Notes under the pieces: model-generated | Databases searched by the model: none | Told to the model about the DNA's origin: nothing | Seen by the model: only the letters and a program-made list of their open reading frames with translations | IMG/VR virus record: IMGVR_UViG_3300033067_000620 | Location: 1-44,335 of that record | Source of the DNA: a virus | Taxonomy: Duplodnaviria > Caudoviricetes | Direction: 5' to 3' (one strand) | Length of the DNA: 44,335 bases | Shown: piece after piece, positions 1 through 44,335 of the stretch | Layout: every line of letters begins with the position of its first letter | How positions within the stretch are numbered: the stretch's first letter is position 1 | Program-made: the position numbers and the translations under genes

Positions 1-244
1 TGGGTATCACTCAGGTAAAATTACGTTGATACTTGGTGCTACTCATATATATGGTAATCATTATCTTAAAGGTAGAAAATATATTGAACAAGCAGTAGAT
101 TTATTTGGACCTAAAGATGCTGAAGTTAAACCTGTTACATTTAGATTAGCTAATTATGCAACAGTATTTAACTTTCATCCTAATATGGTATCAGTAGATA
201 ATTATACTCATATGCCAGCAATAAAATTTGATCTAAATGTATAG
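1..244 (+). CDS. C-terminal part of thymidylate synthase-family protein (continues from window end)
   Basis: Frame is open from position 2: GYHSGKITLILGATHIYGNH...HMPAIKFDLNV. This matches the ThyA GDxHxY motif and the typical C-terminus, and is in frame with the ORF leaving the right edge. Confidence 0.9.
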   Translation, partial: GYHSGKITLILGATHIYGNHYLKGRKYIEQAVDLFGPKDAEVKPVTFRLANYATVFNFHPNMVSVDNYTHMPAIKFDLNV

Positions 245-253
245 GAGCTAACA

Positions 254-838
254 ATGCAAAATATAAGTGTTATTGAAAGAGTAATAAAATGGAACGCTAA
301 ACGTTATGATAGAATATATAATCATGACTTGACAGAATCATTACTTTTAGAAGAAGCTAATGAAATTAAAGAAGCTAAAAATATAGTTGACATATTAGAT
401 GGTTGTGGTGATGTTACTTTTGTAGCTATTGGAGCTTTATGGAAATTAGGTTTAAGTCAAAAAGAAATAGAAGCTTTATTTATAGATAAGAATTTAGCTG
501 GTAAAGCCATATGGGAATTAAATGGTATATTTCTTGCTGCATCTGAAGATATACTAGGTAATACTAAATTAAGATTAACTACAAATAAAGCTGTACTACA
601 AGATAGAATTGGTTTAATATTAGGTTATGTATTAGGTGTTTTAACTCAATTAGATAAACTTGATTTACAGCATGAATTTCTTCCTATACTAAAAGCTATA
701 TGTGATAGTAATGATACTAAGGAAGTTAAAGGAAAGACTGACCCTAGTATTAAAGCTAACATAGTTAAAGGTAATCAGTATGTTCCACCTACTGATGATT
801 TAATTAAAATTTGTGAGATGAATGGAAAGGAATACTAA
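254..838 (+). CDS. All-alpha NTP pyrophosphohydrolase (MazG-like / PRA-PH-like)
   Basis: EEANE...DILDGCGDVTFVAIG acidic metal motif plus ICDSNDTK and KGNQYVPP; RBS AGGAG upstream. Confidence 0.75.
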   Translation: MQNISVIERVIKWNAKRYDRIYNHDLTESLLLEEANEIKEAKNIVDILDGCGDVTFVAIGALWKLGLSQKEIEALFIDKNLAGKAIWELNGIFLAASEDILGNTKLRLTTNKAVLQDRIGLILGYVLGVLTQLDKLDLQHEFLPILKAICDSNDTKEVKGKTDPSIKANIVKGNQYVPPTDDLIKICEMNGKEY

Positions 839-1497
839 TGACAAAATGGTTTTCAAAAAATGAAATTCATAAATTGTGTATTGAAGAAGCATCTAAGTCA
901 ACAGCTTTAAAACGTAAAGTGGGTGCTATATTAACTTGTGTTTACGAAGGTGAATATGAGATTTTAGCTAGTGGGTATAATCAGAATTCCATAGGTCCTA
1001 CTTTTGCTTGTGAAGATACAAAAGGTAATACTTTAGATAATGTTATACATGCAGAGCAAAATTGCATAAATAACTTTTTAACCTGTAGACTATTTAAAAC
1101 AGAATATACGTATAAAATGTTTATTACTCATGACCCTTGTCCAGGTTGTTTAGCTGCATTAGTTAAATATGATATTTCTTATGAAGTAGTTGGTGAATTT
1201 ATGAAGTTTGATAAAGCTAAACTTCGTATGTCTCTAGTTCCAGCTTCATTAGCTCAATCTTGTGCTCGTGCTTTACAATATGGAGCTAGGAAATATAAAG
1301 TAGGTAACTGGCGTAAAACTCCAGATATTGAAAGTTATATTTCAGCCATGCAACGTCACTTTGATGCTTGGCGTGAAGGTGAAGAAATTGATAGTGAAAG
1401 TGGTCTAAATCATCTTGACCATATGGCAGCTAATTTAGCTTTTCTAATTGAGCTAAGGGACCTACCTAAAATTAAAGATGAATCAATCAAGTTATAG
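838..1497 (+). CDS. dCMP deaminase-like domain fused to DUF5664 (dATP/dGTP diphosphohydrolase N-terminal-like) domain
   Basis: N-half: KVGA, SGYN, HAE and PCPGC zinc motifs. C-half: KFDKAKLRMSLVP, YGARKY..NWRK, RH..AW..GEEIDSESGLNHLDH. Confidence 0.85.
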   Translation: MTKWFSKNEIHKLCIEEASKSTALKRKVGAILTCVYEGEYEILASGYNQNSIGPTFACEDTKGNTLDNVIHAEQNCINNFLTCRLFKTEYTYKMFITHDPCPGCLAALVKYDISYEVVGEFMKFDKAKLRMSLVPASLAQSCARALQYGARKYKVGNWRKTPDIESYISAMQRHFDAWREGEEIDSESGLNHLDHMAANLAFLIELRDLPKIKDESIKL

Positions 1498-1509
1498 AAA
1501 GTTAAAGTT

Positions 1510-2367
1510 ATGAATGAACCAACTAAAAGTATTAGTGACCTACAGCTTAAAAAAGATAAAGTTTTGGCTGTTGATGGAGATACTCTTGCCTATCGTACTG
1601 CTGCAGTGTGTGAAACTCATTTTGAAGGCGCTGCTTATCCAATAATACTTTCTACCTTGAAAGAAATAGTAGCTGAAACAGGTGTAACTAACTTACGTAT
1701 TTATCTTTCTGGTAAATCTAACTTCCGTTATAATTTAGCTAAAACTAAACCTTATAAAGGTAATCGCACTACTATGGTTAAACCACAGTATTTACAATCT
1801 ACTCGTGACCATCTAATAGAAGCATATAATGCTTTTGTTGTGGAGGGTTTTGAAGCTGATGATGCTATAGCTACTGATATGACTGTTAATGGTGCAATTC
1901 ATTGTGGTGTAGATAAAGATATACTTCAAATTCCTGGTTTACATTATAACTATGTAAAGAAAGAATGGATTGAAATAAGTCCTGAAGAAGCTGAACTAAC
2001 TTTATATCGCCAGATTCTGATGGGAGACTCAAGTGACAATATTCCAGGTCTACCAAGAGTAGGTGAAAAGAAAGCTTTTGATGCAATACAATGTGTAGAA
2101 ACTGCTTACGATGATTGCCTAGCTATGTATGAACAAGTTGTGCGTATGTCCTTACCAGGTGTAAATCATTTAGAGTATATGGCAGAACAAATTGGTTTAG
2201 TTAAAATGCGTACAGACGTGCCTTTGATATTTGTTAAACCAACAGATATGTTAGTTAGTACTTGTGTAATGGAATTAGACACAGCTGGTTTTAAAGCACA
2301 AGAAGATGGTTATATTGATACTAATACAAAACAAGAGACAGTAGAAAAACGCTCTCTTAAATTATAG
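1510..2367 (+). CDS. 5'-3' exonuclease / RNase H (FEN family, T7 gp6-like)
   Basis: VDGD, NFR, YKGNR, EADD, DKD and GDSSDNIPGLPRVGEKKA motifs. Confidence 0.92.
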   Translation: MNEPTKSISDLQLKKDKVLAVDGDTLAYRTAAVCETHFEGAAYPIILSTLKEIVAETGVTNLRIYLSGKSNFRYNLAKTKPYKGNRTTMVKPQYLQSTRDHLIEAYNAFVVEGFEADDAIATDMTVNGAIHCGVDKDILQIPGLHYNYVKKEWIEISPEEAELTLYRQILMGDSSDNIPGLPRVGEKKAFDAIQCVETAYDDCLAMYEQVVRMSLPGVNHLEYMAEQIGLVKMRTDVPLIFVKPTDMLVSTCVMELDTAGFKAQEDGYIDTNTKQETVEKRSLKL

Positions 2368-2375
2368 GAATTAAA

Positions 2376-2648
2376 ATGTCAGATGTAACAGTAGACGATA
2401 CCGAATCTATGAGTAGTAAAGATGCAATTGAATTTGCAGCTGATCACTTTGGTGTACCTTCTATGTATGCTATGGCAAAAGCACTGTCAGATGAAACTCT
2501 GACAGTGCAACCTATACAATTGTCAAGATATTTAAAAGGGCATAAAATGAGTTTGCCAGTTGCACAGCGTTTTTATGACACTTATGGTATAATTGTTAAT
2601 GACTATATTAAAAAAGGTTTATGGCAAAAAGGAATAGTTCATGATTAA
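2376..2648 (+). CDS. Hypothetical protein, possible HTH DNA-binding protein
   Basis: SMYAMAKAL...PIQLSRYLKG resembles an XRE-like HTH; RBS present. Confidence 0.5.
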   Translation: MSDVTVDDTESMSSKDAIEFAADHFGVPSMYAMAKALSDETLTVQPIQLSRYLKGHKMSLPVAQRFYDTYGIIVNDYIKKGLWQKGIVHD

Positions 2649-2799
2649 ATTCTATTGTAACAAATTACCAAAAAAAGTACGCTATAGTGGTTTTACAAGT
2701 AATTATTACCATTATGAGACAAGACTTACATTTATAAAAACACCTTGGTGGAAATTTTGGTTACCTAAATATAAAGTAGAAAGACTAGGCAATGGTTAA
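2641..2799 (+). CDS. Small hypothetical protein (52 aa, not in ORF track)
   Basis: MIKFYCNKLPKK...PWWKFWLPKYKVERLGNG; fills the gap and overlaps both neighbours; AAGGA upstream. Confidence 0.55.
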   Translation: MIKFYCNKLPKKVRYSGFTSNYYHYETRLTFIKTPWWKFWLPKYKVERLGNG

Positions 2800-4024
2800 A
2801 TGGGAAGCTAAACCACATCAAGTTAAGGTATCTGGAGAAGCTTTAGAAGTATTTAATTCTAATGGTATTGTATATTTAGCTATGGAAGAACGTACAGGTA
2901 AATCTATAATAGCTATTAGAATATGTGAAGCAGTTAAAGCATTTAATTGTATTCTTATTTTAACTACTAAAAAAGCTATGGATGGTTGGAAAGAAACCTT
3001 ATCTAAGTATTCCCATGATAAAGCTTATATTTTATCTACTTATACTAGTGCGCATAAAGTAGTAGGTAAATTCGACGCTGTAATATTAGATGAAGCGCAT
3101 AAATATATTTCAGGTTATCCTAAACGTTCCCTAACTTGGCATAATGTAGCTAAAATAGTTAAAAATTTACCTATTATATATGTTTCAGCCACTCCATATG
3201 CACAAGGACCTCAATTGTTATTTAATCAATTTGCTTTAAGTAAAAATAATCCTTGGATTAAGTTTAAAAATTTTTACGATTGGTTTAAACTATATGCTAT
3301 TAGGGATAAAAATGGTGATTTACCTACTACTAAGATTAGCGCAACTCAAATAGTAATAGACTATACTAAAGTAAATGCTGATTTAATATTAGAACCGATT
3401 AAGCATTTATTTATTACTTATACTAGAGAAGAGCTTGGTTTTGAGCATGAGCCTAAAGATGTACTTCATTATATAAAACTTAAACCTGAGATGAAAGAAA
3501 TATATAACGATTTAATAGCTAATAAAGTATTAGACTTTACTAGTAAATATAATGGTAAAGATTATAAGTTAATATGCGACCATCCATCTAAATTAAGATG
3601 GGCTTTACATATGTTAGAAGGTGGCACTCTTAAAGTAAATGATGAATATATAGATTTAGATAGTAATGAAAAAGCTGAGTATATCATGGAAACTTGGGGT
3701 GACCATGAATATATAGCTATAATGTATTATTTTAAAGCTGATTATATTAAGCTATCTAGAATGTTTAAAAAAGCTAGTTTATTTCAAGCTACTACCTATG
3801 CTGAAGGTGTTGATTTATCTCATTTTAAACATTTAATAATATATAGTCAAGACCATTCTACCTCTAGGCATTCTCAACGTAGAGCTCGTCAAGCTAATAT
3901 TAATCGTAAAGAAGAAATTAAAGTACATTATTTATTAGTTAAAGGTGCTTTGAGTGATAAAGCATATAAGACAGTATCAATAAATAAACAAAACTTTGTA
4001 GACACAGTATTTGAAAGGATATAG
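2792..4024 (+). CDS. Superfamily 2 (SNF2-like) helicase
   Basis: RTGKS (motif I), ILDEAH (II), SATP (III), EGVDL (V), QRRARQ (VI). Confidence 0.88.
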   Translation: MVKWEAKPHQVKVSGEALEVFNSNGIVYLAMEERTGKSIIAIRICEAVKAFNCILILTTKKAMDGWKETLSKYSHDKAYILSTYTSAHKVVGKFDAVILDEAHKYISGYPKRSLTWHNVAKIVKNLPIIYVSATPYAQGPQLLFNQFALSKNNPWIKFKNFYDWFKLYAIRDKNGDLPTTKISATQIVIDYTKVNADLILEPIKHLFITYTREELGFEHEPKDVLHYIKLKPEMKEIYNDLIANKVLDFTSKYNGKDYKLICDHPSKLRWALHMLEGGTLKVNDEYIDLDSNEKAEYIMETWGDHEYIAIMYYFKADYIKLSRMFKKASLFQATTYAEGVDLSHFKHLIIYSQDHSTSRHSQRRARQANINRKEEIKVHYLLVKGALSDKAYKTVSINKQNFVDTVFERI

Positions 4025-4026
4025 TA

Positions 4027-5256
4027 ATGGATATAATAACTAAATTAAGGGCAGTATCATCTACGCTACAAAAGCAAGATATACTTGAAAAATATACCAC
4101 CGAATTAGACAAAAAAGTATTTTTACGCACTTATAATTTAACAACTTATAATTTACATTTTGATACTATTAATTATGAAAACTTAGGCCAAGCTAATGAT
4201 GAAATGTTTTATATATTAGACTCATTAGCTAGTCGTAAATATAGTGGTAAATACGGAAGAGATGTAGTGGAAGTATTCGCAAACGAATATGGTGATTTAA
4301 TAAAATTAATATGTAATAAAGATTTAGACTGCGGTATATCATCTATTACACTTAATACAGTATTTGGTAAAAATTTTATACCTAATTTTAATATACAATT
4401 AGCTAAGGAAGAAGATATTGGTAAAATAAAATTTCCTATATTAGCGCAATTAAAATATAATGGTGCTCGTGTAATAGCATTAGTTCAAGATGGTATAGTT
4501 ACTTTAAAGTCTAGAGGAGGACATACTTTTAAATTTCCTGATTTAGAAAATACATTAAGTTATTTACCTGATTGTATGATAGATGGTGAATTAACAATCG
4601 GTGATAGCTGTAATGAAGACCATACATTAGTAAGTGGTATGGTAACTTCAGCTATGAGAGGAGGGTATATTAAAAATGATAAATTAGTATATAATATATT
4701 TGATACTATGTCTATACAAGAATTTTATAATCAAGATTGTAGAGTAATTTATAATGATAGGATGATAAATGTTTTAAAGTTATTAAAAATATTAAAAGAT
4801 TTAGAAAAAGAATTACCTGCTAAGGTTATATTAGCTAGGACTACAGAAGTAACTAATAAGTCTATTTTATTGGAAATATATAATACTTTATTAGAAAAAG
4901 GTTATGAAGGTTTAATACTTAAACATAAAGATAGTAAATATACTTTTAAGAAAAATAAAACCTGGATTAAAATGAAAGCCACAGAAACGGCTGATTTGAC
5001 TTGTGTTAATTATAATGAAGGTAAAGATAAATATGAAGGACTAATTGGTTCATTAGTTTGTCAAGGTTTAATTGGCGGTAAAATAATAGAAGTATCAGTA
5101 GCTGGATTAACTGATGAAGCTAGATGTGTAGACCCTCAGTACTACATTGGTAAAGTAATTGAAATAAAGTATAATAAAATAATTAAAGATAGCTCTACAG
5201 GTTTATATAGTTTATTTTTACCTAGGTTTGTTTGTGTTAGAAAGGATAAATCATAA
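4027..5256 (+). CDS. lig: ATP-dependent DNA ligase
   Basis: KYNGAR adenylation motif, DGEL, IFD, EGLILK, WIKMK, SLFLPRFVCVRKDK. Confidence 0.95.
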   Translation: MDIITKLRAVSSTLQKQDILEKYTTELDKKVFLRTYNLTTYNLHFDTINYENLGQANDEMFYILDSLASRKYSGKYGRDVVEVFANEYGDLIKLICNKDLDCGISSITLNTVFGKNFIPNFNIQLAKEEDIGKIKFPILAQLKYNGARVIALVQDGIVTLKSRGGHTFKFPDLENTLSYLPDCMIDGELTIGDSCNEDHTLVSGMVTSAMRGGYIKNDKLVYNIFDTMSIQEFYNQDCRVIYNDRMINVLKLLKILKDLEKELPAKVILARTTEVTNKSILLEIYNTLLEKGYEGLILKHKDSKYTFKKNKTWIKMKATETADLTCVNYNEGKDKYEGLIGSLVCQGLIGGKIIEVSVAGLTDEARCVDPQYYIGKVIEIKYNKIIKDSSTGLYSLFLPRFVCVRKDKS

Positions 5257-5567
5257 TGGCAAATCCTTTACAGCCTAAATGTATTACAATATTAGAAAAA
5301 GAATATAGCGCTTATGTAGTTAATATAACAGCAGCTAGTAAATCAGGCCATATGGATTTACTAGCGTGTATAAAAGGTAAATTTTATGGCTTTGAAATTA
5401 AATGGAAATCTGACCAGCCTAGTGAACTACAAAAAGATAAGATTAACAATTGTATTGAGTCCGGTGGAAAAGCTTATTTTATTCGCTCTGAAGATGAATT
5501 AAGACAAACCTTAGATTTTAATATTCCACCTATAAAATATGAAACTAAGAAACGATATAAATTATAA
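5256..5567 (+). CDS. VRR-NUC / PD-(D/E)XK nuclease (possible Holliday junction resolvase)
   Basis: GHMDLLAC..GKFYGFEIK...PSELQ...GGKAYFIRS. Confidence 0.85.
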   Translation: MANPLQPKCITILEKEYSAYVVNITAASKSGHMDLLACIKGKFYGFEIKWKSDQPSELQKDKINNCIESGGKAYFIRSEDELRQTLDFNIPPIKYETKKRYKL

Positions 5568-5577
5568 TAATTCATTG

Positions 5578-5660
5578 TTTAAATAGACATTTTAACAACG
5601 AAATAGGCTATTGATATAGGATTATATTAAAAATATATTTCGTTGTTATATGGACTTTAT
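5578..5660. other. Large-loop hairpin between convergent transcription units
   Basis: Perfect 13-bp stem TAACAACGAAATA (5593-5605) / TATTTCGTTGTTA (5636-5648) with a 30-nt loop. Confidence 0.7.
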
Positions 5661-5688
5661 AGAAGCTTTAATTTTAAAATTAATTATA

Positions 5689-5931
5689 TTATTTTAGCCA
5701 CTCAGCCAATGTTTTATGCCTATCAGCACATTCAATATAAGTTTGGTTATTTTTAATAGCTATATTAAGTAAATCCCCCATATTAGAATTTTTAGGCAAT
5801 TCATCTAAATCTGCACATAAAGCTACTAAGTTAGCGGGAGCTTGTACTTTTGCGGATAGATTCGTTAAAGAGCTGCATCCCATTATCAGTAATAATACAG
5901 GTACTATAAGCAGTATTTTTACGTATTTCAT
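5689..5931 (-). CDS. o-spanin (Rz1-like lipoprotein)
   Basis: Signal peptide with lipobox LIMGC; overlaps the i-spanin; C-terminal ECADRH. Confidence 0.85.
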   Translation of the reverse strand: MKYVKILLIVPVLLLIMGCSSLTNLSAKVQAPANLVALCADLDELPKNSNMGDLLNIAIKNNQTYIECADRHKTLAEWLK

Positions 5932-6199
5932 CTTGTACCTTTAAATTTAACTTTTTGTTAATACTCTTTTGATTAGCTAAACTTATTTCTAGTTCAGCTG
6001 ATTTTTTATTAGCCTTATCTATATCAAGGTCTTTTTGTTCTTGTAATTTAATAAGTTCATGAGCTTTAGCTACTTCGCAAGCCATTTTAGAATCTCTTGA
6101 ACCTTTATTATATATACCTATAATTAATAGAATAGCACATACTACTATAAATAGCCAAAGTCTATTCTTTAATATCCAAGCCATCAGTTTTATTTCCAT
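5831..6199 (-). CDS. i-spanin (Rz-like)
   Basis: N-terminal TM helix, coiled coil and C-terminal Cys; overlaps the lipoprotein gene. Confidence 0.8.
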   Translation of the reverse strand: MEIKLMAWILKNRLWLFIVVCAILLIIGIYNKGSRDSKMACEVAKAHELIKLQEQKDLDIDKANKKSAELEISLANQKSINKKLNLKVQDEIRKNTAYSTCIITDNGMQLFNESIRKSTSSR

Positions 6200-6425
6200 T
6201 TACTTCTCCAAATTTTAACTTTATAACTTGCATAGCTAATTTAGACCCTCCAACAATAACTAAATAAAATAGTACTTCAAAACTATCTACTGAGTTATTG
6301 TATAAAATTCTATACGATTCAATAATATTAGCTATATGATACCATACTTGAGTAGAAGATAGTTTACCCTCTTTATCTACGAGTAAGTCAATAAGGCATA
6401 TTTCATATTTACCTAACTTAATCAT
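6162..6425 (-). CDS. Putative holin / small membrane protein
   Basis: GKLSST motif followed by moderately hydrophobic segments; lies between endolysin and spanins. Confidence 0.55.
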   Translation of the reverse strand: MIKLGKYEICLIDLLVDKEGKLSSTQVWYHIANIIESYRILYNNSVDSFEVLFYLVIVGGSKLAMQVIKLKFGEVNGNKTDGLDIKE

Positions 6426-6837
6426 GTATTAACTCATAGTGAGATTTATCCCAAGCATCTGTAGTCGTTATATCCCCATCCATATTAAAATCGCCTCCCC
6501 AGCGAATTTTAATACCTAATTCATTAGAACATTCTTTAATGTGGTTATATAATTCAATAAATAAGTCAATATCTTTCCAATCTATCCAGTAAGTATAATC
6601 TTTATTCAATTTAACTGGAGCTATATCTACAGCTAAACTAGGTTGACTATTATGTTTGCTATTAGGATAAATAACTTTACTCTTTTTTGCATTATAGGCA
6701 GCATTTTGATCTTGCTTATTTCTATAACCACATATTATAATAAATTTAAAATCTTTTATAGCATATTCCATTAATTTAACTAATGTAGGATGGCAACTAG
6801 AAAGTTTAAGATTATCGTTTTGAGTGAAGGTGTACAC
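6418..6837 (-). CDS. Endolysin, peptidase M15 family (L-Ala-D-Glu peptidase-like)
   Basis: GYR...Q, SKH..., AVD, IRWGGDF, DKSHYEL zinc peptidase motifs. Confidence 0.92.
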   Translation of the reverse strand: MYTFTQNDNLKLSSCHPTLVKLMEYAIKDFKFIIICGYRNKQDQNAAYNAKKSKVIYPNSKHNSQPSLAVDIAPVKLNKDYTYWIDWKDIDLFIELYNHIKECSNELGIKIRWGGDFNMDGDITTTDAWDKSHYELIHD

Positions 6838-7060
6838 GTTTGTTTTCCTTTGCTTGTTTTACATCTTTATGCCATTTCCATAAAGTGTATAAAAATTGAG
6901 CTAAAAAATATAAAGCTGTAATACATGTAGCAACCAATGTAGCTATTTCTGAAACATCTTTAACAGTTAAAGCTGTATGTACAATAGCATAAGAACTTCC
7001 ATAAGTTATTACGCCACCTGCTGTTTTAAGCGCTGTATCTTCAACGGCATCTTTAATCAT
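6812..7060 (-). CDS. Putative holin/antiholin
   Basis: One or two TM segments and a basic C-terminus, directly upstream of the endolysin. Confidence 0.55.
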   Translation of the reverse strand: MIKDAVEDTALKTAGGVITYGSSYAIVHTALTVKDVSEIATLVATCITALYFLAQFLYTLWKWHKDVKQAKENKRVHLHSKR

Positions 7061-7071
7061 GGTAAACCCTT

Positions 7072-7353
7072 TTACTCAATTAGTTCATGAATAGCCTCAA
7101 AATCTTCTGGAGCCCAGAGATATTTAAAAGTATTATGACAAAGATAAAAATAGTCCCCTTCTTGCGGTTTACGGTCAGCACAATTTTCTTTATGTAAAAC
7201 AACTTCTAAACCATTATCTAGTATAAGGTTATAATCTTGTACTGAATCAGTTAAATCTTCAGATATAGTAACTATTTTATTAGCAGAAACTAAATCAATA
7301 TTTAATATATCTTCTAGTTTTGTCTCAAGTAATGGTTTATATTTAAATAGCAT
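7072..7353 (-). CDS. Hypothetical protein
   Basis: Likely start MLFKYKP at 7353 after AAGGAG; PQEGDYF...LWAPEDFEA motif. Confidence 0.6.
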   Translation of the reverse strand: MLFKYKPLLETKLEDILNIDLVSANKIVTISEDLTDSVQDYNLILDNGLEVVLHKENCADRKPQEGDYFYLCHNTFKYLWAPEDFEAIHELIE

Positions 7354-7366
7354 AATAATCTCCTTG

Positions 7367-9115
7367 TTAATTAACAGCAATCCATGCACTAGCAGCTTTA
7401 CTAGCACGGAATTTTTTATGAAAATAATTAGAACTCATTGTAATACTTTTAACAGCAGCTGCACCATCAATAATACTATCTACAGGACGATTAGACCATA
7501 CAACTGTTCCATCTGTTATACCTGAGCCAGTTCCGCTAGGACCACCTGATGAAGCAGAAGTTCCACCAGTTGTAACTATATAGTAGGAACCACCATTTTG
7601 ACGAATTGCTCCAACTGCATAGACAGTTGAACCCACCCAAGCTGCAGCGGTATAATCAATAGTACCACCTTTAATTATAACATTATTAGTTGCGGCATTA
7701 CCTTGTGTATCATTAAAACTTATTTCATCACCATCATCAACATAAGTTAATGCAGGAAAAGATAATGTCATAGCTCCTGCTGCGGTACTAGTTAAACAGT
7801 TAATATTTTTTCTAGTACGGGTAATTAAAGCTGTAGCGGAATATTCTGCATTAGGTGAAGTATAAGTTCTAAAACAACCTAATTTATACACTTCACCTTG
7901 CACATAAGTATTTATAGTTCCTCTACAGTATAAATATATTAGATAAGATTTGCCTGCTTTACCAGCAGGTACTGTAAATTCATCTGTTACAAATAGTTGT
8001 CTTCCATAGCCAGGAATTATACCTTTTGTATAGCCCGTGGGTGAACTAGCTCTAGTAAAATCACCTCCTCCATTTTCTTGTATATAAATTTCAAACGGTG
8101 CGGGTAAGCCTTGCACAGATAAATAAGCTACATCTAAATAACCAACAAGTTTATCCCCTGGCATATTAGGTTCACCTAATATATTAGCGGAATTAAAAGT
8201 ACTAAAATCTCTAGCTGTTCCATCTAATGAATCTAATGTAATAGTATAAGCACCATTAGTTGTATTACGAGAATTTATTTGACCAGCTGATTTAGCTATT
8301 ATATAAAAGTTATTAGTTGTATTACCACTTGTAGTATTTTCTGTACCTATTAAACTTGGGTTAGAACTTAATAATATACCATTTAAATCTGCAAAAGGTC
8401 CATTAGCAAGTACCATTTTATCTGCTACTATTTTACCACAAATGGTAGCTTCAGCTGAACCTGGATGAATATCATTATTACCATATACTGGATTATTTGT
8501 ATCTGTTCCAGCAAAATTATTATATGCATCATAAGTATCACAAAAATATAACCCTGGTGTTTTAGCGCATTCTGCAGCCATACCTGCATTATAGGCTTTA
8601 ATAAGATTTATTCTAGTAGTATGTGTATTAGCACTCTCACCTCCATAGCCTATTGGATAAGGATTACCACTTTGCACAAATATATTTTTTATCCCTAGAC
8701 CTAATAAGTATAGCATAGTAGATCTAAAATAGCCTAGAAAAGAAGCAGAAGAAATGCCTGCTATAGCATCATTAATATCTACCCAATAAACTAAATCCCA
8801 CTCTTCATTAGCAGGACGTTTAGCCATTATTTGAGGTATCGTAGTTGCTTTTCTGTTATCTAGTCCTTGCGCAGTATCACCAGATACACCTGCATTAAAC
8901 TCTTTATCAAAACGGTAGCCATTTTTTATAAAAGAGAGCGCTATATTGATTACTCCATTATTAAATCTATATGTATTAGGATAACTAGAAGCAGCATGAT
9001 TTAAAAAGGAACGACTATCACCATAAACAATAAGATTCTTTTTTGTATTAGCTTTATTTATAATATTAGAACTAAGGGAGCTTGAAGTAGCTAAGCTAGC
9101 GCTATACATTTGCAT
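7367..9115 (-). CDS. SGNH/GDSL hydrolase-containing tail-associated protein
   Basis: VYGDS (block I), NAGVSG (II), DIND (III), DIHP (V); C-terminal WVGSTVYAVG carbohydrate-binding-like module. Confidence 0.8.
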   Translation of the reverse strand: MQMYSASLATSSSLSSNIINKANTKKNLIVYGDSRSFLNHAASSYPNTYRFNNGVINIALSFIKNGYRFDKEFNAGVSGDTAQGLDNRKATTIPQIMAKRPANEEWDLVYWVDINDAIAGISSASFLGYFRSTMLYLLGLGIKNIFVQSGNPYPIGYGGESANTHTTRINLIKAYNAGMAAECAKTPGLYFCDTYDAYNNFAGTDTNNPVYGNNDIHPGSAEATICGKIVADKMVLANGPFADLNGILLSSNPSLIGTENTTSGNTTNNFYIIAKSAGQINSRNTTNGAYTITLDSLDGTARDFSTFNSANILGEPNMPGDKLVGYLDVAYLSVQGLPAPFEIYIQENGGGDFTRASSPTGYTKGIIPGYGRQLFVTDEFTVPAGKAGKSYLIYLYCRGTINTYVQGEVYKLGCFRTYTSPNAEYSATALITRTRKNINCLTSTAAGAMTLSFPALTYVDDGDEISFNDTQGNAATNNVIIKGGTIDYTAAAWVGSTVYAVGAIRQNGGSYYIVTTGGTSASSGGPSGTGSGITDGTVVWSNRPVDSIIDGAAAVKSITMSSNYFHKKFRASKAASAWIAVN

Positions 9116-9132
9116 AATAGTATATCCTTATA

Positions 9133-9429
9133 TTAAAAAGTATAAAAAGTTAAAGGCGCTGACACAGTATCAGAAATACCTGTTATATCGTTGTCTGGTG
9201 CATCATTAATATCAAATATTAAAGTATCACCTGGTTTTAATTTAACACCTTTTGGTGCAGTAGTATTTAAACTAAGTGTTTCTCCTGCAAGACCTATATA
9301 AATAATAGCTGTTGCATGAGGGTTATGAAAAACCATTTTAGCTGCACGAAGTGGAGCAGCTATATTAGCTGCGGCAATAATTACACTTTGTGTAGTAGTA
9401 AGTGTTGTAGAATTATCTTTATAACGCAT
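9133..9429 (-). CDS. Small beta-rich virion/tail accessory protein
   Basis: FHNP..IIYIG...GVKLKPGDTL pattern; located between two receptor-binding genes. Confidence 0.55.
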   Translation of the reverse strand: MRYKDNSTTLTTTQSVIIAAANIAAPLRAAKMVFHNPHATAIIYIGLAGETLSLNTTAPKGVKLKPGDTLIFDINDAPDNDITGISDTVSAPLTFYTF

Positions 9430-9459
9430 TTTATTATTCCTTATAAATTATTACTATTA

Positions 9460-12141
9460 TTATGCAAAACCTTGTCTTAATCCTACTAAATACATTTTTG
9501 TCCCATCTGAATAAAATCTTAGCCAATCTTTTTTATTAGCTGTGATAGTTAAAGTAGGTAAGCCTACAGTACCACCATCGTATAAAGTATCATAAGCTAA
9601 AGTACGACTTCCTGTAGCATCTTGTATTACGAATAAATCATAATAAGCACCAGCTTGCATATTGGTTGGATTTGCTAATGTTCTATTACCACCTAAAGTA
9701 ACAAATGCTTCTTGTGCTGTATCTAAATTCCAAGCTATGGAAGCTGCATCTATTAAACTTTTTGAAGCAAAATATTGCTGTTTAGTAAATGCGTTTACAG
9801 TATTTTTAAATTCAGAATTTAAGCCTATAATAGGTTTTACACAAGCTGGAGTTTGATATGCAAGAGTTTGTTCTAATAAATTAAGATTAAAATTAGTTCC
9901 TGTTTGTAAATGTAACGGTTGTTTAGCATAACTAATAGACCATAATGCATTAGTGCCTGAACCAGTAGTTTCTGTAACTGTTACAACTAGGGCTCCAGTA
10001 CCACTATTATATGATTCAATTATACCTATCATTTGTTTATCAATAGTGCCTGTTGTACTTCCATTAATATAAACTTTTTCTTTTGCTACAAAGAAATCTG
10101 CGGGTAATCCCGTAGTAGTGGTAAAAGTTTTACTACCTGTTCCAACAGTAATAGATGTAGTTGAAGGCATAGCTTGAAAAGTATTTTTTGGTAACATACT
10201 AGAACCAGCATTCATAAACACTTCACCAGTATAACCATTTACATTTTCTAAATGAGTAAAACTATGTAAATAAGGGAAATTAGATGGTGCCGTACTAGCT
10301 GGATAACCTCCTCCATATTCACCTTTACAATTAAAAGCATTAGATATATGGGCTAATCCAGCATGACAAGAAGCTAATTTCCATGAGGTGATACTTTTAC
10401 TAGTATCACCAAATACGTTTAATACATGTAATTGAACTATACCGGTAGTATTAGCATAATTTGTAACTCTAGCAAACATATAATTACGAGGGTCTGTAGT
10501 GTCATATACTATTACAGGCATACCACTAAAGAATTGCCTAAAATAAAATACACCAAAATCAAAAGGTATATTAAAAGTTATAGCTACTCCAGTAGCCGTA
10601 GTTGTAGCATTATCGCTAATTGTAACTTGTGTTGAACTATCAATAGAAGTTATATAAGTACCTAAATAATTAAAAGGCACAGCACCTACTACTGTTTGGC
10701 CTATAAATAATCCAGCAGTACTTGGTATATTTGTTATAATTTTAGACCCTGTAGTTATATTACCTGTAGTAGCTAGGTAGGCTCCAGGTATAGTAAAAGT
10801 ATCTAATGAAGCAGAAATAGCTGTAGCTAATGTTTTACCAGAAGTAGTTATTGCATATTCCATTTTGTTTAAATTATTTGGAGCAGCATATAACCATAAT
10901 TTATCTATAAATACTTCAGCAGCTTGGTCTATATCTAAAAGATAGTCCATAGCGTATTCATTATTTTCAATTTTACAATTATCTAAAAATATGTCAATTA
11001 TATTTTGGCCATGTATACGTAGTCCACAACCAGCACAATTTTCAATACGAAATCCTGTCCATATTTGGTTATTAGAGGTTGAATTACCTGTATCAGTAGA
11101 ATTAATAGTTATTGCAGCTTTAGCTTCGAATGTAACTGTGCGAGTTCCAGTATAATTAGCTGCAGTAGATAATACTAAAGTTGTTCCATTGGTAATACTA
11201 GCTATTCTAACTGTTTGTAATCCTGTGCCGTAAATACGTTGACCTCTATATAAACCAGTAGTACTAGATACAGTAGCTGTAGTAGAGCCATTTGTCATGG
11301 TCATAGATTTATTATACCCATTATGTTGACCACACCAAGTAACACGAATATTATTAAAACGGCTATCCATTACTTCTCGTAACATTACACCGCCTAATGC
11401 TTGTGTAATAACAGCATTATTCCAAAAGAATTCATACCCTGCTTCTGCATAAAGTACAGGATAATCTGCACTTGTATCAAATCTATCCCAACCACCATTT
11501 ATTGTTATATCACGAACATTGACTTGCGCAATTAAAGCGTTATAGCCTGTTACAGCTAATGATGTACCAATAAATCTAAAACCTGCATAACTAACTGTAC
11601 GAACCCAATGCGGAGTATAAGCTTTACCATCTGCAGAACCTATATCACCGATAAAATTAATAAAACCATTACGAGCGCCAAGAATATAAGGAAAATCGAT
11701 AAATGTATTAAATCGATAGTAGCCTGTTGGTGTTATCGGAGGTGGGGTATAAATTGTATTACGGTTATTAGTAACACAATAAGCTATAGCTTTACGTAAA
11801 GCAGTACCATCTAATTCATCTGTTAATGATGTTGCTTGAGGATATACTACTTGTGCATCAACTAAGGTGGCAAAGTCTAATGATAAAGGATGAGCTACTC
11901 CATTACCAATAGCACCAAAATCAATAACATTAACTGGAATTGAACGTACAATAGCAACTAATGAAGCTGCTACTGTTTGAATGTCTACTATATTATCTGC
12001 TACAGTTACAACAGCATTAATATTATTAGCTACAGTAACTACTGAAGATAAAGCTGCATTAACAGCAATTGTTTCTGGTGCAGCTGTTCCAGCTATGCCA
12101 CGATTACCTTGTCTACCCATTCTTACTTTAATTACGCTCAT
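9460..12141 (-). CDS. Tailspike / depolymerase with beta-helix (pectate lyase-like) domain
   Basis: VNVIDFGAIGNG...D..ALRKAI beta-helix cap, N-terminal VVTVA.NI repeats, Thr/Gly-rich inserts, C-terminal QDATGSRTL domain. Confidence 0.85.
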   Translation of the reverse strand: MSVIKVRMGRQGNRGIAGTAAPETIAVNAALSSVVTVANNINAVVTVADNIVDIQTVAASLVAIVRSIPVNVIDFGAIGNGVAHPLSLDFATLVDAQVVYPQATSLTDELDGTALRKAIAYCVTNNRNTIYTPPPITPTGYYRFNTFIDFPYILGARNGFINFIGDIGSADGKAYTPHWVRTVSYAGFRFIGTSLAVTGYNALIAQVNVRDITINGGWDRFDTSADYPVLYAEAGYEFFWNNAVITQALGGVMLREVMDSRFNNIRVTWCGQHNGYNKSMTMTNGSTTATVSSTTGLYRGQRIYGTGLQTVRIASITNGTTLVLSTAANYTGTRTVTFEAKAAITINSTDTGNSTSNNQIWTGFRIENCAGCGLRIHGQNIIDIFLDNCKIENNEYAMDYLLDIDQAAEVFIDKLWLYAAPNNLNKMEYAITTSGKTLATAISASLDTFTIPGAYLATTGNITTGSKIITNIPSTAGLFIGQTVVGAVPFNYLGTYITSIDSSTQVTISDNATTTATGVAITFNIPFDFGVFYFRQFFSGMPVIVYDTTDPRNYMFARVTNYANTTGIVQLHVLNVFGDTSKSITSWKLASCHAGLAHISNAFNCKGEYGGGYPASTAPSNFPYLHSFTHLENVNGYTGEVFMNAGSSMLPKNTFQAMPSTTSITVGTGSKTFTTTTGLPADFFVAKEKVYINGSTTGTIDKQMIGIIESYNSGTGALVVTVTETTGSGTNALWSISYAKQPLHLQTGTNFNLNLLEQTLAYQTPACVKPIIGLNSEFKNTVNAFTKQQYFASKSLIDAASIAWNLDTAQEAFVTLGGNRTLANPTNMQAGAYYDLFVIQDATGSRTLAYDTLYDGGTVGLPTLTITANKKDWLRFYSDGTKMYLVGLRQGFA

Positions 12142-12154
12142 TTATTTATCTTTC

Positions 12155-12517
12155 CTAAACATCGCTTGTATAAGTTACTTTGCCTTCTATAATTCTTTCA
12201 GTTTCTATAGTAGGATATTCATCATCAATTAGTTTTATATTATGTACAGCTGTGGACATATTTTTATTTGTTTCTGTTGCAGGTATACTAATACAAAATA
12301 CACCATTAGCAGGGTCTAAACGAGTTGTACCTTCGTTTGCTTCAGTTAATTGATGTACCCAATTATTAGCATTAAAAGACTGCTTAATAGTACATACTAC
12401 TTTTTTCCCTACAAGAGAAATAGGAGTAACTCCATCATCTTCAGTTAACTGAAATTCTTGATAAAATTTAGCCCCTTTTTGTATAATAAAATCTATCCTT
12501 TCTGCTGTATCAAACAT
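12155..12517 (-). CDS. Tail fibre attachment / BppU-like adaptor
   Basis: Likely start MFDTAER; IQKGA.F...P.SL.G...G.F.ISIPATET...RIIEGKV pattern. Confidence 0.55.
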   Translation of the reverse strand: MFDTAERIDFIIQKGAKFYQEFQLTEDDGVTPISLVGKKVVCTIKQSFNANNWVHQLTEANEGTTRLDPANGVFCISIPATETNKNMSTAVHNIKLIDDEYPTIETERIIEGKVTYTSDV

Positions 12518-12518
12518 A

Positions 12519-15434
12519 TTACTGCAGCCTTTCATTTTTAAATTTTTGTTTAGCCACTCCAGTTAATGGTTTGATAGCATCTTTAATATCAACTGACCCT
12601 GTAATATCATCTGTTAAGTTACTAAAAGTGCCTTTATTGCCAGATTCATCTTTAAATAAATTAGACCTAGGTGTTTTATATCCTGGTTGTGTTTCTGGAA
12701 ATAGCATAACTTTATCATCTACACGTACACCATCATAACCCTGGTCAATTAATTGTTTACGCATAGTCGAGTCTGAGCGTAAATTTTTAATACCTGGTTT
12801 ACCTGTTCCATCAAATATCTTTGTAGTGTTTACCTTATGGCTAATTACGTTCATTTCAGAAGTTGGGTTTTTAATCCTATCAACTAAGTAAATACCTTTA
12901 CCTAACGCGCCATCTGTTACAGTTAGTTTACCATTTGAAGATTGTTTATACATTTTAGTAAAAGCTGTTGGTTCAATAGGACCAACTTTTGCTTGTTGAA
13001 TTTGTAACTCTTTAATTAAAGATTGCATTTCAGTTTTTTGTATTACAGGCATTTCCTTAACTAATTCTTCAGCTGTTCTAGCGTGTAAAGGATTAGAAAG
13101 TAATTTCTCTACTTGATGGATTAAAGCTATATTACGTGCAGATTTTAATGGTGCATATTTATATAAACTATTCCAAGCATACAATACAATACTTTGTTTA
13201 CCTTTTTGCAAAAGATTAGTAGCTAAGGAGTTAGACTTTTGAGCTAATGTTTTACCTGCCAGTCCTGATAATTCAGCATCATTACGGTATACTTTACTGA
13301 TTTCATCTATAACAGAGGCTAGATTTTTAGTTTCAGGTGTAGATAAGTTTAATGCTTTTAAATCTTCAGCTAACTGCGGAAAATCAATAGCTTGTAATTC
13401 TGTTGAATTACCAAAAGTATTTTTATTAATTAAATTTTTAAGGGCTGCGCTTTCCACCTTAGTTTTAGTAGCATTTGAAAGTCTACTAACTATAGCATTA
13501 AATACTTCTGTATCAACTTCTTTATCATTACTGTATTTAGATAAAGCACGCTGTATTCCTTCTTCAGTAATACCAGGACGATTTATAATTTTAAACATAG
13601 TATTTTCTTGCATAACTTTCATTTTAGCATATTCTGATTTTGCTAATTGAAAGTTTTTAGACCATTGTTTTCCATCAGGCATATATTCTTTAACAGCTTT
13701 ATCAATAGCTGTATCAACTTTACCTAATACTTGATTAAGTGCTTCAATATCTTTTGTACCTAGTACTTTGCTATATTTAAAATCATTTATAGCAGCACGT
13801 AACTCTAATAAGCCACTAAAAGTTCTATCTTTAGAAGCATAAGCAATACGACTAGCATATCCAACAAAACGTTCACGCATAATAGGGTCAGACAGTTTAG
13901 ACTCTATATGTTTCATCACAGGGTCAATAGCTAGTTTATCTAGGTCAAATCTAAAGTCTGTACCATCAACAGCTTCTGCGCCTTGTTTTTTAATTGTGTC
14001 GTAAAAGTTTTTAACATCGTCTTGATAAGCTTTTAAATCACTACGAACAGCATTACCAGCATTCTCATCTGCAATATTATTAACTGCAGTATGTAAACTT
14101 TTAGCACGTGTATCAATACTTTGTTTAGCTATAGTTGCAACACGTTCATTTATTTGTGAAGCAGATTTAACAGCACTTTCTGCATTTTTACCCGTATTAG
14201 AAACTACATTAATAGCTTTTTCTTCAAATGTACTTCCTGGTGCACTAGTTTTGTTAAAATTTTCCCACTTGGTAACCATATCTTTAATTTGGTTATCATC
14301 TAAGTTTAAATTTTCTTTAAGAGCTTTATAGGCTCCTTTAGGATTACCATGTGATACATATTTATAAGCTTTAATTATACTTCTATAGCCTTTAGCGCCA
14401 ACTTTAAAAGCCATAGAACCAAGAGTACTAAAAGTTATATCGGCTATACCTGCTTGTTTAATTTGTGTAAGGTATAAACTAGTGGATAAATCCTCACTTA
14501 ATTTTTTAGAATTTATGTATAAATCAACGGCACGACCTGCCATAGCTCCTGTAGCAGAACCGGCTAAACCACCTACTATAGAACCGATACCTACTGAAAT
14601 AGGTTCTATAGGTGGAAAAGCTAAACCTGCAGCTGCTCCTGCAACTGCTCCTGCTCTTACACCAGCGATACCTCCTGCAACAGCTCCTGCAAATTCACCC
14701 TTACTATTTAATAAACCATTAATCATACTACTGTCTATTTCAGTAATATTTCCAGCTTTATCCTTCATCATTACTGCGCCGTCATCAGTATTAATAAAGG
14801 CGTCAATACCTTCTTTTTTAAGCTTTTCAGTTAGATTAGCATTAAGTCTATTAATATCTCTACGAGCAGAAATGGCTGTTTCTGTATCAAATAAACCAAC
14901 TACTTGTTTACCTAAAGTTGCATATTCATAATGAATATTTTTATACAAGTCAGAAAGTTCCATAGCTTTATCTTCTTCACTAGGAGCATTCTCTTGTGTT
15001 TTATAATCTAATTTAGTATATTTATCATCTATACGAGAAGCGCCAACTGCATCAGAAACTGTTTTTATGTCATACCCTGAAGAAGTTAAATGATTAAGTA
15101 TTTCATCTTCAGAATAACCCGCATCTTTAGCTTTTTTAACATTTGTTGCTACAGTAGATGTAATAGCTAAGCTAGCATCATTTTCATCTAAACCTTGACT
15201 TTGTAAATATTGTTGTACTTCTTCAGTTGAATAACCACTATTTAAAGCTTTTTGAATATTAGAATTATTAACTAAATTTAAATCAGACTGAGTTGTTTGT
15301 TCTTCTGGCGTGCCAGTTATGTCTATTCTTAATCTTTGAGGCTCACTAGTAGTTACAGTTGAATTAACTTGAGGTAAATCAATTTGTGGTAAACCATCTT
15401 CATTAATTTGTGATTTATCTAAAATAGTAGTCAT
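12519..15434 (-). CDS. Large internal virion (DNA ejection) protein
   Basis: 971 aa, helical, central Gly/Ala-rich hydrophobic segment, N-terminal GYS..E repeats; podovirus ejectosome context. Confidence 0.7.
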   Translation of the reverse strand: MTTILDKSQINEDGLPQIDLPQVNSTVTTSEPQRLRIDITGTPEEQTTQSDLNLVNNSNIQKALNSGYSTEEVQQYLQSQGLDENDASLAITSTVATNVKKAKDAGYSEDEILNHLTSSGYDIKTVSDAVGASRIDDKYTKLDYKTQENAPSEEDKAMELSDLYKNIHYEYATLGKQVVGLFDTETAISARRDINRLNANLTEKLKKEGIDAFINTDDGAVMMKDKAGNITEIDSSMINGLLNSKGEFAGAVAGGIAGVRAGAVAGAAAGLAFPPIEPISVGIGSIVGGLAGSATGAMAGRAVDLYINSKKLSEDLSTSLYLTQIKQAGIADITFSTLGSMAFKVGAKGYRSIIKAYKYVSHGNPKGAYKALKENLNLDDNQIKDMVTKWENFNKTSAPGSTFEEKAINVVSNTGKNAESAVKSASQINERVATIAKQSIDTRAKSLHTAVNNIADENAGNAVRSDLKAYQDDVKNFYDTIKKQGAEAVDGTDFRFDLDKLAIDPVMKHIESKLSDPIMRERFVGYASRIAYASKDRTFSGLLELRAAINDFKYSKVLGTKDIEALNQVLGKVDTAIDKAVKEYMPDGKQWSKNFQLAKSEYAKMKVMQENTMFKIINRPGITEEGIQRALSKYSNDKEVDTEVFNAIVSRLSNATKTKVESAALKNLINKNTFGNSTELQAIDFPQLAEDLKALNLSTPETKNLASVIDEISKVYRNDAELSGLAGKTLAQKSNSLATNLLQKGKQSIVLYAWNSLYKYAPLKSARNIALIHQVEKLLSNPLHARTAEELVKEMPVIQKTEMQSLIKELQIQQAKVGPIEPTAFTKMYKQSSNGKLTVTDGALGKGIYLVDRIKNPTSEMNVISHKVNTTKIFDGTGKPGIKNLRSDSTMRKQLIDQGYDGVRVDDKVMLFPETQPGYKTPRSNLFKDESGNKGTFSNLTDDITGSVDIKDAIKPLTGVAKQKFKNERLQ

Positions 15435-17269
15435 TATGCTGCTCCCTCATTTGTATTTTGTGGGAGCTTTAAAGAAGAAGATTTATTAGAACTTTTAGAT
15501 GGAGTAGTTGCATCCATAGGCTCTGGTGGAGGTGCTCCTCCTGTAATCATTTGAGCTGTTTGTTCAAGTATTTCACTTATATCCATACTATGCTTAGTTT
15601 TCATAGATTTAACACTTAAACTAGCAGCTTTAAAGAAACCAGCAGGATTTACTTGAGTTAAAAGACTTCCAATATTACCTTGTAAGAATGTTTCTAACAT
15701 TAGTTGATTCTTTTCATCTTCATCATTATAGGCAGTAGAATCAATATCTACATCTACATCAGTAAAAGCAATATCTGTTTCAGATGTAGGAACAGGAGCT
15801 ATTATTATATTACCTTTATCGTCTTTTTCAGGTTTATTAGTAGCAGGGTCTAATACTTCTTCCCAAACTAGGTCCATAATAGGTTGTCCATTAGGATCAA
15901 ATTTACCATTCCACATAGTTAATGGTTTATTTACTTCAACCCAACGTTCACCAACACTATCATCTACTATTCTTAAAGCTTGATAAGCGGTATAATATTG
16001 TTTAACTAAATTAACAATATCCCAACCTAACATACGATAAAATTGTTCAAAGCGAACCGTAATATATCTAAGAGATAGTGTTGTGGAATTTTGTTGTAAT
16101 TTAACTTTACGACCGCTATCAGAAGCAAATGCCATACCTAAGAAACTATCATTAACACCTAATACTTTTTGTATACGGTCAAATGCTTTATCTATAATAG
16201 TATATTGGTCAAGAACTTCTTTAGATAGGTTGTCTATTTTTATTTTAGATAAAGCTTTTACAGGAATTACAGCATTAACACGATTAAATTCTTTTTTAAA
16301 GTCATCTATATCTTCAACACCACCTTTTTCTATATAAGCTTTTTGAGTATTAACCATTAGTTGTATTTTAAGTACGGCTTGATTAATAGCATGTTGGCTT
16401 TGTACGACTTCACGAAAAATACCATAATGTTCTGCAATATTACTTATATGTACTTTATGAACTCTATAAGGATTTTTTACTTCTTTATAGGTTACTTCTT
16501 TACGGCTTAATTCTTCTTCACCACACCAAAATATCGACCATGTTTTATCTTTATTATCAGTTATTATAGTATGAACTAAACAGTAATTATTATAACGTTT
16601 AAAATAACCTTCAAACATAGTATTAAAAGAACGCTCAAATTCTGCTTCATTTATTAGTAAATGATTCTCGTAAGCGTTAAGTCTATCAATAGCTTCTTTT
16701 TTATCTTTAAATAGTTTACGTAAAGCTTCTTCACTAACCCATTTGTACCTATGTATAAAACGAGCATCACTATAATCTTCTAATCTAGATAAAGGGTCTA
16801 AAACTAATTCTGACCAAGGAACATGAGCTAATGTTACTTTGCGAATAATTCTACCAAATTGGTCTTTTTGTTTAGTATCTTCTACATCTTCATAACAAGC
16901 CATAACGCCTGCTAATAGACCGTCAAGTTTTATTTTATCTCCTTCAGTTTCCATTTTATTAACACGCATAACTTGGCTTGTAATATCATTTAATAACGAA
17001 GCTGTTACAATTTGACGATAATGAACTGGATTTACTTTAACAGTATTAACTACAGTAGAATAATACCCTAATAATAGACGGCCAAAAAGTTTTATTATAT
17101 TAAAAGTTTCTGCCGGTTGTCCACGTTCAGCTAATGTAGACAATTGAGAATCGTTATATTGCCGATTATGGAATAAATTTTCTACTTCTTGAGCTTCAAT
17201 ACGACTATCCTCATAAACAGTATAACCTATTTTAAAGGTATCTTTAATTGTTTCTAATGAGGTATCCAT
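15434..17269 (-). CDS. Portal protein (P22-like)
   Basis: 611 aa; QY...L..RGQP..TFNIIK, LVLDP...DYSDARFI, Q.AIN, SGR.V..QQ patterns typical of P22/N4-type portals. Confidence 0.85.
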   Translation of the reverse strand: MDTSLETIKDTFKIGYTVYEDSRIEAQEVENLFHNRQYNDSQLSTLAERGQPAETFNIIKLFGRLLLGYYSTVVNTVKVNPVHYRQIVTASLLNDITSQVMRVNKMETEGDKIKLDGLLAGVMACYEDVEDTKQKDQFGRIIRKVTLAHVPWSELVLDPLSRLEDYSDARFIHRYKWVSEEALRKLFKDKKEAIDRLNAYENHLLINEAEFERSFNTMFEGYFKRYNNYCLVHTIITDNKDKTWSIFWCGEEELSRKEVTYKEVKNPYRVHKVHISNIAEHYGIFREVVQSQHAINQAVLKIQLMVNTQKAYIEKGGVEDIDDFKKEFNRVNAVIPVKALSKIKIDNLSKEVLDQYTIIDKAFDRIQKVLGVNDSFLGMAFASDSGRKVKLQQNSTTLSLRYITVRFEQFYRMLGWDIVNLVKQYYTAYQALRIVDDSVGERWVEVNKPLTMWNGKFDPNGQPIMDLVWEEVLDPATNKPEKDDKGNIIIAPVPTSETDIAFTDVDVDIDSTAYNDEDEKNQLMLETFLQGNIGSLLTQVNPAGFFKAASLSVKSMKTKHSMDISEILEQTAQMITGGAPPPEPMDATTPSKSSNKSSSLKLPQNTNEGAA

Positions 17270-19278
17270 TAACCAGCCTTTCCACTAAGAATATCAGCTA
17301 GGGGAGGACGCGCATCTTTATTATTAAAAGTTGCTCTATTTACAGAATTAGGTCTAACTGATGATACGTTAGGAGAATCTGATGATACTTTAGAACCATC
17401 TGGATTTAAACGGCCTTCTATGTAATCAATACGTTGTTGTAGAGCACTTTTAACACTATCAAGTTTCTTTTGATCAGCACCTAGTAAAACATGCATAGTA
17501 TAAGGATTACCTAATCTAGCTGCTGTGTCTAATTTAGAACTTACTTGAGTAAGAGCTACTTTATATTGTTCTAATATAGGGCCTAATTGCTGACTATTAT
17601 TACCATAAGCTTCATCAAATGATTTTATCTCCCCATCAGTAAGAGTAGAGCCATATAAGGCATGTCTAATAGAACTTCTAAATGCAGACATTGCAGCTTG
17701 TTTGTCTGTCCCACTAGATGTATCGCTAATATATTTCATTAAACCTTTAAAGTTACTATCAATTACACCTACTTGACTAGCGGATATTTTAGACGCAGGG
17801 TCAGCAACAGTAATTAAAGAGCGAATATCTGTAATATTCTTTTTATCCTCATTAGATAAATCATTACCCTGTAATTTATTAATTTTAACTACTTTAGACC
17901 AAGCTTTATTAAAATTGTCATTATTTCCAAAATCAGTAGCGAAAAAGTTTTTTTCTCCTCCAAAATCTTTTAATAATTGTTTTTCTTGTATATCAGCTGC
18001 GGCTAAATCTTTTTGATTAGTTGTCAAACCTTCAGTAGCTAATTTAACTTTATTGGCTGTTATTGCTGCCTGTGCCTTTGCTGCATCTGTTTGAGACTCT
18101 AAATCTACATTTTCACTTGTAGTTCCTTTAGCAGCATTTGCATTACCTCTAATAAAATCACGTATAACTGCAATACGATTATCAGCTTGACTAGCTTGTT
18201 TATCTGTTAAAGATTTTAAATCAGGTGTATTACCTAATTGTTTGCCTGCTGTAATAGCTTCATTACCTGCTGTATAATAACTTTCACCTGCCGCATAGTT
18301 ATTCATTATTTTACTTACATACTTTTGTGTTTCTTCGTAAGGAGGTATACCCCCGTACTTGTCAACATTTCCAGGGCCTGCATTATAAGCAGCAAGTGCT
18401 AACTGAGTATTACCATCATACTTAGTTAGCATTTTAGCCATATATTTAGCTCCGGCCATAATATTCTGTCCTGGATTATTAATATCTGTTACGCCTAGTT
18501 CAGTTGCAGTTTCAGGCATTAATTGCATCAAACCAGTTGCGCCTTTATTAGATATCGCATTTGGGTTATTACGACTTTCAATATTCATCATTGAAGCGAT
18601 TAGATTACCTGGAACTCCTGTTGCATCTGAAGCAGCTTTTATATCTGATTCATATTTATGACCTTCAACAGTATTAGCTGATGATTTAGGCCCGGCCATA
18701 AAATCCCTAAATTCTTGGTGATTATCTAGTATAGGTTGTGCTCTATTACTACCTAGTCTAGATACAACTCCTGTTTCTTTGGCAACATTATTTAAAAGAC
18801 CTATATTCCATTGTTGCCCGTCATAAAATTTATAAATATTACGCTTAAGAATATTTTGCTTTTCTGGCGTATCATATTCAGCCTCATTAAATCCAGTTTT
18901 AGCAAGTATATTTTTGTCATTTTGGAAATCCACGTTAGTAACATTGAGAACTCCTCGCTGATTCCATGCTTGTTTAATATAAGGATTTTTGTCCATAGCA
19001 TTTTGAAGATGATTAGCATCACCAGTTTCCGCATAGTCCAATATAGCATTATCTGTATCTTGAGCTGCCAATTTTCCTTGTAACGAATGAGCCAGTTGTA
19101 AAACTTGTTTAACTTGTTCTTGTTCAGCATCTGCTTTTGTTCCTGGCATAATAGCTAGTGTATCAGGGTCATATCCCCTGATACGTAATTCATCATCACG
19201 TTTCTTTTTTTCTAAATTAAGAGCTTCTCTTTGATTATTAACTTGATCAGCAGCTATTAAACTTTGTAAAATACTCAT
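17269..19278 (-). CDS. Internal virion protein with soluble lytic transglycosylase domain
   Basis: IES (catalytic Glu), GATGLMQLMP, ALAAYNAGPG, ETQKYV. Confidence 0.9.
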   Translation of the reverse strand: MSILQSLIAADQVNNQREALNLEKKKRDDELRIRGYDPDTLAIMPGTKADAEQEQVKQVLQLAHSLQGKLAAQDTDNAILDYAETGDANHLQNAMDKNPYIKQAWNQRGVLNVTNVDFQNDKNILAKTGFNEAEYDTPEKQNILKRNIYKFYDGQQWNIGLLNNVAKETGVVSRLGSNRAQPILDNHQEFRDFMAGPKSSANTVEGHKYESDIKAASDATGVPGNLIASMMNIESRNNPNAISNKGATGLMQLMPETATELGVTDINNPGQNIMAGAKYMAKMLTKYDGNTQLALAAYNAGPGNVDKYGGIPPYEETQKYVSKIMNNYAAGESYYTAGNEAITAGKQLGNTPDLKSLTDKQASQADNRIAVIRDFIRGNANAAKGTTSENVDLESQTDAAKAQAAITANKVKLATEGLTTNQKDLAAADIQEKQLLKDFGGEKNFFATDFGNNDNFNKAWSKVVKINKLQGNDLSNEDKKNITDIRSLITVADPASKISASQVGVIDSNFKGLMKYISDTSSGTDKQAAMSAFRSSIRHALYGSTLTDGEIKSFDEAYGNNSQQLGPILEQYKVALTQVSSKLDTAARLGNPYTMHVLLGADQKKLDSVKSALQQRIDYIEGRLNPDGSKVSSDSPNVSSVRPNSVNRATFNNKDARPPLADILSGKAG

Positions 19279-19279
19279 A

Positions 19280-19936
19280 TTATTTCTTTCCCGCTATATA
19301 CGCTGCTGAACTGATTACATCAGACATTGCATTCATATTAGCTACTCCAAGATTTGTAGACTGACTAAGGTAAGAATTAGCCATACTTGTTCTAGAGTTA
19401 ATACCTGTAGCGAATGAATTTGTAACATTTGCAGCTGAATTTCCAACAGTACTTAATAATTGTGTACCTTGTCCCAATCCAACGCCAAGAAATTTTAACT
19501 TTTCTTCTGCTGCCATTTGGTCTCCACTAGACCTTATAGTAGCTCTAGCTGTAGCATTTTGGACTTTAGCTACTGTAGAAGCAGTAGTTTCTTGTCCACT
19601 ATTTGAAAGTCCTCTTTGAGCAAAATCACGTGCTATGGATTTTTCAACAGCTTGATATTCTTGCTGCTGTTTTTCTAATCCTAATGATACTAATTTATCT
19701 GGAGTAAGATTTTTATAATAATTACCAAGATTTGTTTGAATATCTCCATAGATATTCTTCCAATCTGTATATTGGTCTTTGGTAAATTCTAATTGATCTT
19801 TTGCTAATTGAATTTGTTCTGCTGACATAGCATTTGCAGCAGCTGCATTTTCAGCGGCTGCTGCCGCAGCTTTTTTTTCGCCTGCATGATTTGTTAAACC
19901 AATAGCATCTGTTATACCACCTACTATACTACCCAT
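19280..19936 (-). CDS. Internal virion / pilot (ejection) protein
   Basis: Ala/Gln/Gly-rich; AQRGLSNSG motif; N-terminal Gly-rich helix. Confidence 0.65.
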   Translation of the reverse strand: MGSIVGGITDAIGLTNHAGEKKAAAAAAENAAAANAMSAEQIQLAKDQLEFTKDQYTDWKNIYGDIQTNLGNYYKNLTPDKLVSLGLEKQQQEYQAVEKSIARDFAQRGLSNSGQETTASTVAKVQNATARATIRSSGDQMAAEEKLKFLGVGLGQGTQLLSTVGNSAANVTNSFATGINSRTSMANSYLSQSTNLGVANMNAMSDVISSAAYIAGKK

Positions 19937-20345
19937 TAGCTATCTCCTTAATGTACCTAGTGTACTTCGCTTTGGCGCCGTACTTTTCCATTATAGAAGA
20001 GATGTTGCTATTGGTGGCATCAACTTGCCAAGCAGAGTATCCCTTATTTTCTATCAATTTAAAGCAATATTCTATTAATTCTTTAGTGCGAATATTATTT
20101 TTAATTTTAACATAAATTCCAGAAAAATGAAACAATTTTTTTGCAAAACAATAGCCTTTTACAAAACCTATAAGTTTATCTTCTTCATATAAACCAATTG
20201 CTATAAAATCTTTTTGGGAATTAATTTCATACATTAAAGTATTAGTAGCACCAAAACTATCTATTGTTGAATCTATATTAAAATACATTTCTGCATTTAA
20301 TGCTATTAAAGATAAAAAATCTTTATTTGTAATTTCTTGTATCAT
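19929..20345 (-). CDS. GNAT-fold acetyltransferase-like protein
   Basis: EDKLIGFV...HFSGIYV...ELIEY...GY...MEKYG GNAT topology; acetyl-CoA loop is degenerate. Confidence 0.6.
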   Translation of the reverse strand: MIQEITNKDFLSLIALNAEMYFNIDSTIDSFGATNTLMYEINSQKDFIAIGLYEEDKLIGFVKGYCFAKKLFHFSGIYVKIKNNIRTKELIEYCFKLIENKGYSAWQVDATNSNISSIMEKYGAKAKYTRYIKEIANG

Positions 20346-20515
20346 GGATTTTCTAATATAACTATACGAGCTAATAAATTTTTATTTTGAGCCTCTAAAT
20401 TTTCAACTCTAATAAGTAAATCAGTTAAAAAACGTTGCAAAGGCCCAGAAGTATCTTCTATTGTTATTTTTAATACTTTAGCTAAATCTTTTGGAATTGT
20501 TACACTATCTACCAT
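20342..20515 (-). CDS. Small coiled-coil protein (57 aa, not in ORF track)
   Basis: MVDSVTIPKDLAK...LQRFLTDLLIRVENLEAQNKNLLARIVILENP; overlaps both neighbours. Confidence 0.65.
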   Translation of the reverse strand: MVDSVTIPKDLAKVLKITIEDTSGPLQRFLTDLLIRVENLEAQNKNLLARIVILENP

Positions 20516-22025
20516 TATCTCTACCTAATACTTTATATTCTATTTCTTTAATTAATCCTGTACCTTGTATTTTAAATTGTATAGAACTACCTCTTTGTTT
20601 TTCTTGTGGTATTTTTAAATCATGTATAGTATTACCATTAAGAATATAGGTATTTACTTTCCTATCATCTATGTAAACTTCAAAAGTAAATTCTCCATCA
20701 GCTCTTACATAAATATTATTATAAAGTTTTGTTTGAGAAGCATCACCTTCTGTTAAAGTAGGAGAAGTATAATAAAAGTCTATTGGATTTTCATCATCAA
20801 TTATAACTAGATTATTTTCAATAACACCGTATAAAATATTATCAAATACACCTAAACTAGAAATATCTTTATCTATATAGTTTAAATATTTGATAGCCAT
20901 AGTACCAAAACGAAAGTCAAGTATAATAACTGAACCATCTGTTAGAGTTAACATATATTGTTCACTATATATAATAGCATTTATACTTGTTAAAGTAATT
21001 TTACCTAATTTTTCTTTTGTTAGTACTGTTATTGAGCTACCTTGTAAAGCACATATACCATCTACTGATTCCCATAATAAAGTATTTTTTACTACTTTAA
21101 TACTGTTATGGTTAGTACAGCCGTGTTCAGGATTTCCAACTAATAGTCTAAATGTATCTGGGTTTGTTCCTACTAATAATTGTGAATTAGTTCTAGTAAA
21201 AATAAGTATTCCATCTGGTATAGCTACTAAACCAGTAATATCCTTAGGTATTTGTACTGTATTTGTAGGCGGAAAAGAATCTGGTTTACCTATTTCAGAA
21301 TAATATAGAGTATTACCTAAAGCTGCAAACAATATTCCATAAGCTTCTATGATATATCTTAAACCTGTAGGAGGCATTTGATTATTATAAGTATCTAATA
21401 TAGTACCTATAGCGTTTAAAGTAGGGATATTATCATTATAAGTTAAAGTATCAAAAGGTAATTCAGCTATAAGAGTAAAATCTGTTGCATCTGCTCCTAT
21501 ACGGTATAGTCTAATTAAATCTGCATAGGGATTAATAGTAGTAATAAAATCTGAAATGTCAATACTTTTTCCAGTAGCAAGAGTTAGTTCATCTGAAATA
21601 GGCGAAGGTGCGCTTTCTACCCCTTCTGAACTATCGTAATAAGTATACATATACTGAACAACTGTAGATGTAGTAGCTACAGAACCTGTATTATTAATTA
21701 CTGTAGTTAATTTAGCTGTAGGTGCAGCAATACCTAAATCTTTTACTACATTATTTACAACTTTTTTAGCTCTATCTTCTAATTGGGTAAAATATAATTT
21801 ACGCTTATATTCTACATATTCACGAGCAACTGTTGAGCTATAAAAATTAGAGTTAAACTTATAGAACCATCTCTCTATAGCAGTACTTAAAGAGCGATAA
21901 TTTTTTACTGATGCTAAAATACCTTTTGAATTATCGATATTAGTAAATTCAATAGCTTCATTAGACCCTAATAATGTAGGGTCTAATCTAGTAGCTAATC
22001 CTCCACTAAAGTCATTAATTTTCAT
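20505..22025 (-). CDS. Tail nozzle / stabilisation protein (P22 gp10 / tail tubular B-like)
   Basis: N-terminal DFSGGL; beta-propeller-like repeats (LYYSEIGKPDSFP, HGCT); position in tail module. Confidence 0.7.
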   Translation of the reverse strand: MKINDFSGGLATRLDPTLLGSNEAIEFTNIDNSKGILASVKNYRSLSTAIERWFYKFNSNFYSSTVAREYVEYKRKLYFTQLEDRAKKVVNNVVKDLGIAAPTAKLTTVINNTGSVATTSTVVQYMYTYYDSSEGVESAPSPISDELTLATGKSIDISDFITTINPYADLIRLYRIGADATDFTLIAELPFDTLTYNDNIPTLNAIGTILDTYNNQMPPTGLRYIIEAYGILFAALGNTLYYSEIGKPDSFPPTNTVQIPKDITGLVAIPDGILIFTRTNSQLLVGTNPDTFRLLVGNPEHGCTNHNSIKVVKNTLLWESVDGICALQGSSITVLTKEKLGKITLTSINAIIYSEQYMLTLTDGSVIILDFRFGTMAIKYLNYIDKDISSLGVFDNILYGVIENNLVIIDDENPIDFYYTSPTLTEGDASQTKLYNNIYVRADGEFTFEVYIDDRKVNTYILNGNTIHDLKIPQEKQRGSSIQFKIQGTGLIKEIEYKVLGRDNGR

Positions 22026-23125
22026 TATACTTTTACTTCTTCAATAGTAATAGTTGCACCCATACTATCAGACCCAAAAAGTGTATTATTAATATAATAA
22101 TAACCTGATGAATCACCTGCAGGTACGATACCTATTTTAGTAATTATACTTTGTGTAGCTGAATTAGGTATAATAAATTGATATTCAACTGTTAAAATAC
22201 CTTCTACTCTAGTAGTGGCGCATCTAACAAAATTTCCATTTACATATAATAATGCAGTTGCTAAAGGAATTGTAGAAGAGCCTTTTTGTGTAGGACAAAT
22301 AATTTTTATTATTAGTTTATTTCCACTACTAATTGGAGAATAATTAATGTTAAATAAAATATAACCATTATTATTAGTAGTAGATATTTGATGTTGGCCT
22401 GAGCCATTAATAGAAGAGGAAGTTATATTTTCATAGTATAATTTTTTTAGTATAAATCCAGCTGGTGTAGCCGCTACAGGTAAGTCAGTTAAATTACTTC
22501 CATTTATGGCAGGTAATTTACCTGTAGAGTCTAATGCTACTACATTTCCAGCTGAAGTACCAGTATTTAAATGAGCTGCTGTACCTAAGGTTAAACTAGC
22601 TATTAAAGCAGTATCAGCAGCTTGAAAAGCAGAATATATACTTGTATCCGCAGCTCTTAAATCAGTTTGAACTTGATTTATAACACCCGCTATAGTATTA
22701 TATAAAGCAGTATCAGCTGATTGAAAAGCAAGTGTTAATGTAGAAGAAGCGCTAGAAAATAAACTACTGTCTAATATTAAATTACCTATTGAGGGGTTAT
22801 ATTTAAACATTAGTTTATCAAAATAATAAACATGTTTTTCAGTCGAACTAATATCTTTAATCCAAATAACATCAGCTAAATTTAAATTGGAACTGCTGTG
22901 AGGAGTTGCAATATATACAGGTAAATTGTTATTGTCTACATAATGAGTAGTATCTAATGAGTCTATTTTTTCTTGCAGAGTTAAATCTGTATCATATGGG
23001 AAGTTAGCTGCATTTATTTTATTAACTGTAACAGGAATACCTCCACGCTGTTGAACAACTTCACCATGTCCTACTAGTAAATCCTCAATGCCAATTAAGT
23101 TACGTTCTACATTTACATCTGTCAT
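22025..23125 (-). CDS. Tail fibre-like structural protein
   Basis: Coiled repeats (FQ.ADTAL) and GTAA..NTGTSAGNVVALDSTGKLPAINGS.LT fibre motif. Confidence 0.65.
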   Translation of the reverse strand: MTDVNVERNLIGIEDLLVGHGEVVQQRGGIPVTVNKINAANFPYDTDLTLQEKIDSLDTTHYVDNNNLPVYIATPHSSSNLNLADVIWIKDISSTEKHVYYFDKLMFKYNPSIGNLILDSSLFSSASSTLTLAFQSADTALYNTIAGVINQVQTDLRAADTSIYSAFQAADTALIASLTLGTAAHLNTGTSAGNVVALDSTGKLPAINGSNLTDLPVAATPAGFILKKLYYENITSSSINGSGQHQISTTNNNGYILFNINYSPISSGNKLIIKIICPTQKGSSTIPLATALLYVNGNFVRCATTRVEGILTVEYQFIIPNSATQSIITKIGIVPAGDSSGYYYINNTLFGSDSMGATITIEEVKV

Positions 23126-23127
23126 AA

Positions 23128-23892
23128 TTATCCCATTGCGTTATATTTTACTATATAAGAAGCTTGAGAAAAATTCTTTGCTTTTTCAAAAGAATATTCT
23201 TCTAATTGAGCTTCATACATATCTAACTCTTCCTTAGATAAAGCACGACTTTGAGTATCTTGATTATCTCTAAAAGCCATACCTACTATATAATGTTGTA
23301 GCATTTCTTCTGCAACAGAACTTATTTTTATTTCTTGCGCTATATCTGTAAATTTAGTGTGTCTTTCTATATAAAATACTTTAATATATCCATCCGCAGT
23401 TACTGGGCTAATATCTCCAAATATACCAGACATAACTAGTGGTATTTCACTATAAGTTATTCCTGTTATAATACCGTAATTCCCAGAATAATTTATATTA
23501 CCATTATTTAAGGTTACACTTGTATTATTTAGTATAGGATATAGTTTAAAATGGCCTTCTTTTTGCTTATCTAAAATATAAGCTTTAATTTTAGAACCTG
23601 TTTGTTCTTGCCAGCTAGAATTTTTTAAATCTAGGTCATTATGTGATAAAACAGCTAGAGGTTCTTTTTCATACTCTATACGAAGTATTTTTACTGCTAT
23701 ATTTGATATATCATAATCCACTTTATTATTAACTAATTTTATATATTGTGTTTCAACAAATAAAATAGTTTTACGCGTTATTTGTGATATACAATCATTT
23801 ATAAGTGATATTAAACGTTCATCAGACCATCTATCTCTAGATACATCAGATAAAGTAAATCTAACTTTTTGTAGTAATTCTTGTACAATCAT
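23128..23892 (-). CDS. Head-tail adaptor protein
   Basis: VR..LSD...RWSDE.L...IND N-terminal adaptor signature. Confidence 0.7.
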   Translation of the reverse strand: MIVQELLQKVRFTLSDVSRDRWSDERLISLINDCISQITRKTILFVETQYIKLVNNKVDYDISNIAVKILRIEYEKEPLAVLSHNDLDLKNSSWQEQTGSKIKAYILDKQKEGHFKLYPILNNTSVTLNNGNINYSGNYGIITGITYSEIPLVMSGIFGDISPVTADGYIKVFYIERHTKFTDIAQEIKISSVAEEMLQHYIVGMAFRDNQDTQSRALSKEELDMYEAQLEEYSFEKAKNFSQASYIVKYNAMG

Positions 23893-23907
23893 TTTAACAC
23901 CTATAAA

Positions 23908-23934
23908 ATAGCCAGCCTTTTACAGGCTGGCTAT
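23908..23934 (-). terminator. Rho-independent terminator after capsid/decoration genes
   Basis: ATAGCCAGCCT-5nt-AGGCTGGCTAT stem followed by T-run on the minus strand. Confidence 0.8.
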
Positions 23935-23940
23935 ATATAA

Positions 23941-24417
23941 TTAAGAACCGTCACTGAAGCTCATAAAATGTCCATTACCTACAGTATATTCAATATACTG
24001 AACAATGAAGTAGAATTTACCAACAGTAGGTGCTGCACTAAACTTAGCAGTAACATTTTTACCTGTTCCTGTAAGTAAGCGAGGTGCTTTAGTAACAGTA
24101 CCTGCACTGAGTGTATTAGGTGTACCTTCAGTTAGTGTTAAAGTCGCAATAGGTAGCGCAACCTGTTTATAACCAGTAGTAGAAATAGCAATTGCAGAAC
24201 CAAGTTCAGTACCACCATCAAAACCAAAGTCAACAGTAAGACCACCTTGACCAGCAGTTTCAACAACAATACCTGCGTCTATAATCAAACCATTTTTGGG
24301 TAGATTATAAAGTTTCTGTAGCGCAGTACTAGAGACATCAGCAAAATTAATTTCTGCACTTGCTATCTCCATAATTTTATTTTCTGCATTTTTACGCAGA
24401 CGGGTTAAATCAGTCAT
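23941..24417 (-). CDS. Putative capsid decoration/cement protein
   Basis: Beta-rich 158 aa directly after the MCP; strong RBS GGAG; LP.NG.I pattern. Confidence 0.6.
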   Translation of the reverse strand: MTDLTRLRKNAENKIMEIASAEINFADVSSTALQKLYNLPKNGLIIDAGIVVETAGQGGLTVDFGFDGGTELGSAIAISTTGYKQVALPIATLTLTEGTPNTLSAGTVTKAPRLLTGTGKNVTAKFSAAPTVGKFYFIVQYIEYTVGNGHFMSFSDGS

Positions 24418-24446
24418 TTATTTTCTCCATATATGTATTAATAAGT

Positions 24447-24475
24447 TGGACGACTAGCTTTAGACTAGCCGCCCA
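24447..24475 (-). terminator. Hairpin (attenuator/stabiliser) downstream of major capsid gene
   Basis: Minus strand TGGGCGGCTAG-7nt-CTAGTCGTCCA with G-U pairs; weak U tract. Confidence 0.6.
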
Positions 24476-24480
24476 TTTGA

Positions 24481-25596
24481 TTAAACGTCCTGTGTTTTGA
24501 GGTCAACTGCAATAACACCAAAGTCCATACCTGCAACTTTAGCCTGATTGTAATCGTCCATTTCAGCAAGCAAAATAGTTTTCTGCACGTTCATCCAAGT
24601 TTCAAGACAACTTTCAGAGCTAATTTTAAAGTCGTCAGATTCCTGGAACTTGTAATCAGGCATTTTGCCAAATCCAAGCTGAGCAGCATTTGCTCCAAGA
24701 AGTAAACCACGAGAAGTTAAATCTACAGCAGTAGAATAACCAGTCTGACCTGTCCATTTACCGTTAGCATCTTTTTTACGTAAACCTGCTATTTCTACAG
24801 CAGTTGAATCAAGACCCCAAGTAGTACCTGTAGCATCAGTTTGACCAAAAAATAAATCAGCTTCAACTAAGATAAGCTGCCCAATTTTACCAAATACCCC
24901 TTTAATCAAACGGTTATCATTACCTCTTATATCTGCATTATACATAATAGTTTGATAATTAGAATTCTTCTTTAGCATAGTTGACATAGCAGAATCCATA
25001 ATAAACAACCATACTGGACGACCATCTGCTAGTACATATGGCTGAAGAGGACGACGAGTACCGCCAGTAGAAAAACCAGTACCTGCTTTAATAATTGCCT
25101 CAATAGTAAGCAATTCATTATAACCAAAAGTTGTACTTAGGTCAATAATATGTGTTGGAGCAGAATCTTTAACACCCTGTAGAGCATCAAATATTGCCTG
25201 GTCTTTAAAACGTACAAACAAATCACCGAGTTTAGAACGACTATCTTCATGCTGAGTTATTGAAAGGTCACCAATTTCAGCACCATCAAAAGCGTCACCA
25301 TTGTCAGCTACTAAACGGTAACGTTCAACAGTAAGTTTATTGCTAAACTTCTTTTTCTGTTCGCCTTTACCATAGGCTTTATCTTTGCCTTTAATAGCTT
25401 TACCTGCTAGGTTACCATCATAATCGAATACAATAGTAAGACCTTCAGATGCATTGTTATCATTTTCCTGATAGATAACAGAATTTTCGCTATTACCAGT
25501 ATAGGGGGACCAAAATGATTTAGAGGCAGCCTGTATTAGACCTTCTCGCATCCATTTTTTACGCTTCAAGTCGCTTGCATAAGGAACAGCAACCAT
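24481..25596 (-). CDS. Major capsid protein (N4 gp56 / DUF4043-like)
   Basis: 371 aa after the scaffold gene; KKW...SFWSPYTG, RG.DN.L..G..G, RGLLLGANA, DFGVIAVD patterns. Confidence 0.85.
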   Translation of the reverse strand: MVAVPYASDLKRKKWMREGLIQAASKSFWSPYTGNSENSVIYQENDNNASEGLTIVFDYDGNLAGKAIKGKDKAYGKGEQKKKFSNKLTVERYRLVADNGDAFDGAEIGDLSITQHEDSRSKLGDLFVRFKDQAIFDALQGVKDSAPTHIIDLSTTFGYNELLTIEAIIKAGTGFSTGGTRRPLQPYVLADGRPVWLFIMDSAMSTMLKKNSNYQTIMYNADIRGNDNRLIKGVFGKIGQLILVEADLFFGQTDATGTTWGLDSTAVEIAGLRKKDANGKWTGQTGYSTAVDLTSRGLLLGANAAQLGFGKMPDYKFQESDDFKISSESCLETWMNVQKTILLAEMDDYNQAKVAGMDFGVIAVDLKTQDV

Positions 25597-25611
25597 ATTA
25601 ATTCTCCTTTG

Positions 25612-26379
25612 TTAAAAAATTTCTTTGTTGTATGACTTAATAATATCTTCTTTTTGCGCCATCTTATCTGGTTTGGTACCACCGCCAATTTTTCCTAAAT
25701 TAGGTTGGTCAAGGGTATCATCCTGTTTAACGATTTTCCCAGTGGTGGAATATTCGTAAACTTCTTCTAAGAATTTTTCAAACGATATTACGCCAGTCTC
25801 CAATTTTTTTAAAAAGCGAGGAGGAATGTCGTTAGTTAAGACGTCATCATCAAGTTCGAATCCAGGATGCTCCTGGATGAACTCTACTAAAACTTCTTTT
25901 CTTCGTTCTTTTTCATCTTTATCCAGAACTTCTTTAGAGACTTTACCTATTTCAGCAGTAATCTCAGCTTCCCTAGCATTAACAGCTTCGGTTTCAAGCT
26001 TATTCATTTTCTTACGCCAAGCTTCAGGGTCACTAAATTTTAAGTCATCTAGTTCTTCTGCTTGCTCTTTAGTAAGAGTTAGATTAATCTCGCCTTGCAC
26101 TTTCTTTTTTAATACGTCATTCTCTACAGATAATGTCTTATTAGTTTGAGCAATTTTAGTATACTCCGATTGGGTGTCACGCCTACGTTGTTCAATTATA
26201 GCAGCAGTTTTAACCTCTGGTGTTATACCTTCTGGAAGAACATACTTACCATCTTTGCCTCTCGTAATCTGCTTAACAACATCAAATACAGTTTTTTCAA
26301 AATCATTACTACTTGTATTATTTTTATCTTCTGCATTCTCAAGTTTGTCTTGAGTAGCAGCTTCAGCTGGAATACCCAT
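25612..26379 (-). CDS. Capsid scaffolding protein
   Basis: Highly charged coiled coil, RDTQSEYTK and LKFSDPEAW, directly upstream of the MCP. Confidence 0.75.
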   Translation of the reverse strand: MGIPAEAATQDKLENAEDKNNTSSNDFEKTVFDVVKQITRGKDGKYVLPEGITPEVKTAAIIEQRRRDTQSEYTKIAQTNKTLSVENDVLKKKVQGEINLTLTKEQAEELDDLKFSDPEAWRKKMNKLETEAVNAREAEITAEIGKVSKEVLDKDEKERRKEVLVEFIQEHPGFELDDDVLTNDIPPRFLKKLETGVISFEKFLEEVYEYSTTGKIVKQDDTLDQPNLGKIGGGTKPDKMAQKEDIIKSYNKEIF

Positions 26380-26439
26380 GCGTTTCTCCTAAAATATTGC
26401 TCAATTAATAGCTTTATAAATTTTAATTTATAAAACTTA

Positions 26440-26492
26440 TTATATTATATCGTTTTTATATTTACATGTATATATAAAAGTGTTATTATAAA
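26440..26492. promoter_or_regulatory. Overlapping divergent sigma70-like promoters
   Basis: Plus strand TTTACA(26461)-17-TATTAT; minus strand TATACA-17-TATAAT (ATTATA at 26444-26449); central palindrome TACATGTA. Confidence 0.55.
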
Positions 26493-26528
26493 ATTAATAA
26501 ATTTAATAAATCAAGAACTTATATCACT

Positions 26529-26702
26529 ATGACTCAAAAAGAATCAGATAGAGTAGTTAGTTTCTCTATTAAACCAACAGATATAGACGCAATTGCTGAG
26601 CTTAACAAGCTAAAAGCACATTCAAAAAAAACTGGTATTAGTTTTAGCTTTTTTATGATAAGAGCACTTAATAAAATGAATAAGGAGCTAAAGCTAAAAT
26701 GA
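26529..26702 (+). CDS. Ribbon-helix-helix DNA-binding protein (57 aa, not in ORF track)
   Basis: RVVSFSI beta-strand then ELNKLKAHSKKTGISFSFFMIRAL helices; ATGA overlap with next gene. Confidence 0.65.
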   Translation: MTQKESDRVVSFSIKPTDIDAIAELNKLKAHSKKTGISFSFFMIRALNKMNKELKLK

Positions 26703-27124
26703 TAACTGACAAGATAAAGTCTAATGCTATCGCCTTAATGAAAATGGGTGATTCCCCTAGAAAAGTTAGTGAAGATTTAGAGTTACCTTTTATGTTATGC
26801 CAACAATGGGCTAATGATATGGGTATTACTGATTTAACTAAAATACAAGCTAATTCAATAGCGCTATCAAGAGTTTTAGAAGGCGAAATATTGGATAGTG
26901 ATAAAAATGTAGAAATACTTAAACAAAAAATAGAGGAAACAGCTATTCTTATTATTGATAAAGCTAAAGAATATGTTAAATGGCCTGATTTGCAACAAGC
27001 TAAAGCATTAGAGTTATTATCTAATACCTGTAGTAAACTTTATTTAACTATAATTAGTAAGAGTGGAGAAAAAGAAATACCGTCAAATGGAGTATCTTTA
27101 TTTGAGCAATTAGGTAGAGATTAA
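26699..27124 (+). CDS. terS: Putative terminase small subunit
   Basis: N-terminal HTH (AIALMKMGDSPRKVSEDL...QQW); directly upstream of terL. Confidence 0.65.
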   Translation: MITDKIKSNAIALMKMGDSPRKVSEDLELPFMLCQQWANDMGITDLTKIQANSIALSRVLEGEILDSDKNVEILKQKIEETAILIIDKAKEYVKWPDLQQAKALELLSNTCSKLYLTIISKSGEKEIPSNGVSLFEQLGRD

Positions 27125-28716
27125 TGCTTACAATTAGTAAAGAACAATTTAGACTAACCTATCAAGGTACTAATATTCTTAACTATGAGGAAATATTTTA
27201 TACTGACCCTAAGGACCAACAAGATTTAGAAGCTAACTATATAATAAGTAAGCTTTGGCGTATAAATAATTTGTACACTATTGTTAATAAATATGGTAAG
27301 TTAGTTAAGTTTAATATGAACTTATCTCAGCATAAAGTATATGCTGCTTCACTTAGACATCCACGACTTATAATATTAAAATCACGTCAGCAAGGTATAT
27401 CAACACTTTGGTTGGTATCATTTTTTGACGACGCATGTACTAAATCAAATCTTAGTATTGGTCTAATGGCACAAGGACAAGATGAAGCTGCAACACTTCT
27501 TACACGTGTTAAGCTATTATGGGATAAAGCTCCATCTGAGTATAAAAATTATTTGAGCCTTAGAATTAAAACAGATAATACCAAAGCACTTAGTTTATCT
27601 AATGGCTCTAATATATTTGTACGTACATCATTTAGGTCTACAACACTTCAACGATTACATATATCTGAAATGGGTAAAATAGCTAATAAATATCCTGAAA
27701 AAGCTAAGGAAACTAAAACAGGTACACTACAAGCTTTGGCGCCTGGTAACTTAGGGATTATTGAGTCTACTGCAGAAGGAGATAATCTTTTTAAAGGTAT
27801 GTGGGATAATGCAATAAAACATTATGGCCAACTTTCAGATAAAGATTTTTTTCCTGTATTCCTTAGCTGGTTAGATGACCCAGATTGTATAGAAAAGCAT
27901 AATCAAATTATATCGGATAAACAAGCTAAATATTTCGCTGAAATTGAGAAGTCTTTAAAAATACAACTAACTCAAGAACAGAAGAACTTCTGGGTGGTAC
28001 AGTATCGCGAATTGCACGACGATATTTATCAGGAATATCCAACCACACCTATTGAAGCATTCATGAGTAATAAAGATGGCGCTTATTACGCCAAATTATA
28101 TTTAGAATGGGTAAAAGGTTTCAAACGTGAGATTGAGAATTTATATGACCCTAATTTAGACGTAGAAGTAGCAGTTGATTTAGGCATGGATGATACAAAT
28201 GTTTTTATTATATATCAAGAGTATACAGATGGTGTTCGTATTATAGATGAAATATACGATAATGGCAAAGGTATAAAATATTATACTGATATTTTAAAAG
28301 AAAAGCATTATTATGAAAATGTAACTAGAATTATACTACCTCCAGATGCAGAAGTTAGAGAGCATACAACAACTAATGAAGATGGCAGCGGAAAAACTAG
28401 GTATCAAGCTTTTGAAACTGAATTACCCCATCTTACAATAGATGTATTGGAAAAACTACCTAGACAAGATGGAATTGAAGCAGTACGTCAGCTTATACGT
28501 ATTCTATATATAGACCCTGTCTGCCAATATATAATCTCCTGTCTTTTCAATTATACAAAAGAGTATGATGATAAGCGAGATAGATGGCGCAATATTCCTT
28601 TACATAACGAATTTTCCAATGGAGCAGATGCTATTCGTTATTTAGCGACTGGTAGACAAGCCTATGTAGAAGTAGCCAAAAAACGTATATTAAATAATTC
28701 AGGGCATGACGTATGA
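27124..28716 (+). CDS. terL: Terminase large subunit
   Basis: LKSRQQGIST Walker A, LHISE Walker B, ESTAEG, QEYP, VDLGMDD nuclease motif, SNGADAIRY. Confidence 0.93.
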   Translation: MLTISKEQFRLTYQGTNILNYEEIFYTDPKDQQDLEANYIISKLWRINNLYTIVNKYGKLVKFNMNLSQHKVYAASLRHPRLIILKSRQQGISTLWLVSFFDDACTKSNLSIGLMAQGQDEAATLLTRVKLLWDKAPSEYKNYLSLRIKTDNTKALSLSNGSNIFVRTSFRSTTLQRLHISEMGKIANKYPEKAKETKTGTLQALAPGNLGIIESTAEGDNLFKGMWDNAIKHYGQLSDKDFFPVFLSWLDDPDCIEKHNQIISDKQAKYFAEIEKSLKIQLTQEQKNFWVVQYRELHDDIYQEYPTTPIEAFMSNKDGAYYAKLYLEWVKGFKREIENLYDPNLDVEVAVDLGMDDTNVFIIYQEYTDGVRIIDEIYDNGKGIKYYTDILKEKHYYENVTRIILPPDAEVREHTTTNEDGSGKTRYQAFETELPHLTIDVLEKLPRQDGIEAVRQLIRILYIDPVCQYIISCLFNYTKEYDDKRDRWRNIPLHNEFSNGADAIRYLATGRQAYVEVAKKRILNNSGHDV

Positions 28717-29018
28717 GTTTATCAGAAAAAGAAGCTAAAGCTATAAAAAAATTAAAAATTATTAAGCTAAATTATAGCAAGAGTAAATCAGCACATCAAA
28801 TAACTAATTGTTTAGAGGATGCTTTAAAATATGTTCGAACTCACAAAGTAGATAGTGTCTTTGTTTGCTTCGCAACTAATAAGCGTAGGATTAGCAAACG
28901 TAATTCTTATTATGCTGTTAAACTAATTGAGGAAGATATAGAAAGTTTAACTAAGGAAGTGGAAAATGGTTATGAACTTTTACAGCAAGTATGGGATAAA
29001 GTATTAGATGATAAATAA
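28713..29018 (+). CDS. Hypothetical protein
   Basis: ORF translationally coupled to terL. Confidence 0.6.
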   Translation: MSLSEKEAKAIKKLKIIKLNYSKSKSAHQITNCLEDALKYVRTHKVDSVFVCFATNKRRISKRNSYYAVKLIEEDIESLTKEVENGYELLQQVWDKVLDDK

Positions 29019-29289
29019 TGATAAAGTAATCCCATTTAAAATAGAACCTGATTTAAGCGATGAACATGTTATGATAGCATTGCGTGATGCTATTAAATAT
29101 AGCAAAGAAAATAAGTGTAAGAGCATTTTTATTTTAATGGTTCCAGAAAATAGTACAGAAGATACAAATTCATTTCTAAGGTCAAGTACTCGTACCAATG
29201 AAAATGATGTGCTTCAACTTATTGGATATTGCTGGACTGGTTTAAAAATTTTCGAAAACTACGTGCGTGGACTCTTTGGTCATGATTAG
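29008..29289 (+). CDS. Hypothetical protein (possible paralogue of upstream gene)
   Basis: Shares L.DA.KY....K..S.F pattern with 28713..29018. Confidence 0.6.
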   Translation: MINNDKVIPFKIEPDLSDEHVMIALRDAIKYSKENKCKSIFILMVPENSTEDTNSFLRSSTRTNENDVLQLIGYCWTGLKIFENYVRGLFGHD

Positions 29290-29566
29290 TTACTATATTT
29301 TACATTGTTGTATAATATTAGTAAGTTCATTTACATTGCTACATAATATTTATTAAATTTAATACAATACTTTTAAGAGTATTGTATTATAACTGAATAT
29401 TGTATGCAAATTGCGAGCGCCTAGGGCGACATCCTACCCCTGCTGACAAACCAAGTATTAACACTCATTAGTATTCATTACTTACTACTAACTCACTAGT
29501 AAATAGCTAATGTATATCAGCAAATGCTTTACTATTTATTAACCAAATACCTTATTAGTTTTAGAC

Positions 29567-29582
29567 TGTTTCACGTGAAACA
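29567..29582. promoter_or_regulatory. parS: parS centromere site (ParB/Spo0J binding)
   Basis: Exact 16-bp palindrome TGTTTCACGTGAAACA, the canonical chromosomal parS consensus. Confidence 0.88.
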
Positions 29583-29993
29583 TTTTGATAACTAATGGAG
29601 CATTGTTTTACCATTAGCTAAATAAGGTGAAGTGTTTACTTATTAGTTATATATTATATATTTATATAATTATAAAAAGTAATAAATTAATAAATTATAA
29701 ATAACCAACTTAGCATAAGTACTAACAAATTACTAATGCTATATCAGCAAACGTATTATTACTTATTAGCATATAGCCCATACTTATACAGCAAATATAC
29801 TATATAATGATATATATGTCGCATTATATTTATGACAGAGTTTGAACTTTGTAATTTGAGACTTTTTGTAATCGTTGATTTATATTAATATATACTAAGT
29901 AAATAACAGTTCCAAATAACTAGTAATTGGTTAATTATAATATTATATATTAATTAACCATAAATTATACAATTTGCATTAACAATAAAACAC

Positions 29994-30022
29994 TTTACAA
30001 AATAGTAAAACTATAGTATAAT
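29994..30022 (+). promoter_or_regulatory. Sigma70-like early promoter
   Basis: TTTACA-17-TATAAT. Confidence 0.65.
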
Positions 30023-30141
30023 ATTTGCCAAAATCCCACTGTTGTAAATATATCACACCATAAAAATATTTATCAAATAGTATAATAAAGTACTATAGTG
30101 TTATAAATATCGCTAACTAACACTTATTAGCTATAATATCA

Positions 30142-30229
30142 ATTTAAACAGGTGTTATAACAACAATAATACTTTAATGATGAAATATAAGCCATACCTT
30201 CTTTCTTATGTTATAAAGTATGTTTAAAT
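30142..30229. other. Large-loop hairpin
   Basis: ATTTAAACA/TGTTTAAAT and TTATAACA/TGTTATAA nested inverted repeats. Confidence 0.6.
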
Positions 30230-30410
30230 CAATCCGCACACATTCCTTAGATAATTAGTTAACAAAATAATCATTTCTGTAACATTTTTATCACAGTATT
30301 CATTTAGTTATAAAAAGTTGAAAATAAATGTTTACAAAATGTAAAAACTATGATAATCGCGTGCGCATTCTTATAATACTAAAATGAGTAAGGTTTATTA
30401 GTTATTTGTT

Positions 30411-30461
30411 AGTAATAAAGTTGAAAATAATTGTTTACAAAAGAAAAATCTATGACATAAT
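30411..30461 (+). promoter_or_regulatory. Conserved phage promoter
   Basis: AGTAATAAAGTTGAAAATAATTG-TTTACA-16-CATAAT with extended TG; a similar copy lies at about 30312-30357. Confidence 0.7.
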
Positions 30462-30515
30462 GATTATATTGAATGGTTGATTAAATAATAACTTGATGAA
30501 CAGGGAATTACTAAT

Positions 30516-30686
30516 ATGACTTATATAGAAAAATTAACTAATGACATAGAACTGTTTTTAAAAGTAACTAAAGATATTGAAACAGAAAACAACGGAGAAG
30601 ATGAGCCTTTCACTTATAAACAAGCCAAAGAAGTATTAGATTACTTTCTTGACCAAGCAACAAATTTTGAAGAAAATAGAGGTTAG
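30516..30686 (+). CDS. Small acidic early protein (56 aa, not in ORF track)
   Basis: MTYIEKLTNDIELF...QATNFEENRG; AGGGA RBS; first gene after the promoters. Confidence 0.65.
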   Translation: MTYIEKLTNDIELFLKVTKDIETENNGEDEPFTYKQAKEVLDYFLDQATNFEENRG

Positions 30687-30687
30687 T

Positions 30688-30852
30688 ATGAAAGTATTAA
30701 TTAAAAACTTCTTAGTTAATAAAAATGAGAAAACTGCTATTAAGTTACTAAATTATAATAACAAATATCCTATGGCGAAGACATTACTTTTGCCTTGCGA
30801 AATTGATGTTATAACTCAAGCGAAAAAATTCTTAGAAGGAGATAAGTCATGA
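30688..30852 (+). CDS. Small early hypothetical protein
   Basis: Likely start MKVLIK at 30688 after GAGG. Confidence 0.6.
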   Translation: MKVLIKNFLVNKNEKTAIKLLNYNNKYPMAKTLLLPCEIDVITQAKKFLEGDKS

Positions 30853-30891
30853 AAAAGTTACTAAATAATCCATTAAATATGGAGTAGTAAA

Positions 30892-31116
30892 ATGTCAATA
30901 CATGAAACTAAACTGACTATTAAAAAAGTTAAGGAAGCTTTACAAGCTGTTAATGTTCGCTTTCGTAAAACAGCCTATGGAGATTATAGGGTTGTCTATA
31001 CAGGAGATGGAGAGCCTAAGGCTTGTTATGAGTCATCACTTGAAGCTGCTCTTGACTCTGGATTAGCTATGGCAAAAGAAAAAACGGCTAAAACTTTAAG
31101 ACTTAAAGGAGAATGA
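30892..31116 (+). CDS. Early hypothetical protein
   Basis: GGAG RBS; 74 aa. Confidence 0.7.
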   Translation: MSIHETKLTIKKVKEALQAVNVRFRKTAYGDYRVVYTGDGEPKACYESSLEAALDSGLAMAKEKTAKTLRLKGE

Positions 31117-31319
31117 CCATGAAACAATTAGTTAACAATTTTTGGCTTAGATTAAGGACAATTTACTACACTCTATTATATGTCATATTCTTGTCTATGT
31201 CAGTTATCATCTATATGGAGTATAAAGGCATTTTAAACTTTCAAGGGGTTGGTTATACTCCCTTAGTTGAGCCTGTTATAACTGATATTAAACCAACTAA
31301 ACAGGTTAAAAAAAAGTAA
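31113..31319 (+). CDS. Small membrane protein
   Basis: AAGGAG RBS; one TM segment. Confidence 0.6.
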   Translation: MTMKQLVNNFWLRLRTIYYTLLYVIFLSMSVIIYMEYKGILNFQGVGYTPLVEPVITDIKPTKQVKKK

Positions 31320-31406
31320 TATGTTAACCAAAAATCAGCTAATTATATTACTTGCTTCATTAGCTTTGATAACATTTATAATAGACAATTTTTGCTAACT
31401 CAAATT

Positions 31407-31458
31407 AGTAATAAAGTTGAAAATAATTGTTTACAAGATAATGGAAACATGATATAAA
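31407..31458 (+). promoter_or_regulatory. Conserved phage promoter
   Basis: AGTAATAAAGTTGAAAATAATTG-TTTACA(31430)-17-TATAAA with extended TG. Confidence 0.7.
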
Positions 31459-31537
31459 AGAAATACCTAGTTTGGTATAGGTTTAAGAGCTCTTACCTGT
31501 TAACAAAACAGAGCTCACTATTATAATGGAGATTACT

Positions 31538-32035
31538 ATGACTGCAATTAAAAAAGCTTATTCTGAAATTGTTGCTTTACTTGAAGCTAACAAAGATGTT
31601 AAAGTTTCTAAGATATTCGACCAGGTTGTTGAGTTAGCTTCTGCTAAAACAACTCGTTCAGAAGGCTCAACTTATGTTAAGGATGTTGAAGGTAATACTG
31701 TTGCGATACTAGATTACTACTTCAAAAAATGGATGCCTTTGGTTGGTGACAAAGCTGTTGATTTCGGACAGAAACTAAAAACTTCTACTGGCTACAATAC
31801 AATGTGCAAAGAAGGTGTTAGTGCTTGGACAAAACAACAGAGGGAGGCTAAAAATGCAAGCGCTGATTTGCTTAAGAAAGTCGCTGCAGGTGAAATTCTT
31901 CCTTCTGACATCGCTGCTCATCAGGCTCAGATTGAGGAAGCTAGAAAAGCAATTGTGCCTACTGAGCTTGGCTTTGATAATATTGAAGACCTTACTAAAT
32001 ACTTAACTAAAGCTAAAGTTAAACTTGTTGCTTAA
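31538..32035 (+). CDS. Hypothetical protein, probably highly expressed
   Basis: Own promoter, structured leader, GGAG RBS, own terminator; likely start MTAIKK. Confidence 0.75.
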   Translation: MTAIKKAYSEIVALLEANKDVKVSKIFDQVVELASAKTTRSEGSTYVKDVEGNTVAILDYYFKKWMPLVGDKAVDFGQKLKTSTGYNTMCKEGVSAWTKQQREAKNASADLLKKVAAGEILPSDIAAHQAQIEEARKAIVPTELGFDNIEDLTKYLTKAKVKLVA

Positions 32036-32061
32036 TATTAGTTAATAAAAATAGTGATATT

Positions 32062-32098
32062 AATGGCGCTGTGACTTAAATGTTACAGCGCCATTTTT
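32062..32098 (+). terminator. Rho-independent terminator
   Basis: AATGGCGCTGTGAC-6nt-GTTACAGCGCCATT followed by TTT. Confidence 0.88.
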
Positions 32099-32111
32099 AT
32101 TACAGTTCAAT

Positions 32112-32126
32112 TGAGAATGATTCTCA
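32112..32126. promoter_or_regulatory. Fur-box-like 7-1-7 palindrome
   Basis: TGAGAAT-G-ATTCTCA versus consensus TGATAAT-N-ATTATCA. Confidence 0.55.
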
Positions 32127-32192
32127 CTGTCACTAAAATATTAGTAAATAAAATACTCATTTAAATGACCCTACAGAGCTTGAATATTTTGG

Positions 32193-32366
32193 CTTAGGGT
32201 TATACATACTATTAGTTTTGAGCTCTGTAAGGTCTGTTTAAACTGATTTAAAGCACTATCAATTAAATTAGTTTAAACATATATTATAGCACTTATAACT
32301 AGATGACTTAGGGTTATACATACTATTAGTTTTGAGCTCTGTAAGGCCTGTTTAAACTAATTTAAA
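32193..32366. repeat. 60-bp direct repeat, two copies (32193-32252, 32307-32366)
   Basis: CTTAGGGTTATACATACTATTAGTTTTGAGCTCTGTAAGG(T/C)CTGTTTAAACT(G/A)ATTTAAA; 2 mismatches; 114-bp period. Confidence 0.92.
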
Positions 32367-32474
32367 TGATAGATTTATATAGAGTATATCATTTAATAAA
32401 ATCCACATAGTAGTAGTATCACTTATAATCTACTTATAACATCAAGTGTTAATTTTCATTAACTAAATATAATT

Positions 32475-32526
32475 AGTAATAAATATAAAATTAATTGTTT
32501 ACAAAATAAAAAATTAATTTTATAAT
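32475..32526 (+). promoter_or_regulatory. Conserved phage promoter
   Basis: AGTAATAAA...TAATTG-TTTACA(32498)-17-TATAAT. Confidence 0.75.
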
Positions 32527-32586
32527 ATAAATATTAATAAGTTAATTAATATACTCTTACTCAAATAATAAATAGAAGGTTGTATA

Positions 32587-32925
32587 ATGGCTAGACCGAT
32601 GCTGCTAATGGAGGAGGCTATACTTAAAGAGCTATACTCTAAATACTCTCAAGGTGTTCCTGTTCTTAAACTTATAAGGCAATATAAATTAGACTTACTT
32701 ATAACTGCACCAACATTGACTAAGCTACTTAGCTATATAGATGCAGCGAATAAGACTAATGATATTACTATACGTAATACTATATTAGCTAGTTTATTTC
32801 CTACTTGGTTAAAAGAAAGGTACACACTTAATCGTAAATTAATAGCAATGCCTAATCCTAATACTTGGTTTTATACAGGTAAAATGCCATTAGGTCAATG
32901 GAAGAAAAGGACTTTAGACCAATGA
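32587..32925 (+). CDS. Hypothetical protein, possible HTH
   Basis: MARP...YSQGVPVLKLIRQY...PTLTKLL resembles a resolvase-type HTH. Confidence 0.55.
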   Translation: MARPMLLMEEAILKELYSKYSQGVPVLKLIRQYKLDLLITAPTLTKLLSYIDAANKTNDITIRNTILASLFPTWLKERYTLNRKLIAMPNPNTWFYTGKMPLGQWKKRTLDQ

Positions 32926-33089
32926 TTAATAAATTTGTTCAAATAACTGATACTGGACATAGCCTTTATAAAAGTAAAGGTAAAGTTATTAGATGTTCTA
33001 TAAATAAAAAAGGAGTTATAACTTATCTAATTGATTTAGGTAAAGAAAGAGCTTATTTAAAATCAGTGCAATTTAAGGAGGTAAAATAA
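32922..33089 (+). CDS. Small SH3/KOW-like hypothetical protein
   Basis: Likely start MINKFV; V.I...H.LY...GKV pattern. Confidence 0.5.
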   Translation: MINKFVQITDTGHSLYKSKGKVIRCSINKKGVITYLIDLGKERAYLKSVQFKEVK

Positions 33090-33226
33090 TGGCAGGCGAA
33101 TCTGATTTAATAAAAGGTTATCGTCAAGGCTATGAAGATGCTTCTTATGGTAAACCTCCATTAACTGATGAACAAATAAAACAATTTGCTGAAGCTTATG
33201 CTAAACTATTAAAAAAGGAAAAGTAA
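33089..33226 (+). CDS. Small hypothetical protein (45 aa, not in ORF track)
   Basis: AAGGAGG RBS; MAGESDLIKGYRQGYEDA... Confidence 0.65.
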   Translation: MAGESDLIKGYRQGYEDASYGKPPLTDEQIKQFAEAYAKLLKKEK

Positions 33227-33227
33227 A

Positions 33228-33788
33228 ATGCAAACTAAACATATAATGATAGATATTGAAACTCTTGGTTTATCAAATAATGCTGTTATAGCTCAGATTG
33301 CTGCGCTAGAATTTTCACCTGAAAATAGTTATATACCTAATACAAATCCTTTCCAATGTAATATTGATATAGACCAAAATGGACGTGCCATAGAAGTTAA
33401 TACACTTAAATGGTGGTTGGAACAATCTGTAACTACTCGCAATGCAGTATTTAGTACTGCTTCACAATTTCCATTAGTAGTTGCATTAAACTCATTAGCT
33501 TTATGGATTTCAACTATAGGTGAAAAAACTAATCTTAAATTTTGGTGTAGAGGTGTTAACTTTGACTTTATACTTCTTAATGATGCTTATGCACAATATA
33601 ACTTAGATACTCCATGGAAGTATACAAGTTTAGCAGATGTACGTACTTTTGATAGTTTAGTCCCACCAGAAATATTACAATCAATACCTAGAGTTGGTGA
33701 ACACCATAATGCTCTTGATGATTGTAAGTTCCAAATCAGCTATGTGCAAGCTGCTATTAAATGGCTTAATACAAACGCAACTAAATAA
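33228..33788 (+). CDS. DEDDh 3'-5' exonuclease (exonuclease VIII N-terminal / Rv2179c-like)
   Basis: MIDIETLG, TLKWW, NFDF.LL, DVRT, HNALDDC. Confidence 0.9.
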   Translation: MQTKHIMIDIETLGLSNNAVIAQIAALEFSPENSYIPNTNPFQCNIDIDQNGRAIEVNTLKWWLEQSVTTRNAVFSTASQFPLVVALNSLALWISTIGEKTNLKFWCRGVNFDFILLNDAYAQYNLDTPWKYTSLADVRTFDSLVPPEILQSIPRVGEHHNALDDCKFQISYVQAAIKWLNTNATK

Positions 33789-33799
33789 GGATTCTTTCT

Positions 33800-34192
33800 A
33801 TGACAAGAATTAATTGCATACCACCTTCTGAATTAATTAATAAACATTTATTAGCTGAATATAGAGAATTACCTCGCATATTTAAATTAGCTCGTAAAGC
33901 AAATGATGCACCAAAGTTATATTGTTTGGGAACAGGTCATATGAAGTTCTTCTTTGATAAACTAATTTATTTAGTTAAGCGACAAGAAGAAATAATTAAA
34001 GAGATGATAAAACGAGGTATGAAGCCTAATTTTAGAGCTGAAGATTTATGGCAATATCATGAAAAAGCTGGTGGTAATTGTGAATCATCTTTATGGAATG
34101 ATTGGATTCCTACTCAAGAAGCAATGAGAATAAACAAAGCAAGAATTGAAGAACGCTTAATAGAAATGAAAGTTAAAAGCCATGCAGTTTGA
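33800..34192 (+). CDS. denV: Pyrimidine dimer DNA glycosylase / endonuclease V
   Basis: MTRIN...EL..KHLLAEYRELPRIF, LGTGHMKFFFDKL; catalytic Thr2 and Glu23 as in T4 DenV. Confidence 0.95.
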   Translation: MTRINCIPPSELINKHLLAEYRELPRIFKLARKANDAPKLYCLGTGHMKFFFDKLIYLVKRQEEIIKEMIKRGMKPNFRAEDLWQYHEKAGGNCESSLWNDWIPTQEAMRINKARIEERLIEMKVKSHAV

Positions 34193-34418
34193 TATAGAAC
34201 ATTTTAAAACATTAGTTCAGCAAGAATTAATAGCTAATCTAGAGATAACTCAAGTAGAAAAACAGATAAATAAAACTGAAGAATTACTTGAGTCGTTAAA
34301 TTATAAATTAGAAGAGTTAGTTAGAAAAAATAATAAATATATGATGACACCTAGTGCCTTATATATAAATGAATTTTATAACTTTATAAAAAAAGAGGTT
34401 GAAAATGTTCAATCTTGA
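34182..34418 (+). CDS. Hypothetical coiled-coil protein
   Basis: ORF coupled to both neighbours. Confidence 0.55.
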   Translation: MQFDIEHFKTLVQQELIANLEITQVEKQINKTEELLESLNYKLEELVRKNNKYMMTPSALYINEFYNFIKKEVENVQS

Positions 34419-34620
34419 TGGTTCACATGAGATTAAAGAAAAAACTAAAATAACTGCTTTAAAATGGTGTGAATTAACTGAGGTTGAAAAAGAATTAGTT
34501 ATAAATAAAAATTCCACTAATCCACATAATTTTAAAGGCTTTGTATATTTAATGGAAAATAGTACTTGCTACTATTTTGATAGACTAGGTAATATATACG
34601 TTCACGACCCTATCCTTTAA
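34405..34620 (+). CDS. Hypothetical protein
   Basis: GAGG RBS before MFNLDG. Confidence 0.55.
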   Translation: MFNLDGSHEIKEKTKITALKWCELTEVEKELVINKNSTNPHNFKGFVYLMENSTCYYFDRLGNIYVHDPIL

Positions 34621-34629
34621 GGAATATTA

Positions 34630-36891
34630 ATGCTTATAGACTTATTTATAAATGCAGGATGGTATACAGTACCATTAAAAGGAGAATTACGCCGTTTAGA
34701 AAGTGGGAAAAAAACTATTCCTCTTTTTGAAAGTGAGTGGCGTAAAAAGTATACTGAAGAATTTAATTTAGTTAAATCTAAATTAGGTGGAGTTATAACA
34801 GGTATAAAATCTGGTATAATAGCAATTGATTGTGATAATGAAGTTACTTATCAAATGTTTAAACAACTGGACCCTGAGTATAGCTTCCATTTTATTTCAA
34901 AAGGTAAACCTGAAGGTGGTGGTACTATAATTTATAAGTATACAGATAAAGTAGGTACTTTTAAAGTCATGAATGAAGCAGTTAAACTTGACTTTTTTTC
35001 AGATGAAGGTTTTATATATTTACCTACTGAAGATAATGAAACTAAGGAAAGTTGGATAGATAAAAATAAACTACCTGAAATTAAAGAAATACCAAATACT
35101 ATATTAGCTATACTTCAAACATTTAAAGGTAAACATATTGACAAGGGAATAGCTAAAACTAATTCTGTGAAAACAGCTATTAGTAATAGATTAGCCCCAT
35201 TACTAACAACTTTTGTAGCAGGAGAAATATATGACCCAGCACTTTTTAAAATTATTACCCCATATTCTTTTAGAGATTTGCCTACTTATGTTACGCGTGG
35301 CCATCTTCATCCTGCTGATGTTCCCTCTGGTCGTGGCTCTGAATATCTTAGTAAAGTTAGTGCAATTATTGGAGCCGACATTTCTGTAAACATAGAGCTA
35401 TATACTAAAGCTATGATGCTAATAAATTCTTTTAAAAAGACTCCAAAAGAAAAACCAGAATTATTAGCTACAATTGTAAATCCTATGATAGAAGAAAGAG
35501 CTACAATAGACGGTCATGTTATATGGCAATATGATAAGCATTGGGAGAAAATGGGATTTATAGCAACTGCAATTAATGGTGACTATATAGAAAGTTTTTT
35601 TGACGATGTTAAGGGCTTATATTATCTTGTTAATTATAGTATTCCTTATGTTAGGGTTTTTTCAGATAAGTCCTCTAATATTTCTACTCTTAAAGCATTA
35701 CTAGGTAGAGCTATACCAGAAGTTCATTTTGATAATGTAAAGCAAATAATAAGAACTAGTTTAAATCCTTCATTAGAGTTTGGACATGTTGAAGGAACAG
35801 ATAAATATAATCTCTTTAGACAAACACAAGAATTAGCTATAATAAATAATCCAGGGCCTTATAAACCTAGTTATAATCGACCTACAACAATAATAAAATA
35901 TTTTGAGTCTTTAGTTCCAGATGATAAAATGAGAATGTTTTTACTTAGTTTTTTAAAAACTAAGTTTACTACTTTTAAATATTCTCCTATAGTTCTTTAT
36001 CTAATTGGTAAGCCAGGTTCAGGCAAAGATACATTAGTTAATATATTAAGAAAAATAATAGGTGATGACTATGTAGCTAAGCCAGATACTAAAGTGTTTA
36101 ATGAGCAATATAATGGTTGGATAATGGATAAGTTTTTTATTCAGTTAGATGAATATGGTAATAAATTAGTTCGTATGGCTGAAAAACAAGAAGTATTAGG
36201 TAAAATTAAAGCTTATACAGGCTCTCCTGATTTGCAAATAAGAGCTATGAGACAAGATGGATTCAACTATAAACATTGTATTACATTTATAATAACGGCT
36301 AATAATAATCCTTTACCTGTTGAAATGGATGATAGAAGATTTAGCTTTATTAAAACTCCTAATAAGTTAGAGTTACAAAATTGGGTAAAAGAGTTAGGTG
36401 GTATATCTACAGTGCAAGATAGAATTAAAGAAGAAATACTTGATTTTTGTTACTATCTTGGAACTGAAATACCAGTTTTAAAAACTGATGAGTATATGAT
36501 TGCACCTGTTACAGAAGAGAAAGAAAAACTAATGTTAGATAGTTTACCTGCAGCAGAGCAAATATCTTACTATATTAATAATAGTCAGTATAAATTATTA
36601 TTAGACCTAGCGTATGAGCATGGTATAAATGAGTTTGATGAAGGCTGGGACCGTAATAGACTTATGGATAGAAAAATAGATGAACTCTATCAAGCTATGA
36701 CAGAAGGAGCAGGTTCACATAGAACAATATGTAAATCGCTTAAAAACATAGGTTTACAACGTTGTCATACAACTCGTAATGGAGTTAATGATTTTTACTA
36801 TATGATAAATGATTTACATCATTTTAAGGCAGCTGAAACTATTGAAACTGATTTTGTCCCTGTTAAAAAGAAAGAGATTAAAGGATTGTGA
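34630..36891 (+). CDS. Bifunctional primase-polymerase fused to SF3-type (DUF5906-like) helicase
   Basis: N-terminal GVITG..SGIIAIDCD prim-pol motif; GKPGSGKD Walker A, LDE Walker B, TANN, DDRRF. Confidence 0.88.
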   Translation: MLIDLFINAGWYTVPLKGELRRLESGKKTIPLFESEWRKKYTEEFNLVKSKLGGVITGIKSGIIAIDCDNEVTYQMFKQLDPEYSFHFISKGKPEGGGTIIYKYTDKVGTFKVMNEAVKLDFFSDEGFIYLPTEDNETKESWIDKNKLPEIKEIPNTILAILQTFKGKHIDKGIAKTNSVKTAISNRLAPLLTTFVAGEIYDPALFKIITPYSFRDLPTYVTRGHLHPADVPSGRGSEYLSKVSAIIGADISVNIELYTKAMMLINSFKKTPKEKPELLATIVNPMIEERATIDGHVIWQYDKHWEKMGFIATAINGDYIESFFDDVKGLYYLVNYSIPYVRVFSDKSSNISTLKALLGRAIPEVHFDNVKQIIRTSLNPSLEFGHVEGTDKYNLFRQTQELAIINNPGPYKPSYNRPTTIIKYFESLVPDDKMRMFLLSFLKTKFTTFKYSPIVLYLIGKPGSGKDTLVNILRKIIGDDYVAKPDTKVFNEQYNGWIMDKFFIQLDEYGNKLVRMAEKQEVLGKIKAYTGSPDLQIRAMRQDGFNYKHCITFIITANNNPLPVEMDDRRFSFIKTPNKLELQNWVKELGGISTVQDRIKEEILDFCYYLGTEIPVLKTDEYMIAPVTEEKEKLMLDSLPAAEQISYYINNSQYKLLLDLAYEHGINEFDEGWDRNRLMDRKIDELYQAMTEGAGSHRTICKSLKNIGLQRCHTTRNGVNDFYYMINDLHHFKAAETIETDFVPVKKKEIKGL

Positions 36892-37082
36892 ATAACTGCA
36901 TTTGTAACCATTGTATAAAATTATTGGATGCTGGATTAGGTACAATGACTCGTGGTTGTCCATTTTGTCATAGAATGCAACTAATAAACTTAACAGAAGG
37001 TGGAATTGGTTATTTGACTACTAGTTATAAAGATATTGAAGGAAGTAAGCCACGTTATCAAATTAAAGTATTGGAGTATTAA
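36888..37082 (+). CDS. Small Cys-rich (zinc-binding) hypothetical protein
   Basis: CNHC and CPFC pairs; GTG start with AAGGA RBS. Confidence 0.55.
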   Translation: MNNCICNHCIKLLDAGLGTMTRGCPFCHRMQLINLTEGGIGYLTTSYKDIEGSKPRYQIKVLEY

Positions 37083-37084
37083 AA

Positions 37085-37249
37085 ATGAGTAAAATACAAG
37101 TTAAAAGAGAAATAACAGTTTTTAAAAATATTTATAATGATATAGTAATTAGATTAGTAAAACCTGGTGAAGGTTATTTTAGGGGTAAAGAAATAGAATA
37201 TATAATGTTATCACAAGAAGAAGCTAATAAATTGAAAGAACTTTTATGA
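37085..37249 (+). CDS. Small hypothetical protein (54 aa, not in ORF track)
   Basis: GGAG RBS; ATGA overlap with the helicase. Confidence 0.6.
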   Translation: MSKIQVKREITVFKNIYNDIVIRLVKPGEGYFRGKEIEYIMLSQEEANKLKELL

Positions 37250-38556
37250 GTGAACTTTTAACTAAATTCAAACAGTTTCTTAAAGATAAAGAAGCTGCAG
37301 ATATGTATATAACAGGAGTAGCTGGGACAGGTAAAACTACTAGCTTAGCTGAACTCGTATATTATTGTAAAGAAAATATGATAGAATATGTTGTAACAGC
37401 TTATACACATAAAGCATGCGCTGTATTAGCTAATAAATTGCATAAAACAGCTAAAATAAGTACTTTGCATAGTTTTTTAGCTAAAAGACCAACTATAAAC
37501 AGTAATGCTAAAGAAGTTGCTCATGTAGATGGTAATGCTCAAATGAAAGAACCTGAAAGAGTTAGAGTATTATTTATAGATGAATTTAGTATGGTTGGAG
37601 ATAAAGATTATTCTTCTATAGCAGATTTACAATATAATGAAGATGGTGAAATACAAACACAAGTAGTCTATATTGGTGACCCTAATCAATTACCTCCAGT
37701 TAAAGATATAGCTGTAGTTACTCCTACTGGAGACTACTGGGTTAAGCTAAATAAAGTATATCGCCAAGCTAATGGTAATCAGTTAATTGATAATTTATTA
37801 GCTATAAATGATTATATAAATGGTGAAGAACCTGCTGCATTGATTGAGCATGATAATTTAATTCGTGGTATTGATATAGTTAAAGAGTATAAACTTTGTA
37901 CTCAAGATAAGATTATATTAGCTTATACTAATGCAAGAGTAGAGCAATTAAATATGGATATTCAAGGTAGGCCATTAGCTATACCTGGAGACCTTTTATT
38001 CTCGCCTACAGTTAGAAAAGACTATACTTTAATTGAAATAAGTGATAAAAGTAATGGTATAGTTAAAATAAATGGTAATTTATTAGAATTAGGTAGTACG
38101 TATAAAACATTAGAAACTCTACATGAAGTATCTGGTATTAAGTTTTATAATGTAACCGATTTAAAAGGTAATGAAGAATGCATTGCTGCAGTGTTTGGTC
38201 ATGATACATTTTTAAGAGCTTCTCAGGATTTAGCTAATGAAGCAGTTAAATTAAATAAAGAAATAGCAACTAAGTATAAAATAGACCCTAAAGATTGGGC
38301 AAAAGATAATTGGAATCATCCATTAGCTAAAGCACGAGGTAAAGCTTGGGGTAAATATTTAGCTTTTAAAGATTGCGTTTATTGCTTAGATTTTACTCAT
38401 GCTATGACTGTTCATAAATCACAAGGGAGTACATATGAAAATGTATTTATAGATACTGAAGACTTAGGTAAATGTTCACAAAAAGATTATACTATGTATT
38501 TAAAATTATTATACGTAGCTATATCAAGAGCAAGTTTAAAAGTATATACTAATTAA
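37246..38556 (+). CDS. SF1B helicase (Dda/RecD/Pif1-like)
   Basis: GVAGTGKT, IDEFSM, GDPNQLPPV, YRQ, AMTVHKSQGSTY, LYVAISRA. Confidence 0.93.
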   Translation: MSELLTKFKQFLKDKEAADMYITGVAGTGKTTSLAELVYYCKENMIEYVVTAYTHKACAVLANKLHKTAKISTLHSFLAKRPTINSNAKEVAHVDGNAQMKEPERVRVLFIDEFSMVGDKDYSSIADLQYNEDGEIQTQVVYIGDPNQLPPVKDIAVVTPTGDYWVKLNKVYRQANGNQLIDNLLAINDYINGEEPAALIEHDNLIRGIDIVKEYKLCTQDKIILAYTNARVEQLNMDIQGRPLAIPGDLLFSPTVRKDYTLIEISDKSNGIVKINGNLLELGSTYKTLETLHEVSGIKFYNVTDLKGNEECIAAVFGHDTFLRASQDLANEAVKLNKEIATKYKIDPKDWAKDNWNHPLAKARGKAWGKYLAFKDCVYCLDFTHAMTVHKSQGSTYENVFIDTEDLGKCSQKDYTMYLKLLYVAISRASLKVYTN

Positions 38557-38567
38557 AGGAGAAATAT

Positions 38568-38654
38568 ATGATTGCTTTATTAATTTTAATAATAGCTTTT
38601 GCCCTAATTATTTTATTTGTTAATAAGGATGAAGATTGGGATGAAAATGAGTAA
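38568..38654 (+). CDS. 28-aa membrane peptide (not in ORF track)
   Basis: AAAGGAG RBS; MIALLILIIAFALIILFVNKDEDWDENE. Confidence 0.5.
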   Translation: MIALLILIIAFALIILFVNKDEDWDENE

Positions 38655-38673
38655 ATAATTACTAAAATTAATT

Positions 38674-38724
38674 AATAATAAAATTGAAAATAATTGTTTA
38701 CAATATAAAATAACATATTATAAT
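38674..38724 (+). promoter_or_regulatory. Conserved phage promoter upstream of ssb
   Basis: AATAAAATTGAAAATAATTG-TTTACA(38697)-16-TATAAT. Confidence 0.72.
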
Positions 38725-38892
38725 ATAAAATAATAAATTTAACTAGTATTTTAGCTGTCATAGACTATTCCATATTAGTTAAATTTATAGGTTTGATTGT
38801 TTTCCTGAGTACTCTACACGAGTTAAACAAAAACAATCACTTATATAGCAAGTGCAGTATAAGTTTTATAAACGTTTATTATGGAGTTTATT

Positions 38893-39561
38893 ATGGCTGA
38901 TTTAGTACCTGTTGTTACCCCGGTTGGAGAATTACACTATGTAAATATCTCTGGTCAAGGCAAACAGAACTATAATGAAGATGGTTACAATTATGTAGCT
39001 ACTATTAACTTAACTGGTAAAGACGCTGAAGACCTGAAAGAGGAAATTGACGAAGTTATTGGTGAAGTTGCTAAAGGTGAAAATCTTAAATCTAGAGGTT
39101 ATCGTGAACTAATGGAAGATGAGAAAGGTATTTATACTCCTACTCAGAATACAAAAGAACGTGATGCTAGTGCTAAGGCAACTGGAATTTATGCTTTTAG
39201 TTTTTCTACTGCTACTACTTTTGCAGATGGTAAAACTAAAAAGATTTCAGTATACAATTCTGCTAATCCTCCTAGCCGCATTAATCTTGGTGACAAGAAA
39301 ATCGGTAATGGTTCTAAAGGATGTATATCTGGTAAAATGCAACGGTATAAAAAGGGTAAGGATGTAGGCATTAGCTTATTTCTTAACGCTGTACAACTTG
39401 TTGACTTTAAAGAGTACGTTGATGATGCAGGATTTGCTGCTCAAGATGGTGGATTTGTTGGTGACGGAGACGGCTTTAATCCTAGTACTGCCGAAGCTGA
39501 AGTTGACAAAAAAGAAGCTGTAGCTAAGGTTGGGCAACCTAAAAAGAAGCTTAAACTTTAA
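38893..39561 (+). CDS. ssb: Single-stranded DNA-binding protein (T7 gp2.5 / DUF2815-like)
   Basis: TPVGEL.Y, IGNGSKG, GISLFLNAVQLVD..EY and acidic tail; likely start MADL after GGAG. Confidence 0.85.
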   Translation: MADLVPVVTPVGELHYVNISGQGKQNYNEDGYNYVATINLTGKDAEDLKEEIDEVIGEVAKGENLKSRGYRELMEDEKGIYTPTQNTKERDASAKATGIYAFSFSTATTFADGKTKKISVYNSANPPSRINLGDKKIGNGSKGCISGKMQRYKKGKDVGISLFLNAVQLVDFKEYVDDAGFAAQDGGFVGDGDGFNPSTAEAEVDKKEAVAKVGQPKKKLKL

Positions 39562-39564
39562 TTA

Positions 39565-39780
39565 TAGTTAGTTGCGTATTGTGCGCTCTTTGGTTTATTA
39601 AACGTAGGGCTGAATCAAGCCGGAGACCTAAGTAACTGTATATACAGTTTATAAGAGTTATAACAATAACAACAAACAGTGGCATAGCTGGATAAACATG
39701 CCGATGGTTAGTATCGTGTACGGTGAGGCGCCTCTACCACCAAAAACTAGCATAGAGGCAATTATTACCAGCCTAATAAC
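39565..39780 (+). ncRNA. Candidate structured RNA (multi-stem, tandem pseudoknots)
   Basis: GC-elevated intergenic region with several nested and crossing complementary segments. Confidence 0.5.
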
Positions 39781-39794
39781 TAAGGAATAGTAAG

Positions 39795-39965
39795 ATGAAA
39801 ATAAGTTTTAGTTTAAAACCAAAAACACCTAAGGATTACACAGATAAAGAATTACTTGCTATGTTAGCTAAAAATAAAGGAAATAAATCTCAAACAGCTT
39901 GGATGAATGGTTTTTCTTTATCTGCTTTATATAATAGATTAAATAAAATGAAAGTAGCTATATGA
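39795..39965 (+). CDS. Fis-type HTH protein (56 aa, not in ORF track)
   Basis: LAKNKGNKSQTAWMNGFSLSALYNRLNK matches the Fis/NtrC HTH pattern GN.S.AA..LG.S..TLY.KL; AAGGA RBS. Confidence 0.7.
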   Translation: MKISFSLKPKTPKDYTDKELLAMLAKNKGNKSQTAWMNGFSLSALYNRLNKMKVAI

Positions 39966-40231
39966 AAATAACTGAAATACGAGTTGAAGTTAAACGTTTA
40001 ATAGCTTTAGCTAAATATGAAAATGTAACTTATACAGTAGGAGCTACGGCAACTGTTCCAGATAACATGCCAGCTATTGAAGTATATGAAGAAACATTGG
40101 CGTTTTGCCAAGATAAAATCATGAAGGAGATGGATAGAATGGAAAAAGGTATAGAACCTAAAAAGCCTTCTAATCCTCTAGATAGTGATTCAATACCTAA
40201 CTTTAAGGCTATTGACAACTCTAAAAAGTAA
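39962..40231 (+). CDS. Hypothetical protein
   Basis: Coupled ORF; I.L.KYEN motif. Confidence 0.65.
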   Translation: MKITEIRVEVKRLIALAKYENVTYTVGATATVPDNMPAIEVYEETLAFCQDKIMKEMDRMEKGIEPKKPSNPLDSDSIPNFKAIDNSKK

Positions 40232-40240
40232 GGACTATTT

Positions 40241-40690
40241 ATGACTGCAAGACCTGGTACAGTACCATCTCGTCAACCACTACCTCTTAAAGCTGTTTCT
40301 AAAGTAGGAAGTATTAATCTTCCTGACGATGATAATGAAGATATAGTTAAAATTGAAGAAGGTGCTGTTGATAAAGCAAAACTTCTTACAGAAGATGAGC
40401 TTAATGATATACTAGCTAATTCACCTGCTCCATTAGTTACAAAAGAATATATGAAAGCTCGTGTAACTAATATTGAGTTTACTCGTCTTAAAGGTACAAC
40501 TACTCATTGTCAAATTACACTAGATAATGATTTTAGTTTTTCTGGTGAATCTGCTTGTGTTAATCCAGAAAACTTTGAAGAAAGTGCAGGACAAAAGCTT
40601 GCTTATGATAATGCTTTTAGCAAAATGTGGTCTTATTTTGGATTCCTACTAGCTGAAAAGAATTTTCTTAACAAATCAAAAACTGAATAG
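40241..40690 (+). CDS. Phage N4 gp49 / Sf6 gp66 family protein (candidate nucleotide-signal sponge)
   Basis: T.CQITLDNDFSFSGESACVNPENFEESAGQKLAYDNAFSKMW..FGFLL family signature. Confidence 0.8.
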   Translation: MTARPGTVPSRQPLPLKAVSKVGSINLPDDDNEDIVKIEEGAVDKAKLLTEDELNDILANSPAPLVTKEYMKARVTNIEFTRLKGTTTHCQITLDNDFSFSGESACVNPENFEESAGQKLAYDNAFSKMWSYFGFLLAEKNFLNKSKTE

Positions 40691-40779
40691 TAATAAGTTC
40701 CGGATGAAATAACTTATTACTGAGTCCTGGGCAAGACTTTAAAAGGCTTTATTACTAATTTATATTAAGGAGAATTTAA

Positions 40780-41340
40780 ATGGTTGATACTTTTTATGGA
40801 ACAAAAAAAGTCATAGCTGCATCTATGACTAGAGCACAATATAATAAATATCGTGGTTGGGATTTACCTAAAGATGAAAATGGCGCCGATGAAGGCTATT
40901 TAGTTGAGTACATGGATGGTGGAAAGCCAAATATGAAAGAACATGAAGGATATGTTAGTTGGTCTCCTAAGGAGCAATTTGAAAAAGCTTACCAAAGTGC
41001 AACTTTTGACTCATTATCTTTTAGTCATGCTTTATTTGCTCTTAAAGAAGGTAAAGCAGTAGCTCGTTCTGGTTGGAATGGTAAAGGTATGTATATCTAT
41101 CTAGTTCCAGCAAATAGTTATCCTGCACAAACAAAAGTAGCAATTGACTATTGGAGTAAGCAACCAAATGTAGAATTTAAAACTCATTATGGTGATAGTC
41201 TTGCAGGTATACCAGACCAACAAATTCCTCTTGTACCTTATGGAGCCTATCTAGCTATGAAAACTGCTCAAGGTAATGTTGTACCTTGGTTAGCTTCACA
41301 AACAGATATAATTGCTGATGATTGGGCTGTTGTAAATTAA
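40780..41340 (+). CDS. SWSPK-domain protein fused to DUF2829 / Tad2-like domain
   Basis: N-terminal EGYLVEY.DG...YVSWSPKEQFEKAY; C-terminal FSHALFALKEGKAVARSGWNGKGM...VPWLASQTDIIADDW. Confidence 0.85.
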   Translation: MVDTFYGTKKVIAASMTRAQYNKYRGWDLPKDENGADEGYLVEYMDGGKPNMKEHEGYVSWSPKEQFEKAYQSATFDSLSFSHALFALKEGKAVARSGWNGKGMYIYLVPANSYPAQTKVAIDYWSKQPNVEFKTHYGDSLAGIPDQQIPLVPYGAYLAMKTAQGNVVPWLASQTDIIADDWAVVN

Positions 41341-41387
41341 TAATATATCCTAAGCATGATATAAAACTGCTATTAAGAAAGAATTTT

Positions 41388-41597
41388 ATGAATCAGAAAA
41401 GACGTGTAAGAGCCAATAATAAAGCAACTACTAAATACGAAGTTAATGGACGTTGTATTAATCAAATAACTACTGAAATTGGTAAATGGGCAAATGGTGA
41501 AATTAAATTAAGAATTTCATACATTCATGTAACTAAAGGTAAGAAATATAGGATATTACCTCCTTTATTTAATAGAGTTTTAAATATTTATAACTAA
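41388..41597 (+). CDS. Small basic hypothetical protein
   Basis: Likely start MNQKRR at 41388; the upstream part of the called ORF overlaps a pseudoknot. Confidence 0.45.
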   Translation: MNQKRRVRANNKATTKYEVNGRCINQITTEIGKWANGEIKLRISYIHVTKGKKYRILPPLFNRVLNIYN

Positions 41598-41622
41598 TAT
41601 ATACAAGTTAAGGAAATAACTC

Positions 41623-43296
41623 ATGTATTCTAAATTAACTTTACCTGATGTAGTAAAATTAGTAGACCATAGTAAACCATTAATGTTTGACACTGAAACA
41701 ATTGGTTTATATGGTAAAATACGTCTAGCTCAATTTTATCAAACTGGTTGGGAATTACCTATATTAGTTGAATATCCTAACCCTTATGAATTAGTTTCTT
41801 TATTATCAAAACAACATGTAATAATGCACAATGCTCATTATGATATAACTACAATACAAGAAAATATAGGTGGACAAGTTTGGATGCCTGAAAAGTTTGA
41901 CTGCACATTTTTATTATCTCGTTTGCATTATTTTTTACGTGAAAGCTTTAGTTTAGATTCAGTTGTAACTTATACATTAGGTTTTAATCCTTATGAAGGT
42001 ACAGATTTACAAAAGTCTGACTGGGGTGCAATAATATTATCAGAAGAGCAGTTAGAATACGCAGCAAAAGACGTAGTATATTTACAAGCTGTTTATGATG
42101 CAGTTAAAAAAGCAGAAGATGACAATAGCTATAAATTAGATATGCTATGTTTGCGTTACTGCTTAGATTTTCAAAATAATGGTATGCCTATAGATACTAT
42201 TAGGCTTGAAGATAGATATGCAACTAACACAAAAAGAATTAAAGAAATAGGTTTAACTATTAATGTTAATAGTTATCAACAAGTTAGACCTTATATTGGC
42301 TCTATAATGTCAGATGACTTAGGCTTAGCTAGATTAGCAGGTCAAGGAAATGAAAAAGCTGTTAATGTTCGTGAAACTAGGAAACTAATTAAGAATAACT
42401 CTTTTTTAACTAAGTTTCAAAATACTATGGTTGATGCAGGTCCTTACCATGTTATTAAAGGTAAGTTTAAAGTATCTGCACGCTCAGGTAGAACTACTTC
42501 AGATGACCAGAATCTTCAACAGTTACCTCGTAATCTAAAGTCTATATTTGGTTTACCAATGGATGGTGAAGAAGTAATTATATTTTCCGATTTTGCTCAA
42601 ATACAGTTACGTTGTGTTTGTGTTAAAACTGGTGATAAAACTATGGAGAAGTTATTTAGAGCTTTTGAAGATTTACATAACTTCGTAGCTAAAATGATAT
42701 TCGGTGAAAACTTTACAGAAGAGCAAAGACAAATATGTAAGACTGCAAACTTTGGTTTATTATTTGGTGCTGGTGTAGAGGTATTTATTAACATACTTTT
42801 AAAACAAGCTGGACTGTGGTTATCTATTGAAGCTGCTGAAAAAGTTAAAAGAAAATGGTCTAGCTTATGGACTGAAATAACTAATTGGCAGAAACAAGGT
42901 ATTAAAGATTGGAAAAAAGGTTTACCTTGGGAAACACCATTAGGTCGTCGTTATGTATCTAAAATGATGACTGACCAATTAGCTATGCAAATTCAAGGCT
43001 TTGAAGCTGAAGTAGCTAAGTTAGCTATGCACTATATGTTACCTAGATTAAAGTTCCTAGATGAGAGAATAAAACTAGTTAACTTTGTACATGACAGTTA
43101 TATATTTATTGGTCCTAACGAAGAAAATATATATAAAGAAGCTTCTATGATAATAGCTACTGCAATGCAAGAAGCTTGGGCTGAAATGTGTACAGAAGTT
43201 ACTATCAAAGACTTACCTATGCCTGTTAAAGTAAGGGTAGGTTGGAATTGGGGTGATATTGAAAAAGGTAAATTTATTTATGAACATATTCAGTAG
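41623..43296 (+). CDS. polA: DNA polymerase family A with 3'-5' exonuclease domain
   Basis: FDTET (ExoI), HNAHYD (ExoII), YAAKD (ExoII I), SGR, NLQQLP, DFAQIQLR (A), KTANFGLLFG (B), VHDS (C). Confidence 0.95.
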   Translation: MYSKLTLPDVVKLVDHSKPLMFDTETIGLYGKIRLAQFYQTGWELPILVEYPNPYELVSLLSKQHVIMHNAHYDITTIQENIGGQVWMPEKFDCTFLLSRLHYFLRESFSLDSVVTYTLGFNPYEGTDLQKSDWGAIILSEEQLEYAAKDVVYLQAVYDAVKKAEDDNSYKLDMLCLRYCLDFQNNGMPIDTIRLEDRYATNTKRIKEIGLTINVNSYQQVRPYIGSIMSDDLGLARLAGQGNEKAVNVRETRKLIKNNSFLTKFQNTMVDAGPYHVIKGKFKVSARSGRTTSDDQNLQQLPRNLKSIFGLPMDGEEVIIFSDFAQIQLRCVCVKTGDKTMEKLFRAFEDLHNFVAKMIFGENFTEEQRQICKTANFGLLFGAGVEVFINILLKQAGLWLSIEAAEKVKRKWSSLWTEITNWQKQGIKDWKKGLPWETPLGRRYVSKMMTDQLAMQIQGFEAEVAKLAMHYMLPRLKFLDERIKLVNFVHDSYIFIGPNEENIYKEASMIIATAMQEAWAEMCTEVTIKDLPMPVKVRVGWNWGDIEKGKFIYEHIQ

Positions 43297-43361
43297 TCCT
43301 ATGACAACAGTTTTACTAATAATTATAATATTAATTTTAATCGCTGAATAAGGAGAATAAT

Positions 43362-43565
43362 ATGGTTGCTCAAAATATTTGTCATGCTTGTGAAGATAGA
43401 TTTAATGTTGGTGATAAAGTTATAAAAGATAGTGGGGATTATAAATTTGAAGGTGTAGTTGTTGCTGCATTTTATAAGTTATCTGGTGCACCTCGTTATG
43501 TAGTAGAAGATGATAGAGGTATATTACATGTATATAGTTTTAAAAATCTTAAGCTTAGGAGTTAG
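43362..43565 (+). CDS. SH3-fold protein resembling type II (DfrB/R67) dihydrofolate reductase
   Basis: FNVGDKVIKDSGDYKFEGVVV...YVVE..G ILHVY...L aligns with R67 [20 protein letters not shown]...YAVE...GSVQIY...L; AAGGAG RBS. Confidence 0.6.
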   Translation: MVAQNICHACEDRFNVGDKVIKDSGDYKFEGVVVAAFYKLSGAPRYVVEDDRGILHVYSFKNLKLRS

Positions 43566-43566
43566 T

Positions 43567-43764
43567 ATGGAAGGGTTTGGAATGTTTGTAGCATTGCTAT
43601 TATTTTTAATAGCTATAGTTGGTTCAATGGTCTGTATAAATATAGCAGTAACTAATTATAATTTAGATAAAAATACTTGGCGTTGTACTAAAACAGAAAT
43701 AATTGGTACTTCACCTAATAAACATGAAGTCTGTTTACAATATACAAATAAGAAAGTAAACTAA
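43567..43764 (+). CDS. Small membrane protein
   Basis: AGGAG RBS before MEGFGMF; one TM helix and a periplasmic Cys pair. Confidence 0.6.
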   Translation: MEGFGMFVALLLFLIAIVGSMVCINIAVTNYNLDKNTWRCTKTEIIGTSPNKHEVCLQYTNKKVN

Positions 43765-43766
43765 TT

Positions 43767-44335
43767 ATGAAATTAGCTAACTGGGAAATAAGCCAATATG
43801 TGCCATTAATACAAAAGATTATGGCTAAAGGTGAAGCTCGTGAAACTCGCGCAGGTAAAGCCTATTCTTTATTTGGTGAAACATTAGATATAGATACTCA
43901 AGATTTTCCATTACTACGTGGTCGTAAAATGTATTATAAATCTGTATTAGGTGAATTAGCTGCAATGTTACGTGGCGCCAAAACAGTACAAGAATTTCAA
44001 GAATTTGGTTGTAATTATTGGAATGACTGGGGTGATAAAGAAGGTAATCTAATATTAGATTATGGTACTTCTTGGATAGATTTTAATGGTGTAAATCAGC
44101 TACAACAGTTAGTTGATACACTTAAAACTAATCCTAATGATAGGCGTATGATTATATCAGGTTGGCGCCCAGATAGGCTTAAAGATTTATCATTGCCTTG
44201 CTGCCATTTACTATATCAATGGTATTTAAGAGAAGGTAAATATTTAGATATGATTTGGTACCAGCGTAGTGTTGATGTTATGATTGGTTTACCTAGTGAT
44301 ATAATATTTGCAGCTATGTGGAATAAACTATTAGC
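43767..44335 (+). CDS. Thymidylate synthase-family protein, dCMP-type (N-terminal 189 codons; runs off window; not in ORF track)
   Basis: My translation: MKLANWE...FPLLRGRK..YKSVLGEL...NYWNDW...DYG..W...NQL...LKTNPNDRRMIISGW...LPCCHLLYQW...YQRSVDVMIGLPSDII. Confidence 0.92.
   Translation, partial: MKLANWEISQYVPLIQKIMAKGEARETRAGKAYSLFGETLDIDTQDFPLLRGRKMYYKSVLGELAAMLRGAKTVQEFQEFGCNYWNDWGDKEGNLILDYGTSWIDFNGVNQLQQLVDTLKTNPNDRRMIISGWRPDRLKDLSLPCCHLLYQWYLREGKYLDMIWYQRSVDVMIGLPSDIIFAAMWNKLL

Follow-up and report, generated by a model that had tools for sequence, protein, structure and literature searches.

A predicted 5-methyl-dCMP pathway in an uncultured podovirus with a candidate DfrB-type dihydrofolate reductase

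The DNA analyzed here (the window, i.e., the full 44,335 nucleotides of IMG/VR record IMGVR_UViG_3300033067_000620) belongs to an uncultured podovirus (44 kb, 31% GC) with a gene module that, with a probability of about 78%, makes 5-methyl-dCMP from dCMP for phage DNA, so that 5-methylcytosine (5mC) would stand in for most or all of the cytosines, as it does in the Xanthomonas phage Xp12. In the proposed pathway, a thymidylate-synthase (TS) homologue of the Asp177/Leu143 type would convert dCMP and methylene-THF to 5-methyl-dCMP and DHF, a DfrB-like tetramer would return DHF to THF, and a PRA-PH enzyme would turn dCTP into dCMP, removing canonical C while supplying the TS. The 5-methyl-dCMP would be phosphorylated by host kinases or by a DUF5664 domain, PolA would place 5-methyl-dCTP opposite G, and a deaminase would convert some of the 5-methyl-dC nucleotide to thymidylate. 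The phage would likely gain protection from restriction enzymes that C5-methylcytosine blocks.

Gene content and contig ends

The features of the module are as follows:

41623..43296, + strand: family A DNA polymerase PolA (3'-5' exonuclease and polymerase), 557 aa; PF00476 E 4.9e-33, PF01612, PHROG
43362..43565, + strand: candidate DfrB-like (R67-type, SH3-fold) dihydrofolate reductase, 67 aa; homologues, fold, tetramer model
43510..43764, + strand: ORF of 84 aa that includes a hydrophobic stretch; no Pfam or PHROG match
43767..44335, + strand: TS homologue, N-terminal 189 aa, predicted dCMP methylase; PF00303 E 2.9e-46
1..244, + strand: same TS, C-terminal ~80 aa, cut by the contig end; PF00303 positions 195-265, E 4.7e-05
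254..838, + strand: PRA-PH/MazG-like all-alpha NTP pyrophosphohydrolase, 194 aa; PF01503 E 1e-4, phrog_671 E 2.2e-12
838..1191, + strand: Zn-dependent deaminase domain of the dCMP family; PF00383 E 1e-11, HAE at His71, PCxxC at Cys101
1192..1497, + strand: helical DUF5664 (PF18909) domain, fused to the deaminase; PF18909 E 1.2e-27

These family matches bear out the NTP pyrophosphohydrolase (254-838) and the deaminase-DUF5664 fusion (838-1497) proposed in an earlier reading of the sequence alone (the sequence-only reading), and the former is likely a dCTPase and/or dUTPase. The 84-aa ORF sits between the DHFR-like ORF and the TS and is probably outside the pathway. The earlier description of one contiguous + strand run after joining the contig ends stands in part. 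The PolA, TS, PRA-PH/MazG-like ORF, and deaminase-DUF5664 fusion are all on the + strand and the end-to-end join keeps the TS reading frame, but no terminal overlap was found between the record ends, the record is classed as linear, and about three codons appear to be missing at the join, as the joined TS has 26 residues between the equivalents of Asp/Asn177 and His207 compared with 29 in 47/48 distinct related TS. Codon 38-40 of the window TS, near the contig end, encodes Ala at a site where 48/48 relatives have Asp. A single contig from read run X2 spans 41500-44335 with zero differences, a match that is not independent since X2 may be the source of the record. Run X1, with a share of 0.11, was left out of any reading of the habitat.

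The best PDB profile matches of the PolA are 8jrb (E 2e-60) and the Prex polymerase, and it is related to the Aquificae/apicoplast type. The altered residues that had been assigned to the module are present (Gln328 in motif A, Phe381 in motif B, and Ser492 in motif C), but their link to the cytosine pathway falls away. The His-Asp-Ser motif C is clade-wide and extends to TS-less relatives (motif table) and therefore does not track the pathway, and the Gln328 and Phe381 pair is confined to one PolA subclade (tree), most Asp-TS members having Glu/Tyr. Adaptation of the polymerase to 5mC was rejected on these grounds, and no DpoZ-like link of the PolA changes to a modified base was found.

The thymidylate-synthase homologue and its reductase partner

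The TS carries Leu143, Cys146, His147, Asp170 (E. coli D169), and Asp178 (E. coli N177), and Asp178 (44298-44300) aligns to the Asn of solved ThyA enzymes, in agreement with the Asp first noticed at the specificity site. In the published residue code for TS-fold dCMP enzymes, N177D denotes dCMP, L143 denotes methyl, and D169 stands in place of the hydroxylase Asn (PMC13326640; also PMC8670742), and both papers cite the Asn to Asp change alone as redirecting ThyA to dCMP. The Asp178/Leu143/Asp170 combination matches the signature published for 5-methyl-dCMP synthases, and Asp occupies the N177 position in 58/62 distinct TS proteins from related loci. Together with the DfrB-like ORF, these residues uphold the prediction of an enzyme directed to dCMP, transferring methyl rather than hydroxymethyl, and partnered by a DHFR. 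The window TS is ~39% identical to the T4-like td, 53-58% identical to two Asn-type relatives, and 25% identical to the Xp12 TS, which has Pro where the window has His147; it is not an orthologue of the Xp12 enzyme and belongs to a separate, ThyA-near lineage that is Xp12-like in predicted function. Both the distance from the Xp12 enzyme and the retention of His147 count against the 5mC reading. MetaGPA found that position 147 differs between modified and unmodified contigs (PMC8670742), and a search for three TS motifs in four eLife supplementary files found none of them.

The sequence evidence for the DfrB-like protein is weak (PF06442 at E 0.21 in Pfam; R67 DHFR as the best match of its profile to the PDB, E 0.19) and the structural evidence is better, so this earlier assignment is retained as a candidate DfrB-type DHFR. 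Foldseek ranks 1-7 are all R67 DHFR (E 1.2e-3 to 2.7e-3, TMq 0.68-0.72), none of them reaching E 1e-3, and Tudor domains come next at 1e-2; phmmer of the single ORF against the PDB returned no DHFR, and only the profile and the fold gave one. The ORF has 63 homologue clusters, an LHVY motif in strand B4, and, at the DfrB1 Lys32 position, a Lys22 that is nearly invariant in 58 homologues. A tetramer model favours self-association, scoring 0.67 against 0.00 for the best control, with contact agreement between runs of at least 78% and pLDDT of at least 75, although such a score may stem from resemblance to R67 tetramers of known structure and a four-copy job is unlike the calibration of the complex models (passed by 20/30 true pairs and 1/23 single chains). 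Cluster II DfrB proteins with LHIF/LHIY motifs are active (PMC12486381), and the window protein resembles that cluster in its SH3 fold, LH[IV][YF] B4 motif, Lys32 equivalent, viral origin, and proximity to a ThyA-type gene; the cluster II proteins were taken as support for dTMP synthesis, whereas the partner TS here is of the Asp type.

Known 5mC systems, related phages, and rival readings

The pathway is not new, contrary to the sequence-only reading. Yang et al. (10.1101/2024.12.05.627091) described and tested the TS(Asp177)-deaminase-PRA-PH-PolA neighbourhood, and Xp12, the DNA of which is 100% 5mC, has DHFR-deaminase-TS-NTP-PPase genes beside PolA with the same functions. The window contains each element of the Xp12-type module (a TS with the Cys, Asp177, and L143/D169; an adjacent PF00383 deaminase; PRA-PH; the candidate DHFR; and PolA) and the complete set of five Pfam domains that rank top for co-localisation in the Yang et al./MetaGPA neighbourhoods (PMC8670742; Fig. 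1B). The siphoviruses Xp12, AXL1, and PaMx74 likewise combine an Asp177/Leu143-type TS with PF00383, PF01503, DHFR, and PolA, and neither they nor the window have a recognisable dNMP kinase. Unlike the window podovirus, Xp12 has a FolA-type DHFR, a distant PolA, and a PPase that carries a DUF1599-like domain, whereas DUF5664 is fused to the deaminase in the window. In the work of Yang et al. at NEB, 5/7 such Asp-TS made 5mdC and 2/7 made none, and the deaminase mSCD-B5 (a single-domain protein of 154 aa, unlike the fused window deaminase) deaminated 99% of 5mdCTP versus 4% of dCTP; its substrate is the triphosphate rather than 5mdCMP, which places 5mdCTP among the nucleotides drawn on by the polymerase. 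The text of that study nowhere mentions DUF5664, a fusion, or dihydrofolate. Selectivity for 5mC among such deaminases is polyphyletic (34/56 active candidates are selective), and the window deaminase (HAE/PCxxC) lies in cis with an Asp177-type TS, as mSCD deaminases do. The two NEB enzymes that made no 5mdC and the Ala near the contig end are observations against the 5mC reading.

Relatives of the window include the cultured phages KF-1 (Edwardsiella), VPMS1 (Vibrio), PH1 (Pseudoalteromonas), and Amaethon (Dickeya), Kafunavirus-like podoviruses that share the PolA-TS-PPase order and have a TS (with Asp at 177) and PolA 44-54% identical to those of the window. They differ from the window in lacking a DfrB gene and in their PolA motifs A/B, which carry Glu/Tyr where the window has Gln/Phe. 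Their enzyme is annotated as a plain thymidylate synthase, and no report of base modification in these phages was found (PMC8472413 included) in the largely open-access literature covered. Co-occurrence of the genes, suggested earlier as a check, was seen across 49 Asp-TS loci for the deaminase (44/49) and PRA-PH (42/49) but not for a nearby DHFR of any kind (6/49), and both the rarity of the DHFR and the 7/49 loci without PRA-PH speak against the 5mC reading; a separate 8-locus control set (2 Asn and 6 TS-less) was left out of the counts. VPMS1 (complete) and G014 (98%) have an Asp-TS without a deaminase, and in G014 a dNMP kinase adjoins the TS. Nested in the Asp clade are G001, which lacks TS, PPase, and deaminase, and G012, in which a hydroxymethylase-type TS and a carbamoyltransferase have been swapped in, indicating that the TS slot tolerates other chemistry. 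The VPMS1 PPase is annotated as DR2231-like, a family of dUTPases. The pathway predicts 5mC-substituted DNA in the biocontrol phages (KF-1 group, VPMS1, Amaethon) and PH1, with consequences for how well they would resist type II restriction and how sensitive they would be to modification-dependent nucleases, and the clade offers further deaminases of a family used in methylome sequencing.

Strong avoidance of CCWGG (observed/expected < 0.3) was found in 0/45 Asp-TS genomes or loci versus 5/7 TS-less relatives, and strong avoidance of any site in the class blocked on Xp12 DNA in 7/45 versus 6/7 (Fisher p 5e-4, uncorrected for kinship). L089/G010, with a TS of the Asp type by sequence, is in neither group and is absent from the 8-locus control set as well. 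The window has 32 CCWGG sites (35.5 expected) and 8 GATC sites (82.6 expected), and G001 has 2 CCWGG sites (51.4 expected); DpnII and MboI cut Xp12 DNA. In any single genome, a lack of avoidance carries little weight, since the complete Asn-TS relative G008 avoids 0/17 sites and CCWGG avoidance is absent in 3/6 unrelated phages.

The sequence-only reading had set a 5mC-substituted genome (model a) against a thymidylate route that bypasses dUMP (model b), which are not alternatives in the work of Yang et al. and are probably one pathway, in which 5mC replaces cytosine and the deaminase draws off 5-methyl-dC nucleotide toward thymidylate as a side branch. The bypass by itself, with TS and deaminase making dTMP/dTTP via 5-methyl-dCMP and the DNA remaining canonical, is improbable. 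A deaminase does accompany most Asp-TS loci, dTMP production from 5mdCMP by such deaminases has been proposed (10.1101/2024.12.05.627091), and no P-loop dNMP kinase is recognisable in the window; against this, VPMS1 and G014 keep the Asp-TS without a deaminase, Asp-TS members do not avoid the sites that TS-less relatives avoid, and mSCD-B5 acts on the triphosphate. The absent kinase was rejected as support for the bypass because dNMP-kinase families gave zero matches among 48 Xp12 ORFs scanned, in a phage with fully substituted DNA.

A similarly small chance attaches to an Asp-TS acting mainly on dUMP within a cluster for ordinary dTTP supply (dCMP deaminase, dUTPase, TS, and DHFR). The closeness of the TS to canonical ThyA rather than to Xp12, the retained His147, the two Asn relatives, and the DR2231-like PPase of VPMS1 would fit such a role, but the conservation of Asp, the cited effect of the Asn to Asp change, and the site-avoidance contrast argue for dCMP. 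Slightly less probable again is a cytosine with a different C5 modification (5-hydroxymethyl or 5-hydroxy) or 5mC at a small share of cytosines: G012 demonstrates a swap toward hydroxymethyl chemistry, and substitution might be partial in members that lack the PPase, yet Leu143 and Asp169 are retained, no glycosyl- or carbamoyltransferase match was found among the window ORFs scanned, and the DHFR-like gene adjoins the TS.

DUF5664 and the kinase step

Returning to 5mC substitution, DUF5664, DUF6378, and a P-loop dNMP kinase exclude one another and together account for 49/49 Asp-TS loci, a pattern suggesting that DUF5664 may be the missing nucleotide kinase. The domain may act either as a dNMP kinase of a non-canonical kind or as a further pyrophosphohydrolase for dNTPs. 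A fold search gave AF_0060 as a weak best match (Z 6.6, rmsd 4.3, 82 aligned), a MazG-like fold, which does not separate kinase from pyrophosphatase. In the Z-genome phage Wayne, a DUF5664 protein of the same Pfam family was assayed for pyrophosphohydrolase activity alone and acted slowly on dATP, dUTP, and dGTP (kcat 0.05-0.48 per s), in a text from which the word "kinase" is absent (PMC12884076). The T7 gp1.7 nucleotide kinase (DUF3310) is likewise small, lacks a P-loop, and occurs in replication modules. No profile similarity was found between DUF5664 or DUF6378 and gp1.7, or between the two (DUF5664 versus DUF3310 hhalign probability < 1%, comparing a shallow alignment with one sequence). 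No published proposal of a kinase role for DUF5664, DUF6378, or DUF1599 was found in the largely open-access literature covered.

A broader proposal, tentative and on balance doubtful, is that of a hitherto unrecognised Kafunavirus-like 5mC lineage with a dCMP methylase derived from ThyA independently of Xp12, in which DUF5664/DUF6378/DUF1599 would be non-P-loop dNMP kinases/phosphotransferases supplying the 5-methyl-dCMP kinase step and the deaminase fusion would both phosphorylate the 5-methyl nucleotide and split it between 5mdCTP and dTTP. The gene-swap pattern points to a specific candidate for the unassigned kinase step in 5mC phages and suggests a function that could be tested in three widespread DUF families of phages. 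The P-loop kinase family itself is mostly not linked to TS, with 75/80 of its loci having no TS within 4 kb.

Gene layout and polymerase

The window covers nearly all of a podovirus genome (31% GC), and all five genes of the proposed cytosine-directed pathway were found on the + strand:

41623-43296, +, PolA
43362-43565, +, 67-aa ORF (DfrB-like candidate)
43767-44335 then 1-244, +, thymidylate synthase (TS) homologue
254-838, +, PRA-PH/MazG-like pyrophosphohydrolase (PPase)
838-1497, +, deaminase-DUF5664 fusion

An 84-aa ORF without a family match sits between the 67-aa ORF and TS. Joining the contig ends, as the sequence-only reading had done, keeps the TS frame, but no terminal overlap was found in the record and the join is ~3 codons short, because the spacing from Asp/Asn177 to His207 (E. 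coli numbering) is 26 residues in the joined protein versus 29 in 47 of 48 distinct related TS. Near the contig start, codon 38-40 as assembled encodes Ala where 48/48 relatives have Asp. A Tad2-like (Thoeris anti-defence) gene (40780-41340; PF11195, E 1.4e-24) adjoins PolA on the upstream side, and a DenV pyrimidine-dimer glycosylase is encoded at 33800-34192 (PF03013, E 1.8e-15), as also annotated in Vibrio phage VPMS1.

The PolA is related to the Aquificae/apicoplast type. Its altered residues are present as described earlier, but the motif C change (His-Asp-Ser) is clade-wide, including members lacking TS, and so is not tied to the pathway. Gln328 and Phe381, at the positions of Klenow Glu710 and Tyr766, occur together in one PolA subclade (support 0.998); the pair is curious and unnecessary for the pathway. 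DpoZ also has Phe at this motif B position (PMC10201439). In loci L088 and L101, PolA is split into two ORFs (~700 bases apart in L088), possibly by a mobile insertion.

A module of known type and its relatives

The Asp read at the TS specificity site was borne out by alignment to solved ThyA, in which Asp178 takes the Asn177 position; Leu143, Cys146, His147 and Asp170 are canonical. In the residue code described in PMC13326640, N177D denotes dCMP, Leu143 a methyl product and D169N 5-hydroxylation; D169N is absent from the window TS. Among 62 distinct TS proteins from related loci, position 177 is Asp in 58, Asn in 2 and unparsed in 2. It is also Asp in all four named relatives checked (KF-1, VPMS1, PH1 and Amaethon), the closest named phages being Edwardsiella KF-1, IW-1, ETP-1 and ZHX, Vibrio VPMS1, Pseudoalteromonas PH1 and Dickeya Amaethon.

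From IMG/VR, 31 loci were collected via TS and 78 via PolA (the best 80 of 154 matches); after exclusion of duplicates and of loci truncated just after TS, 49 Asp-TS loci remained from IMG/VR and two GenBank records (pairwise TS identity at most 82%). Near TS, the deaminase is present at 44/49 loci, the PPase at 42/49 and a DHFR at 6/49 (2 DfrB-like, 4 FolA-like). The 67-aa ORF (63 homologue clusters; confident structure model, pLDDT 85.5) remains a DfrB-like candidate: R67 DHFR fills the top seven ranks of its PDB matches, the residue equivalent to Lys32 is Lys, and its motif reads LHVY. A four-copy model gave 0.67, the highest of 3 controls being 0.00, a score that might stem from resemblance to the R67 tetramers already solved. 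Cluster II DfrB homologues with LHIF or LHIY are described as active and near viral ThyA genes (PMC12486381). Found at 2/49 Asp-TS loci, the DfrB-like candidate is an optional helper.

The pathway had been proposed as new, but the same module type is known from Xanthomonas phage Xp12, phage AXL1 and metavirome contigs. The Xp12 gene row is DHFR, deaminase, TS and PPase, with PolA nearby; its DNA is 100% 5mC (PMC7653180), and AXL1 carries the same cluster (PMC9206674). According to Yang et al. (10.1101/2024.12.05.627091), PF00383 deaminases adjoin TS, PRA-PH and PolA in cytosine-modified contigs, 5/7 TS tested made 5mdC, and the deaminase mSCD-B5 acted on 5mdCTP and not on dCMP or 5mdCMP. The window module is alike in functions to that of Xp12, although TS identity is just 25%; together with identities of ~39% to T4-like td and 53-58% to two Asn relatives, this suggests that the Asp-TS of this clade likely arose from ThyA separately from the Xp12 enzyme. 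We consider the module real and most likely an Xp12-type 5mC substitution system (probability roughly 0.78), its interest residing in what it predicts for cultured Kafunavirus-like phages, namely 5mC, and in the possible kinase slot described below, the pathway itself not being new.

Variants of the module were also observed. In L090 (record G012, 11784-15567), a relative nested in the Asp clade, the TS is divergent and of hydroxymethylase type, and carbamoyltransferase, deaminase and PPase come after it; the modification cassette was swapped. L101 encodes one 395-aa PPase-deaminase-DUF5664 triple fusion (10383-11570), and in the distant relatives L109, L110 and L116 a divergent TS-fold gene is accompanied by DUF6378 and by a gene resembling C5 DNA methylases (for L109, PF00145 E 1.7e-22). 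In Pelagibacter phage Kolga (gp36; L036, 7544-7996), a DUF1599-DfrB-like fusion lies directly 5' of an Asp-type TS, followed by PPase, and therefore this SAR11 phage may also carry 5mC.

5mC genome or thymidylate bypass

The module could serve a 5mC-substituted genome or a bypass from dCMP through 5m-dCMP to dTMP via the deaminase. The lack of a dNMP kinase had been taken to favour the bypass slightly, an argument that fails because 0/48 scanned ORFs of Xp12, with its fully substituted DNA, match dNMP-kinase families. No deaminase was found anywhere in the records of the Asp-TS carriers VPMS1 (complete) and G014 (98%), and the G014 module is just TS plus a gene matching a PHROG dNMP-kinase family (E 2.7e-10).

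Site counts were compared with maximal-Markov expectations for two groups: 45 sequences with Asp-TS, of which 9 are whole records and 36 are 10-22 kb loci, and 7 relatives without a PF00303 match (4 of these >=98% complete). CCWGG fell below 0.3 of expectation in 0/45 Asp-TS versus 5/7 TS-less sequences, and 7/45 versus 6/7 strongly avoid at least one of the 17 sites that are blocked on Xp12 DNA; against this contrast, the sequences are kin, with hosts known for a minority. In the PolA tree G001 falls within the Asp members; the module is lost from it, and its CCWGG count is 2 versus 51.4 expected. In the window, GGCC, CCGG, GCGC and CCWGG occur at expected counts; GATC (8 versus 82.6 expected), GATATC and GAATTC are strongly depleted. 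GATC is avoided in 20/45 Asp-TS sequences, and DpnII and MboI cut it on Xp12 DNA. Further points against the contrast are that the complete Asn relative G008 avoids 0/17 sites, that BstNI cuts CCWGG in Xp12 DNA, and that only 3/6 unrelated phages avoid this site. Across the clade, the contrast speaks for genuine methylation of the genomes but is no proof of it in this phage. The close relatives L047, L049 and L050 avoid GANTC instead of GATC, and may have alphaproteobacterial hosts.

A variable slot beside the deaminase

All 49 Asp-TS loci carry DUF5664 (30), DUF6378 (16) or a P-loop dNMP-kinase gene (3), with zero co-occurrence, and 15/15 clade records at least 90% complete have exactly one among DUF5664, DUF6378 and a P-loop kinase-like gene. 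The slot between PPase and deaminase holds the P-loop kinase where tree neighbours have DUF6378 (L060 versus L062; L091 versus L075 and L098), and across 43 tips its occupant has switched at least 10 times. In L198, which is truncated at its start, and L209, both Xp12-type modules, PPase is fused to the same P-loop kinase, whereas the PPase partner at that place in Xp12 is a DUF1599-like domain. A phage-induced 5-methyl-dCMP kinase was reportedly found in Xp12-infected cells in the 1980s.

Because these domains and the kinase swap in one slot without co-occurring, DUF5664, DUF6378 and DUF1599-like domains might tentatively be assigned a kinase's job, although the balance tilts slightly the other way. 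The pattern extends to T7, whose kinase gp1.7 (DUF3310) is of non-P-loop type and which lacks DUF5664 and DUF6378, and gp1.7 was matched in 0/5 phages picked for DUF5664. Against a kinase role, the DUF5664 protein of phage Wayne is described as a slow dNTP pyrophosphohydrolase in vitro, with no mention of kinase activity (PMC12884076), and no homology of the domains to gp1.7 was found. The domains also occur in TS-less phages and are therefore not 5mC-specific, a further point against this role. PHROG 2252 and 5033, which match the DUF5664 domain, are labelled 'endolysin; inhibits RNA polymerase', likely a propagated misannotation.

What the first reader, a model, noticed from the sequence alone, without database searches (positions are those of the whole stretch)
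42586..43020. PolA with steric-gate Glu replaced by Gln and partner Tyr replaced by Phe
Motif A is DFAQIQLR (CAG at 42604-42606) instead of DYSQIELR. The replaced Glu (Klenow E710) is the sugar steric gate of family A polymerases. Motif B ends GLLFG (TTT at 42763-42765) instead of GLIYG, and Y766 normally hydrogen-bonds to E710, so the two changes look co-adapted. The N845 region is also altered (TDQLAMQIQG). Inference: changed nucleotide selectivity or fidelity, possibly tied to the neighbouring nucleotide pathway.
Basis: partly seen in the sequence, partly recalled or inferred. Interest (0 to 1): 0.7.

Follow-up and report, generated by a model that had tools for sequence, protein, structure and literature searches.

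The report
Phage polymerase with relocated gate glutamate
This phage's DNA polymerase has glutamine where nearly all relatives keep the glutamate that screens out RNA building blocks, and it has gained a glutamate at a second site; the same swap recurs in many unrelated phage and bacterial polymerases, so it is likely a working alternative pocket that still makes ordinary DNA.

Summary
Observation confirmed. The phage's only family A polymerase (41623-43296) has Gln, Phe and Ala at Klenow positions 710, 766 and 845. All four are fixed in an 82-member clade; cultured relatives (PH1, KF-1 group, VPMS1) are canonical.

Across 212 phage and bacterial PolA regions, 49 lack an acid at 710 and all 49 have Asp/Glu at 852; 161 have it only at 710, 2 at both. 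Two single-MAG exceptions were left out; their relatives keep Glu710. The link holds in 7 of 7 independent pairs (p 0.016). Phe766 is not obligatory: Patescibacteria-type Pol I has Gln710/Tyr766/Glu852. A cultured Flavobacterium phage has His710/Glu852.

The Asp-type thymidylate synthase is family-wide (8 of 8 Gln-type, 45 of 46 Glu-type), so no link to it is supported.

Best reading (0.7): the pocket's negative charge has moved, Gln keeps the steric block, and the enzyme stays a proofreading dNTP polymerase. The geometry is inferred and no kinetics exist. The scan noted Gln/Phe and His-type gates before on other DNA. I found no paper on the 710/852 rule.

The parts
41623..43296 (+). Family A DNA polymerase, 557 aa, 3'-5' exonuclease plus polymerase domain; nearest solved relatives are the Aquifex and apicoplast enzymes; only DNA_pol_A gene seen in this 44-kb phage record
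   Evidence: Pfam PF01612 + PF00476, PHROG 17, PDB 8JRB best by sequence and Foldseek, AlphaFold pLDDT 93.8
41689..41697 (+). Exo I motif D23-T-E25; with D74, Y146 and D150 the proofreading site is complete in sequence
   Evidence: = E. coli D355, E357, D424, Y497, D501
42490..42492 (+). R290 = Klenow R668, unchanged; inferred charge partner of the pocket carboxylate
   Evidence: 127 of 127; mapping
42589..42612 (+). Motif A DFAQIQLR; catalytic D323 intact, Q328 (CAG 42604-42606) at the steric-gate position E710
42727..42768 (+). Motif B; R369, K373, F377 (=F762) intact; F381 (TTT 42763-42765) at Y766
42982..42984 (+). A454 at Klenow N845 (clade-specific, not obligatory elsewhere)
42994..42996 (+). 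Q458 = Klenow Q849, unchanged
43003..43005 (+). E461 at Klenow A852: the gained carboxylate, i+7 from position 845 and i+3 from 849 on one predicted helix (449-479)
43090..43095 (+). Motif C H490-D491 intact

Best explanation
This polymerase has Gln at the steric-gate position 710 and a new Glu at position 852, and the new Glu likely takes over the negative charge of the pocket floor, so that the enzyme would remain a proofreading, dNTP-selective replicase. Shown: the four substitutions, their fixation in a clade, and the repeated pairing of 'no acid at 710' with 'acid at 852'. Inferred: Gln, being the same size as Glu, still blocks the ribose 2'-OH; Glu461 points into the pocket from the N845/Q849 helix and restores the contact with Arg668 and the minor-groove network; Tyr-to-Phe and Asn-to-Ala are secondary adjustments that make room. 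Likely path: the acid at 852 came first (double-acid forms exist), after which 710 was free to become Gln or His.
For: (1) 82 of 82 Gln-type homologs have Glu852; 0 of 45 Glu-type do. (2) Among 150 distant representatives, the 5 without Glu710 (3 Gln, 2 His) all have Asp/Glu852 and 0 of 131 readable Glu710 ones do. (3) IMG/VR pattern scans: 27 of 27 Gln/His polymerase clusters have an acid at 852 against 0 of 84 readable control clusters. (4) Combined tree of 212 rows with the trait columns removed: 161 acid at 710 only, 49 at 852 only, 2 both, 0 neither; 17 changes; 7 of 7 independent pairs on supported branches, p 0.0156. (5) 13 of 15 PolA hits in bacterial and archaeal genome contigs have Glu852, among them 5'-nuclease-bearing Pol I of Patescibacteria-group MAGs. 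In the 3 such genomes tested it is the only PF00476 match. (6) Cultured Flavobacterium phage immuto_2-6A has His710/Tyr766/Glu852 in a replication operon. (7) Klenow E710Q alone binds the correct dNTP about 280-fold worse (Kd2 230 vs 0.83 uM) but does not close more on rUTP (K2 0.056 vs 0.083 wild type; E710A 0.16), and Y766F is near wild type (PMC3715850 Table 1): size keeps the gate, charge is what is lost. (8) Bst Q797, R615 and E658 lie close and interact electrostatically (PMC10520511). Residues 454, 458 and 461 fall at 0, 40 and 340 degrees of one helix. (9) Evolved Taq SFM4 mutants pair E615G with I614E (PMC9533422), a laboratory case of a shifted carboxylate.
Against: No kinetics exist for any such enzyme in what I read. 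Two MAG Pol I sequences (L495, L500) have Gln710 and no acid at 852; I left them out of the 212-row count because 6 of 6 and 8 of 8 relatives read keep Glu710, but I did not prove them errors. Two rows have both acids, so the rule is 'at least one', not a strict swap. E710Q and N845A are each mutators in Klenow (PMC3715850; PMC10520511). The trees are FastTree on short regions with long branches; only 7 of 17 changes give supported pairs. The scans needed K..N[FY] and a Gln/His codon and returned only samples, so other 710 residues were not surveyed. The gained 5'-3' exonuclease in the clade could hint at more ribonucleotide handling.
Confidence: 0.7

Rival explanations
1. The pocket works but at lower base-pair fidelity, with errors cleaned up by the intact proofreading domain.
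For: E710Q, E710A and N845A lower fidelity in Klenow (PMC3715850; PMC10520511). Root-to-tip length in the polymerase tree is 0.97 for 82 Gln tips against 0.79 for 54 Glu tips. SSB shows more unique changes in Gln genomes (21-35 vs 9-22).
Against: Relative-rate counts against the sister locus L020 show no excess in primase-helicase (50-70 vs 53-67), TS (19-28 vs 13-33) or the polymerase (45-65 vs 61-74). The root-to-tip gap may come from denser sampling. Protein rates are a weak proxy for mutation rate.
Confidence: 0.13
2. The pocket has relaxed or changed sugar selectivity and accepts rNTPs or 2'-modified nucleotides.
For: Position 710 is the steric gate (PMC3715850). 7 of 7 Gln-type loci with a nuclease in view have a FEN-type 5'-3' exonuclease where 38 of 40 Glu-type loci have a PD-(D/E)XK nuclease.
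Against: Gln is as bulky as Glu, and E710Q does not favour closing on rUTP. Phe762, needed for the gate to be fully effective (PMC13697223), is intact. The nuclease swap is one event in one clade and also occurs with Glu710 (L028, L468; L465, L466). The same swap occurs in bacterial Pol I. No sugar-modifying enzyme was named in Pfam or PHROG scans.
Confidence: 0.12
3. The pocket is tuned to a modified base made by the neighbouring Asp-type TS, dCMP deaminase and dATP/dGTP diphosphohydrolase genes.
For: The TS has Asp where dUMP-using enzymes have Asn, the state of cytosine-using enzymes (PMC5175136). Both DpoZ clades have Phe at 766 (PMC8599892, PMC10201439), and a dGTP_diPhyd_N domain is present.
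Against: Asp-type TS is in 45 of 46 Glu-type relatives read, and the diphosphohydrolase domain in 19 of 64. No PurZ was named among the ORFs scanned. The swap recurs in unrelated phages and bacteria.
Confidence: 0.04
4. The gene is decaying or the codon is an error.
For: A supposedly invariant residue is changed.
Against: 82 homologs at about 55-100% identity, both Gln codons, intact catalytic residues, one clade in four gene trees.
Confidence: 0.01

Closest known systems
Aquificae-like / apicoplast PolA ('Hot Spring 1', cd08639; PDB 8JRB, 5DKU, 9QSC; cluster 8 of PMC10201439)
   Same: Compact exo + pol layout, Phe762; best match by sequence (E 4e-35) and by Foldseek
   Different: Only 22-27% identity; 8JRB and 5DKU keep Glu710, Tyr766, Asn845 and a small residue at 852 (alignments)
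PolA of cultured relatives: Pseudoalteromonas phage PH1, Kafunavirus KF-1/IW-1, Dickeya phage Amaethon, Vibrio phage VPMS1
   Same: 44-51% identity and the same replication module, including Asp-type TS
   Different: The four records read (PH1, IW-1, Amaethon, VPMS1) have Glu710/Tyr766/Asn845/small 852 and a PD-(D/E)XK nuclease in place of the 5'-3' exonuclease
Engineered Klenow E710Q, Y766F, N845A
   Same: The same single substitutions
   Different: Studied singly and without the acid at 852; E710Q alone is slow and error-prone (PMC3715850)
DpoZ polymerases (phiVC8-like, Wayne-like)
   Same: Natural Phe at 766 (PMC8599892, PMC10201439)
   Different: No change at the gate Glu is reported in the passages read; no PurZ seen here
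Flavobacterium phage vB_FspM_immuto_2-6A PolA (MW353175)
   Same: No Glu710, Glu at 852
   Different: His rather than Gln, Tyr766 and Asn845 kept, unrelated 441-aa lineage; annotated only as DNA polymerase family A

Membership tests
Family A DNA polymerase | Pfam DNA_pol_A over cut-off and Klenow fold | tested here: met
   115 bits vs cut-off 34.3; VIA-align Z 30.9 to 1D9D, rmsd 4.1, 517 aligned
Family A DNA polymerase | Catalytic Asp of motifs A and C, Arg/Lys of motif B, Arg668, Gln849 | tested here: met
Family A DNA polymerase | Glu710-Tyr766 pair described as universally conserved (PMC3715850) | tested here: not met
   Gln328/Phe381; it works like a PolA but is a variant at this feature
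Family A DNA polymerase | dNTP-over-rNTP discrimination and template-directed synthesis | not testable with these tools
   needs kinetics
Proofreading (DEDDy) PolA | Exo I D-x-E, Exo II Asp, Exo III Y-x3-D | tested here: met
   D23, E25, D74, Y146, D150
[quoted passage not shown] | Groups with Aquificae and apicoplast PolA | tested here: inconclusive
   Best PDB hits but low identity; the Aquificae virus enzyme lies in a neighbouring clade; no CDD test available
DpoZ | Phe at 766 | tested here: met
DpoZ | PurZ gene in the genome | tested here: not met
   none named in Pfam (29 proteins) or PHROG (52 proteins) scans of the window's ORFs

The most novel reading that the evidence does not exclude
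Moving the carboxylate to position 852 uncouples charge from steric gating, and this lineage uses that freedom to accept ribo- or 2'-modified nucleotides, with its newly acquired 5'-3' exonuclease handling the products: a natural family A replicase with a widened sugar range and a ready scaffold for XNA enzymes.
Probability: 0.12. Interest if true: 0.85.

Novelty: new variant of a known kind. Interest (0 to 1): 0.6.

Why it matters
The gate Glu of Pol I enzymes is called universally conserved, and it does two jobs that single mutants cannot separate well: blocking the ribose 2'-OH and supplying a charge. Nature has dropped it many times, each time with an acid at 852, in phages and in bacterial Pol I. 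That gives a direct test: add the 852 Glu to Klenow E710Q and see whether activity returns with the gate intact. If it does, position 710 becomes freely changeable, which matters for engineering polymerases for 2'-modified substrates, where gate mutants usually lose activity. It also warns annotators that a missing motif A Glu does not mean a dead polymerase.

Tried and rejected
Link to Asp-type TS, dCMP deaminase or diphosphohydrolase: rejected, family-wide.

Phe766 or Ala845 as the obligatory partner: rejected; pair tests not significant (3.5 of 5 and 2.4 of 7 pairs).

Z-genome reading: no PurZ named.

Genome-wide faster protein evolution: not seen except SSB.

Parallel with T7 RNA polymerase (Gly542 at the gate; Asp787 as a possible 852 equivalent, a recalled register): not supported. 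hhalign matched only motif C at probability 0.3, and an ungapped profile preferred the register that puts Gly788 at 852, with non-significant scores. Left open.

The search for related loci with the single protein found nothing in viral contigs; the alignment did. No cultured phage close to the 666-aa Gln/Phe/Glu group was found (best hits 22-27%). The pair test counted Asp710 as loss of the acid and was replaced. The 6-mer part failed and was not repeated.

Two primary papers (Minnick 2002 PNAS, Astatke 1998 PNAS) were not held, so their content is known to me only through reviews and recall. Supplements were not read; Supplementary Table S2 of PMC3715850 (kinetics) and the motif logos in Figure 3 of PMC10201439 may bear on the claims.

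Full report
The window and the gene. The window is a whole 44,335-base virus record with portal, major head, terminase and DNA-ejection genes and one replication module. ORF 41623-43296 encodes a 557-aa exonuclease-plus-polymerase protein. Its closest cultured relatives are Pseudoalteromonas phage PH1, the Kafunavirus phages, Amaethon and VPMS1 at 44-51% identity. Its closest solved structures are the Aquifex and apicoplast enzymes. The AlphaFold model has mean pLDDT 93.8 and a Klenow fold (Z 30.9, rmsd 4.1, 517 aligned).

Observation. All catalytic and proofreading residues are intact.

The clade. Of 127 sequences (the best 120 of 736 homologs, query included, plus 7 phage records) 82 have Gln710; the same 82 have Ala845 and Glu852, and 83 have Phe766. 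The Gln type forms one clade in trees of the polymerase, primase-helicase, TS and, weakly, SSB. It uses both Gln codons. It is a stable inherited state.

Repeated origins. A profile search gave 150 representatives at 50% identity. Five lack Glu710 (three Gln, two His) and all five have Glu or Asp at 852; none of 131 readable Glu710 proteins does. With the main clade they fall at five separate places in a 283-tip tree. I then scanned IMG/VR with a motif A plus motif B pattern for Gln or His at 710 (240 loci of an estimated 720) and, as control, for Glu (120 of about 860). I kept in-frame hits with over 150 residues downstream (210 and 107), clustered them at 70% and dropped L076, which is not a polymerase. 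Result: 18 of 18 Gln clusters have Phe766 and Glu852, 9 of 9 His clusters have Tyr766 and Asp/Glu852, and 0 of 84 readable Glu clusters have an acid at 852; 2 were gapped. These include unrelated lineages: an abundant 441-aa His type and a roughly 680-aa Gln type. The 441-aa type has a cultured member, Flavobacterium phage immuto_2-6A, with His710, Tyr766 and Glu852, next to SSB, 5'-3' exonuclease and DnaB genes.

Cells. A similar scan of GTDB contigs gave 16 matches, 15 of them PolA; 13 have Glu852. Five are Gln/Phe, six Gln/Tyr and two His/Tyr. The Tyr-keeping ones are Pol I genes of MAGs mostly titled Parcubacteria, Paceibacterota, Liptonbacteria, Azambacteria or Patescibacteria; several show the N-terminal 5'-nuclease. 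In the three such genomes tested it is the only PF00476 match. Two hits, L495 and L500, have Gln710 with no acid at 852. Their relatives keep Glu710 (6 of 6 read and 8 of 8), so they look like errors or private mutations, but this is unproven. In an even sample from the class and phylum of G003 (55 of 59 loci read) there are 2 Gln710/Glu852, 2 Glu710/Glu852, 6 Asp710 with a small 852 and 6 Glu710/Gln852; the rest are canonical. The double-acid forms suggest the order of events: gain at 852, then loss at 710.

Statistics. On a FastTree of 212 regions with the four trait columns removed and L495 and L500 left out, 161 rows have the acid only at 710, 49 only at 852, 2 at both and none at neither. 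There are 17 changes of state; 7 independent pairs lie on supported branches and all 7 go the same way (p 0.0156; same result on 144 rows). Gln710 versus Phe766 (29 both, 7 Gln with Tyr, 8 Phe without Gln) and loss of the acid versus change of Asn845 (14 of 49) are not significant.

Mechanism. Passages and the Discussion (part 1) of PMC3715850 call E710 and Y766 universally conserved, report that their hydrogen bond matters little, and show Y766F near wild type. Its Table 1 shows E710Q with weak binding of the correct dNTP (Kd2 230 vs 0.83 uM) but no gain in closing on rUTP (K2 0.056; wild type 0.083; E710A 0.16). So Gln appears to keep the steric block while the lost charge costs activity (my inference). 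Passages of PMC10520511 place the Bst equivalents of Q849, R668 and E710 close together in an electrostatic network. PMC7155079 (passages) has the Taq equivalents of N845, Q849 and E710 sharing water-mediated contacts with the incoming base. In the model, residues 449-479 are one helix and 454, 458 and 461 lie within 60 degrees on an ideal wheel. I infer that Glu461 faces the same pocket and replaces the charge, with Phe381 and Ala454 making room. No coordinates were available to measure this. Evolved Taq mutants pair E615G with I614E (table passage, PMC9533422), which fits a need for a nearby carboxylate.

Context. The TS next door has Asp at the Asn position (PMC5175136 passage), but so do 45 of 46 Glu-type relatives read among 73 de-duplicated loci, including four cultured phages. 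DpoZ enzymes have Phe766 (passages of PMC8599892 and PMC10201439), but no PurZ was named here. The one contextual difference is a FEN-type 5'-3' exonuclease (1510-2367) in 7 of 7 Gln-type loci, against 2 of 40 Glu-type. This is a single clade, so it carries little weight, though it keeps the ribonucleotide reading alive. Relative-rate counts show no general acceleration.

Literature and earlier notes. Searches of the open-licence library found no report of natural Gln/His710 enzymes or of position 852. In PMC10201439, PMC13697223 and PMC12926913 I read term-matched passages only; PMC4882331, PMC11617373 and PMC4551944 likewise. Subscription journals were not searched. The scan's own notes list one Gln/Phe case and seven His cases on other genomes, several with 'four linked changes'; I had the 852 result before reading them and could not see whether theirs is the same site. 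Searches returned nothing.

Verdict. Real and conserved; a new variant of a known enzyme. Most likely a relocated carboxylate with ordinary substrate choice (0.7), not an adaptation to the neighbouring pathway. Interest 0.6, because a residue held to be invariant follows a simple, testable either-or rule across phages and bacteria.

Noticed in passing
window 43767-44335 continuing at 1-244: Thymidylate synthase split by the contig ends; Asp at the dUMP-specific Asn position, as in almost the whole phage family. With the dCMP deaminase it could make 5-methyl-dCMP or reach dTMP that way; untested.
   Followed up: partly
window 838-1497: dCMP deaminase fused to a dATP/dGTP diphosphohydrolase N-terminal domain, preceded by a nucleotide pyrophosphohydrolase (254-838); no PurZ named in the genome.
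   Followed up: partly
window 1510-2367: FEN-type 5'-3' exonuclease sits where most Glu-type relatives have a PD-(D/E)XK nuclease (7 of 7 vs 2 of 40).
   Followed up: partly
window 40780-41340: Tad2-like (Thoeris anti-defence) domain protein, Pfam PF11195, E 1e-24.
   Followed up: no
window 33800-34192: Pyrimidine dimer DNA glycosylase (DenV-like), patchy among relatives.
   Followed up: no
whole window: GATC strongly avoided (8 found, 83 expected) and CpG depleted (ratio 0.52).
   Followed up: no
L509 1-1326 (MW353175) and 167 loci clustered with L090: Very abundant, short (about 441 aa) and divergent PolA type with His710, Glu852 and Tyr-Asp in motif C; it has a cultured representative, so it is the easiest experimental handle.
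   Followed up: partly
L087, L181, L100: His710 with Asp852 and Ile or Leu in place of Gln849.
   Followed up: no
L526, L529, L532, L557, L563, L580; L579, L581: Bacterial Pol I with Asp at the gate (six) and with acids at both 710 and 852 (two).
   Followed up: partly
P0244, P0246, P0254, P0259, P0260, P0267, P0269, P0270: Glu710 kept, Phe766, and bulky Ile/Val at 852: hints that residue 852 lies near the Tyr766 hydroxyl; all within one clade of the tree.
   Followed up: no
window 38881-39561: SSB shows more lineage-specific changes in Gln-type phages than in the sister locus, unlike three other genes.
   Followed up: no
window 29290-30515: About 1.2 kb with no ORF of 60 aa or more, between the terminase region and the early genes; not examined.
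   Followed up: no
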